64,000 nucleotides of DNA from Moniliella sp. 'wahieum' (Eukaryota): assembly GCA_003971905.1 (NCBI GenBank), contig RSEE01000088.1:124001-188000 (forward strand). The letters run 5' to 3'. How positions within the stretch are numbered: position 1 is the stretch's first letter; each line of letters opens with the position of its first letter. The notes beneath the pieces were generated by a model. It was not told the DNA's origin, made no database searches, and saw nothing but the letters and a program-made list of their open reading frames with translations. Made by a program: the position numbers and the translations under genes. Positions 1 to 64,000 of the stretch are shown in pieces.

Positions 1-2748
1 TCGCCGTCGCCGCCCCGGCCACTGGCACCCAGGTCCGTGGGCGTGGTGGGGAGAGGCGAGCCGCTCGTGTCAAGGGAGAGCTGTTCCACGAGGTGGACAA
101 GTACGTGGCCCGTGTGCGGGGCGGACCAGTACGCATGCGCCTGGGTCCGGCCGGCCTCGTGTTCCTTAGCGAGCATGACCACCACCTTGACCCCTTGTTC
201 CCAGATGGACGTCCAAAACGCATCAAACGTCGCGGGCAACGGCGCCTGCGTCACAATGTACCGTCGTTCACTGCCCCACTCCACGGCGGGTGCGGCAAAG
301 GACGCATTGAGGTAATCGCTACCCGGGTCCAGCGCCGTGCGCGGACAACGCAACCGGACACGCGTATGCTCAAAGGGCCAAATGTTATTGTAACGATTGT
401 CTTGTCCGCGCTCCAGTGCGGCGGCGATGCTAAATGGGAACCAACACCCATCATCGTCCTTTGCCGCGCCGTTGTGGCGTGTCGCAAGGGGTGAAGAGGA
501 AGGTTGCTGGTGTATGCTGGCGTTGGCATTGGAATTGGTGTTGGATGTGGAATTGGAGGTGGAGGAGGTGGAGGAGGCACCGGCCAAGCGCGGATCCGCC
601 ACCGTCTCGCTCAACCGGGCCAAGGTGGCATTGAGCCGAACCTGTTCCTGCCGATCAATGTCGTAAAAGTCATGGGCCAATCTCCAATCCCGTTCCGTCG
701 CCATTGCGTCCTCAGCCCCATTTCCATTCTCATCCCCACCCCCACCTCCACCCCGGTCCCCACTTTCACCCCCACCCGTCTCGGACAGCAGAGGCGGGAC
801 CAACGTTTGCAAAAACCGGGGCAACCGCGCTCGTTCCCACGCCGTCATGGCCGGTACACGCAGCGGTATTACCTCCGTCACCCCCTGGGCCAACTCGCGG
901 TTTTGACGCACATTATCAAAGAACGGATTGGCCGCTGCGGCGGCCAGGATGGTCGTCGTCCCACCGGTCCCAGCCGTGCCACCGGTCCCAACAGCCCCAA
1001 GGTTGCCAAGATTGCCAGTGGTGGTAGAGGAGATACCTGCACTTGATCCTGTCGTGGTTCCTGTGGTGGTGGCTCCTGCTGTGGCGTTTCCTGCTGCGGT
1101 GGTTCCGACTGTGGTGGCGGCGTTGGAGGACGTGGCGCCCCCCTGAACGGTGGTGAGGGTGGTAAATGCCTCGCTGGGCAGCGCGCCTGGTTGAACGAGG
1201 GCCTTGGTACGTGGTGTCGGGCCCAGCGGAGCGAGCGAGGCGGGTCCCGAAGCATACGGCACCTGCCCTGGTTGGGAGGCCAAGGCCGAGGCAAAGGATG
1301 AGGAAGGGGAAGAGGACGGGAGGGTGGTGGAGGAAGAAGCGCTAGGCGTAGGTCCGTCCCGGGCTTGCAGGTGGTGCCAGCCCGCCCGATTGGCCGCTGG
1401 GGTGGGCAAGGAGAGGGAGAAGCTCATAGCGCGTTGGCCGGAATTTAGAGACGGTGCTGCGGGCCTTGGTGGCACGCGCGAGCCGAAAGCCGATGTAGCA
1501 GCAGCAGCAGCAGGCGCAGCCGCCCGTGCCGACAAGGACGACAAGGACGACGATGGCAGCCGGAGCGCGGGCTCAGCGGCTCCCGCCGTATTCCCCGCTG
1601 GAGATGAAGTGGTGAGCGGGGTAATCGCACAGCCGTTGGAAGAGGAGGAAGCGAAGGTAGCAGTGGGCAAGGGGGTACGGGCGACGATGCGCGAGGCGTC
1701 GGGCAGGGCGGCGAGCGCAGCAAAGCCGCCCTTGACAAAGGCCAGTTGGCCCGCAAACGCTTGGTCGGCAAATTTGCGCAGCAAGCCTGCGATGCATGTC
1801 CCGCCACCGCCCAGGCCAGGCCGGCCGGCATCAGACAGTGAGGCCGTCGTCGCATCCAACACGACGATGCGTCGAATGGCGGTGCGCGGAGGCGAAACAG
1901 ACTCGCGCCAGCGATCAAACAGAAGACGTGGGGTGGGGCCCAGCTGGCCCTCGGCATTCCCGTCGGCATCTCCGAGCAACTCGGCGCTGACTTGGTCGAT
2001 GGTCACGCTCCGCCGCTTGAGAAGCGTCGAGGGCGCACATACATTAATGCTGCCACGGAGGCGGGCGGTGCGAAAGGCGTTGGCGGGACGAATGTCAAGG
2101 AGGAGCAGGTCCGAGGGCGGGGAAAGCGGGTGGGTCGAGGGTGACGTCGAATTGGAGGAGGGGGTGGGGAGGGGCAACCATCCTTCAATCAGCTCAGCAG
2201 GCGACAGAGATACAATCCCAGACCGGAACGCGGCCTCGGCCGGGTCGAGGCGGGGCGGCGGGTGGGCGGGGGACTTGGTCCTGGTCATCGGCACGGGCCC
2301 GGGGAGCGGGACGGGGAGCGAGAGGCCGCGGGACATGCGGGCCGAGGGGGGCAGGCTGAGTCGCATCCCGCCCGCGACGGGTCCGCCAATGGCCAGCGCC
2401 GGTGCCGGGGCAGGGGCGGGCTCGGGTGCGGGTGCAGGGGGCGGGTGCAGGTGCAGGGGAGGAGCGGGGGCCGGGGCCTGGGACGGGGAAAGGGCCGGGG
2501 CCGGGGAGGCAGCCGGGGCAAAAAAGCCCCCGGCCTGGGACACACGCTGGGCATTTTCGGCGCCGCCGGGAAGGATGGTGAGGGAGCTGATGTGGGTGTC
2601 GAGCTGGCCGGGGGTGGGTGGGGGCCCGGGCTGGGCGGCGTCGGAGGTGGCGGTGGTGGTGGTGGGGGCAAAGAGGGCGGCCCAGGGATGGGAGGGGTCG
2701 TGTGGCGGAGGCTCGGGGGCGTCGTCGGGGGCGGCAGGGGGGGGGCAT
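1..2748 (-). CDS. Rhodanese-domain protein tyrosine phosphatase (Ptp2/Ptp3/Pyp1-like MAPK phosphatase); 3' end runs off the window
   Basis: My translation of the minus frame shows a rhodanese-like segment (LLLDIRPANAFRTARLRGSINVCAPSTLLKRR, ~2010-2107) and PTP motifs NRYNNIWPFEHTRVRL, DYLNAS and YIVTQAPLPATFDAFW (~210-397) in the same frame. It is absent from the ORF track, consistent with no stop before the window edge. First clean in-frame ATG is at 2336; the likely true ATG at 2748 is offset by a C9 homopolymer. Confidence 0.85.
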
Positions 2749-2928
2749 GGGGGCGGGCGGTGGTGGCGACGGCGGCGACGGAGGCGATGGGCGGCGGCGC
2801 GACCGAGGGAAGGCAGATGGAGAAGCCAGGCTGGATGCGAACGTTGAACATTGCATCTTCCCACTTGGGCTCAGCACTTGCGGCCGCCCACGCACGGCGC
2901 CAGTGCCGGCGCGTGTGCATGACGCACA

Positions 2929-3003
2929 TGACGTCACCCTCGCTGCCCCTTGCACCGGGTGACGTCAGGGTGGGGGCGCAAGGGAGGGGGTGGGATGACG
3001 TCA
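2929..3003. promoter_or_regulatory. Cluster of three perfect CRE/ATF sites (TGACGTCA) upstream of the PTP gene
   Basis: TGACGTCA at 2929-2936, 2960-2967 and 2996-3003, plus a TGACGCA variant at 2920-2926, about 180-250 bp upstream of the likely ATG. Confidence 0.7.
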
Positions 3004-3093
3004 GGGCGGCTATGATGCTACGTGTGCTACCTTGGGACACAGCTGATTGGAGGGATCTTAGATCCAAGGGCGAAGATCGGATCAGCCGTCGGC

Positions 3094-5418
3094 CTACTCG
3101 TCCCACGTCGGCAGCCACTGGGCGTAGCGGGCGTGGTGGGCGTCGTCGCCGACAAACTCCCACCCCACCTCGAACGGCGCAGCGGCAAATCCCTCGGCCT
3201 CCGTCGGAGCCTGGAACGCAGAACGGTACGTGTGGAACGCAATCGCAGGCACCAGCCCACGCTTCTCGTCTTCGTCTTGGCCGCCGCCGCCTCCTTCTTG
3301 GCCGGCCGGCTGCGCACCACGTTCTGGTGCCACGCCTGCTCCAGCGGCACGGCCAGATGCACGCAGTACGCCGCCACGCCCATCTCCCGCCCAATCGCCT
3401 GTTCCACATGCCCAGCCACACACACACGCCACTCCCGTCAGTACACAGCCTCCTTCATCTACCATTCGTCGCGCACAAGGGAGAACAGAGAAGGACAAAA
3501 ACGTACTAGGTACAGCGCCCTTGTCGCCTTGTCCCGATTCGTATTGTCAATCACCACGGACTGCCCCTGACTTAGGAAGAGGCGCGTCTGGCGCAGACAC
3601 TTGGCACGCGAGCCCAACCGGTCCTGGTTCAGGTGCACATACCCGCGCGGCGCAAACACCCGACGGTAGTACGACGACTTGCCCGACCCAGGCGCCCCGA
3701 CAAACACGACCAGTTGTGGCGCCTGAGACGCCTCCTTCGTCTCCGCCTCGCTCGCGCCGTCCTTGTTATCCTTGCCGTCCTTGGAGGCGGAGGGGGGATT
3801 CAAAATCCACGGCGGGACGGCCTCAGGGCGAGGCTGAGTTTGAGCAAGGGCCAGCGCCGTGCGTGCGTCAAACCCACGCAACGTCATGCCTTCTTCCTCC
3901 ACTGCCGGGCCTTGAGTCTGGTCCAAAAAGTACGCTTCAGGGGTGAAAAAGCGCAGGCCGGCGTTCAATGCAAACTTGCGATCCGTGTCCCGCACATCGG
4001 CCGCGACACGGGTACGGTGGGTGCTGTGGACATATGCCTTTCGTCCGGCCAAGTCGCCCACAAAATAGGATTGCAACGCTGGCGGTGCGTTACCACACAC
4101 TGCGACCTGCGAGCGCGCTTGGCCCAGCGGCTGGATCCCTGCTTCTCCATGTCTTTCTCCTCCTTCGTTTGTGATCTTTGTTTCCGGATGGTGCATGGCT
4201 TTGCCCATCTCTGGGCCCTTGGCGTTGTCGGGCGAGGCGGCCCAAATGTGGGTGAGGAGGTAGTGCCACATGCCGGGTTGTGGCTTGCGGAATTCATCCT
4301 TGGCCAAGCTGGCGAACACGTACGCTGGTACGCCCAAGCCGTGCACAATGTGACGTACTTTTTTCTTCCACACCTCAAGCGCGGGCGACAAGGGGGGTGG
4401 GCCGCCCCGCCGCCCACAGGCAGACGGGACGAACGCGACGACCCAAAGGAAAGGGAAGTTTGCGAGGAACGAGACGAGCCAGAAGAACGGGAGGCAGGGG
4501 TAGAACCGCGAGGCGGTTTTTGCAGTTGGTTGGAACAGAGGACAATAATCTGTCCTTGCGCATACGCCGCTTGCACTTTGCGCACCACGCTCGGGTACAG
4601 AAACACAAAGTCAAACTCATCGGTCGGATTGGGAAAGCGCTGCACCGATGGAAAACGTCGGTAGGTAGAGTAGGTCGATAGGTAGAACAAAGAGGGTAGG
4701 TAGCATCCCGCACACCGTCTAGTCAGCCAACAATGTTTCTCCTTTCCACTGTCCCCTTTCCAGCTGGCCAGCTTCCCAGTTCAAAAGGGTTCCCCACCGG
4801 GAGGGGGCAGGAGGGTGGGACACCTATCTCGCAACGCCTTCCCTTTGGGAGGTGTTTGCTTCTGGGAGACAATTGAGATGGGAGGGGGTAGAGGGGACAT
4901 ACCTTATTCTCCTTTTTGCCAGCGGCCGGCTTAGGTTTGACCAAGGTCCAGTCCAGATCAAATAGCGCAAACTGGACCAAGGGGCGCTCGGCCCCCGGTT
5001 GCTTCTCATTCTCCGTCGCCGTCTCTTCATCTTTTGGCGTCTCCGCCGTTTCCTCCTCCTCCTCGGCCGTGTCTTCCTTGTCCTTGGCCTTCTGCTCCTT
5101 CACCTGCTCCTGCTCGTTCTTCTCCGTCTCCTCGTCATTCTGCTTCTGCTTCTGCACCAACAACGCCAACGCCTTCTCCGCCGGCTGGCCCACCTGGCCT
5201 ACCAACAGCGTGCCTCTTGGCCCGGCCGTACGCCAGGCGGTCGTCATTGACCCACCAAACCACCGCGTGCTCTCGCTCTGACTCTTGGGCCCACTCGCGG
5301 GTCGTGCCGAGGCAGGCGGCGAGTGCGAACGCGAGCGCTTGTCGTCAGTGTCGACGGGGCTGGTGCTGCGGAGGTGGGAGAATTTGCGTTTGGTGCCAGT
5401 GGGGTGCGGAGGCGGCAT
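3094..5418 (-). CDS. PNK1: Bifunctional polynucleotide 3'-phosphatase/5'-kinase (PNKP/Pnk1)
   Basis: HAD motifs FDLDWTL, FRKPQPGMW, FVGDLAGR and DTDRKFALNAGLRFFTPEAYF; kinase P-loop GAPGSGKS, then NQDRL and VVIDNTN. Introns ~4640-4902 and ~3399-3506. Apparent frameshifts near 4395 and 3300. Confidence 0.88.
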
Positions 5419-6824
5419 GGTGCGTACGACCCAGTGGAGCGGATACAGCTGGTGGTGGTGGAGAAGGTGAAGAAGAGGCAAAGGGGCACTGCGCATCCAT
5501 CCACTTCAGGTCGGGGATGGCGTGTGCACGGGGAGGAAATGCGTACTGTTTGCGTGCTCTTAGTCCGCACCCAGTACTCCGTCTGAGGACTCACGCAAGG
5601 CCGACGGCGGACGAGATGGATGAGAAAGAGCGCGTTCGGCGTTCGGCTTTTGGCCAGCGTTCCAGCGTGTCCAGCGGCCTGGGACGGGGGGGTAGGGTGG
5701 TCGGAATTATTGGTCCCACACGGACCTTGGTGAAGCTCCAAGCTCCAAGCTTCAACGTTTCAACTCGAACCAACCGCCGCCTCGGTTCTCACTCTCGGTT
5801 CTCAATCTCACCATCTCCCTTCCTATAAAATTGGAACGGGTTTTCTTTCCCCGTTGCGTAAATTTGTACATCAGCATGCCGCCTGGCACGTTCCAGGCAG
5901 CCACAGCCAGGCCGATGCACATGGGTGAGAAAATTCGCCCCTGCAGCGTGGACCGGTGGCTACGGTGGCGACAGGGGAACGGTGGCTAAGGTGGCGACAC
6001 AGCAGACCGGGCCGGTGGTCTCCTCGTGTTCAACTAACGCGCGACTTTACTCATGCCGTACCAGTCTGAGATCTGACCCATCAACGCATCCTTTCTCGGT
6101 TGCCATCGCCCAGTGTCCAGGGTGCTGTCGACCATCATGCATCACCATCCGTACCGGGCAATCGACCACTACCTTACTAGTCACTGGCAGAAGGTCCAGA
6201 AGTGCCTATCCATGCCCACCCGTACCGAGGAAGAAGGAGTTACTAGTTGACTGAGGGGCCTATCGATAATCGGCGATAGCTGACCCTCGCTGAGTGGAGA
6301 GTCGTGGAGATGAATGCTTCTTCCAGCGGATACAGGAGAAGCGAAAGAGGGGCAGGAGGATCGACCTGACCGCTGTACTCTTCGCGCGTGCACACACCCC
6401 GTGTCCATCTCCCCAGGGTGCCCAGGAGCCATGTGAAAGCTCCTGCCAGTATATACACCATCCACGCGCGCTTCTCGCCCCTGTGGCCCACACCTCGCTC
6501 GCGCACGCAGGGCCAGACAAGAGGGGAGCAATCCGGTCCGCACCCCCACCCCCCTCACCAGTCCCGAACGAGGAATCATCTCCCCAGTCTCCCCACCTGG
6601 CGGTAGACACAGCAGGACATACGGGTCATACAAGCGCATGCAAGGGCGTGGAGGGAGCAAAAGAACCGCAGGCGGGTCTCTCCGACCCACACGGCACAAA
6701 ACAAAAAGAGAAGCAGAGAAGCAGAGAAGCAGTATGAGATGAGATAGGATGGGATGGGAGGAGGACCCCCCCCCCACCACCAGGCTCCCAGCCGTATTGG
6801 ATCAAACCCCAACGGTGCGAGTGG

Positions 6825-7887
6825 TTAGCGTACATTGGGTTGCTGGGCCGCGGCGTGCGCCTGCCGGACGCCGGGCACGGGCGCATCGGCTCCCGTTGCC
6901 GCGCCAATCTCCAACCGTTCCCCCGGTGGCTTGGGAACCTGCAGTGCCAGCCCACGGAAGCCAAGGTAATACACCCGACTCACATCCCCGCCCACCGCGT
7001 CCGACTGGTTCATCCAAACACATAGGCATACCCAATCGCATCAGCTTCCTTACTCCACTCGCCATCGCGAGCGCACACACGCCCGCACACACGCACATAC
7101 GACCCCCGTCCTCCTTCCCATCCGATTCCAACCCAAGAAAGCACGACGTACGAAAACAAGGCTGAGCGAAGTTACGTTGGTAAAACGTGCTGCTCCCAGT
7201 GGATACTCGGTCACGCCCCCAACGCCTTCCAACAGGGCAAAGTCCGCTTGTGGCTTGCCCGACCGTACGTTTCCCGTGGCACCGGCCCGCGTCGCGGCAC
7301 GCATCGATCCCAGAGAAAGCGATCGAACCCCTTGCTCGTCGACCCCGGTTTCAGCTTCGGACGAGGTCGATCCGTCGCTACCCCTCCCCATCGACGAAGC
7401 TGCCAACGTAGATGGCGAGGGAAGATGCAGATGGCGAGGTAGAGTGCGTAAGATCAGGCGGCGAAGGCATTGTACCGTCGTCCGAGGCAGCTTGTACCTC
7501 ATCAAAGTCAAGCCCATGTAAGCGATTGACAAACAAACGTACCCTGCGCGGCGCAAACTCGCCCGGGCCCGGACGCAGCAGCACACTCTTGATCGTTACA
7601 GGCGTGACAAAGGGGACGGTGAGGATCATGCTATCGTCCACTCCAGACTCGGCATAGGGATCCACCGTCTCGCGTGCGTCCCAGGGCTTGATGGGCGCTT
7701 TGGCACCGTGGAGGGGGTCCGATAGGTTGACCCCATGCACTTGGCCGAGAAAGATGAGCGGGTAGAGGTTGCGCCGGTCGTCGCAACTTTCGGGCGCAGC
7801 GGCTGCACTGCCACCGTCAGCGCCGCCGCCACCGCTACGGGCGCTGCGCCGATCCACCCCACTCGCCTCGTCGTTGCAGCTGCTCAT
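6825..7887 (-). CDS. PITH domain-containing protein (PITHD1-like)
   Basis: ESGVDDSMILTVPFVTPVTIKSVLL, VRLFVNRLHGLDFDEV, EYPLGAARFTNVTSLSL and SRVYYLGFRG match the PITH pattern. Intron 7005-7151; one frameshift near 7400. Confidence 0.8.
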
Positions 7888-8715
7888 GGGGAGGAGCGGG
7901 GGACGGGAAACGCTAGACTACTTGGGGCGCACGGTGGCGTGGCGAGGGCCAGGTGGCCCTGTTCCGCCGTGGGGATTCCGCCTGGCGATGCGATGGGCAG
8001 GATGTGCACCATGTACGAACGGTGAACATTTGACCAGTGCAATTGAATATTGAACATGGAAGGTCGAAGTGGATGTTACGTTGAATGTTTCGCTCCAACA
8101 ATTTCCATCCGGCGAGCGAGGCGGCGAGCAACTTGGGCTCGTGGCGCTCGGGAGGCAGGCTGTCGCATCCGTCGGAGCGACGAGGCGGCGGGCCCGTGAC
8201 AGCTCATCGCTCGCGGTCAGCGCGCCTCTTGTGCCATCCGCCCTGCTCCCGGCGATCTGCACGGGCGCCCTTGTGCCCAACGCAGCTCGCTCGGCCCAGA
8301 CGGGAAAGAGCAGTCGAGCGTGGTCGGAGCAGCGCAGAGCAGCGCCCGTAGGCTGGGAGGCGGGATGGCTGGCCGCGCATGCGCGCACGCTCGCCGGCGA
8401 GCGCCCCGGCAGCGCTGTCGGCCGAGTGTCTATTCTGTCCTCTTCTCGTCTCCCTCGCTCTCGCGCGGTGGGGCTAGTCACCGACGCAGTGGGGGGATGC
8501 CACCCACACGCGCCCCGGCGCCCATTCACTACAAGCCATACCACGTCCCCCCTATATAGTCGTCCCAGCCCTCTCTTCTCCACCGTTCGGAGCTTCTTCC
8601 ATCCACCCCTCTTTCTCCCTCTCCTACCCGCCGCCACCTTTTTTCCCTCCCCGCCGCTTCGGCCGTTTGGGTTGCTATCTATTGGCCTATTGCTTTGTCC
8701 TTGGCGCAGGCGACC

Positions 8716-10099
8716 ATGCACATTCCCATCTGGGCCCTCGGCCTCACCACGTCCATCCTGGGCGCCGCGGCCGCCACCCCCTCGACGCACCCCAACCATC
8801 TCGCCGTGGCCCAAGCCCAAGCCCGTGCCGGCTCAGGCTCCGGCTCGGGCGCGGGCGCGGGCTCGGGATCGGGATCGGGCAGCAAACCCAAATTCACCTA
8901 CCAACCACCGAGCAACACCTTCCCTGGTGTTGTGGCCTCGGGCAAAATGGGCCCGACCAACCCAGACAAGCCGCAGCTCAACACGCCCATCAATCAAACT
9001 TCCGAAGCACGTCTGGCCTCGCTCAACTCGATTGACGATTGGTGCACGTTTGGCCCGGAACCGTTGCACAACAAAGACACGTTGGGCGACTTGGAAGCCA
9101 CCACGGTCGCCTACTGCACCAAGCCGCGCAACAATGCCAGGGTGATTGTACGTCTTTGTTTTCCTTCGTGCAGAGTTTCTTTTTGGAAGATGCAGAGAAA
9201 CAACCCAAACTAACCATCACCATCGTCTCCGTTTTGCTCTCTTTCCCTCTCAATCTCCTTTCCAACCCTTGTTTGGCTTGGCCTGTGTATGTATATATGT
9301 GGGTATGTGCGGGTAGCCCGACGGGTCGATCAAGACGGCGTCCTTTATTCGCACGCCGCTGTACATTGAGCTGCACGCGACGGGCGACTTTACTTCGATC
9401 AACTTTGCCCCTGGTGACTCGGGCGGCGAGCTGGATCCGCACGGCGCGACCAACAAGGGCAACCCCGTCGGCGGCAACGTCACCTCCAACGTTGTCGATG
9501 GCAAAACCGATGTGTCGTACCAAGAGTGGATGAACTATGTGTCAGCGACCGAATTGTGTTTCCGGGTGTGCATTGCCGGTTCGTCCGATGCGACGCCGGC
9601 AGAGATTTGCCAGCACACGTTGGACGAGGTGGGCTGTTCGTGGATCATGCCCCAAGCGCCGTCCAACTCGGCGTTTGAAACGTGCGATGCGGATGCTGCC
9701 TACCCACCGGGCCAGTACCCTGAACCCAACGGTAGCACCTCCACGTTCCAACAGTACTTTACTGGCGTCTATACCGTCAATGGCCAAACCAAGGGATACA
9801 CCAATGGTGCCTCGGACGAAAAGACACCCAGTGCAGCCTACTCCGTCCCGTCCTCGAGCAACTGCAAGCCCCAGCCGTCGCCTAGCAATGGGATTGCGTC
9901 GCTCAAGGTGGGCGGGGCGAGTTCGGGATCGGGATCGGGATCGGGATCGAAACCGACGGGCACGGCCAAAGGCGCGTCGGGGTCCGGATCCTCAGGTCAT
10001 GGCTCTTCCACCAGTGGCACCGCCACACTCGGTGCGGGGGGGCATGCTGTGTTGTACTGGCTCGTGACTGCGTTCGTGGGGGGCGCCGTGTTGGCCTAA
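8716..10099 (+). CDS. Secreted, probably GPI-anchored glycoprotein of the Cryptococcus MP88 / macrophage-activating glycoprotein family
   Basis: Signal peptide MHIPIWALGLTTSILGAAAA; motifs SIDDWCTFGP, VAYCTKPRNNAR, GDSGGELDPHG, NPVGGNV, YQEWMNY, CQHTLDEVGC; S/G-rich linker and hydrophobic C-terminus. Intron 9148-9316. Confidence 0.8.
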
Positions 10100-11601
10100 T
10101 GTCTCTTCTGAGTAGAAAGACGAACAAGATGCAAAAGAGGAGCAAGATGAGTGGCGGGGAGAAGGAACGGATCGGATTTCTCCTCCATCAATAATCAAAC
10201 CCTCCTCTCCTCCGCCTCTGCCCGCTGTTTTGCCTTGTGGAGCGACTACTCCGTTTTGTTTTTGGCTTGATGAGAACAGTTTTGATTTTTGACATGCACG
10301 TCTGGGTCGTGGTGTACCGCTACCGTGTTTGCCCGCACCGGGTAGGTAGGTTGGAGCGACAGTTGATGATATAGGAAGGACTGATCCACGGTAAACGATG
10401 GGCACAGGCTTGGGAGCTCGGAAGCAGTGATTTTGGACCCGCCGTTTCCGTTGGGTCAGTCCCCTCGTCTCTATACGATATAGCCCCGTTGGCATCTGCT
10501 ATCCATGTGTTTAGGCTGGCTCTACCGGACGTGAAGAATCACACAGATCACGGTCCGTCCTGTGGGCCTCCAAAAGAAAGCTAGATAGTAGATCTCCCTA
10601 AACTTAGTGGACACCGGGCCTCTCACTTCTCGCTCTATGGTGTGGCTAGGTCAGTTCTCGTGTCCATGGGGTACCGCCGGACGCATGGGGGACCTACTCC
10701 TGAAAAAGTGGCCTCCATACGCTGTTTATTACGAAAAGAAACGAGTGTGCGGTAGGTACGCTGACGCCATGCGTAGTTTCTACGGACCGAGTCGAGAAGG
10801 TTACTATACGAGGCTTGCCCATCCCATCGCACAGAGACAGGAGGGGTAATAAAACAGTTAGGGTGTATCGGTTGTGGTAGGTCGGTTGGAGAGATGTAGT
10901 ACAGCAAAACTTGGACTGCCGTGAGTCCACCCTTTTGTTCTGCTGCCTTCAAGAGACCCAAGGCGCGAGAGCGGACCAAAGGGGCTGGTGCAAGCGTGCG
11001 GTAACTTGCCGTCGCCGCTTGTAGCATGCACACAATCCGCACGACCTGAGTTCGTGCAATGGGAGAGGAGGGAAAAGGTGGATTTGCACGTGCAGGGGAA
11101 CGTTGAAGATTGAAGGTGGAAGGTTGAAGCGTGCCGGTGGCAGCTTTGTCGCATATAACAAAAAGCTGGAAGGGTGATCGAGCGAGGGAACCCGCAATGG
11201 CGAGAAAGGGGAATGGTATGCCAAAGCAACAAGAGGTGCGGACGGAGGGGAGAAAAAAGAACAAAGAACATTGAACGGTACAACCGCGATACGAGCATCG
11301 CAACCGAAGATGCAGTATGCATCATGTTCGGTTGCATGGATCCAAGCAGGACGTAACCCATGTAACCCATTCCCATGTAAACAAAAAAACGTATACGTTA
11401 AATCCGAGCCAGCAGGACCGTAGCAGCACGAGCGAAACGGGCGGGTGGCCGCAGGAGACCGGCGAGGGAAACAAGAGAAGGAGGGGGGGATCCAGAAAGA
11501 GCGCAAGAGGGAAGGACCCTGCAAAAGACAGTTACCGCAAGCAATCGCTGACCCACTCGACTGCCGCATTGTACAGCCTGCCCACCGCACCGCCTCCCAT
11601 T

Positions 11602-13508
11602 TCACCCAACAAGACGCGGAACCCGTAGACGGCGGCATCGGCCTGGGTCAGCAGCGCCTGTTCGTCCCTGTAAGCTGGCAGGCGAACGGGGAGGAATGCG
11701 GCCGCGGTGGCTGATCCGGAAGCCCATCCCGAGGGGGCTGCGGCAGGGCGGAGAGAAGAAGAAAAAAGAAGAAGGATTAGCGTAACTGGCTCGGGAGGCG
11801 TGCCAGCCTTGCACGCAGCGGCAGTGTAACAAGACGGCCAAGACGATAGCAGCGTGCCAAGCTTGGTGGGCGTGGCCGATAAAGTCGAATCGGCCTGGGT
11901 ACCACGATTCGGGGAAATTGGTTGCGTAAAAGAGCAGGCCTGTTAGGTAGGCCAGCAGACTAGGTGCCAGGGGAGGAGGTAGGCTACTGTTTTGTACACG
12001 CCATGGGCACAGGCGGCATGAACGACGGGCAAAGCACCGATGCCGGCCAAGGCGAGGAAGACAACGATGCGGTACGTCTTGTGGGCATTGAAAGCGGGGA
12101 CGAAAGGCAAGATGGTACAGATGATGGCCAAGACGCCCGTCAGGGCGACGTAGGCCCAGATGATGTTGGCCTGCCAGTAAAACAAGTTGTACACCACGGT
12201 CCATTCGCTCGCAGCATCAGCCACGCAATGCCAGTGTAGTCCACACACGCAAACAGGGTAAAGTACTCAATGTCGGCACAGCCCGCCATGACATGCCACG
12301 TCACGCTAAATGCCATGCACTCGATCGAGGCGCCCATGTAGACCCAGGAGATGATCTTGTCCATCGGCGTTGTCTCGGATCCTAGCACGCCCGACGACGC
12401 CACTGGGAACAAGGTGGGGGCCAAAAGGACCAACACAATGCCAACCAAGTGAAGCCAGACATTGAGGGTCTCGTTGTGCCATTCAAAGGTGCTCTGGAGC
12501 AACTTGGGCCAGCGCTTGACGGGAATGAAGCGGTAGCCCGTCAAGATGTACTCGTTGTTCCGCCACAGTTCTGGCAAGTCGGCATAGGTGATCAAGCGGC
12601 GGCCTTCGGCGGCCAATTCGAGCGCGGCATAGTACAGGCGCTGTTCCAGTCCTTCCGCCAGGCCCTCTGCTTGGCCCTTGGCACGGGACACGGCATCCCA
12701 TGCCCCGGCACTCCACTCAGCCATGCGCAGCTCGAGGGTCTTGGTGGCCTGAGCAGTGCGGAGACGAAGAGAATCCAACTCGATGTTCCATTCCCCCTCG
12801 ACGGCCTCGGTGGCCGCGTCGAGGTGGGCCTTGAGACTGGTCAGGAGGGCACCAACGTCAGAGGAGACATCGGCCACCTTGTTCACCATGCCTTCCGGGG
12901 AGACGCGGTTGAGAACCATGCGCAGCTGGTCGCGCGCAGCGGCAAGATGAGCATGAAGCGTATCCGACTCGGCCCAGCCACTAAGGCGCGCCTCTAGGGC
13001 CGAGACATGGGCCAGAACACTGTCCTTGACACCCGCCAGAGCAAGGGGAATGCTCGGCGGCAGGTCGAGATAGTCGAGAGCATGTCCGGGTGGTAGCCCA
13101 CCGTCGACGTGATGGATGCCGCGGACGATCGACGGGGGCGGCGGCGGAGGGTGGTGGGGCAAGGGCAGAGCAGAGGCAGAGAGAGGCAGAGGCAGAGGTG
13201 CTGGGCGCAGCCGAGGTGGGGTTGGGGAGGGCAAGGGGGTGGAGGGTGGGGTGTGGCTGGGGGTGGGGGTGGAGGCAGAGGCAGAGGCGGCAGAGGAGGG
13301 AGGAGGTGGCGGATCGGGGGTGCGTTGGTGTCGGACTCGTCGGCGCTGGTGATGTCGTCGTCGGTGGGCACGGCGGTGGCAAAGCCGACGTCGAGGGCGA
13401 GCGGGGAGAGGCGGCAGGGGCGGATGGGCGGGGGAAGCGTGCGAGGCGGGAGACGGCGGCGAGGATGCTGGTGTCGGGCGTCGACGCGGCGCGGCGGTGG
13501 GCACGCAT
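11602..13508 (-). CDS. PAQR / haemolysin-III family membrane protein (Izh3-like) with long N-terminal extension
   Basis: WRNNEYILTGYR, HNETLNVWLH, FSVTWH, VDYTGI, FYATNFPESWYPGRFDFIGHAHQAWH (the PAQR Zn-binding His motifs). Split over at least three frames by indels; start and stop are approximate. Confidence 0.8.
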
Positions 13509-14160
13509 CGCGGGCGACGAGCCGAGGGGCGGGTGTGGTGTAAGGGGCACAAAAAGTGGCGCCGCACCGACAGGAGAAAAGCTGAACATTTGGGCTGCGC
13601 TGGCGTCGTCGTCTCGTGTCTTTTCACGGCAGGCGCATTGTCGGAGCCCAGCGGACGCCGCGGAGCCACTGGCACGTGACTCACCGGGGAGCGCATGCCT
13701 GACACACGACATGTGACAGGCGCCGTGCATCATGCACATCACACATCATGCCGTCCACACGCCACCCGGCCAACCACCACACCGCCCGTGTGCGGGGCAC
13801 TAGGCCGCAGCAGGCAGCGACAGGCAGCGGCTCCGGCCGGCGCAAAGCCGGCGCAGAGCGGGTGTAAGAAGCAGAGCGGCCTCTGGAGCAGTCACGAAAC
13901 CAGCCAGGATGAGCCGGTTGCATGCAGCCGCCACGGGGGCACTCCTGCTCCATCCCACATCGATTTCCCGTTGCAATGCTCGCCGGACGCCCATCTGCCG
14001 TGGCAGCTCGTGGCCTGTCGTGGCTTGCGCATGCATCGTACCAAACACGTTCGCAACCACACCCCCCGCGCGTCAATATTCAATCGGCAACCTCACCGGT
14101 CAGGCCACCAGCCTCAGCGTGACGCTGGGCTCAGCGGCTCAGTGCTCCCCCGGTTACAGC

Positions 14161-14187
14161 TACTAGTTACTAGTTACTAGTTACTAG
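14161..14187. repeat. Tandem (TACTAGT) x ~4
   Basis: tactagttactagttactagttactag read directly. Confidence 0.9.
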
Positions 14188-16620
14188 GCCCCAGGCACCT
14201 ACAAGGTAAGGCCGTTAAACGTTAAATCCGAACAAACAGGAGGAGATATCGCAAAGCGGCCTCGTTCCGCCTTGTTCCGCCTCTGGTCCGCCCCTGTTTG
14301 TTTGCTCCCCCTGGCTGCCCGGCGACGTGTGATCATCGATCACCAGCAGCCGAGCTCGATCAGATCGATCATCCGTCATGCACATACATCATGCATCATT
14401 GGATTTGCCTTAGGCCTTATACCTTAGGTAAGGCATTATCCATCTTTTAGGCGGCGCAGTAGGCGCAGCCCGGCGTATACCTCTGTTGGTGCAGCGACTC
14501 CTTCTAGTACGCATACGTCCTGAGCCGGAGCGGAACCGCGTTAGCCCATCAACGTCTTCAACGTTCAGTACGTTCAGTACGTTCAGTACGTTCAACGTTC
14601 ATCATAGTGCAACAAAGTGCGGTGGGGCTCGTCCCTGGGGCAGGTGGGATGCGGTATAAAACAGGTACGTTTGTGCGGGCGCAAGTGGGGCACATTCAGG
14701 AGGGGGGGCTATCAACGATCTATCGAAGCGATCTCTCTCGATTCTCCCGTATCGGTCTCGAGAGAGCACAGCCAGGAGCACCAGCACTCCCTCATGGCCT
14801 CAGCAGGCCTCAGCCTCAGGCCCATCAGGCATCAGGCCCATCAGGGCCGGTTAATTACCGGTTATTGTTCCAGACCAAGGTACTGATATGGACATGCCAT
14901 GCCACAGAGGAGCCTGAGGATCCCCAACACACCTCCTATGAGCTCTATAAGATCTAAGCGCTAAGAACTTGAAGCTTGAAGCTGTGCGGTGGATAAGAGG
15001 GGGGGTACTGGTACTCGATGGTCGATGGTCGATGGTCGATGATCCGATGACATCAAGTGATTGTGTTTGGTCGGGGTTGGGCTCGCGGCGAGGGCATACG
15101 GAGGAAGAGAGGTGGATGGGAACGACTGATGGGTAAATCTTAAAGGGACGATGCATGATGATTAATAATGATTGGATGAATGGAGGGCTGCCAGGGACAA
15201 TGGCACGCAGGATATGATCCTCGATTATGATGGAGATAATCCAGTAATCTATCTCCGTAAGATCATGATTGATCATCGATTCATATATTACCGGGAAGAG
15301 AGGACCGGCAACGGGATGCCCGGGGGATGGGATGGAGAGCCACGATACGTTACGGTAGGGAGCGAGTAGCTGTGACATGTGAGGCCTGAGGCCTGAGGGG
15401 CCTGAGGTCGCGCAAGTGTATATGTATTAGGTGGAGCACACAAGCAAAAGGATGCCCGCTGCAAGCCCCTTACAAGCTTCAAGCTTTCAAGCGTCAAGCA
15501 TCGAGCGTCAACTTGTTGAACACCCACTTTATACTTATTCGAGGCTTGAAGCTTGAGCGTTTGAGGTACTTCAGTGAGCTGGAACAAGCTTGAGCTCGAG
15601 CTTGAGCTTGAGCTTGAGCGCTTGAGCGGAGATACGATGTATAGATGGCTTAACGTTTAACACGTTTAACGTTTATCTCTCGGCACACAGGGGTAGTTGA
15701 CCTCTTAGATCTTAGTGTCAGTTAGATCCTAACAGCCGCACGGCTGCTGTTGAGCCCACTGCATCTGAGATCTGAGATCTCTGACAATAGGATTACTCCG
15801 TGAGAAGGGGTGCGGGGAGGTGGCTTGTGGCAACCGTTTTTGTTTAGCCGGGACTATGCTGGGTTGGCCGCCGGGAGAACACTGGGAGGCACTGGGAGCG
15901 CTGGAGAAAGCACCGAGCAGGCTACGTGGTGCCTGAGGGGGCTGTGGCAAGTGGCGTTGGTCAAGATCATCGATCATCGACATCCCTCCCCGTGTAATCG
16001 ATGGAGTTAGAAACTTGATCTTGTTGTTGAGCGCAACAGACGGTCATCCGGTCATCGTCATTGATATTGATCATCGAGAACTAGGTCCTGCCTCGTTCGA
16101 AGAGACGTAGGGCTGGGACCGATAGTGGCCTAGTGAAGCTTGACGCGAGTGAACCCTGAGATGACCGGTGAGTGAGGCCTGAGGCCGAGGCCGAGTCTAT
16201 ACGGCGTACCTGAAGACTGTGTACCGAGTTCACTTGGCCGTCCGCCGGGGTGGCTTGGGTGGGAATGTGTAGGTGGGGGATGTGGCGCAGGACGGGCGCA
16301 GGGGCCAGAGCAGTGGAGCGCCGGCGCAGCCCACGAGTGGGAGCCGATCGGCAGCAGGAGAGGGTGTCGCACTCACCTTCATCTGTCCCCCCCGCTCCAC
16401 TAGGCGACCGCTATACTACAGCCATCACTCGCCGCCACCCCTGTGGCATGACCCCCAGACACACTCGCCCGATCTCAGATGGGAGTGCCATATAGCCCAC
16501 AGCACCTCTCAGCTGGTCATCAGCGCTCAGCCTCCTCCTCGCGAAAGCTAGTTTATACCATAGTCAGCTAGTAGTCAGGCCGCTTAGATCCGGCGGATTG
16601 GCCTATCTGCGCCGCCCCGC

Positions 16621-19304
16621 ATGCCAGATAGGCCTCATCGGCTCCTGTCAGTCTCCGGCCTCACACCACCACCATCTCCCTCCCCTCTTCCTCTCTCCCC
16701 CTCATACTCCTCCTTCTCGCATCCGTCGTGCGGTGTGAGAGAAGGATGTCTCGCTCCGCTCCCACCACCCCCGCCAGATCCTCTGGCCCTGCCCTCCTCC
16801 CCGTCGCCGTCCCCCCACGACCTTTTTCGCCCCTCTGACTTTCGTCGAGACGATACACTTGCCCTCGCCGCCGCCGCCTCGCCCTCTGCCACAAAGAGTT
16901 TTGCCCGGCACCGCGCTGTCAGCACCCTTGCCGTTCCTGGCTTCGACGCACTTAGCATCGCTGTGCCCCCTCCTCCTGCTGTCAGCGACGACCACCTGCC
17001 CCAAGGAGGGGTCGCTACATCATCCCCCGCTCTCCGCCTCTTAGCGCACCCAGCCGCACCCCTGTTTTCCCCAAACGTCCTCGTTCCCGACCTTCCTCTC
17101 GTCCTCCTCTCGTTCTACCACAGGTCCCACCCCAAGTTCAACCCCAAGCACCCTCCACCTCCGCTCTTTCCTCTCCAAGCCGACCCATGTCCCCTGCGCT
17201 GCAGCTCCTACTCAATCAACCATCCACCCCTTCCCCACTCTTGGCTTCGCGCTCTGTGCCCTTACCTGTCCAACTGCCCCAGTCGAGCGACAGTCACGTG
17301 CTGCAAGTGGCACGCTCCTCCTTCTCATCCTCCTCCACCACCGCCTCCTCGTTGGACTTGAGCTTCAGTCCATTCTTGCCTTCGTCGGTAAGCACAACGC
17401 TGGGCCAGGACCTTGTTTCTTTCCCCGTCGAATGCGACCCCCGCCTCCTAGCTGGGTGGACAAGGGGTCCCGCGTAGCCAAACAAGATGCTGCTTCCGCC
17501 GCGAAGGCAGACCATCTTCCCACCCCCACCATGGATGCCATTGGCGCCGCTTTGCACTCGGAACTGGGCCAACCGCCGCCCCCGGAGCAGCAAGCTCAGG
17601 CCCAAGCCAAATCCCAGCAGCAAGCGCAACCACTCAACGGGGATACCGGCCCCGGGACCAAACACCAGGCTGGACTTGTTGTTTCCTGGGGCAAGCAAGC
17701 TACCAAACACAACGTACTTGTGCAGGAACCTGATGCGTATGCGACGGCGCACGTGGCTTCCCATGCGACCCAGACCAGCCTGTCGATCTCTTTGCCATCT
17801 TCGTTGTCGGTTGGCAACGACTTGTCCTCTCCCGGTGGGACAGAAGAATCTGCCTCACCCCGCCCAGGGTCTCTGTCGCCGTTATTACTCCCCGCCTACG
17901 CCCCCTCCTCGCCCTCAAGCCCCCCGATCAAGTACCGAGCCAGTGCCGACACACCCCGGCCCGTCGTTCGTCGTTCTCTCCTCCTCGGCCGCAAACCATG
18001 CTCTCCTTCCCCTCCCCGGCCCTTCCCCCCGTATCGGAAGCAAGTGAGCAGCCCAGTGTGAAGCCCAAGCAGCAGCTGCTGCTCGTATCCATCCCTCGGA
18101 CGAAGCTGTGAACCCGATTGACCCGCTCGTTCGGCCCAAGGCGGTGGTGTTGTTGGGGTTGGATGCCACCTGGGACGCATGCCCAGCAAGCGGGTGTGAG
18201 GAGCTCACCGTCATTGGGGTCTCGCATTGCTGGTTCCGACCCAGCCCCTTCCTCGTCTCCTGCTGCCCCAGCACCTTCGCCGTCGCCGTCGCGATCCTTC
18301 TGGCCGCGATGGAGTCCCCATCGCCACCGTGGGTCCTCCTCCACCACTACCCCCACTACTACCACCCCTACCGCCTCGGGCTCGGCATCCAGTGCTCCCT
18401 CTTTTGTCCCCGTCTCTGGTGCGACGGGCACAGTGTCAGGGCGAGCCTGCGAAAGCCGTGCGAGCAGCGTGCGCACGTGCCCGTCTGGGGTCCCATCTGA
18501 GTCCAAGCCGGGATCGAGTTGGGCTAGCAGATCCTGGACAGCGTCGCAGGCCCGACCGGAGCACCTCCAACCACCCTCCGCACCCGAAAACGAGAGCGGG
18601 AAGCAAGGCAGGGTACCCAAGATCGCCCCGCCTTTATGTTTGTACCCGAATGCGAATGCTCGACCCGAGTCTGAGCTGGGCAGGGTCGGTGCGCGCCAAG
18701 TCCAGCGGCCTGCCACTTCGCCCGATTCGAGGTCACACTCGTTGGGAGCCGCGCAGGATACCTTGGGATGGTTGCATCCACGTCCATCTACCAGTACCCC
18801 TACGCCTACGCCTACTCTTACTCCTACTCCTATTACAACTACAACTACAACTACTTCTCTTTCCCCTTCCCATTCCCCCTCGTCTGTCCCTTCCCTCTCC
18901 CTCTCCTCTCTCTCCTCTCCCTCACCTTCTTCTCTCTCCCCCTCCCCTTCTCCGCGTCCCACGCCCACGCCCACGCCACGCCTACGTCCATCTTCACAGC
19001 GGGCAGCTTGTCCCATACGCGCTCGCCCAGTGGATGGGCGCGGTACGGGATGCGGAAGTTGCCTTCGCTTTCGCGGAGTTCGGAGGACGTGCCCCCCCAC
19101 CTCCGTTCGGATGGTGGTCAACAGGAAGAGGAAAGGGAAAGACAAAGAGAGAGGGAAAGGGGGGGTTCATTGCGGGTTGCGCTTGCATCGCCTTCCGTGT
19201 CGTCGCCCCAGGCTGTGGCTGCTGTGCCTATGGCAAAGGGTTTGCCTGGGCACATGGCCGGTCGGGCGGGAGCGCCAGCTGGTCTGCGCGTCCGACATAC
19301 CTAA
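16621..19304 (+). CDS. Probable large Ser/Pro/Thr-rich disordered hypothetical protein, frameshifted
   Basis: Overlapping plus-strand ORFs (16621-17361, 17187-17477, 17432-18061, 18118-19347, tail of 18768-19304) chain into one low-complexity protein, followed by a T-rich 3' region. No recognisable domain. Confidence 0.4.
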
Positions 19305-20198
19305 GGCGGTTTTGTTTCTCTATTTTTTCGTCTCGGGACAGTACTGAGCACAGAACTCTCAGTGTACTCAGTACTCAGTGGACCTCGTGTTCGTGTGCGT
19401 CCCCTTATTACCTCTTCAATGTCTCTATGTTTAGTCAACGTGTCAACGTCCATCACCCTCAGACGCCAGTACTCAGTACGAATTCAGATTGCTATATACA
19501 CCCGTACCTACCTTTCTCGGTTGTTTCTCGTTCTTTTCTTTCTTGTTCTTTCTCGTTCTTTTTCTTGTTCTTTCTTGTTCTTTCTTGTTCTTTGCTTTCT
19601 TCCCTTTTTTGGTTTGGTTTTGGTTTTGGTGTGGGTTGGTTGGGATTGTGTTGCCTGTTAATCCCCACCGCTTCCACCGGCCTGCACCAGGTCGTCCTCT
19701 GTGCTTTCTACTCCATTCGGGAACGCGGGACAGCAGGGCTGATGCATGATGGGCGAGGTATATATGTACCCGAAGAGAGGGCACTGAAACTATATATACG
19801 GCTTGTCCCCTCTTGTCCCTCCCTTATATCCCCCTGCCATCTTGGGGCTGTCATCTTTATTCTCTGGGTCTTCTCCACTCTCTGTGGGGTTCCTCGAGGG
19901 TTTGCCTCAGTTTCAGTCTTCACGCTCGTTTGAAATGCCATCCACACTGTATGTGCCCCCCTCCCCCCTTGGGGGTGGCGTCGATGACTTGGTTGGTGTG
20001 GTAGCTACCAAACATGGCGGCGCGTAGTTTATAGGTTGTAGATTCGTAGGTCTTTTATCTTTCAACGTTCAACTTCATTCCATCAGAAATGGCATGCATG
20101 TGACATGGGCCTTTTTTTTCCAACCGCCGGCACCACCTAGACCATCACCACTGGCGCTCGTGGCGCAGCCCCTTTGACGAGGCGGTCTTCTTGGGGCC

Positions 20199-23059
20199 AT
20201 GTCCTCCATCTTCTCCCGCGGCGCTGCAGCCGAGGCGGTGCGCACGCCCGCTCCTGCCGGCGCATCGCGGCTGCGACGCAAGAAGCAGCGCTGCCCGCAA
20301 TGCGGCAGCAAAAAATGGCACCGCGACCGCGCGTCGGGCCACGTTGTGTGTGAGTTAGGCCATGTGCGGCTGAGTTGGCGGGACGAGGAAGCGGCGGACG
20401 ATGAGTTTGCGGCTGCGACCGCGGGTACCAGCCGTCCCACCACCACCAGGCGGTACGTTAAAAAGCACGTCGCGCTCACCCGGACAGGCAAACGCAAACG
20501 AGCCGCCCATGTGACCCACGCCGCGCGCTACCACCCGGACTTGTCAGCCTACCTCAGTCCGGCCCATGGCGTCTTCCGTCTGGCGCAGGCGTGCCAGGCG
20601 CTGCTCCGACTCCAACTCGCTGTTTTGCCTCGCATCTGGCCCAGCCTGCCCCACCGACGCATCCAAGCGGTCGCACGCGACATTTGGGCCAGTGTTAGCC
20701 GACGCGCAACGTCCCCAGCGTGGCCGCACCTCTTCCGCAGTCGCAGCAACGCCCACTTCCTCCACTTTGTCTACCCAGTCGGCCCTGGCCCCGGCACCCT
20801 ACCATCTGGACGACATTTGGTTTGGCGTGCCCGCGTCGTACGTACCGCGCCACAGCGCTCGCGGCAGACCAGCGTTGCCCTGAGCGGCACGGAGGATGCA
20901 GCCACGTCCCCCTTTCCCAACTGGCGCCGAGCGGCATCACGCTCGCGCGCATCAAGTGCGATCAGCGGCAGTGACGACGAAGGCTTCACCTCGGGCTTTA
21001 CCTCGGGCTTTACCAGCGACACGGCGCCGCGTCAGCCGCGTCGACATCGTCGCCGCCCGTTCGGTTGGAGCGCGACGTCGCTCGCGTTCGCGGTCACGCT
21101 ACACTTCGATTCCACCGGAGGAGGTGATGCCGTTCCCGTCGCGGCGTGACAAGCCCGATGGGTCGGAGGCCGAGTCGGATGGCTCGTCGCGCGCCGCGTC
21201 GCCCGTGGGGCGTCCGAAACATTTGGATCTCGTTCTGACAGGCAGTGTGCCTGGGAGTGTGGGGGTGCTGACGACGCTGTGTGTGGTATACCTAGCCCTA
21301 TGGGTAGTACGTGTTCCAGTGCACGTGGTGGATTTGGTGCGGCTGGTACGGGCCGGGGAGATCCCGTATTTGATGGCGGGCAAGCGGTGCCGGCGGCCTT
21401 GTTGCATGGGGTTCATCGTTCGCTCTTGCACCACGCCGGGTTTCATCTGGACGAAGCACCTTCGACAGTGACTATGCATGCGCACCTTCGACGCTTGGCC
21501 ATTCTCGCTTCGCTTCCGCTGGACCAAATGTTCCAGCTGCCCAGTACATCCGATCCCAAGCTGCCTGTGCCCAAAAACCTGGTTCCTGCACCGCTGGGCA
21601 CACCCGACCTCAATGCCAGCCCGCTCCTCTGGTCCTTTCCTTACACGACGCATGTTGCTCCCTCCCACGGCGTATGTTTTGGCCAAATCGTTCTTGCTCT
21701 ATAGCCAGGCGCGCATGCTTCTCGGTCCGGAATGTGGCTCGGGCGGGCACGACTGGACGTGGATCATGCGGGGTGTGCCGAGCGAAGTGACGCTCGTGGC
21801 GGCGCTTGTGGTGGTAAGCAAGATGCGCTACGGTCTCGATGGTGCCGAGCGGAACGAACAAGTGGTTCCCGTCGAGGTGCAGACTAGCTTCCCTCCCCTC
21901 GATCAGTGGCTCACTCGTCTACGCGACCTACACCATGCACTCACTCACCACCCCAGCGCCGTTTCCGATCCCGACGCTTGGTACGTACTTCCCAACCCCC
22001 TGTCCCCCCTGTCCCCCCAAGTGGCCTTTTGAGGGTACCTGTTTTGCTTTGTTCATTCGAGCTAACCCAACCCGTGCGTGACCCATCCACCCCCTCCGCC
22101 CCCGTTGTGCAGCTCCGTGGAAGATATGGACGAGGCGCAATTGGACGCGTTTTTGGCCTTTGCTGAGCGCACTGTGATCAACCCGACCGACTTGGAGTAC
22201 AATGCGCATGGTGCCAAGCTGGATTTGGGAAGTACGTTGCTCACATTTCTCCTGTCCCCCTCCCTCTTCCCTCGTTGTCCTCGGCCCGATGCCTCTAGGA
22301 ACCAAGTGGTACCGACTACCGAGGGAGATGGGACGGAACGGACGAACAGAACACTGACCTTAACTCCTCTTTCCCCCTCTCCCTGCTCTCGCCCCCGTTC
22401 TCGCCCCGTTTGTTGTCTGTGTCATGCCGTAGCCGCCCAATTGCTCACGCAACTGCCTACCGCCTTCCGCCCATCGCCTGCCGGGTCAGCACTATACATC
22501 GCCCGCATCCTGCCGAAGCAGGGATCCTAAAAGAGCGGGAACGGCTCGTTGCGCGTGCCTGGGACCGACTCTACTGCGCAGCCGCACCTCGTTCACAGCG
22601 GAACTCAACACCCACACCCACGCCCAAACCCAAGTGTACACCCAAAGCCAGACCGGATCTGTTGAACCTAATGAACCCGACGGACCCGGTGAACCAACAC
22701 GAACACGGACTGCACCGGTGGACCTAGCAACGTGGGTGGCGCAGGACAACGTGCCTACTTACCTTCCACCTGGCGCGGCTTACCGCCTCGCTCCCCCCCT
22801 ACGACGATCGAGCTGGAGGTGCGCTCGACGAGCGGGAAGCGAGCGGGGAAGAGGCGAGGGCAAGGCGAAGGCGGTGGAAGAGCAAGAGCAAGAGCAAAGG
22901 GAACAAGAACAGCTGCAGGAAGAGTATAGGCTGGTTCTGCGTGTAGCGGCGGAGGCGGCCGGGTGTTCAACCAAGCTGGTGGAGCAGGTGGTGCGCGTCT
23001 TGGATGCCACGGTCGAGGCGCGGCTGGTGCGTGGTATGAAGGTACGTGGGCGTGCATGA
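20199..23059 (+). CDS. RRN7: RNA polymerase I core factor subunit Rrn7/TAF1B
   Basis: N-terminal Zn ribbon CPQCGSKKW...VCELGH; QACQALLRLQ...VARDIWA; YLALWVVRVPVHVVDLVRLVRAGEIPYL; VVVSKMRYGLDG. Several introns and frameshifts. Confidence 0.75.
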
Positions 23060-23839
23060 TGCGCAGCTGAAGTTTGAAGGTGGAGGGGGATTGAGTCGGT
23101 TCGAGCGACGGGGCTGAGGCCTGAGGTTGAAGGGGAGATCCCACCCCGAAGGAGAAAGAGAGTGAAGGCGACCCAGCGTGCAAGGAGAGGCGGGCCGTTG
23201 TTGGTCTTTTGGTTCCGATGGCGGGATGCCGCTTGAAGAGCCAGAAGACCAGCGTGACTAACTGGATCAGTTCGACCGGCTCGATCAGCGTCGATACCCA
23301 ATCAATAAGGGGATGGGGCTAATGCACCTGTGCTCATGCAGCCAGGTACTCGGTCCTCCGTCTTCGTTTTCTTCGAGATGAATGGGAAACGGTTTGACTT
23401 CCCTAGTCATTGCCTTTCCCATTGAGGCCGAATCCTCCTCCGTCTTGCCCATCGCGTTCAGCGTTTGGTTGCATGATACCTTTCTCGCTCGCCTCTTTTT
23501 GCTCCCCTCCACATTCGTGTATGTCCCTCTCACGTCAAGTCAGGCCCATTCAATTCAACATTCCGCCCCCCACCCCCTCTTTCCCGTTCCATACTAGCGA
23601 TGCCGGAATCTCGCACAGGCACCAGTGTGCCACCCTTGCTCCATGTCTATGTCCTAATGATGTGTGTGTACAAACAAAAAGAAGTCAGGTGAAAAAAGAT
23701 CATAGGCAGAGCCTGTGCCAAATGGACAGCAGGCGTCCCACATCCTGATCTGTATCCTAGGATAGCGCTGCAGATCGAACGCCCCCCAAACCAGTGCGCC
23801 CCCCCCCACCACCAAGAGGAGGCAAGGTGTACTCTGTCC

Positions 23840-25285
23840 TCATAGCGCCGCCCGCTTCCCGTCCGCCTCTGGCGGTGGGAAAGGTTTGGGCCCAATCATC
23901 AGTTCCGGGCGCACCTTTTGGTCAAACTCCTCTGGGGTAAGCAAGCCCAGCTGGACGACCGATTGCTTCAAGGTCAAATCCTCCGCATGGGCCTTCTTGG
24001 CCGCCTTGGCCACCTGGTCATACCCCAACGTCGAATTCAGGATGGTAGCGAGCATGAGCGATTCATGGAGTAACGTTCCGATCCGTTTCTCGTTCGCCTC
24101 AATGCCCACGACGCAGTTCTTGGTGAACGAGCGAGCGCCATCGGCCAACAATCGAATCGAAGAGAGCAAGTTGCGAATCAACACGGGCTTAAACACGTTG
24201 AGTTCGAATTGGCCATAGGACCCGGCGACCGTGATGGCAGTATGGTTGCCCATGACCTGAGCTGCGACCATAGTCAATGCTTCGCATTGCGTCGGGTTCA
24301 CCTTGCCTGGCATGATGGACGATCCCGGTTCGTTTTCAGGCAAGTGCAGTTCGCCCAGGCCACAGCGCGGGCCCGAGCCCAAGTAACGAATGTCATTGGC
24401 AATTTTCATCAACGACACAGCCACCGTATTTAACGCGCCCGACGTGGCCACCACCGCATCGTGCGCTGCCAACGCTTCAAACTTGTTGGGCGCCGTTTCA
24501 AAGTGTTCGCCGGTCAAGGCCGAGATTTGCGCTGCGACAGCCACGTCAAAGCCTTGGTACGTGTTGAGGCCCGTGCCGACAGCCGTACCACCTTGGGCGA
24601 GCTGACGAAGATGGGGCAAGGTCGCTTCGATTCGGGCAATGCCATTGGTCACTTGTTGTACGTACCCCGACATTTCCTGGCCCAGCGTGAGCGGCGTCGC
24701 GTCCTGCAAATGTGTGCGACCAATCTTAATGATGGACCGGAACGCGTCGGCCTTGGCGGCCAGAGCGTCGCGCAAGCCCTCGAGGGACGGCAAAAGCTGC
24801 CGACGAATCTCCAAGACGGCCGCAACGTGCATGGCAGTGGGGAACGTGTCGTTAGAGGATTGAGACATGTTGACATGATCGTTCGGATGCACGGGCGTCT
24901 TGGAGCCCAGCTGGCCGCCCAACAATTCAATCGCGCGATTGGCAATGACCTCATTGGTGTTCATGTTGGTCTGGGTGCCCGAGCCAGTTTGAAAGACAAC
25001 CAGAGGGAAATGGTCCGTCAACTTGCCCGCAATCACCTCATCGGCGGCGGAGGAAATGGCCTGAGCAAGCTTGGGGTCCAAGCCGTACTGCCTGTTGACC
25101 TCAGCAGCGGCCTTCTTGAGGATGCCAAACGCTTGGATCAACGGCTCGGGCATCCGTTCCCGAGCACCGCCAATGTCAAAGTTCTGCAACGAGCGTTGGG
25201 TCTGGGCGCCCCAGTACTTGTCGGCCGGCACCTCGAGCGGGCCGAAGGTGTCGCGTTCGATGCGGATCCCAGGAGGAGGGGCCAT
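23840..25285 (-). CDS. FUM1: Class II fumarate hydratase
   Basis: Intact 481-aa ORF with [34 protein letters not shown] and the signature [15 protein letters not shown]. Confidence 0.97.
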
Positions 25286-25856
25286 GGTTGGAATAGCAGC
25301 AAAGTGACAGCAGTGGGGGTGGGGAGGAGGCGGTGGAGGAAGGAAAAGGAAGGACAGGGGGGCAAAAGCGCCAGCACACTATACTAAGCACATATAGGCA
25401 ACCGTTTGGGCAAGCGCCTGCAAGCGCTCAGGCCAGCCCGCCGCCCAGGAGCTCGAGTGACTATAGTGACTGGTGACTACTACTATGGAAAGCCCCCAGG
25501 ACTGGGTGCCTGTGCCATGCGGCTGGCCGGGAGGCGATGCGTGACAGGCAGGGCAGCGCCTGGCAGGGCAGCGCCGGGGCCATCGTCTGCCGCTGGGCTA
25601 TTACCAACACGAACGGCACGAAGCATCAGGTCAGCCGCAACACGCCGACACAGGAAGCTCTCAACGTTCAGCATACGTCAACTTGAACCGCCCAACACAC
25701 GGCTGATGCCTCCAGATGGTTTGGGGGGCGGCGGGGCCAGAATGGGGCAGGAGGGGGCAGGCCAGGTGCCTGGCAGGGTGTTTGATGACTGTCATCCATG
25801 TCATCCATGTCTGCTGCTGTCACAGTGACATGGCACTGTCATGATTGGTTGCCATC

Positions 25857-25885
25857 GTCACTAGTCACTAGTCACTAGTCACTAG
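25857..25885. repeat. Tandem (GTCACTA) x4
   Basis: gtcactagtcactagtcactagtcactag read directly. Confidence 0.9.
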
Positions 25886-26799
25886 GCTTGTTACTTAGGC
25901 CTTAGTGCCTTTATTGGTGGGCGCAATGGAAACCCACCTGGGCAGTTCTCCGCCTCCGACCCCCTGAGGCGCACGGGCCACAGCAGACTATACAGCCTGG
26001 GATGGGCGCCTCCACATCGCAGCCCCAGCTGGCCGTTACGGGTGTCAGGATGAAGCGAGTCTCTGGGCAATCGTCAGTCATGCATCATGCACATGTACCG
26101 CGGGTACCAGCCACAGTTGCTCCGCTCAGCGCCAGCTTGGGCCCGTTCGCGTGGTCGGCGTCTGTGCCCCGCAAAAGGGCGGGGTTAAGCGCACTAAGCA
26201 TGAGTGCGCCTGCGTACACCGGTAAGCGGTTGCCGGTTAAAAGCAAAAATTGGGCGGGCACTCAGGCGGAGTACTATTACCGCGTACAGATGGGCCCACA
26301 GTTGGCTTTTTCCAAGACTCTGTGGCCACCTCTATACTTGCCCCACCTCTTCTTTCACTTTTCACCCCTCGCCATATCGAGGGCTGCTGGCCCTGCGTCC
26401 CGCCGTGTTCCGTCGGTACTGATGCACTTTGCCGGTGCCGGATACGAGTCAACATCTGAGTCTGAGTTTTCACGAGCGAAAGACTTCAGCTTTAGGTCTG
26501 GACCTGCCTGGACTCTGAGCGGCGGACACTGCGCACTGAGCGAGCGCTCAGGCTGAGCAGGCCTCCCACAGAGGCGTGGGCTCAAAAGGTCAGAAGAACG
26601 AAGAGGGATGCGCTAGACCATGATCGATAAGCGCTGAGCTCTGGCTAGGGAACGCTGCTCTTCAGGTCTATGATCCCCCTTCCCCCAGACGTCCCACCAC
26701 CAACTGGTTCGCTCCAAAACCAACTGTTGGCCATCCATCATGGACCATGAATCATGAATCACTATGTTGCGCTTCATGATTCCCCAATCAACCGGTTAA

Positions 26800-29417
26800 T
26801 CAAACCGGGTGCTGTTGCTCCAGTTGGTTGAGCTGAATCCGGCCTTTGCTCCAGTGCTCGTTGCCCGCTATAAAATCGCCGCGGACGACCTTGCCACGAC
26901 GAAGGGTAACTTGGCGAGCGGCATCCTCAAACCGAATGTACACACCTTCGCGCCGAGCCGGGCCAAACGCACAACGCTCCTCGATCCACTGCAGGACCTG
27001 GGCGCGACGGACCTCGGTGCACTGGGTTACCAAGGGAACTTGGTGGATCCCTGTGCCTTGCAATGCCGAAGCGAGCACTTGGCGCGAAACGAACTTCCCC
27101 GTCAGCCGGTCCAACAAGTCAAACGCCAAGAAACGGTCGGGCAACTGGGTGTATGCAATGGAGTGGGTCGCAACAAGCCATTCACCATAGAGAATGTAGC
27201 GTTCCAAGAACTGTGGGTCGCGGGCCAAGAGCGCGGTGAGAGCATCGGCATGCTGTTCGAGCCACATGGGCAACGACTTGAACTGCGCATGCTCGGATCC
27301 GCAAATCCAATGACTGCGATTTTGAACGCGCAACGTACCGTGCGCATCGAGGCTGATGCCCATGTTGGCGCCGTCCATTTTTTCCTCAATGGTCAAGGTA
27401 CCGTGCAGCACGTCAAATCCTTCCAGCACCTCATCGTCGTCCGCCACGGCCCCCAAGTTGAGCAGGTGCGGGGTACGCGGGAACTTGAGTAACGGTACCG
27501 GTGGCGTGAGCAACAGTACCGCTTCCTTGGCCGCAGCAAAGCTCGACACAACCAACAAATGATCCCACGGTTCGTCGTGCAGCGTGGGCACGTCCATGGT
27601 ACGATCGAAGTGGTGTACAGCATGTGCACCTGTGCCAGCTCGGATGGTAGGATGGTTGAGACGCATGTTGACGCGTTGTTGGCACAATTCTTTATCGTAC
27701 TCAAAGTACACACCACCGTTTGCCGACCGTTTGGGACCAAACTGAGCCAATAGGCGCGGTCCGCGCGACTGGGATTGCAGCGATCTAAAATGATGAGGGT
27801 ATCGTTCGGTTGCGCCCGGCCCACTTGGTTTTCCGAGGCAGAGCGCCCGGCTTCATCTTGGTTGATGATCAATGTTTTGCCCCTTCGTTTGGCAATTGCA
27901 TTGGCTAACCAGCTCTTCCCTGACCCGGGCTTGCCAACCAGGATGAGTACCGTGGGGAAGGAGGTGGTAAGGGCCGCTGTGGGATGAGCGCGCGAGCAAA
28001 TGCGAAGCGAAGAAACTGGTTCTGCCAAAGGCTCGTTTCGGTACGCCTCTTTCCACCGATGCGAAACAAAGGCGGGGACAAAGCGTTCTTGATCTTGGCT
28101 TTCGAGCGAACGAGGACGAATCTGTCGTAGAAGGTTGATCGCCGTTTTACCATCCAACAGGGGCTCGAGCGATGGCGATGACAGTGTCTGCCCGCTCTCG
28201 TGACCTTGACCGAGCATGGCGATCAAACATGCCAACACGGTTCCGGCGCGCCCGACGCCCCCGCCACAATGAACCAGCCATACGCCGCCAGCCTGGACAT
28301 GGGATAGGACCGCGTCCATCTCGCCGAGGGAAGGAGTGCCGTAGTTGGCAATGGGGATATAAATGTGGCGGATGGGCTTGAATGCAAACCAGGCTGGGTC
28401 CAACGGTTCTTCCTTAGTCAAGGTAAGTATGTGCGTGAAACCCATTCGCACCAACTGATCCACATCCTCCTTGCTTCGTGGGGTAGACATGCCCGCCACA
28501 CGACCCGGGTAGACCCAGGAAAAGAAGCGAGGTAGTTGGTACCCCAGATACCTGGTGCGGTCCCTCGACTCGGTCCGGGCGGGCCAGAGGGACGGGGCAA
28601 ACATGGCATCCAAATCGTGTGGCCAGGGCTGCAGAACGTACTGCCGCAAATCGGAGGGGATGCGATCGTCCTCGGCGGCGGTGACAAGTGGTCCGTAGGA
28701 AATTTGGTTGGCCACTTTACCGATCCGACGATGGGCCAAAGGGAGCAAGCTAGGATCATGGCGAGCCGCCTGGGCGTACGCCAGCGCGGCCAACTTGGCG
28801 TTCGATCCAGCAAGCGCCGCATCGCCCACGCGGACGTATCCCTTGGCTGACTCGGGATCGAGAAGCACCATGGCTCCCGCCACGCGCAGGGACATGGTCC
28901 AATCGTCCTGCAGCGCAACACACAGATGGTCAAGGGCAGACATGCTGAGCACCTGTTGCGGGCCTGGCTGGAGTAGGGGATCCAAGTGCCCTGTGGTGCG
29001 GAAAGAAGTGAGGACGGACTTGTCGAGGGCATGGTCGTCGGTGGTGCTAAGCGTTATGTGGTAGGCTTTGCGACCAAGACCAAGCGAGGTGCGCCATGCA
29101 TCGGCATGGTTCCATACCACGGGCAGCCATCGCACCCCGGTCTTGCTGGTCATGGGGGGCAAGACGTAGATGTGGTTGGTGGGCACGGGGATGTCGTGGG
29201 GCAAGGGCAAGGGGAGGGTGCGCGAGGGGGAGCGGTGCGAGCGCAGCTGCTTGCACTCGGCCGCGGTGAGGAGGGTGATGTGGAGCGGATGGGACGGCAG
29301 CGGTGTGCCGGGGGGGCAGACGGCGTGGAGAGCCGCAGCGAGGCCGTCGCCGGTGAGAGCGATCGTGCCGCGGTACTCGGCTAACGTCGCAGGCGGGAGG
29401 AGCTGGACGACAGACAT
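26800..29417 (-). CDS. Multidomain RNA-repair enzyme: 2H phosphoesterase + TPR-like repeat + CX5R phosphatase + P-loop polynucleotide kinase + ATP-dependent RNA ligase ('Swiss-army-knife' type), ~872 aa
   Basis: Two HxT motifs (HITL at 29271-29282 and 29049-29060); TPR-like AKGYVRVGDAALAGSNAKLAALAYAQAARHDP; VHCGGGVGRAGT (~28240-28274); GKPGSGKS (27912-27935), then INQDE and ILDRCN; ligase motifs EEKMDGAN (27364-27387), LYGEW, FLAFDL, EGVYIR, RGKVVR. ORFs 27393-29651 and 26800-27750 are joined by one frameshift near 27715, inside the kinase domain. Confidence 0.85.
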
Positions 29418-30934
29418 GGGATGGTGGTATGGGGTGGTGGTGGCGGTGGTGATTCTGGGTGAAGGTGGAGCAGAGGGCAGACAAAATACCCTGTACTTTA
29501 TCCTCCAAACTATACTCCCAAAGTCCTTCGGAAGACCGAGGAAGGGCACGAATGGGTATAATCTGTGTGTGATGCATGATGCGAGATCGATGATCGACGA
29601 GTAGAGGGCTAGGACTAGGGTGACTCGATGACCGGCCAGAGATGACGTCACCGGTCACAGTAGCCTCCGCTCTACGACCGGTGTCAATATTCAATGGGTG
29701 AGTCGTGACGGTTAGGCCGGGTTAGGCCGTAGGTACCAGTGACTATAGTGAGGCGTGCCGGCAATGACTGGAATGACTCGGCCACGACCTGCCACGACCA
29801 AGGGGCGTTTGCATCTGTCCATCTGCCACAGCTGATGGTTGTTGCGATGGCGGTGACGATGACGTTTTTGACGGCGCAGGTGGGGTGTAGAAAGGTGTGG
29901 ATGAGTTGGTTCCAACGGTGTCATGCCGTGCCCCGTGCTCACAGCCAGCGCAGCCGGAGCCTGTGTCTCAAGCGAGACCGACGGGAGGAGGCCATGGTGC
30001 ATGATGCACATGAACGTGTTGACGTTGAACGTTGAACTGATGAGACCTCCCTGGCTCTTCTGGCTATCGATGCCAGCGAAAGAGATCCAAGAGGGGCCAG
30101 TGCAGCGTTCAGCACCTGGCCAGCGCGGTCAGTCAGGACTCTGGGGAGGCCTCAGGCGCTCAACGGTCTCGTGGAGCCGAGGGAATTTAACGTAATAGTC
30201 TGCCCGGCCCCAAAAGACCGCGGTCACATGTCCCGACTACCGCCTACTCAGACTATGGCGGGTCCTTAGGCCTCACTCTATAATGTGTTTTTGCCCCTGC
30301 GCTCGCAGGTAAGGGGAAATGGCCGTCGCTCCGAGCAGCTAACCAACGAGATGGACATGTGTGAACGTTCAGTTGAACCATGAGCCGAATCCATTTTCAC
30401 TACCGACTCGCTTTTTGCCCCCCGGAGAGTTTCCACAAGGTTAGGTAATAAATAGGCGTACCAAGTCCCACCCACGTTCGCATCGCACCACCATCCGCCG
30501 TTCCTTATGTCCCGGACGAACCTAACTGTCTGTCACCGAGTCATTGCAAAGTTCAAGCTACCACCAACACCTTGCCCTGTACCAGGATAAGGCAACCGTA
30601 CCCTGAGCTCACCTCTATCGCTTGTCAACAAGCCAACGCAGTGCCCAAAAAGGAGTAAAAGTAAGGGGGAGAAGGAGAGGGAGCATGCTGGACTGAAGCA
30701 TCCATTTTGGGGTTGAGGTGGATGAGCTCTGCAGAGCGCAGAGGGAAGAGGGTAGGGACGTCCCCACGCCCCGAAGCGACTTGCACAGGGAAGGGGAAAA
30801 ACACCCCACCGCTGAGCCAAGACCAAACCAGAGGGAAAGGAACCTGAGCCAGTAACAATGACGATCGTATGGGGCGCGGCTCGCTCGTATCCGACGCGGG
30901 GAGATGGACTGACGGACAGGTGTGTGGCAGGGAT

Positions 30935-31366
30935 TTAACGGTAAGATTTCTGGCGACGGGCACGGGCACCCTTGCCACCAAACTTCTTCGGTTCCATCCG
31001 ACGCGGGTCGGCAATCAAGAGGGTACGATCGTAGCTGACAAACAATTGGCGCAGTTCCAATGCCGACGAAGCATCGTAAAACTTGGCATAGTACGCAACG
31101 AGCGCCTTGGCAATAGCCTGACGAATTGCGTACACTTGCGACGTGTGACCACCGCCCGACACGCGCACCCGAATGTCCACGGGGGCAAACTTATCCTCCC
31201 CCACAATCAGTATGGGCTCGTACAACTTCCACCGCAGCACTTCGGGCTTCATCAGGTGAATCGGTTGGCCATTCACACGGAGCAGGCCCTTTCCCGCCTT
31301 GGCGTACGCCACGGCCGTCGCAGTCTTCTTCTTGCCAAAGCACGACACGGCTTGCGGGTTGGACAT
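30935..31366 (-). CDS. RPS16: 40S ribosomal protein S16 (uS9)
   Basis: [49 protein letters not shown]. 5'-UTR intron 31367-31508. Confidence 0.97.
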
Positions 31367-32048
31367 CTGATGAGGTGGGATGCGCAGCACAGATCCAGGT
31401 CAGCCGTTCTGCACCAAAGGAGCGCAGCCACACAGGGGGAAGGCAGCGCGGGGCGGATGCGAAGGCCGGCGCGCACACGTCCGCCCCCCCAAGTCCCGAG
31501 TCACGTACCTTGACGAGTGGTGGGTAGAGAGATGCGTGGGACAGCAGTCGATCGAGGAGGCGCGAGCGGGCCAACGCGTGTTGAGGGGGAGACCGCCACG
31601 CCGGGGAAAAGAAGAGGGACACAGGCACAGCGCCTGTCTCGTCACATCCCTGCTGCGGCAACCCTGCTGCCACGCAACCCTAATGCCATTTTATTTCAAC
31701 CTTTCCTCCTCTAAAGTTCAATGTTCAATGCTCGTTGTTATATTGTGGCGACTGGGCTCGGCCACTCCCATCAGCGCCATTCCAGGACGTAAAATGTACA
31801 GGACCATCGCATGGTCGCTCCCAGCACCAAGAGCTATGAGTCGAACATCTCAGCCTCCACAACCACTAAGCGTTGCACCCCTACACGCAGAAAGATCCGA
31901 CCTTTTAATAGATGAAAGACTACACTAACGTAACCACTGCCGAACATAAAGAACAGGTACCAGTAATAACATTGGTTTTATCCTGTAGCGCGAAGGCAAA
32001 GCGCACCCAGACAGGAGGAAATCAGCAAGCCATAAGAGCCAACCGAAT

Positions 32049-33528
32049 TTACTTCTTCTTGCCGGCCTTCTCAGCGGCCTTGGTGGTCTTGCCACCCTTG
32101 CCGGAGGTCTTCTCAACCGACTTGATCACACCGACAGCCACGGTCTGGCGCATGTCACGGACAGCGAAACGGCCGAGCGGGGGGTACTCGTTGAAGGCCT
32201 CAACGCACATGGGCTTGGTGGGGATCATCTTGACCATGGCGGCGTCACCCGACTTGATGAACTTGGGGGTCTCCTCAATGGTCTTACCCGAACGACGGTC
32301 CATCTTGGTAAGGATGGAGTCGAACTTGCAAGCAATGTGGGCCGTGTGGCAGTCAAGAACGGGCGAGTAGCCGTTCGAGATCTGGCCAGGGTGGTTCATG
32401 ATGATGACCTGGGCGTTGAACGAGGCAGCCTCCATAGGGGGGTCGTTCTTCGAGTCACCAGCAACGTTGCCACGACGGATGTCCTTGACCGAGACGTTCT
32501 TGACGTTGAAACCAACGTTGTCACCGGGGAGACCCTCGGGGAGCGACTCGTGGTGCATCTCGACGGACTTGACTTCAGTGGTCACGTTCGCGGGAGCGAA
32601 GGTAACGACCATGCCGGGCTTAATCACACCCGTCTCGACACGGCCGACGGGGACAGTGCCGATACCACCGATCTTGTACACGTCCTGCAGGGGGAGACGC
32701 AGGGGCTTGTCGGTGGGGCGCGAGGGGGGGTCAATGGCGTCAATGGCGTCAAGGAGGGTCTTGCCGGTAGCCTTGCCAGCCTTGGTCTCCTTCTCCCAAC
32801 CCTTGTACCAGGGCATGTTGGTGGTGGCCTCAATCATGTTGTCACCGTTCCAGCCCGAGATGGGGACGAAGGGAACCGACTTGGGGTTGAAGCCGACCTT
32901 CTTGATGAAGGTCGAGGTCTCCTTGATGATCTCGTTGAAGCGGTCCTCCGAGTACTTGGTGGCGTCCATCTTGTTGACGGCAACAATGAGCTGGCGCACA
33001 CCAAGGGTGAAGGCGAGCAGGGCGTGCTCACGGGTCTGGCCGTCCTTGGAAATACCAGCCTCGAACTCACCAGTGCCGGCGGCAATGATGAGAATGGCGC
33101 AGTCGGCCTGCGAGGTACCCGTGATCATGTTCTTGATGAAGTCACGGTGGCCGGGGGCGTCAATGACAGTGACCTGGTACTTGGGGGTCTCGAACTTCCA
33201 CAGGGCAATGTCGATGGTGATACCACGCTCACGCTCCGCCTTGAGCTTGTCGAGCACCCAGGCGTACTTGAACGAACCCTTGCCGAGCTCAGCAGCCTCC
33301 TTCTCGAACTTCTCAATGGTACGCTTGTCGATACCACCGCACTTGTAGATCAAGTGGCCGGTCGTGGTCGACTTGCGGAGTCGACGTGGCCGATGACGAC
33401 GACGTTCACGTGAAGCTGTGGGCGGAGGAAGAGAAGGAAGCAGAGGAAGAGAAGAAGATTAGTATGCGTGACGGGGCAGGCAACGGCAGGAGGAGCATGG
33501 CCCGCAGACGTACCTTTTCCTTACCCAT
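32049..33528 (-). CDS. TEF1: Translation elongation factor 1-alpha
   Basis: Exon 1 MGKEK (33514-33528), intron 33416-33513, then [12 protein letters not shown](G)KSTT with one G missing near 33376; the rest is canonical ([34 protein letters not shown]). Confidence 0.98.
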
Positions 33529-34007
33529 GGCGACGAATGTGGTGGGGAGAAAAGAGGAGGCGTGGGGCTGCGCCTGCGTTTGTAGCTGCTGCTGCCCCAA
33601 GCGCCTGGGCTGAAGAAGGCGGCGCGCCGCCCAGCGCCGCGGCAGCCAACCCTAGCATTTTTTCGTTTCTTCTGGGGCGCCCGTGCATCGGCCACACTGC
33701 GCTGGTGCGCCGCGCCGAACCCGACGCTGGGGTGGTGCAGGATGTGGTAAGCATCCAGGGTGCTCTGCTGACGTAACAGCGGCGCTTGTTCTGTGGGGGC
33801 GGGTCGAAGCGTCCGTGCGACGGCCGGCGTGGCGCCAGTGTGTGCGGCGCTAGGGTTGCCCTCCGTTGCGTCGACTGGCCAGCCACACCACCCAAGCAAC
33901 ACCTGCGGGATCGCTGTGGCTCTTGCTTTTGCTTCTGTGTGTGCTGTGGCTTTGCTGTTGCTGGCTGCTGCTCTTCCTCCTCCCCCCGCCCCCCGCTCGT
34001 CCCCACC

Positions 34008-35747
34008 ATGTCCAGCCGCTCCACTGGCCGCCTCGACTCGTACAAGAGCAAAGGCCTGCTCCACTCGGACGATCTTCGTCGCCGCCGCGAGGACCAGCAG
34101 GTCGAGATTCGCCGCCAAAAGCGCGACGAGACCCACGCCAAGCGTCGCCAGATGGACCTCACCGCCGTCGACCTGACCGACGAGGAGGACGATGACGATG
34201 AAGCTGTCGGTGCCATGCTCGAGGTACGCAACTCTCTCTCTCCTTCCCCCCCCCCACACCTGCTGTCCACGTGTGCTCTCCTTCGCCCCACCCTGATTTT
34301 GTTAATCCTGACTCCATTCTCCTCCCTTTCCCCGGTCACGACTTGTAGCAGCAGCGTTTGCCCGAGATGGTGGCCAAGCTCATGTCGGCCAATCCGCGGA
34401 CCAGCTGGAGGCCACATCGCTGTTCCGCAAGTTGCTGTCCAAGGAGAAGAACCCGCCGATCGACCGAGTGATTGCGACGGGCGCAGTGCCGCGCTTGGTC
34501 GAGTTGCTTCGTTCGGACAATAGTCTGATCCAATTCGAAGCCGCTTGGGCGCTGACTAACATTGCGTCCGGCACGTCGGAGCATACGCAAGTGGTCATGA
34601 GCGCCGGTGCGGTGCCGGTGTTTATTGCGTTGTTGTCGTCGCCGATTCTGGATGTGCGCGAGCAAGCGGTGTGGGCCTTGGGCAACATTGCTGGTGATAA
34701 CCCGCAGTGTCGGGACTACGTGTTGAACCAAGGTGCGATGGCGCCGCTGCTGAGTCTGCTTGGTGAGAACCACAAGATGGGCATGCTGCGCAACGCCACC
34801 TGGACACTGAGCAACTTTTGTCGGGGTAAGAACCCGCCGCCGGCATGGGAGTTGGTTGCGCCCGCGTTGCCCATGCTGGGCAAACTCATCTTTTCCACGG
34901 ACGAGGAAATTTTGATTGATGCCTGCTGGGCCATCTCTTACCTCTCTGACGGCTCCAACGACAAGATCCAAGCGGTGATTGAGGCGGGCCTGGTGCGCCG
35001 TTTGGTCGAACTCTTGACGGCCGAATCGACCGCGATTCAGACGCCTGCCCTCCGCTCGGTGGGCAACATTGTGACGGGTGACGACCTGCAGACTCAAGTG
35101 GTTGTGGCGGCCGGGGCGTTGACGCCGTTGCTTGCGTTGCTCTCGTCGGCCAAGGAAGGGATCAAGAAAGAGGCGTGCTGGACCATTTCCAACATCACGG
35201 CCGGTTCGAATCATCAGATTCAAGCGGTCATTGACGCCAACATTATTCCGCCTCTGATTGAACTGCTGCAGACGGGCGACCTGAAAACGCGCAAAGAAGC
35301 GTGTTGGGCCATTAGCAATGCCACGTCGGGCGGGCTACACCAGCCGGACCAGATCCGCTACCTGGTTTCGCAAGGCTGCCTTCGTCCGCTATGCGACCTG
35401 CTGACCACGATGGACAACAAGATCATCCAAGTCGCTCTGGACGGTCTGGACAACATCCTCAAGATTGGCGAGCAGGACAAGCTGGCTGCCGGCCCCGGCG
35501 CGGTGAACCAGTACGCGGCGTACATTGAAGAAAGTGGGGACTGGTTACGATCCACAACTTGCAGCAGCACGAGAACAATGACATTTACCAAAAGGCGTTC
35601 TACATCATGGACCACTACTTCCCCGATGACGAGGAGGACCAGGCGGAGGACGGTGCGGCACAGCCGGCTCTCGACGCCCAAGGAGCCTACACGTTCCAAA
35701 CCGACCTGACCGCTCCGCAGGGTGGTTTCTCCTTTGGTGCGCCCTAA
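34008..35747 (+). CDS. SRP1: Importin alpha (karyopherin alpha)
   Basis: IBB domain ([19 protein letters not shown]) and ARM repeats ([50 protein letters not shown]). Intron 34224-34348; frameshifts near 34415 and 35540. Confidence 0.95.
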
Positions 35748-36072
35748 ATGGCAAGGAAAGAAGAACATCCGCCCGTTTCGGTACGCTACCGTACGGTACC
35801 GTGCGCTCCCACTGCCCTGTCGTGCGGCCAACCGCAACCACCATATGTCCCTTCTCTTTCTCCCTCTCTTTTACCCGATTGGCGTTTACACCTTCTTCCT
35901 TTTGCTCCCTCCACACTCATACCATCCCTGCCCCCATCCCTCCCCCATCCCCATGCTTCGCCCTGGGGGTGAGCTCGTGCACCCTCCCGCTTCAACTTTG
36001 TTTTCGCCTCGTCCCGGGTCCGGATTGCTTGCTGCTGTTGGGTCCGATCCATGTCCATTCTCCGTTTTTCCT

Positions 36073-36112
36073 GGGCATGTGGGCATGTGGGCATGTGGGC
36101 ATGTGGGCATGT
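36073..36112. repeat. Tandem (GGGCATGT) x5
   Basis: Five exact copies read directly. Confidence 0.9.
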
Positions 36113-37176
36113 AGGCTAGTGCCTCGGCGGGCTCCCACCTCCTTCCCCTTGGTTCTCACCCTCCCAACCAGCGATCTAGCTCTGCCTTTGGACCGATTGC
36201 ACTGGCCGCGCGCGCGCAATGAAATGGGGATCCCCCCTCCCACCCCGAGATACCCAGATAGGATAGAGAAGCCTGAGAGAACGGGGGAAACCGGGACTGA
36301 GCTGATGTTTCTGTGTGGATGATGTCGATGATGGCCACTGCGCGAAAATCTGGTGCAGGTTGAAGCTTGAAGGTTGAACGTGGAACCCCCTCCCCCCTCC
36401 CTGGCCGGTCCTGCTCGCCCTCCCTCGGGAGCAACCCAATCAACATTCCCACCGTCATCAACGTACCAACCACCGATCCCAACGGAATGAAGATCAAGTA
36501 GATCTCCGACCACCGGCGCATCAGCCTTTTCTGTCGTTTGATCGATGATCCTTCATCGTACTACAGTAACGTCAACAGGGTTGGCTGTGGCCCATAGCGG
36601 CACCCCCCTCCACGTTCCGATCGTAACCCCCGTCCCAATCTATATACCACAACCTTACTAGGATAGGTAGATCGCATATGGTGCAGCCTCACCGGGCGCG
36701 CCTCAACCTCGAACGCGACGCGGTGATTCGTCTTTCGTCTTGTGCGAGAGTGTGGGGACGTAGGCCAAGCATAGCCCACTCCACACTCGACAATCGACCA
36801 ATCGACAACGACAATCTCCATGGGGAACGTGGCACCCCCATCGTGGCCGAATCACTCAACTCCAACTCCAACGGCTTCCCCTCTGCGCGAGGAGACAGAA
36901 CACTGAGCACTTAGCACTCAACAGAGCACAGAGCGAGCGCTAAGCCAGCATGGAACACTGAGAAGGCAAAGACGGTACCTGGTTTCTACGCAAGTAAGAA
37001 GAAACCGCCCTCCCCCTCCCCCTTCCCTTCCACCACCAAACCATGTCCAGCTCTACCTTCACCTCAAGTCTCCCAATGTTCAGTCCTGTACCTCAGGCTT
37101 TCCTCATGATCCCGTGAGCCCCTGCGCACGGGACCTCGAGAGCTCAAAGTGAACAGGAGGAAGAACCGTGTGCAAG

Positions 37177-39970
37177 TTACGCCTCGGGGTGGATGCCCAG
37201 AGCAGCCAACTCGGTCCGCCAGAGCTCGATCCGACCCAACGCGTACCGGAGACAATCAAACGGCTCTTCCTGTCCGGGAGCATGCTGAGTTTGGGCTGAC
37301 GTGCCCGGGACAAGACCACGCGCCACCTCCTCTTCTGCCGTGCGGAACGCAGCTTCGATCTCCGCTTTAGCACACACCAACCCCCAAAGTGCCCAGACGG
37401 CATGGGTAGCTGGGGACCACCTGCGTACCTCGGCATCGAGTCGGTCGGTATCACGTTCGATGGCCTGGTGCAACCGAGCCAATGGGTCTTCCGCCCCGTC
37501 CGAGTCGCCAGCGCTCTCGGGCACACAGGCCAGGAAAGGTGAAGTGAGGGGGTGAGTCGCTGGGGTGGCAGGTCCATCGACGCCACGAAGGAATGGGGTC
37601 AAGGTTGGACCGCGCGATGCAGTGAGGTCCTTGTCCTTTTCCTTTTCCTTGAAATTGTCCCTGTCCTTGTCCTTTTCCTTGTCGGTGACAAAAGAGCCGG
37701 CGCCGGTTGGAGTAACGGGGATGGCAGCTGGGCCCAAGGAAAAGTCAGCAGGCACCTCGATCAGGGCATGCAAGCTGCCTCGTACGGGTGCGCCGCGCAA
37801 GCGGAGCAAGCGACCTTGTTGCACGTACGCCCGGAGCCAACTCTTGCGTTCGGCCTTGGTCGGGAAGGACCCGTGGTGGGTCAAAGACCAGGAGAGGGTA
37901 GGATGGTGATAGTCCGTACGCCATTCGTGAAAGTGATTGGCAATGTCAAAGGCGCGTGGGTTGGGCGACGCATACTCAAAGTCAATCACGACGATTTGGT
38001 GGTGCGGAGCGTGAGCCCACGGGCCGCCACCTGTACCGACGTGACTGGCATGACCAACATGGCCATTGGACGTGGACGGTTTGGATCCTTCGGAATGATC
38101 CCGCGGCATCCCCCCGGCGCCCGCTGGGGCCGAGAAGGCCGCGTGGGGCAAGCCGGGCCGACCGACACGATCCGAGGGCTTGATGACAAGCAAGTTGCCG
38201 TACTGGGAATCGTTGTGAGAAAAGACGCGTTTGGACTGGCCTTGGTCCCGTTCCCATGCACGGACCGAACGCTTGAACGCATCCAGCTCTACTTTGAACA
38301 ATGCCAAGTTGGCAGCCAAGATGGCTGCGACCGAGGCCGGGGCGTTGTTGGTGGTTAAAGGGAGATCCGACGCGTGGACCTGGCTCCAATCGCCATTGCC
38401 AGACGGGGTATAGTCCGCCACAGCCTGTTGCAGAACCGCCTTGCCCGCCGGCGTTGCCAAAAACGCTTCCACCAGCGCCACAACCTTCTCCGCTTCCCGG
38501 GTCCAGCGCTTGCATCTTCTCCACACGCCAGGGTACGGATGGCGGCGGGAAGGAGCAATGCGGCCCGGGGTTCGGGGTACATCCGATGCGCCCAACGATG
38601 GGGATGGGGCGTAGCCATTCGCATGCCCATGGCATGCGGGAAGCTGGAGCGGATCAATGGCCCCCAAGGGACCCATGCTCGGCGTCCGAAGCGGAGGGGA
38701 GCGCAGAAACGAGTCTTGGCTATCAAACGAGGTGGCGAGCGAATCAAACGAGGCGGTACTGGTGTTGCTGTGACAGGACAGGCCCGAGCTCGACTGCCGC
38801 TTGACGGAGGTGGGAATCGTCATGGGCGTAGTAGTGCTCAGGGAGGGCGAACCGATGGTTGCACCCATCAGAGGCGTCTCGTGGGGCTTGGGTACCGAGG
38901 AAGCATGGGGCCTCGGACGATGCGACGAAGCCATAATGTGATTCTGGATGCCCCGCCCAAAAGTAGGGGCTAAGGTGGACAAGTCGCCCCGCTCCAACAC
39001 AGCCCGAATCACATCCAGCGGGACTTCGTGGAGCTCACGCATGCGACGGGCCACCCACTGGGCCTTGCCCTCGGCCCCCGGATGACAAGGTGTCCGTGGC
39101 GGTTGAGGCTCTCGTCGCGGGTGCCCAGGTCGCGGATGCCCTCGCGGCCAATGGGGTCGCAGCGAAAGTGTTCTTCGACGCGGCCATTGGCAAAGGTACC
39201 GAGGATGTGAGGCTATAAAAAGGAAGGACGAGAGTGGGTCAGAATGTAGCCCAGGCAACGAGCCAAAACGGGCAGAGGGAGAACAGCAGCGCGAGAGCAA
39301 CAAGGGAAGCGGGGGGGGGAGGGGGACAACGTACCCCAATCTCATACAAGCTGGAGAGAGTGTGGAGGATGAGAAGCTCGCCGCGACGAGACAGCAGGGC
39401 CTCTGTTCCAATCCCGTACACGCGCAGCAACACCGTCGAGGGCATCTTGGCCAGCGGCGGAAGGGAGAGGTGGTCAGGGACTTGGTAGTCAACAAAGTAG
39501 ACGGCGTTGGTCATGGCGCCGGAAATGCGGCGCAGACGGACGCCGAGCGGGTCGAGCGGGCAGAGGGCCGGAGGCAAATCGGCCTCGCGCCAGCCGGGCA
39601 AGGCGAGTCTCCTGGACAGGAGCTCGGCGACGCGGGCGCGAAAGGCAGGCGTGGATTCCTCGCGCACATCCAGCTTGAAGCGCGAGCGGCGGGGATGCCC
39701 TCGGCATGGACATCCTCGGCGGGGTCGTCGGGCAGGTCGGCGCCGGGGTCGGCGCCAGGATAGTCGTCGTCGCTGCCGCTGTCGGAGCCGGAGCCGGGGT
39801 CGGTATCGGCGTAGGCGTAGGCTTCGGGCTCGGGCTCGAGATCGGGGTCGGGATGGGGGACGGGGGGGTGGGGCGGCGGGGGCGGCGACGAGGGCGGCGG
39901 GCGTCGGGGTGGGCGCCGTGGCGGCGCGGCGGGGCACCGGGGTGGCGTCGCCGGGCGAGGGGGCGGCCAT
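37177..39970 (-). CDS. Choline/ethanolamine kinase
   Basis: RRISGAMTNAVYFV, VLLRVYG, Brenner motif FSHNDSQYGNLL and VIDFEYASPNPRAFDIANHFHEW. Intron 39213-39334; frameshifts in the 5' part. Confidence 0.88.
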
Positions 39971-40321
39971 TGGTGGTGACGGAGGGAGCAACGAGCAACA
40001 AGCCCAAGAACGCCAGCACCCACGCATTCACACGCCGCGCCACACTGCCCCCGCGCCCGCCTGCCTTCTGCTGCGTGTCCGCACCCGCTGCGCCCTGAAA
40101 TGTTCACTGCCCCGGCCCCACGTGTTCTGCCGCGCTGAGCTCAGCAACCGCACTCCACACGTGAAGCTCAGCGCGCGTGCCCATCGCAGGTGTGATGTGC
40201 CGGTGATGGGCCCCACTGTGATGAACAGGTGATGGCATTCACGTGCTGCTGCCCCTCGTGCCGCTTCGCTTTCGCTTTTCTTTTTGTCCCCCTGGCCCCC
40301 TCCGCCCCCTCCCTCCGCCCC

Positions 40322-41484
40322 ATGGACGCCACCGCCACCGCCACCGCCCAGCACCTCGACACCCTCAGCCGCATCTTTGCCGCCCACCGCGCCCCCGGCC
40401 TCGCAGCCCACACCAGCACCCAGCTCGCCCACCGCCTCGCAGCCCACCACGCCCCTCGCCCGCCCACGCCGCCTACGCCGCCCGACGCATCCCCCGCCGC
40501 CCCCACGCGCTGTGGAAGGGCGACGGCCCAGCCGCTCCGCCCACCGCTGCCCCGACCTCCTTTTCTGCCGCCGCCCGCCCTGCCGCCAAATCCCTCTACG
40601 CGCTGCCTCCCCGGCCCAAGCGGCAGGCCGAGCGCACCCGTCGTCCCCGTCGTCGTCCCCGCCCGCCCCAGCGAGGCCGCCTCCTGCAGTCCCTCCTACC
40701 CCGGTGGCATGCGACCCACCATCCGCGCTGTCCGCGCTGCGCGATTCCCCTTTTTCCCGGCCTGTCTAGCCTCACTGACGAGCATGGCATGCGGTGCGCA
40801 GCCTGCCACGCCTTGGCCCCGCACCCCGCAAAGACCGAACCGTCGTGGCGGCCGTAGCGTATCCGCCTGCGTCGGGGCCGCATAAGACCCCACTCGCACT
40901 TGCCCCCCCTGCCCCCGAAGCAGCAGGACCGAAGGTCGAACTGCGCATGCTCGATCCAGCGGTACCTCTGCCTGGCAAACCATTGACGATTGAGCAAAAG
41001 TTGCTCGCAGCCAAAGCCGAGCGGCGGGCACGCAAGAAAGCGTTAGCAGAACAAAACGCGGGAGCCCCAGCCCACGCTCGTGATGGTGGTGGTGGTAATG
41101 GTGGTGATACCACCGTGCCCTCTCCGTTAGCTACTACCTCTCTCCCGCCTGCAACCACCACGTCTCCGCCCACCACCATCACCAGCAGCAGTAGCCCCGC
41201 CAATAACGCGACCGCTTACGCTCGACGAACGACTGAAAGCCGCCAAGGCCGAACGCAAACGCAAAGCATCCGCTGCGCCCGCTGCTAGGCCCGGGGGAGA
41301 AATCCCCTCGGGAGGAGGCCAGCGTGGCCAAGGCAGTGGTGCCGGTGCGCCACCTGCAGCCTTTGGCATGGGCGGCAAGGCCGACAAGGCAGCACTGAAG
41401 GCACTGTTGGACGCCAAGGACCAAGCCGCCCCCTCGGCTCCCACCAAAAAACCCAAGCTGGGCTTGCGCGCGCTGCTCAAATAA
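40322..41484 (+). CDS. Hypothetical basic/low-complexity protein (frameshifted)
   Basis: ATG at 40322 is divergent from choline kinase. Coding-like segments ELRMLDPAVPLPGKPLTIEQKLLAAKAERRARKKA and ...APTKKPKLGLRALLK* lie in different frames. Confidence 0.45.
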
Positions 41485-41878
41485 ACTATGCATCTCCCCA
41501 TCCCGTATCTTGTCGTAGGAAGCATCGATCGCTGGCCCAACTACTTATGCCGGCGTTGTACTACCACCTAGGCTCCACTACTACAGAAGATACCAGCCCC
41601 AAAGGAGGGGGTAAGAACAGACAAAAAGGGAGGGGCATAGAGCATAGGCATGTGCATTCTGACGTTCCCAGCGAGGGAAGAACGACCAAGTGCGGGCGAC
41701 CAAAGCGCCTTTTGTGCGCTGCCGCCCAGTGGCGAGCAGGCGCAACGCATGAACCGAGGCAAAGAAAAGCCTACCAGTCTAGAGGGAGGGGGGAGGGGGC
41801 TGTCGTGGCTAGTTTCTGACTAGACAGAAGGAGAAAGAGGAACGACACCGCAGGCGCCACTCATAAGACTCGTTCGAC

Positions 41879-42268
41879 TTAGTAGAAGTAGCCAAGGATC
41901 TTGCCACCGGCGTGCTTGCGACGGGCCTCCTCGTGGTCCATGATACCAGCCGAGGTGGTGAGGACAATGAAGCCGAACGAACGAGCCGGGAGCAAGTTCT
42001 CCACCCAGTTCTCCACCTGGCCCAGCTGGACATTGAACCGGGGCGAGATGACGCCGCACTTGTTCACCCGGCCATTGAGCTGGATCACAATCTTGCCGCT
42101 GCGGTGGTCGTCGACCTCCTCAAACTCACCAATGTAGCCGTGCTTCTGCATCACCTGGAGGAACTTGATGATGACCTTGGACGAGGGCCGGATCAGAACC
42201 TGGCGCTTGCCGCGGCGCTCCGCATTGACAATGGCGTTCAGGCAGTCGTTCAGGACGGAAACACGCAT
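41879..42268 (-). CDS. RPS22: 40S ribosomal protein S22 (uS8/S15a)
   Basis: [29 protein letters not shown]...[18 protein letters not shown]. 5'-UTR intron 42271-42340. Confidence 0.97.
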
Positions 42269-42674
42269 GGCTACACCAATCGTAACGTTAGCACACCCGT
42301 CACGCAGATGGGACCCCCCACGACGATCGTAACCACGTACCGAACTTGAGCTTGGCAAAGCTTGATAGAGGTGGGTGAAACGCAAACCGGGCGCGCCCCC
42401 ACCGCTTGTGGGAAGGCCAACGAAGACAGCGCAACGAGAACAACCCTACAATTGCACGAGAGGAGGGACCGAACCTGCGGCGAATTAATTTTTAGGGCAC
42501 TGCCCCTGTGCTACCTGTACCTCCGCCGCTGGCGCAATGCCGCATTCGGGAGCGGGGATCAGCCGAGCCAGCTGGACCCAGCTGCACCTACCCGGCTGCA
42601 CTTGCCCAAGCCATCGCGTTTTTTTTTCGCACCGTCCGTCTGCCACCACCTCTTGTCCTCTGTACTGAATCACC

Positions 42675-43225
42675 ATGGGTCGCGTTCGCACTAAGACGAC
42701 GAAGCGTGCTGCTCGTGTGCTCATTGAGAAGTACTACCCCAAGCTCAACGCCAACGACTTCCACACCAACAAGCGGGTGCTGGACGAAGTGGCGATTGTG
42801 CCCTCCAAGCGCCTGCGCAACAAGATTGCTGGGTTCACCACGCACCTGATGAAGCGGATTGCCAAGGGCCCCGTTCGTGGTATCTCCTTCAAGCTGCAGG
42901 AGGAGGAGCGTGAGCGCAAGGTTCGTCTTCCCTTCCCCCTCTTTTTGACTCGTTCCTTCTTCTTCCTTTGTGTGTTGGATTGTGTTTTTACCCTGATGAT
43001 CCGAATGCTAACGCGACGACGGTGGGGGACTAATAGGACCAATACGTTCCTGAGGTCTCGGCTCTTGACACGGAGGCCAACGGCGGCCTGGAGGTGGACC
43101 CGGACACCAAGGCCATGTTGGGCGAGATTGGATTTGCTTCGCTGCCGGTTACCGTCGGCGCGCCGATCACCTCGGCTCAACCGGAGCGGCGTGGTCGCCA
43201 CGTGCCCGGTGCGGGTCGGCGTTGA
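42675..43225 (+). CDS. RPS17: 40S ribosomal protein S17 (eS17)
   Basis: [21 protein letters not shown]...[14 protein letters not shown], intron 42921-43036, then [11 protein letters not shown]; stop at 43223-43225. Confidence 0.97.
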
Positions 43226-43971
43226 ACGCCTGCACGGTCCGGCCGCACGCATCTTCCCACCTGGTAGAACCCTATGGGCCATCCGCCCAACCATTGCCAC
43301 GGCGCACGGCGCCCAGGACCTAGGTGACCGGTAAGGCTTGCCTGCGTTGGGTTGCATGTCAGCCATATCCTCTTATGGACCCTCTCCATGCCCCATGTTT
43401 TGTGTCTTGAATAGTCTGGCGCTGGTAGAATAGGGGCGGTGGACCGTGATCATTAACGTTAAACGTTGAACCTCGAAAGACCGTAGGAGAGAGCGGTCCC
43501 GGTCCACGTTCGAATGCACAGCTGGGCTCTAGTGGAGAGACACAGTGATAGCAGCGTTGCCTGCTTAAAGCCTCGTATGTCAGTAGCAGGATAGGGCACA
43601 CGCCAGCCTAGAAAAAATTCCAGCCATTGAGAATCCCATTCCCCCCTCTCGAAGGTTACACCCTTTCATATTACCCCAGTGGTTCCATAGATTCCAAAAA
43701 TGAGGTGGCGCTCCCGCCTCCCCTCCCCGGCCCCGATTCTGGTCTCGATTGTGTGGAGTCCTATGTTACATCATCCTCATTCTCTTCTACATCACCCTTA
43801 CAGATCCACTGCCTCCTGTGCTCCTCTTAATTTATGTGATGTTATACATAGCATGCATCATCGCCTCTGAGCTGGGGAGGAAGCGGTCTTGGTGGAAGTG
43901 GGCTTGGTGTAGCGAGTGAAACGAAGTGCGTTCAGGGTGCTCAAGGAGAAGGGGTTAGTCTGTTTCCGGTA

Positions 43972-45001
43972 TCAGGTTGGGAATGCAGCATGGCGTGGTC
44001 CAGAGCTTGAAGTTTCTACTCCAGAGCCTTCCCTTGGGCTGGAAACCTCGTCGCTCTCCGCGTCGAGGTTCGGTTCAGGCTCGTCCTCCGCTGGGTCGGG
44101 CACCCTCCTGTCTCGACCTGGGTTGACGTCGGCTCTTCCTTGCAGCACCGCTCGGACCGTGTGGTAGTCTGCGGCATGCAATTGGATGAGAAGACTTGGA
44201 TCACTTAGACCACCCAATAGTGCGATGCGGCACCATTCGTCCGGGATAGGGCACGTGAGGTGGATGCGGTCACGGAGTTCGTCCATGTAACGAACCCATT
44301 CGGGTCCCGACATGGTGCCTCGCTCGCTGCAGCCCAATTGGCACAAACTGGCGCGTGCCATCTGGATGGTCGGCTTGCCATACCATTCCATAAGCAGGGA
44401 CATGAGTTCCTTGGTGGTCGTAGACGGATTCCCGACTTCACTAAGCCGTTCCAGGGCTTGGACAGGAAGAGCTGTTCGGACCAGTCCCATCATGGCTGTG
44501 TCGAGTCTCTTGTTGTAGCCAGGGGCGTTCCTGCCCTGTTGCAGAATTTCGTCCGTCAGGGGAGGGTAAATGTCACGCAACGCTATTTGCATTATCCTCA
44601 TCTTGCGTGCGAACCGGTACGGGTCCCTGATGTCACACGGAACGACCATCCCAGGCGTCGGCCATAGATGCGAGCAGCAATTGCGTCAATCTGCTCCATC
44701 ATCTCTTCAGGAAGCGGGGCGTTGGTTATCTTTTCCCTTTGTTTTTCTTGAAGCTGTTTCTCCCATTGGTAGAGCACGGCGTCCAAGAGGGCAGTGACCT
44801 CGTCGCGAATGGCATGCGCGTCGTCGATGGAAACGGGCTTGTGGCTCAGGACCGTGCGCTTATAGCGTTCAACCTCGCTTTGGCATTCGGTTATGGGGTT
44901 AAAGGTTACGCCCGGCCTTTGCATACATAGCGCATGCATGCGAGGCGCTCAACCGCCGCTTTGCGTTCGTCGTCAACAGTGGTGTGCGAAGATACCTCCA
45001 T
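43972..45001 (-). mobile_element. Ty1/copia gag-like ORF (UBN2-like), isolated and frameshifted
   Basis: TTKELMSLLMEWYG...LCQL...GTMSGPEWVRYMDELRDRI...IPDEWCRIALLGGLS resembles the helical copia gag pattern. No pol ORF or LTRs seen. Confidence 0.4.
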
Positions 45002-45666
45002 ATCTGATGGGTTGAAGATCGGGGTTCGGGAGACTTTGCAGTAAACAAGTAGGTGAACCCCAGTGAGGGTGTGGAGGGTGTGTGGTCTGGGGTGGCTGGG
45101 TTGCCAGTAGAGGTTAGGACAAAGCGTTGAGGTTCAGTTGCTGTGTCGCTGGGAGAGGGAGGCTGGGTGGTGTTGGGGCAAGAGGGTTCTTCAAGGGAGA
45201 CCAGAGGGCGGGCTTGCTGTTCTCAGATGGTCCCTCTAATGGCTTACGTCCCTCAGCGGGTCTTTGGGGCAGACGAGCTGAATGCGATGGTGGTTCAAAG
45301 CCAGGAGGTGGGACTAGGCCCAGCAAAGGAAAGAAAAGGATTTAGAGGAATCATGGGGTTGCGCTCTAGACTAGTCTGGGGCCAGATCGACAACGGCCAA
45401 AACCAGGAGTGCGGAATCACCGTGGCCAACTCATCGGGGAGAGAGAACCAAGTCAGCATGGCTAAGAGGTGACTGCTCCTCGGACCCCCTCCCACCCAAC
45501 AATGTGTCCTCCAGCCTGCACGCCTCTGGTAGAACCCCAACCTCTTCTCCATCGGGTCGCTCTTGCGTACGACCTGGTTCCTTAGTGGAGCTCTGGTTAT
45601 CGGTTACCGGTTATTGGTATAAGAATAGCCCACCGCTTGAGGGCTGCATGGCCAGCACGCACGCTG

Positions 45667-45688
45667 CACGTGACCGGCATGTCACGTG
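45667..45688. promoter_or_regulatory. Inverted pair of Cbf1-type E-boxes (CACGTGAC-N6-GTCACGTG) upstream of RRP42
   Basis: cacgtgaccggcatgtcacgtg, about 130 bp upstream of the ATG. Confidence 0.5.
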
Positions 45689-45819
45689 GCCCTTGCTCCT
45701 TTCCCACTGCGTTCCGCGCTCCGTCGCCCCCCTCCAAAAGGACGATTCCGCTGTCCGAAAAATATTGGCTCGTTCGTGCGCACCGCCGCCGTTCGTCTCG
45801 CCCACTCGACCAAGCAGCC

Positions 45820-46994
45820 ATGCCAGCGCCACTGCTGTCCACGTCGCAGGCGTCCTACATCCTCGCCGGTCTGCTGGCCCAGCCCATTGCACAGCGCCAG
45901 GACCTGCGCCCGCTCCGCGCCTACCGCTCCATCTTCCTCCAGCCCGACGTGGCCCCCACCGCTGCCGCCTCGGCCCAGGTCACCCTCGGCGCTACCCAGG
46001 TCACTGTCGCCATTACCGCCCAGGTCGCCGCCGTTGGCGAGCCGGACGAAACCAGCCACACGGTCCGTCCACCAGGTACCGGGCGCGTGGAAAGCAATGT
46101 GCAATTGTACGTCCCCCCTTGTGTGTGTATGGAGGGGAACATGTCTTCCTGACCCTTGTTTGCGCCCAGTTCCAACATGCTCCAACACAGTCCGCTCCCC
46201 CCTTCGATTACCAGTCTGGATGTGCTGGCGGTTTCGCTCAACAGTCTCTTGTCTACGTTTAGTACCTCCCTCCCTGTATCGGAGCTGGAAATCATCAAGG
46301 GCCAACGGGAGTGGGTTCTTCATCTGGACGCTTACGTCGCGTCGATCGAGGGTGGGAATGTGGAGGATGCGTTGATGCTAGCTGCTCATGCTGCGCTTGT
46401 ATCAGCTGCGTATCCCTAGGACAAGGAGTATTGCCTTCCAGCCCGCAGCAGGGGAAAAGGGTGTGCGCGGTGGGCACGCGGAACAGGCAGTGCGATGGCG
46501 GCTGCGATTGGTGTTACAGCCGAGGAAGCCAAGGACGAATTGGGCATGAAGGGTGCTGTGGGGAAGAGTCAACGAGCAGTGGACTTTGAACTGTTGGACG
46601 GGCATGGCGGCCGTACCCTTCCAATCGCAACAGCCTTCCCGTGAGCGTAAGTGTCTATCTGCTGCCCGATGGGGGGTATGTGCTAGACCCTTCGCTGGCC
46701 GAGCAGGCCGTACTTCCCGCACGAGTCCAAGTTGTTGCCAACCGGCAAGGCCAGATTTTCGGTGCAACATTTCTCCGGACTGGCCATGGCAACGCCCAAC
46801 TCGATGGAGACCAAGCCAGAAGGCGGAGACAAGGTGGCCGACGCGAAGAAGCAGATCGGCTCGGCGCCAATTGGGACGGACTATCGTGTGTAGTCAAGAC
46901 GGCGATCAACATCGGATCCAGTATGCCGTTGAGCTGGCAACGTTTTGTACAAGAACAACTGGCGTCAGTGGAGGACGAGGAGATGGAGGTATGA
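45820..46994 (+). CDS. RRP42: Exosome core RNase PH-like subunit Rrp42
   Basis: LSTSQASYILAGL...RQDLRPLRAYRSI, SAQVTLGATQV, WVLHLDAYVASIEGGNVEDALMLAAHAAL, YVLDPSLAEQ. Intron 46107-46169; frameshifts present. Confidence 0.8.
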
Positions 46995-47451
46995 AAATAC
47001 GATGCATTGAAGAGAAGAAGGTGTGTATTGGATGCAGTGGCGATATGTACATTCATGATTTAAGGATTTAACATGAGAAACTGGCGCAAAAGGCAGTAAC
47101 GCAGAATAACCAAGGGACCAAGAGACTCGTTCTACCGTCCGGCCTGTTCTGGTGCCATCCCCATTCGATCTAATAGACAAACTTGCATAAGTTTGTTCCC
47201 AGACTATGCAATCATGGCGAAGTGAATTGCAGCCCATATAATCTTAATCATGCAGAAGAGCGTCGCGTCCAAAGACGGAGAGGGGAAATAGGGGGCAAAT
47301 TGGCTGAGCTCGGTCTACTAGTGACTATAAACTATATAGACATTCCCTCAATCCCCCCGAAGAAGAAAGAAGAAAGAACGATGGAATCGATTCCTCACAA
47401 GAAGCTGAGTGAGGAAGAAAAGTGGTTATGTGCCAGGGTAGAAAGGGGATG

Positions 47452-48257
47452 TTAGACGGCTCCTAAGGTATTGCCCGAATCAGAGGTGAAGACTTGACCA
47501 ATCGTGATTGGACTCTTCAAGAGACAGAGATAAGTCTGGGCAATTTGTGCCGGGGTCGCTAACTCTTTGGTCAGCGCCTCTTGACGCAAGGACTCCTGGA
47601 TCTCCTCGGGAAAGGAGGCGAGCAGCGGGGTGGCCGCCGGTCCGGGGGCCACCACATTCACGCGCACATTCAGTCCAATCGCGGCATAGTCGAGCGAGAT
47701 GGATTTGGCTAGGTTGTGCATACCACCCAAAGGGAAATCATGCATGATGCGGCCGTTGGGCGGATAAGGCGGGCGCCGGTGGTATAAACAAACGCGCCAC
47801 CACGGGCAAAAAAGTCCACGGCAACGTGAGCCAATTGCAGCACCACTCCCGTCCACCCCTCAAACGTCGACAAGGCCAGTGCATAGTCAAACTTGTCCAC
47901 CGTCTGCAAGTCAGGAAACCCACCGGGGGTGGCAGTGAGGACAATGTTGTCCACCTTATCCTCCCACTGAGCAGGAAGGTGAGAGAAGAAGCGGCGCAAT
48001 TCTTCTTCGTTGCCCGCGCCCCGGCCCAGGTCGACCGTGCGACCCCAGGTGCGACTGGCATCGGCATTGTATTGTTCCGCCGGGTTGGTCAGTCGCGCGA
48101 CTGCTTCGTCGACCTTGGCTTGGGTCGAAGACGCCACCAACACTTGCGCTCCTTCTTCCACCAATCCCGAGGCAACTCCAAGACCGATTCCCGACGTGCC
48201 GCCAATAACGACGGTGCGCTGGCCACGCAAGACTCCAACAACTTTCGGGGCGGCCAT
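47452..48257 (-). CDS. Short-chain dehydrogenase/reductase
   Basis: Gly-rich motif VIGGTSGIGLGVA, VRVNVVAPGPAATPL, ITIGQVFTSDSG; one frameshift near 47740. Confidence 0.85.
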
Positions 48258-50009
48258 GTTTTTCAAGACAAAAGGCGAAGGGTAGTGTGTGAGGGTGGAC
48301 TGGGAGGAAAAGGGGCGGTGCGGATGGTGCGGATGGTGCGGATGGTGTGGACATTGCGAGGCGGAGGTTATAAATAGTGTCGGTGTGTCGGAGATGGGGC
48401 AACGCGACAATGGATGTACTGTCAGGCAGCAGGGCCGTTGTTGGTGCCCACACCTCGATGATGAGAAATCGAGCTGGACAGACGCACGGGGGCCTCTTCC
48501 GGAGAGTACGCGACCGCGACACCTTATTTCGCTCGTTGACACTATTATAAAGTACCGCGGCGCTTAATTATGGGCTGTTTGTCTCCGCTAGCGGCTCTGA
48601 TCGTTGGCAAAAAGTGACAAAAATGGACCAGGCGTATATAGGTCCAGTTAATATTAGAGCTTCGTTTGGACCTATACCATTTCGAGTCGGCAACATGTGA
48701 ACACCAACAAGACACTCTCAATCGTCTGTCCGTTTTCAAACGACCTCTTCTCATCCAATACACAGGCTCGAGTGTGGTGGCTCCCAAGCGTTTTGAGCTA
48801 GGTGGCTCGTGCTTTGGCCAATGTCCCTTCAACTCCTCCTCGGGTGTAGGAGTTCCGCTGTTTCCCCTCTCCTGTTTTCCTCCTTGTCCCGCAACTTAGC
48901 CCTGATGGCGACTCGCTGCTTGATGTTCCTTTGTAGGCATTGCTGGTTGCCACACCACCACCACCACCACCAGTGCGATTGCATCACCCTCGAGGACCAT
49001 CAGGACTCCACAGGTCTCATCATCAAGGATCCAATAAAGCTAGCCCAGCCAACAATAGCCTCTTTGCAGTCTTCGCGGCTCGTATTGGGTCGCGGCCCGT
49101 GGCTATCCGCAAAGTCAACTAGCATCGAAGAGCGGACAGTCGGCTGACGCGACTGTGAAGGAATAGTCGTGTTTTTGTACCTGATATAGTGGCTCGGAGC
49201 GCGTGTATAGAAGAGGCAACTGTAACCACAGAAATTGTATATGCAGTCAACACTGTGTATATACATCTTCTTTTGGGTTTCCCTGTTGTGTCCACCACAC
49301 CTGTTATGGGGCGCTCCGGTCTCATCGAGTCATCTCCGGACACCGAGCCCCGCATTTCGTAGAACTCTCAGATCTCATCGAAGCACACGCCAGCCCCGCG
49401 ACACTTGTGAGTAAGAGTCACTAGTCAGCACACGGAGAACTTGCCGCAGATGTTTTTTCCGCGGAGAGCCAGGAGAGGACCGGACTTTAACGGTACGAAG
49501 CCATCGTATCTGCGGCGCCCGTGGTCTTGACAGAATCCCACATCGACTGCGGCCCACCAGATCGCACAGAACAGGCCGCCCTTTACCTCTTACTACTGTA
49601 GATTCCCTTCCTTCTGTTGATGCCTGTTCTGATGTTACAGTATATAGGTCGCTGGAGGTAATCCTCACCTCCCAGCCCACGTCTTTCCCCGTCTTCCCTC
49701 TCCACTCTTCACCCTTACTCCTACGAATTTACGACTGAAGTCGACCAATCTGCAAGCCGCGGTTACTATCAGTAGCGCTTCTTTACTACGACTCTCTGTC
49801 TGTTCCCGCCACCTACAGCGTATACCGAGTGTGGTAACGCCGCGAGGAACAGAGTAACGTCGGAGATCCTGGACCCCTTCAACAATTGGTCTTACGACCT
49901 ACGTACACGGCTCTTACCTCGGAGGGTCTGAGTTGAGGCCTTTTTGCAAGCAGGCAGCTACCCAAACTAGAGGGTCTCTCCCTTGCCTCTACGATCTACA
50001 CCCGCTCGG

Positions 50010-50043
50010 TTCAACGTTCAACGTTCAACGTTCAACGTTCAAC
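50010..50043. repeat. Tandem (TTCAACG) x ~5
   Basis: ttcaacgttcaacgttcaacgttcaacgttcaac read directly. Confidence 0.9.
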
Positions 50044-50853
50044 CAGGGTCTGAAGCAGGACCTAACATACGTAACTCTAATGCCATGTCCAAGGGCTTTC
50101 ACCCCTAAATTCCGGGGTCGAGCTCCGTCTCGGGGCTCGCCCCATGACAACATCAGGTTTCGTATTGATCAGCAGTATGCAGGTGTGACCCTCACTGTGT
50201 GAGTCAGTTGGCCAACATCTAGTGATCGAAGGATTTGCATGAATTGTACCCATCCCTGTGCAGGGCTATATAGTCTGTTTTGTGGGATCTGAAGAGATCT
50301 GAGACTCAGATCCCAGCACCGTCTACGGTGAAGCAGGTGAAGCGACGGGGGGAGCGCTTTTGAGACGGACCCATCAGTACCTCTCGTTCTTGTCCAGTGC
50401 GTCAGCAGGATCAACACCTACTTTAGCCGCGGTTGGTCACTCATAATTTACAACTCGGAACTCAGCCTGAGCACTTACATGATTCATGGATGTGGATGAT
50501 GTGTGTGGATGATGTGTGGATGATGTGTGGATGATCGTTGATCGCTGTTCCACCACTCGGGAGCAATTTAACTTTGAACGTTTATTGCGGTTTGGCCATC
50601 TGGCGTTGCGCCACTCGTCCTTCTCTCGCTCGCGCTCTCGCGCTCGCTCTCGCTTCTTCGATCTGACCGCTGGCCCCGTCCATGTCCATTCCGTCGCTTC
50701 TGCAAACTGGCGTTCGCGCAAACAAACTTGGCCTAACCGTCAGCATTCTGTTCGATGTTCACCTTCCCCATCACCACCCACCGGCCGCTCTTCCTTCGTC
50801 CCCCCGATAACACACCACAGCAAAAACACATCTCTTCTCAGCATCAGCGCAGC

Positions 50854-53334
50854 ATGCCTGCACTCTTCCGTCCCCCCCAAACTTCCGTCGGATGGTGCAC
50901 CGCCGCCGCCCTCGTTGCTCTCGCAGCATCAGTTACATTGGCCAAGAGCAGCGCCTCTGCTCCCGCGAACGGCGGAGCTCCCCCCAGCTCCATCGAAGAC
51001 TCCAACCTTTGGTCCCTTGCCAACAGCCATGCCCAAGCCGGTCACGCCGACTCCCTCTTTTACGGCAGCACAGACTTGTACGGCAACCCCATCTTTCTCG
51101 ACACGTTTAATTCTGGTGCCCCAAGCCACCAAGATGCGCCGAGCCAATGCAAAGACAATGTGACCGGTCTGTCGCTCCAAAACCTACGTCAACACCCGCG
51201 CATCATTGTGCCCGGCTACCAGTGGGACTGCCTCTCGCAGCGGATCGCCCATGACGGCTACCTGACCCTAATGAACGAGACGGTGTTTAACAACGCAACC
51301 AACTGGTTCAATCTCCCGCCTACAAACTACTCCATCGACGGAGGGTACTCTGGCTCTGGCATTCTCGATGTATCACGTGAGGTGCAGAGGCGGGTGCGGG
51401 CTTGGGCATACGCCTATCGCGTTACGGGCGACACCAAGTGGGTCAACCGGACCTGGACCGAACTCCACACAGCTGCCGGTAACACTTCTCAGCCGTTTGG
51501 TCAAGGCCCGCCTCCGCTCCCTGATCTCAACTGGAATCCGCTCCACTTCCTCGACACGGGCGAGATGACGGCTGCGTTTGCGATCGGCTACGATTGGCTG
51601 TACGATGCGTGGACTCCGGAACAACGCGAGGCACTGCGTTGGTCCATCATCACCCTCGGCCTCACACCTGGCCTCGAATCGTACAATGGAAACGCCACGG
51701 TTGGCTGGTGGGCCGAGCCGTCGAACGGTTATGGGAATTGGAACTGTGTGTGTAACTCGGGTCTCCTGCTGGGTGCTCTGGCGATTAGTGGCGACGATGG
51801 CGACGATCCGCAGAAAACGTCGTCTCAAGTGCTCAGCAAAGGCTTGGAGAACCTACGGGACAACTGCTTCCAGGCCCCATTCTCGGACGGGACTTGGCCC
51901 GAGACACCGAACTACTGGTACTTTGGCACCAACGCCGCCGCCCGGATCGAATCGGCCCTGATCACTGCCACGGGCTCCAACCAGAACCTTAATCCTGAGT
52001 TTTTCAAAACAGGTGTGTTCCATATGTATGTGTCGGGTATGGCGGGCATGATGGCATACGGTGACCACGGTCCCAACAAGTACTCCACCAATGCCAACGG
52101 AATGCTCTGGTGGGGAAAGCAGTACAACCAAACCCTCTACACGCTCTTCCAGCGGGACCGTGCAGACGCACTGGGAGATCCTCTCGCCCTCTTTTGGTAC
52201 GACGAGACGGTCAAGGGCGCGTTTTGGAACAACCTTCCCATCGATCGCTTCTTTGATGACACACGTGGCTCCTGGGTTTCCATGCGCTCCTCCTGGACCA
52301 ATTGGAATGGGACGTACATTGCGATGAAGGCATCCAACCTGACAGGCCACCAAACCCACGGCGACTTGGATGTGGGCGATTTTGTGTTTGACGCAATGGG
52401 AACCCGCTGGGCGGGCGAATATGGCTCGGCGCAGTACCTATCGGACGGCTACTTTTCTTCCGAAACGGAGACATCCGAGCGCTGGACTTATTATCGTAAG
52501 ATGACCCAGGGGCAAAACACGATCCTGGTTGATGGCCTGAACCAACAAGTCAACTGCGCCCCGGTTAACAAGTTTGGCTCGAGCAATGTGACGCAGTCTG
52601 CGTCGGTGGACTATGCGCCGGGGGTCAACGACACTGCCTACTTTACGACGGATATGAGTTCGGCATACAACCAGTCCGCAGGCTCGGTGCAGCGTGGCAT
52701 TCGGTTCTTGAATGCGCGCCGACAGATGCTGCTGCAGGACGAGATCAAGTCGGGAGTGGCCAAGAACTCGCTCAGCTGGCACGTCCAAACCAATGCCACC
52801 GTCAAGGTGGATGGCAACTCTGCTATCCTTACCATCTCTGACCTGGCCAACCCCAATGCGGCAACGCAAGAGCTGTACTACACTTTCCCAACCAAGACGC
52901 TCAACATTACCATCCTCTCCCCGTCCAACGCTACGTTTGCCACCCAGGGTCCTCCGGCCGGCAACACGGGCGTGTATGTCAACAACTTTGGTGACCCGAT
53001 CAACACCAATGTCACCCTCCTCACCATCGACCTGCCTACCACCTCCGACGTCACGCTGCAAACGTGGTGGCAACCGCAATGGGACAACTTGGGTCCGGGT
53101 GATACCGCCGCGCCCCCCAATGTGGCCTTGGCAGACTGGACAGTCGAGAGCCACAATGTCGGTTCAGGAAACACTACTTCTCCCTGGGGCACCAATGGGG
53201 GTGTAAGCGTGTCGAGTGCGGGATCGGGGTCGGGGCACGGGAAACACAGTGCGGCAGGACACTTGAATGTCAAGTCCATCGCTTGGTCTGTTAGTGCAGT
53301 CCTTAGCTTGACTGGGATTTGGTTTGTACTCTGA
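50854..53334 (+). CDS. Secreted/GPI-type heparinase II/III-like polysaccharide lyase (probably PL35-like)
   Basis: Intact intronless ORF with signal-like WCTAAALVALAASVTLA; motifs HFLDTGEMTAAFAIGYDWLY, NWNCVCNSG, ETPNYWYFGT, HGDLDVGDFVFDAMGTRWAGEYG, GQNTILVDG; S/G linker plus hydrophobic C-terminus; many NxS/T sites. Confidence 0.8.
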   Translation: MPALFRPPQTSVGWCTAAALVALAASVTLAKSSASAPANGGAPPSSIEDSNLWSLANSHAQAGHADSLFYGSTDLYGNPIFLDTFNSGAPSHQDAPSQCKDNVTGLSLQNLRQHPRIIVPGYQWDCLSQRIAHDGYLTLMNETVFNNATNWFNLPPTNYSIDGGYSGSGILDVSREVQRRVRAWAYAYRVTGDTKWVNRTWTELHTAAGNTSQPFGQGPPPLPDLNWNPLHFLDTGEMTAAFAIGYDWLYDAWTPEQREALRWSIITLGLTPGLESYNGNATVGWWAEPSNGYGNWNCVCNSGLLLGALAISGDDGDDPQKTSSQVLSKGLENLRDNCFQAPFSDGTWPETPNYWYFGTNAAARIESALITATGSNQNLNPEFFKTGVFHMYVSGMAGMMAYGDHGPNKYSTNANGMLWWGKQYNQTLYTLFQRDRADALGDPLALFWYDETVKGAFWNNLPIDRFFDDTRGSWVSMRSSWTNWNGTYIAMKASNLTGHQTHGDLDVGDFVFDAMGTRWAGEYGSAQYLSDGYFSSETETSERWTYYRKMTQGQNTILVDGLNQQVNCAPVNKFGSSNVTQSASVDYAPGVNDTAYFTTDMSSAYNQSAGSVQRGIRFLNARRQMLLQDEIKSGVAKNSLSWHVQTNATVKVDGNSAILTISDLANPNAATQELYYTFPTKTLNITILSPSNATFATQGPPAGNTGVYVNNFGDPINTNVTLLTIDLPTTSDVTLQTWWQPQWDNLGPGDTAAPPNVALADWTVESHNVGSGNTTSPWGTNGGVSVSSAGSGSGHGKHSAAGHLNVKSIAWSVSAVLSLTGIWFVL

Positions 53335-54141
53335 AGTCTGCCTATCCTTCTCTCTCTTCTCTCCTCTCTTTCCCATGTGTCATACCGGCTATGGCATGAT
53401 GACACCATATCTTCCAACCGTCTCACAGCTCGCTAAGATGATGCAGAGTCCCTGTCCCTTTCACATCTCCTTTCCCTTTGTTCGATTTCCCCTGTCCCAC
53501 AATTGAGATGCACATACGGCCTAGATGTGCAATCCACTTTTCCCTCCCCTCTCCCGCCTGATTCAAAATATAGTACCCTGGTCATGTAGCTACTATGGAA
53601 AAGGGGGCTGGCTTCTACGTGCATTAGCATATTCGACCACGGACACATGCAGAGACGTTGTATCTTTACTTTCTGTCGAGACCTCTCATGTTTCTCTCTA
53701 CCATTGTCCTCTCTTTTACTATTACTCCGACTACTACTATTACTACTACACACTAATGATGTTGCGCGCCATCAGGAAGGCGTCGTCCTCGTACCACGGC
53801 CTCAGACGTTGTTTAGACAGTGGTATTTTCTGTATTGCCCTGGATGGACAGGTCTCTCGGTCTGTCTGCACAACCCCAGGTGAATATGGACTGCGAGAGT
53901 TATATGGAGTCCTGAGGACCGAGCGGGAGCGAGCGCGCAATCGGCTCTGATGCGCCCTACCGCACGGGGGCGCAGTGGCAGGTGTGCCGCTCTCTGCCGG
54001 ACTGGGGTCCAGCACCCAGTGGTTTCCACCCGCTTGCCATTCCGCCCACGTGACCCGCCGAGTCAGCTATTTTTTTTCGCGGCCACCCACACCTGCCATT
54101 GCGGCCCAACCCAGTCCAGCAGCAGCGATTCCACGCGACCG

Positions 54142-55152
54142 ATGGGCAAGCCCAGCAAGGACAAGAACCGCCCTGCTGCCCCTTCTGCCCGTGGCCGTGG
54201 GCGTGGTCGCGGTCGTGGGAGGGGCGGTGGAAGTGGGCACCAGGGCCATCGTCTGCGCATGTACGCCCCGGCGCCCGACGACCTAGCGTACGCCCCCGCT
54301 TCCGCTGTGACCAGCCGGGCGCCAAGCGCCACCGCCGTGCTGCGCTCGACTCGGACGCCAACTCAGACTCGAACTCGGACTCGGAAGGGGACGATGCGAG
54401 CTCTTCTTCGGACTCGGACTCGTCCGACGCGACAGGCTCCGCCTCGGACCATACGCACCACGTTACGCTGTCCATGTGGGATTTTGGCCACTGCGACCCC
54501 AAGCGGTGCTCGGGCAAAAAGCTGGGGCGACAGGGCAAGGTGCGCGAGATGCGGGTCGGCGACCGATTCCGGGGGGTGGTGTTAACGTAGGTCCCTTTTG
54601 CATTTCCTCTCCTGCCTTCTGCGCGGGGAGATAGAGGGATGGACCAATCTAACTGATGCCCTCGCTTTTCTCTCCAGACCGGGTGGAACTGACCCTCTGT
54701 CCCCCGCTGACGCTGCGACCGCAGCGCAGCATGGCCTGGCTGTTGTCGAGTGCAGCTGGGCGCGGTTGGATGAGGTGCCGCTGCAGCGGTTGCGCGGCAG
54801 TGCGCCGCGCCTCCTGCCTTCGCACTTGGTTGCCGCCAATCCGGTCAACTATGGGCGCCCTCAAAAACTCAATTGCGCCGAAGCCTTGGCGGCCGGGCTG
54901 GCAATCATGGGCTTTTCTGATCAGGCCAAGCACACCCTCGCCGGCTTTTCCTATGGCGAAGAGTTCTTCCGTCTGAATGGCGCGATTGACATTTACGCCC
55001 AATGCCGCACCGCCGAGGAACTGAAAGAGCAAGAAACCTTGTTGACCCAGCGGCTGCAAGAGGAGCAAGAGATAGTCAAGGCGGAGCGCAAGTTGCGTAT
55101 GCAGCACTTGTTTGAGGGGGACTTGGCCGAGGGCTCTGCCTCGGATGAATGA
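54142..55152 (+). CDS. TSR3: 18S rRNA aminocarboxypropyltransferase Tsr3
   Basis: [54 protein letters not shown]. Intron 54587-54677; frameshift near 54310. Confidence 0.92.
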
Positions 55153-56522
55153 AGAGCGTGACCGCTCTGGTTCTGTATTTTACTTTCTCTGACTGCGTAT
55201 CATCATTCGCCTTGCCAGAAACCCAGGTCCTCGATAGAAAAATGGCACCGCAGATGAACAATTTCTGGGCTCTTGGCCAGGGAGTGGTCATATGTCGGCA
55301 GATCAGCAAATGTCCATGCGGAAAGGTGAGCGCCGCATGGCAACCTAAGGGTGAGCACAGGAACTCTCCAACCATATCCTCCACGTCTTGCGCTATGTGC
55401 CGGTGTAGTGGTCAACGTCCGATCCTCGTCAGACGCCTCTTCCCCCCCCTCTCCCACAATCTCTTCCCTGGGAAGGGGGTACGGGCTCGGAGTCTTCTAC
55501 ACAGACCTTGCTCCCCCCTAGCAGAAGCATCCGTGAAAGGCGGGGAACGAACTCTGCCTCTCCTCTTGGTTGTGCTTACAGGAAAGGCCATGCCGAGAAA
55601 AGGGGATGACGTTCGCCCCAAATGCATTCCTGGGCAGCACGTCGAGACGCTGCGTATCCTGGTAGATCCATTCTATACGTACAAGGAGTTGGTGTTGTGA
55701 TCAGAATTGAGCCCCTAAACGGACAGGCTCACGCTCCTTAGCCTGGCCTTGGAAAGTTAGCAGACCTCCTTTACCGGCAAGTACGGCATCTCTCGCGCTG
55801 CCTGTATGCCCCTCCGTGGGGGCATCAGGAACTTTCGAGTCTCGAGATAGGTTAGGGGAGAGCCAGAACCAGAGCTAAAAGCCGAGAACCATTCCTGCGT
55901 AGACAGATGGGAGAAGGCAAGACCACCATCGCGCTCGGTCCGCTGACGCACCAAGGAAACTGCCAGATTGCGGATCGCCTCATCGCTCACCTGGTCTCGA
56001 TGAGAAAGTGCACCGTCTGTGCACACACGCAACACAACTTGTGTACGCATCCACCGCGATGCTAAGTGCTGCGAAGCTCATGTCCGCCCTGTCCACCGTT
56101 TTGACTGGAGAACTGGACAAGCGACAGTGGTCTGCCTCCGCCAGTAGTCTAGACAGCCGCCACTACGCTCCGCTACGTCAATGCCAAAATGTGATTTTAG
56201 TGCCCATCTCAGATCTCATCTCTGCAGTGGTTCGCACTGTAACCGAGAGATTTACCTCACTTCCTGACTAGGTTCGCTACGGCTTGGTGGCTTCCATCTC
56301 CCGCCTCTCTTTCCTACCACACTGTCATCATACACACACCCCTCACCCCCTTCGCCCAAGAAACATGGTGCATGTGCATGGAGGATGGAGTGAAGACAAA
56401 CCTAGTTGAATCGCTAACGCGCTAGTGGTACAAGAGGGGCATAGGTTCAAGGGCCTCTCGGCGGGAGTTTTGTTTACGCTGTAGCCCAGCGGAAGTCATG
56501 GGCCCACTCCAGGGGGAAGCGG

Positions 56523-57530
56523 TTACGCATGGCGCTGGTACTGCGCCACCAGCATAGCATGGTCACGCTCGTAGGGCTCCAATGTCAGCTGCTCCCGTGG
56601 CCGGAACATCTCCCCCTGCAGCTTCTTGACTTCTGACGCAAACACCGCCTCGGCTGGCGCTGTCGAATCAATGCACGATGCCTTGATTGAGATGACAACG
56701 TGTCCGTTGTCTTTGAGGAAGTAATGCGCGTTCAGCGCCACGATCCGTGCCTGGTCTGGTTGTGCGACATCGGCAAAGATCACATCCACTGTGTCCACCA
56801 ACATCCGGTACTTTTGTGGGTGCCGAGCGTCTTCGATGATCGGGATCACGTTGGTGCGCTTCTTGGCCATGTTGATCAAGTCTCGCCCGCTGCGGTGCGA
56901 GAACTCAACAGCGTACACCACCCCCGTCGGGCCCACCACATCCGCCACATGCGAAACGGAAGTGCCCGAGGCAGCACCCAGGTAGAGCACTTTGGCGCCC
57001 GGCTGGATATGAATGTGGTCTAGGCCACCAAGAATTCCTGCCGCCAGCTTGGACCGGAACGGGTTCCAAACACGGTACTCCACCTTTGCCCCGGGAACAC
57101 CGTCGTCCTGTACCACGTCGACAGAAATGCGTTTCTCGCCGCCGTACACCGAGTCACCCGGCGCCAAGTTCTTGGTCACCAGCAGATGCTCCTTGCCCTC
57201 GGCAATGAACACCCCGGCGTGACGGTGGGGCTTGACAATGACCTTACTCCCACCACGAGCACCACCACGAGGTGCACCGCGGCCACGCGGCGCACCACGC
57301 GCACCACCACGCGCACCACCACGACCGCCACCACGACCACCTAGCAAGAACGGACAACAAGCAGGTTAACCTCTGTATTGACTGGCGGCCCAGGAGGCAG
57401 AAGACGTACCACGACCACCGGGCGCACCACGAGCACCACCGCGTCCTCCACGCCCAGGAGGACCACCTCCACCACGACCGCCACGGAAGCCACCCCTTCC
57501 ACCACCACGTCCACGGTCACCAAAAGCCAT
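56523..57530 (-). CDS. NOP1: Fibrillarin (box C/D snoRNP 2'-O-methyltransferase)
   Basis: RGG-rich N-terminus; [50 protein letters not shown]. Intron 57341-57409. Confidence 0.97.
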
Positions 57531-57683
57531 TGCGAAGGAGGCGAGCCGAGTGCAAGAGCAGGGTAAGGTTGCTGGTACGCCGTGGGCAAGAAAAAAAGCC
57601 CCAAGCTGCGACAGCGGAACTCGGCACGGTGATACACCCTGGTGTTCGCTTTCCGCTCCAGGCTGCACAGGGGGTGAAAAAGT

Positions 57684-57772
57684 TGACGAGAGTGGGATTC
57701 GAACCCACGCCCCGGAGGACTGCGGTACAGATTAGCCTGAACACAGCGCGTTAACCACTTCGCTATCTCGCC
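57684..57772 (-). tRNA. tRNA-Leu(CAG) with ~10-nt intron
   Basis: Acceptor stem GGCGAGA/TCTCGTC+A, anticodon arm CTGTG-TTCAGG[CTAATCTGTA]C-CGCAG, long variable arm, T arm GTGGG-TTCGAAT-CCCAC, T5 Pol III terminator downstream. Confidence 0.88.
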
Positions 57773-57992
57773 GGATAGTCACATGCCGGCTATGAGCTGT
57801 ATCCATCGCATCGTTAATGATGGCCTCGATTCTTAGGCGTCAATGCATTAACCATCAGCAATCTCATGGAAACCCTGGTGTCCTCCCTCTACATGCCTCG
57901 AAAGTTAGCCATGTTCTTGATGCCTTTGTAAGTGTCATTGCCTGGACTAGATCGCCCCCACCACTAGGACGATAGCATATCCTCGAGGGCCA

Positions 57993-58966
57993 TTAGGTCC
58001 TCTGGAGATAGAATAGATCTTCCAGGTCAGACCCAACGTTCAACGCCGTCTGTACGGCTGAGGAAAAGGACGACGGCCCCGCATGCTCCCGCGCAAGCGG
58101 GGCGTGCGTGACGCTCGGCGGGATATACTCCGCGTGGGACGAGGTCTCCTCTCGTGGTGCATGCGCCTTGGCTGCCGTGACCACCTCGATCGGGTCCAAG
58201 GCCGAGCTGAGGTCGAGATGGGGGAAGTCTGTGTGCCCAGGACCAGCGGGACCGAGCACTTGCTCACCAAACACGAGCATACGAAGCAATTGGAGCAATT
58301 TGGGGTCGCGGTTCTGGCTTTGGGAGGCCAAGATGGCCGCATTGAGCTCGCCCGCGGTTTGGAAGCGGTGCGTAGGTGCGAGGAGCTCGGCTACATCCGG
58401 AGGTGGGGCAATATGGCTCTTGCCCTTGGCGCCGGCGGCAGGCGTAACATCAAAGACCAGCAGGGCTAACGTCTTTTCCAGCTGGGGCAACAGTTGCGGG
58501 TTCTCCTCGCACAGGATGCGTAGTTCGGACGTGGCAAAAGCAATGGCACCCAGTACGTCGCCTTTTCTAATGAGCTCAATGAGGCTCTGTTGCTTGACGC
58601 GGAACAAGAGCGCTGGGTCGCGGTCGAGCACGGTGGGGTCGAGTTCATTGACTTGGTTGATGGCGCTTTTAATGTCGCCCGACTGCACGGCGGTGCGGAT
58701 CTGCATGCGGGCAGCAATGGAGGAGAGATCGACGCTGGGCTGCAAGCCACTCTCGGCGGCAAAGGCCTCGGCGGCGGACTGGTAGCCTTCGATGACGAGG
58801 TAGTCCATGACGAGGCGGTTGAGGTCGGTGCGGCTGAGGCGGACCTGTCGGTTGAGCGCCTTGTCCCATTCGCTGGTGGAGATGGCGCGCTTCGGTGGCT
58901 GGGGGGGGGCGAGTCAGTACTAGGCAGGGTGCTGTGACGCGGGAGGGGGGGGGGGGGACAGACCAT
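57993..58966 (-). CDS. GID8: GID/CTLH complex subunit Gid8 (LisH-CTLH-CRA)
   Basis: DLNRLVMDYLVIEGYQSAAEAFAAES (LisH), RMQIRTAVQSGDIKSAI, LLFRVKQQSLIELIR, LEKTLALLVF. Coding exon 1 is only the ATG; intron 58899-58963. Confidence 0.9.
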
Positions 58967-59110
58967 GGCAGCGGGGGGCGGTGTGGAGGTGGCGGGGTCA
59001 GATGAGATTGGGAGATGCGGGTGGCGGGGTGACACTGATTCGTGATTGGCGATCGGTGGCTCATGCTGCCTCTTGCAACTGCACCAAATGATGCGTGTGC
59101 AGGCATAGCA

Positions 59111-59203
59111 TCCTCGATGGTCCAACGGCTATGATGTGACGCTCTCACCAGCCTTTGTCAGCTGAGAACCGTCAAGACCCGGGTTCGACTCCCGGTCGGG
59201 GAA
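59111..59203 (+). tRNA. tRNA-Glu(CTC) with 21-nt intron
   Basis: Acceptor stem TCCTCGA/TCGGGGA+A, anticodon arm TGACG-CTCTCA[intron 59148-59168]C-CGTCA, T arm CCGGG-TTCGACT-CCCGG, T-tract downstream. The intron's TGAGA pairs with the anticodon loop. Confidence 0.9.
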
Positions 59204-59770
59204 AGCCTTTTATTGGTTTCATTTTTGCGCGAGGGGGATGGGTGGTGCATGATGGCATGATGCGTGATGCATGATGGGAGGGGGCGACGCGGAAGCGCGT
59301 TTGCTTACGTATGCCTCCCCACCGCGGGGGGGCGGCAGGCAGGAGGCGGCAGGAGGCGGCAGGACGCAGCAGGACACAGCAGGGGGCGAGTGCGGCGGCG
59401 GGCGGCAGGCCGAGGGCCGGCGTGTACCAGCCCAGCCACGGCCGGGTCACGCCAGCCACGACCTCCACCACTTCTGCCGCGCCACGCCTGCCTGCGTCTC
59501 CGCCCCGCCGCCGCCTCCTCCTCCCCTCCTCCCCCTCGACCGCGCCCGGCCGCACCCTCCCGCGCATCGTCTCTGCTGCTGCTGGCGGCAGCACAGCACA
59601 ACAGCCTTCGACGGCCCCCACCTGCTGGTCGGGCCTCAGGTCTGTTCTGTTCTGCCAGAACTGTCGTGTTCCCGCGTCCCCCCCTCGCTCTCCCGCTCGC
59701 CCGTGCCCCCGCGCCCCTACGCCCCTACGCCCCTACGCCCCCACGCCCCCACTCGCCCCTCTCTCGCCCC

Positions 59771-61526
59771 ATGCCAGAACCCCGTCGCCCGCCGCGGCCC
59801 CCGTCGCAGCCGATTGGATCCAGCACGTGGTACGGATATGTGGCCACCACCCACGACGCCCTCCTCCTCCTCGAAGCAGCCAAGCGCGGCCTCATCCCCC
59901 GCATCAGCCGCCGCCTGCGCGAAGACGAGCGCCGCCGCCTCATCGCCTCCGGCAACATCTTCATATTCGATGAGAGTGAGGCTGACATCCGCCGCTGGAC
60001 CGATGGCCTGGTTTGGAGCCCAAGCCGCATCCTTCAAAATTTTTTGGTATGCCTGCACCCCTGTTTCGATCGCCCCACCTTGGTGACCACTGTCTCTGAC
60101 ATGCCTCTGTTCCAACCCAGGTTTACCGCCAAATCGAGCGCAAAAATCCCCGCACAGCACCCGCCTCACGCGCTTCCCTCGACTCGGCCGCTACGGGGGC
60201 TCAGTCACCCGGCAGCCTCCGTGAGGCTCCTCCCTCTGCCCCTCCCGTCCAGAAGGAAGACCCGTCGCGCACCAGCAGCACCACAGACGAACCGGCAGAG
60301 CCGTTGCTTGAGAATGACCATCGCTTGCGGACGGGCAGTCTCGACTCGGCTTTGGACGTGTCGTTACGACCCACAAGTCCGCGTGCGCCGAAGCGCAAAG
60401 GCGAGCATTCCCGTGCACTGTCGCATGTGACCTCGCACTCGCCCTTTGTTCGCAATGGGCTTTGTAAAAAGGTTCGTTGCCGCTGACTTCTGCCTGCGAG
60501 CACATCTAACTTTTTTTTCCTTTCTTCCAGACCATTTCCATTGAATGCAATGGCTCGCAGACCCACCTGATCTCTTACTATTCGTTGGAGGACGTGCGGG
60601 ATGGGCGCTTGCGACCCCCTTCTTCGTTTCCCGAACTGGCGTCCCTCCGCATTTCGCGCGAATATCTCTTGGCTGCCATGAGCTTCCGCTCCCCGCCCAA
60701 CACGAAAGAAGAGGCAGACGGGTCGATCGTCTATCTTGGTGAATCCTTTGTGGGAGACATCCCAGCCAGCTTCTTGCCGGAAGAATACCGCGACAAACCG
60801 ACCGCCCGCCCGCCAGGTGGAGGTCAAAGTGGCGGGGTAACCTCAATGAGTCTGGGGGCTGTGTTGGGACCGACGCCTGCGGTGGTCAGTCCGGGAGGGA
60901 ACGTGGCTGCTTTTGCTTCCACCCTGTCCCCTCATCCCGACCAGGCTAGCCATATGGGCTTCAACTTGCCCAGCCCAGCGACACCGCACAGCATGTCCAT
61001 GATGCCGTCGGGTGTGCCCGCCGTGGCCCACCCAGCACCGCCGCGAACCCACAGTGGGGCCGAGATGCGGTACTTCCCGCGGGACGAGTATATGGGCGTG
61101 CACTTTTACTCTTCTCCGCCCTCGACAGGGCCCGCTCCGGGGCTTGGTTCCACAGCCGGGCCCGGTGGGCCCTTTTTTGCTCCTCCCCTTGGCATGTACT
61201 CTGGCCCATACGAACCGCGCCACACCTACTTCCCTCCCACGTCCACGGGAGGTGCGGGCAGTCCGCAGGGATCCGACAGCAAGCGTCCGCGCATGTCGGC
61301 GGGGGTGGTGAAAGAGCGTACGCATCCCAACATGCGCCCGCTGGCGCCTGTATCTATGCCTGGTTCCGCCTACCCTCTGTTGGACGTGGGGGCGCCATCG
61401 ATGTGGACGATGCCCGAAGGAGAGATGCTTCGTGGCCCAGGCCCAATGCCTCCCGTCGAAGCCAGCCCGCACGCGCTGGGATCGCCCATGGAACGGTACC
61501 CTCCGGCCCCGCGAGGGCCGGGATAG
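59771..61526 (+). CDS. WOPR (Gti1/Pac2) family transcription factor, Gti1/Wor1/Ros1-like
   Basis: TWYGYVATTHDALLLLEA, SGNIFIFDESEADIRRWTDGLVWSPSRILQNFLVYR, then GLCKKTISI...HLISYYSLEDV. Introns 60047-60120 and 60472-60530. Confidence 0.9.
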
Positions 61527-62303
61527 GGTCTGGACGCTGGACTGAGATCCTCAAGATGGATTCGGTGGCCCGCCCAGTAGGCCGGGCCCCCACCTTGATT
61601 TCTTCTCTCGGTGGTAGGGCCCACGGACTCGGCAGGGCCCCTGCTCACGTGTTTCGTTTCCTCTGTAGTGTTGTGCATGCTACACTTCCTCCCCTGTGCT
61701 GCTCTCCTCTCCTATCCCTCCCTCCCTCTCCCTCCCCCCTCTCCTCGCCCCTCCTCTCCTCTCTCCTTGTGCTCCAAAATTGATCCTCCGGCTTGACTCC
61801 CACCCGACGCGATGGTACGGCCGAGCGCGAGCGCGGTGTGCCGTATAGCAGAGTAGTCCTCTTGAATGGCGAGAATGCGAGCAATCTCAATTGGCTTACT
61901 ATTACTACTGCGTTGCAGTCATGTCGTGGCGCCGCAGTGCTCACATGGACGGCTAGCCGCGGCATGCCATTGGAGCCAAGGAACAACGCCAGAAGTGGCG
62001 GTGGGCCGAAAAGCAGTGGGATGGCCAACCATCAGTGGCGTTGCGACGCAGGCTAAGGCCCAGGCGACTTGCCAGTATCTGCGCTCGCCCTGCTGCTCTC
62101 CAAGGCCACCACGTGGCTCTCCGTCTGACGTTTGCCTCGCTACGTTGACCAGCCGAGGGGCGCTCATTCCGGCCCGCGCGGCGGAATTACGATCCAAATC
62201 TCCCATCCGCCCACCCACAGGTTAATACACCCCCCCCCCTTTGGGCGGCAAGCCGGGTGCGACGACAGACAGCTTGACCGCCCCACCGGCAGCTTGCTCG
62301 GCC

Positions 62304-63448
62304 ATGTCTTCGACCCAACCTGAGCAGCGTCCCGATGCGGCGAGGGAGGACAAGGCGCACGCCGGCGCCGACCGGTTTGTGGGCAAGGCAGACACGTTGG
62401 AAGACTCGCTGAAAAAGCAGACGATTGGCTTGGTCCGGCTCGAGGACTTTCAAAAACGGCGTGCCGAGCTGGAGGAGGAAAAGCGGCGGCAGGCGGCGCA
62501 GACGGATGAGCTCAAGTACGTGTGCGAGTGACGGAGCGGGTGGATGGGATGGGTTGGGGAAATGGGGACGGGAGGCAAGCGCGGATACTAACCCTCCATA
62601 CCTGGTTTGGCCTTGTTCTGCCTTCTGCTCAGACCCGAGGAGAAAGAAGAAAAAAGAAAAAGCAGACCAAGGCGACGCTTTCGTTTGAGGACGAGGTGGA
62701 TGACATGCCCCTGCCCGCCAAGAAGAAACAAAAGACTGGACCGACCCCGCCGAGCCGACCAAGTCCAGTTTCAAGAACCCAGATGTGGATACCTCCTTCC
62801 TCCCGGACCGACAGCGGGAGGAGGAGGAACGGCGGGTACGCGAATCGCTGCGTCAAGAATGGCTCCAAAAGCAAGCCAAGATGAAGGAGGAGTCGATCGA
62901 GATCACCTACTCGTACTGGGATGGAAGTGGACATCGCAAGGTGGTCAAGGTACGTATCGTGCTGTCCTGTCGGACGGGAATGGGGAAGCCGCGGGAGGCG
63001 AAGCGAGGCGAAGCGAGGCGAAGCGAGGCGAAGCGAGGCGAGGCGAGGAAGACGGACTGACTGACATGACCCGCAGTGCAAAAAGGGCGATACGATTGCC
63101 CAGTTTCTGGAAAAGTGTCGTGTGCAATTCCCCGAGCTAAGGGGGGTCAATGTGGACAGTCTCATGTACATCAAGGAAGACCTGATCATCCCTCATCACC
63201 TTTCGTTCTACGATATGATCGTGTCCAAGAGCCGGGGCAAGTCGGGTCCGCTGTTCAACTTTGATGTGCACGACGATGTGCGGCTGTTGGCTGACGCACG
63301 GGTGGAGAAGGACGAGTCGCATGCGGGCAAGGTGGTGGAGCGCAGTTGGTACAACCGCAACAAGCACATCTTTCCTGCCTCCCGCTGGGACGTGTTCGAA
63401 TTGGGTAAAGATTATGGTGGCTACACCATTCACGACTCCAAGAAGTAA
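62304..63448 (+). CDS. XAP5/FAM50 family nuclear protein
   Basis: [93 protein letters not shown]. Introns 62516-62632 and 62950-63076. Confidence 0.93.
62995..63047. repeat. Intronic tandem (GAGGCGAAGC) x ~5
   Basis: gaggcgaagcgaggcgaagc... inside XAP5 intron 2. Confidence 0.85.
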
Positions 63449-64000
63449 GCTGGCAGCTGGCACAGCCTCCCTGTTGTACTGTACTCTTGATGCTACCACC
63501 TGGTCGTCCCGTCGTCAAAGCCCTGTGGAAGTACAGACCATAGGGACAGTGGGAACGATCGAGTAAAGCTAGCGAAGCGATTGCTGCATCCTTTGAATAA
63601 AGAGGGGAGCTACTGGGAACGGACCCAATTTCGGGAATCGGCTTGCTTCAGCACAAGTTGGCTGGAGTATGATTGTGTCCAACCTTCTCAATTGCATACG
63701 CGATGCTTTCGCACCACCGGCTGCGCTTTGGTTGTCACTACTTTGCTGGCTGGGGGGGTTGCGTAGCCCGCTGCTTCTATCATCTGCTCCCGCGGGGTTC
63801 TTGCCAGCACCCTCTCCAGAGAGGGATGCTGGACTGATGAGCGTAGAGGATTGCAAGCTCACCGAGCGTTTGATGCTGAAGGATATTCTATGCCGCGTAC
63901 AGTGCCCATGTAGTACATCTCTCTTCGTTGACACTTTCAGCCTTCAAGCTTCACCCCCCCTACGCATAAGGACCAGCAGTAACTCTACAGGTGTAAAAAC

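Follow-up and report, generated by a model that had tools for sequence, protein, structure and literature searches.

A SAK-family gene with five predicted RNA repair modules and a one-base frame break in a Moniliella contig

Does this locus encode, in one polypeptide, every activity needed to mend RNA broken into 2',3'-cyclic-phosphate and 5'-OH ends, and is the copy intact? The question is raised by one gene on the minus strand of the window (the whole 64,000-nucleotide stretch of DNA that was analysed):

26800..29417, minus strand: whole SAK gene, ~872 codons, two reading frames joined at a one-base frameshift
29417-29415, minus strand: start codon (ATG)
26802-26800, minus strand: stop codon

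From N to C terminus the protein comprises a 2H phosphoesterase, a short helical repeat, a Cys-phosphatase, a P-loop polynucleotide kinase and an ATP-dependent RNA ligase, and the Pfam matches fall in that order (PF22547 2H-SAK, PF22784 PTP-SAK, AAA_33 and PF09414 RNA_ligase). The scores for 2H-SAK, PTP-SAK and RNA_ligase exceed the Pfam gathering cut-offs, and these assignments are far beyond chance. In the Pfam names PF22547 and PF22784, SAK stands for "Swiss Army Knife" protein, a family of RNA repair proteins that Burroughs and Aravind reportedly predicted and described computationally in Nucleic Acids Research in 2016. An earlier note on this DNA, made from the letters alone, had read five modules in this order with intact catalytic residues, as Pfam and the homologue alignments agree, and had recognized a predicted "Swiss Army Knife" repair protein, as the names of the Pfam models also say. 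All the features it listed are present on the minus strand, their motif coordinates having been checked by translation. It knew of no biochemical characterization, and we likewise found no biochemical study of any SAK protein in the literature searched. We think it likely that the locus is a SAK member, with all the activities for mending such breaks on one chain, and that this copy is either mis-assembled or recently inactivated.

Homologues of 800-950 aa align with the window protein over its full length, at 55-59% identity, the closest database relative reaching only 55-57%. When five homologues were compared with the DNA by tblastn, their alignments began near residue 3, reached the last 10 residues and contained no gap large enough for an intron. 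All four Pfam families occur in 30/64 homologues, which are of the same length class (800-950 aa). Homologues of 650-720 aa that lack the 2H domain might represent a separate architecture, but we rejected this idea, as their N-termini begin at an internal Met inside the helical repeat; they look like gene predictions cut short on metagenome contigs. The family is large, with 991 cluster representatives at E<=1e-30, and its named members are scattered over a few basidiomycete yeasts, some ascomycetes, one moss, one alga and one chytrid. An NCBIfam search of the window protein gave sub-threshold matches only, and PADLOC gave zero matches on either half of it. Judged by these alignments, the gene is a further basidiomycete member of a known, computationally predicted family that is already modelled in Pfam.

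The earlier note had placed a break in frame near 27715, and tblastn of homologues confirmed it as one absent base:

27708..27714, minus strand: frameshift site, one base absent from the GGTGGTGTG run (tblastn of five homologues)

The protein is encoded in frame -3 up to ~27711 and in frame -2 from 27711 on, and base 27711 has to be read twice to hold the homologous protein in frame. Frame -3 alignments stop at 27708-27738, and frame -2 alignments start at 27711-27714. The join at the break is residue-perfect in 3/5 homologues (P0004, 478/478; P0010, 573/573; P0007, 604/603), and the alignments of P0003 and P0009 end 4 and 7 residues before the junction. The lost base sits in a short G-rich repeat. 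Three other explanations of the break were considered and set aside. A 38-nt GT..AG stretch (27737-27700) would restore the frame if it were an intron, yet its removal drops 13 residues, including the family-conserved VYFEY strand; the intron is further disfavored by its very short length, by the lack of a branch-site-like sequence on inspection by eye and by the three homologues that abut without residue loss. Deletion of one copy of an 11-bp tandem duplication (27733-27723 / 27722-27712) would also bring the frame back, at the cost of a protein 4 residues shorter than every homologue in that segment, and the duplication appears less likely as the lesion than the loss of one base. Programmed -1 frameshifting was rejected by inference alone, as the canonical slippery heptamer is absent from the site.

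Because the loss lies inside the kinase domain, it puts the ligase out of frame, so that the copy is either an artefact of assembly or an allele that lost its function very recently. As assembled, it would give a truncated kinase and no ligase unless the absent base is an assembly error. That the loss is real, and the copy a true pseudogene or strain-specific null allele that repairs no RNA, is a serious possibility, which we rate somewhat short of even. The product would then be limited to the 2H, helical and phosphatase parts, followed by an inactive kinase remnant and a tail read out of frame. The break is unambiguous and cannot be removed by splicing, and patchy, conflict-type genes are often lost. 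Moreover, the remaining conserved genes that we inspected in this window all have long, uninterrupted ORFs (fumarase, 512 aa; eEF1A, 469 aa; uS9, 154 aa; fibrillarin, 280 aa; an ARM-repeat protein, 465 aa), which indicates that the assembly is not riddled with indels. The state of the gene on either side of the break argues the other way. It has no second lesion; ~303 codons downstream stay open; identity to homologues does not drop past the break (55-57% before, 58-59% after); and of the family positions conserved at 90% or more, 80/82 and 79/80 are retained, 159/162 in total. Short G-rich repeats are also places where both sequencing and replication slip. Whichever origin the break has, the modules can be compared with their relatives, and it is on this comparison that our preferred reading of a complete SAK repair protein is built.

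The N-terminal part contains the following features:

28968..29417, minus strand: 2H phosphoesterase, residues 1-150 (PF22547 2H-SAK, E 3e-11)
29282-29274, minus strand: HxT motif 1, H46-I-T48
29060-29052, minus strand: HxT motif 2, H120-I-T122
28716..28943, minus strand: helical repeat, possibly TPR-like, residues 159-234, five modelled helices

The assignment of the N-terminus to the 2H class, which could have failed in modelling, is borne out by the match to the Pfam 2H-SAK model, whose score of 44.1 bits compares with a cut-off of 27. Motif 1 is conserved in 30/32 rows and motif 2 in 32/33 rows, counted over rows that cover the region after N-terminally truncated ones had been dropped. The structural model has two beta-beta-alpha-beta-alpha halves and places both motifs on their beta strands (pLDDT >90). 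By language-model features, the N-terminal 150 aa come closest, outside SAK, to tRNA_lig_CPD clusters (0.95 and 0.94). A Foldseek search with the whole 566-aa model returned no 2H entry among the 45 matches listed (ranks 1-50, with gaps), all of which were phosphatases. What had been described as a TPR-like helix pair is helical indeed, with five helices modelled at residues 159-168, 173-186, 191-203, 207-220 and 222-234 (pLDDT 94-98), but the TPR-like label is the weakest item of the earlier description: no Pfam TPR family matches the repeat at E<=1, and its language-model neighbors include Atlas TPR clusters at only 0.79, below the usable level. The 2H, helical and phosphatase parts form one rigid body in the model, and the kinase-ligase part is attached to it by a disordered linker (residues 466-484).

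The third module is the one whose role is hardest to assign:

28077..28532, minus strand: Cys-phosphatase (PTP/DSP fold), residues 296-447 (PF22784 PTP-SAK, E 8.4e-48)
28271-28248, minus strand: P-loop HCGGGVGR
28346-28344, minus strand: Asn358
28103-28101, minus strand: Glu439

The signature HCGGGVGRAGT is present and invariant, with H383, C384 and R390 kept in 54/54 rows. The general-acid Asp, on a loop ~26 residues before the Cys, is replaced in SAK by Asn (residue 358 is Asn in 51/54 rows and Asp in 3), which makes the substrate and leaving-group assignments of the phosphatase uncertain. The top Foldseek matches are VHZ/DUSP23 (4erc, E 4.3e-9, target-normalized TM 0.84; 2img, TM 0.85). In the alignment N358 falls in the column of VHZ D65, which is also that of the loop Asp of SsoPTP, and E439, conserved in 54/54 rows, corresponds to VHZ E134. 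Short-piece PDB searches intended to extend the VHZ alignment gave nothing useful. In the excerpted text of PMC9038691, Glu134 is named as the primary general acid of VHZ, VHZ and TkPTP are dual-general-acid enzymes, and SsoPTP is likewise one according to a reference title given there. The SAK phosphatase probably uses this VHZ-type Glu (E439) instead of a loop Asp, as the alignment suggests.

Since the phosphatase is embedded in an RNA repair protein, its substrate is presumably a nucleic-acid phosphate. It might nonetheless do another job in an RNA repair enzyme, either trimming 5'-tri- or diphosphate ends to monophosphate, like the baculovirus and PIR1-type RNA phosphatases, or removing a junction 2'-phosphate after Trl1-like ligation rather than before sealing. 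The Asn of 51 of the 54 members would fit such a role, all the more as the excerpt of PMC9038691 describes PTP-fold enzymes without the WPD acid, MCE1 and PFA-DSPs, that cleave phosphoanhydrides; the baculovirus RNA 5'-phosphatase 1yn9 is also among the fold matches (E 9.2e-5). We regard this as unlikely, however, because the best matches are VHZ, TkPTP and SsoPTP, with the VHZ Glu aligned to an invariant residue, and because the 5' end is already served by the kinase. In addition, the sister Pfam family PTP-NADK, which scores 18.9 bits (below the cut-off) on the window protein and is precomputed on many homologues, is fused to NAD kinase, which would point to ribose 2'-phosphate as the substrate class. 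We know of no PTP-fold enzyme for which an RNA ribose 2'-phosphatase activity has yet been shown.

The kinase, in which the frame breaks, retains its motifs on both sides:

27499..27962, minus strand: P-loop polynucleotide kinase, split by the frameshift (family profile against PDB)
27935-27912, minus strand: GKPGSGKS (Walker A)
27857-27855, minus strand: D521 (Asp after strand 2)
27785-27774, minus strand: DRCN

GKPGSGKS, D521 and the lid residues R17 and R21 are all invariant (Arg17 and Arg21, like K115 of the ligase, are numbered in the second frame). Because the frameshift divides it, the kinase reaches only 21.7 bits with Pfam AAA_33, for which the cut-off is 27. When PDB was searched with a profile of the family, the Rhizopus RNA 5'-OH kinase RazKIN (9D8A) was found at E 4.8e-29 over ~140 residues and the closely similar 9DRZ at 2.3e-27, ahead of mammalian PNKP (4e-15) and the Clostridium Pnkp kinase (2e-12); Trl1 kinase entries were absent at E<=1e-6. 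The P-loop, Arg99 and Arg103 of RazKIN align with the SAK P-loop, R17 and R21. As far as the excerpted text of PMC11571804 goes, RazKIN is a stand-alone RNA 5'-OH kinase of Mucorales whose lid arginines contact GDP, and its homologue from Mucor, MciKIN, both sustains tRNA splicing in yeast and adds phosphate to 5'-OH RNA in vitro. The SAK-RazKIN alignment ends before the guanine-binding loop, and likeness in the phosphate donor (GTP) falls outside it; short-piece PDB searches to extend it gave nothing useful. By these profile matches, the SAK kinase is closely related to the RNA kinases of Mucorales, whose activity has been shown by experiment.

Downstream of the break lies the ligase:

26815..27492, minus strand: ATP-dependent RNA ligase nucleotidyltransferase domain (PF09414, E 6.5e-32)
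27486-27463, minus strand: KFPRTPHL, invariant, start of the domain
27387-27364, minus strand: EEKMDGAN (motif I)
27381-27379, minus strand: motif I lysine, K115

EEKMDGAN is followed by YGEW, FLAFD, REGVYIR and RRGKVVRGD, which, together with KxDGxN, we take to be the nucleotidyltransferase motifs as usually labelled. K115, D117, G118 and the QNRS block are invariant in 52/52 rows. A PDB sequence search with the ligase half gave no match. The ligase model (pLDDT 91.7) found the Naegleria RNA ligase (1.8e-8), T4 Rnl2 (2.2e-7), archaeal Rnl3 (9e-7), REL1 (1.5e-6) and the Trl1 ligase (1.9e-6 to 2.7e-5) in a Foldseek search. In its modelled structure the domain is of the Rnl5/Rnl2 RNA ligase fold, not that of Trl1 or DNA ligases. 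Yet the SAK ligase ends ~25 residues past motif V and lacks an OB or C-terminal accessory domain like those of Rnl5 and Rnl2. The earlier note had raised the prospect that the C-terminal domain might prove to be a DNA ligase. The protein would in that case work in DNA end processing. Polynucleotide kinases and nucleotidyltransferase ligases do also serve DNA repair, and RazKIN-type kinases also phosphorylate DNA ends in vitro, as stated in the excerpt of PMC11571804; but DNA ligases come last in the fold search, below all RNA ligase families (3e-4 or worse), Pfam assigns RNA_ligase, a 2H cyclic phosphodiesterase has no DNA substrate, and the window already holds a canonical DNA-repair PNKP:

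3462-4610, same window: canonical PNK3P+AAA_33 DNA-repair PNKP

A role in DNA end processing is therefore hardly credible.

The gene neighborhoods of bacterial relatives of the ligase were compared at 74 loci. In 55-57/74 the ligase is linked to the PIN-RNase phage-defence pair HEC-03, behind which it lies; a gene for an HD-phosphohydrolase plus AAA_33 kinase adjoins it in 9/74 and a LigT 2H gene in 1/74, and it is fused to a SAK-type kinase in 1/74. In the tree, the eukaryotic SAK ligases group with this bacterial ligase-kinase fusion (SH-aLRT 99), with the HD-kinase-linked ligases of Myxococcota next (support 88). On its sequences and gene neighborhoods, the ligase clade is a compact one (~225 aa), and in bacteria its members are tied to defence systems that cut RNA.

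Another reading would make the protein a housekeeping enzyme of RNA processing, for instance a ligase for tRNA or HAC1-type splicing that stands in for Trl1 or supplements it, with no part in damage or conflict. The Mucorales kinases, whose Mucor member does tRNA splicing, are the closest to its own, and the gene stands among core genes (fumarase, uS9 and eEF1A). Nevertheless, we find this improbable given the scattered named homologues, the ligase that is not Trl1-like and the link of its bacterial relatives to a phage-defence RNase pair; besides, the frameshift, should it be real, would not be tolerated in an essential gene.

Returning to the reading of a complete repair protein, the domain identities come from the searches above, and the chemistry of the following steps is that of the respective families. 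The N-terminal 2H domain would open the cyclic phosphate to a monoester, most likely a 2'-phosphate by analogy with the CPD of Trl1. The VHZ-like Cys-phosphatase would then strip that phosphate through a phospho-enzyme at Cys384, with Glu439 rather than the loop Asp as proton donor. The RazKIN-like P-loop kinase would phosphorylate the 5'-OH. Finally, the Rnl5/Rnl2-like ligase, adenylylated on Lys115, would seal the 3'-OH to the 5'-phosphate in an ordinary phosphodiester. Such a sequence would leave a clean 3'-5' junction without Tpt1, and SAK may serve as a defence against ribotoxins. We offer a wider proposal tentatively, as possible but doubtful: that SAK is a complete one-chain RNA repair system independent of Tpt1, that its VHZ-like phosphatase with a remote Glu is an RNA ribose 2'-phosphatase, that kinase and ligase are a mobile pair that gave rise to the Mucorales tRNA-splicing kinase, and that the bacterial ligase, which follows HEC-03, perhaps reseals the RNA that HEC-03 cuts. 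By itself, the locus is one more, broken, member of a family predicted in 2016, and its value is that of a pointer. If clean junctions are indeed made without Tpt1, SAK would provide a compact means of repairing RNA ends, and would be a second, independent fungal solution to cyclic-phosphate breaks.

How does SAK compare with systems already known? Trl1 of fungi and plants (LIG-KIN-CPD, with a ligase that needs a 2'-phosphate, working with Tpt1) likewise has a 2H cyclic phosphodiesterase, an RNA 5'-kinase of the P-loop type and an ATP-dependent ligase joined in one chain. SAK has the opposite domain order, with a Cys-phosphatase and a helical repeat in addition, and the Pfam order agrees with the earlier note in the reversal and the extra phosphatase. 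The Trl1 ligase ranks below Rnl5, Rnl2, Rnl3 and REL1 as a fold match to the SAK ligase, and the Trl1 Pfam models have no match in the window protein. The top structural matches of the ligase, Naegleria gruberi RNA ligase (Rnl5) and T4 RNA ligase 2, have the KxDGxN of motif I in common with it, but share only 14-18% sequence identity (TM 0.41-0.49) and carry N- or C-terminal accessory domains that SAK does without.

The best solved relatives of the kinase module are RazKIN, MciKIN and LcoKIN (9D8A, 9DRZ). Common to SAK and these Mucorales kinases are the P-loop, the QD...SR.ACE block, the DRCN block and the C..R...R..HPT lid, but the latter are single-domain tRNA-splicing enzymes of ~165-210 aa, unlike the SAK module. 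VHZ/DUSP23, TkPTP and SsoPTP, which match the phosphatase best in both fold and sequence, have the remote general-acid Glu in common with it; SAK differs by the Asn in place of the loop Asp and by an 18-residue insert after the P-loop helix.

The bacterial operons contain ligases 34-43% identical to that of SAK, including the N-terminal KFPRTPHL-type motif, and those that pair the ligase with an HD/AAA_33 kinase, LigT or a fused kinase have the same heal-plus-seal gene content. There, however, the functions are divided among genes, healing falls to an HD or LigT phosphoesterase instead of 2H plus Cys-phosphatase, and the HD-fusion kinases have the common DATN form where the SAK kinase has DRCN. 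With the SAK family itself, the window copy shares the same five modules in the same order, and differs by the one-base frameshift but by nothing in kind.

The locus is a frameshifted additional member of an already known family of RNA repair proteins. A 2016 paper by Burroughs and Aravind reportedly described this 'Swiss Army Knife' (SAK) family, and its name is borne by two Pfam models (2H-SAK and PTP-SAK). The literature searched, with most subscription journals outside its coverage, yielded no experimental work on any SAK protein. The motifs that the earlier note had quoted were all recovered at their exact coordinates by translation, in two frames:

ATG at 29417, minus strand: first frame (protein P0001), with the 2H domain, the helical segment, the Cys-phosphatase and the first half of the P-loop kinase
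Stop at 26802-26800, minus strand: second frame (protein P0002), offset by one base, with the remainder of the kinase and the RNA ligase

In Pfam, the window protein matched PF22547 '2H-SAK' (E 3e-11), PF22784 'PTP-SAK, Swiss Army Knife protein DSP-PTPase domain' (E 8.4e-48) and PF09414 RNA_ligase (E 6.5e-32), together with AAA_33 (E 2.7e-4), which falls under the cut-off because the frameshift splits the kinase in two. For each module, both identity and integrity have been shown.

A word-indexed protein search returned 64 relatives, 30 of which are 800-950 aa long and have all four Pfam families. They occur in basidiomycete yeasts and smut-like fungi (Acaromyces, Ceraceosorus, Kockovaella, Vanrija, Cryptococcus, Tilletia and Sporobolomyces), in ascomycetes (Elsinoe, Bisporella, Tuber and Choiromyces) and, outside those groups, in the chytrid Geranomyces, the moss Ceratodon and the green alga Trebouxia. 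The top identity to any of the 64 is 55-57%, and therefore Moniliella's own SAK protein is absent from the searched collection. When a 54-sequence SAK profile was searched against 1.84 billion representatives, 20177 matched at E<=1e-3, 5405 at E<=1e-10 and 991 at E<=1e-30; the top 150 all lie at E<=1e-137, and the majority of them cover the entire profile. Relatives of 650-720 aa without the 2H domain start at an internal Met within the helical segment, and we read them as truncated gene calls. Seven representatives of 1000-1100 aa (P0251, P0260, P0263, P0301, P0313, P0323 and P0324) align to the profile only past position ~255 and have ~320-370 N-terminal residues outside the match; these may be SAK variants in which another N-terminal module replaces the 2H and helical parts.

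The window itself is eukaryotic and basidiomycete-like. Near the SAK gene lie genes for fumarase, ribosomal protein uS9, eEF1A, an ARM-repeat (importin-alpha-like) protein and choline kinase, and the top match of the fumarase is in Acaromyces ingoldii (82% identity), with Violaceomyces, Ceraceosorus and Tilletia next in rank. Two further open frames contain enzyme domains:

3462-4610, minus strand: PNK3P (HAD 3'-phosphatase) and AAA_33 kinase domains, which make this open frame, 22 kb away from the SAK gene, a DNA end-processing enzyme of canonical PNKP type
3-2870, minus strand: classical Y_phosphatase domain (E 8.8e-24) in a long open frame leaving the window end, unrelated to the SAK phosphatase

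The frame break, placed near 27715 by the earlier note, is real. Mapped by tblastn of five full-length homologues with two alignments apiece, it appears as a switch from frame -3, where alignments end at 27708-27738, to frame -2, where they begin at 27711-27714. The two pieces join at the same or an adjacent residue in three of the five homologues (P0004, 478/478; P0010, 573/573; P0007, 604/603), and for P0003 and P0009 the alignments end 4 and 7 residues short of the junction. Base 27711 is common to both frames, and no residue is lost from the protein. The break bears the signature of a single lost base within the GGTGGTGTG run. An intron is ruled out, since the protein is complete, and the sole frame-restoring GT..AG stretch (38 nt) is ruled out as one because a conserved strand would be removed. 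Programmed frameshifting was rejected, as the site is without a slippery sequence. Just upstream of the site lies an imperfect 11-bp tandem direct repeat (27712-27733, minus strand), in surroundings that are repeat-rich and slippage-prone; as the lesion itself, this repeat was rejected for its poorer fit to the homologues. The window protein keeps 80/82 and 79/80 of the positions that are >=90% conserved among homologues, and identity after the break is not below that before it. The remainder of the gene is pristine, and the other conserved genes in the window have intact reading frames. The frameshift may be an assembly error or may mark a very recent null allele; that it is a real lesion is somewhat less likely than not.

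At the N-terminus, HxT motif 1 is conserved in 30/32 rows of the SAK alignment and motif 2 in 32/33, counts that omit N-terminally truncated rows. An AlphaFold model including the 2H domain (pLDDT 91.1, pTM 0.83) has each HxT on a strand within a beta-beta-alpha-beta-alpha unit. Phosphatases occupy the matches listed by Foldseek for the whole 2H-helical-phosphatase model, so that these matches give the 2H fold no independent structural support. With SAK families left out, the closest language-model clusters are Trl1-type CPD (0.95 and 0.94), a proximity that we treat as a lead and not as a test. As to the segment described earlier as a TPR-like helix pair, confident helices are indeed present and number five in the model; the TPR label is weak.

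The closest matches of the phosphatase are VHZ/DUSP23, TkPTP, ShufPTP and SsoPTP, all of which have a loop Asp before the catalytic Cys, whereas the SAK phosphatase has Asn358 in that column (Asn in 51/54 rows, Asp in 3/54). According to the available text of PMC9038691, the primary general acid of VHZ is the remote Glu134, with Asp65 subsidiary, and TkPTP is a similar dual-acid enzyme; SsoPTP is likewise dual-acid, judging by the title of a reference cited there. This remote Glu is common to VHZ and the SAK phosphatase: Glu134 aligns with Glu439 (profile alignment to PDB 4erc), which is invariant in 54/54 rows. The domain is therefore probably still a competent monoesterase relying on Glu439.

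The SAK profile's top PDB matches overall are the Rhizopus RNA 5'-OH kinase RazKIN (9D8A, E 4.8e-29) and 9DRZ (E 2.3e-27), with mammalian PNKP (4e-15) and the Clostridium Pnkp kinase (2e-12) far behind. R17 and R21 of the SAK kinase, both invariant, line up with the lid residues Arg99 and Arg103 of RazKIN, in alignments that stop outside the guanine-binding loop. In the available part of PMC11571804, Mucorales kinases are reported to phosphorylate 5'-OH RNA with a preference for GTP, and a Mucor homologue of RazKIN to complement yeast tRNA splicing; that part holds no discussion of SAK kinship. These stand-alone tRNA-splicing kinases share hallmark blocks with the SAK kinase (27499-27962, minus strand) and are its closest solved relatives, which suggests a common origin.

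The ligase is a bare domain, with an invariant KFPRTPHL at its start and its end ~25 residues past the last motif. Its model (pLDDT 91.7) retrieved, in Foldseek order, Naegleria RNA ligase Rnl5 (1.8e-8), T4 Rnl2 (2.2e-7), archaeal Rnl3, REL1, Trl1-LIG (1.9e-6 to 2.7e-5), Rnl1 and DNA ligases (3e-4 or worse). Bacterial and archaeal genomes scanned with the SAK ligase alignment yielded 74 loci at 31-43% identity, mostly stand-alone ligases of ~225-250 aa, whose contexts were counted with local profiles made from Pfam- or PADLOC-annotated examples. An ABC-type ATPase lies upstream on the same strand in 57/74 loci, and a ~175 aa protein sits between it and the ligase in 55/74; the stop codon of one gene often overlaps the start codon of the next. 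PADLOC models of HEC-03 match the ATPase (E 1e-127 to 1e-131) and the small protein (1e-22 to 1e-31). In 55-57 of the 74 loci a compact ~228 aa ligase comes directly after a HEC-03-like ATPase and a PIN-like protein. Examples from such loci (L004-L067 and others), and the one ligase-kinase fusion, are:

L007:4114-6672, ATPase, PIN-like protein and ligase
L025:4107-6678, the same arrangement
L060:4062-6669, the same arrangement
L011:5503-7410, plus strand, fusion protein of 635 aa in a Desulfobacteraceae MAG

HEC-03 is described as a validated phage defence with two genes, one for an ABC ATPase and one for a VapC-like PIN protein (bioRxiv 10.1101/2024.01.29.577857), and the term 'RNA ligase' is absent from the accessible text of that preprint, whose A/B labels for the two proteins are opposite to PADLOC's. 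One possibility is that the bacterial ligase reseals RNA that the PIN effector cuts. A DEAD/RecQ-like helicase of ~700 aa is the next gene in at least two of these loci (L025:6748-8865 and L029:6696-8774, plus strand).

Elsewhere, an HD-phosphohydrolase/AAA_33 kinase fusion adjoins the ligase (9/74 loci) or a LigT 2H phosphoesterase lies beside it (1/74), and in several remaining loci the ligase is at a contig edge. The L011 fusion (1/74) has a weakly TPR-like N-terminus, then a SAK-type ligase and a SAK-type kinase with DRCN, HET/HPT and lid motifs. A quick maximum-likelihood tree built from 89 ligase domains joins the 15 eukaryotic SAK ligases to L011 (SH-aLRT 99), itself a long branch; Myxococcota HD-kinase-linked ligases stand next to this group (support 88), and HEC-03-linked ligases occupy the opposite side. 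The clade to which the SAK ligase belongs is repeatedly accompanied by end-healing enzymes or RNA-cutting effectors, and a role in RNA repair is therefore supported independently of domain names.

In the most likely sequence of steps, the 2H domain would open the cyclic phosphate to a monoester, the Cys-phosphatase would strip that monoester, the kinase would phosphorylate the 5'-OH and the ligase would join the ends via Lys115-AMP. We infer this order, as well as the phosphate isomer, the phosphatase substrate, the nucleotide donor and any anti-ribotoxin role.

The LIG-KIN order of L011 resembles that of Trl1. To the known picture of the SAK family our analysis adds details on the phosphatase's Glu acid, on the kinship of the kinase with RazKIN and on the contexts of the bacterial ligases, and the category of the protein is unchanged.
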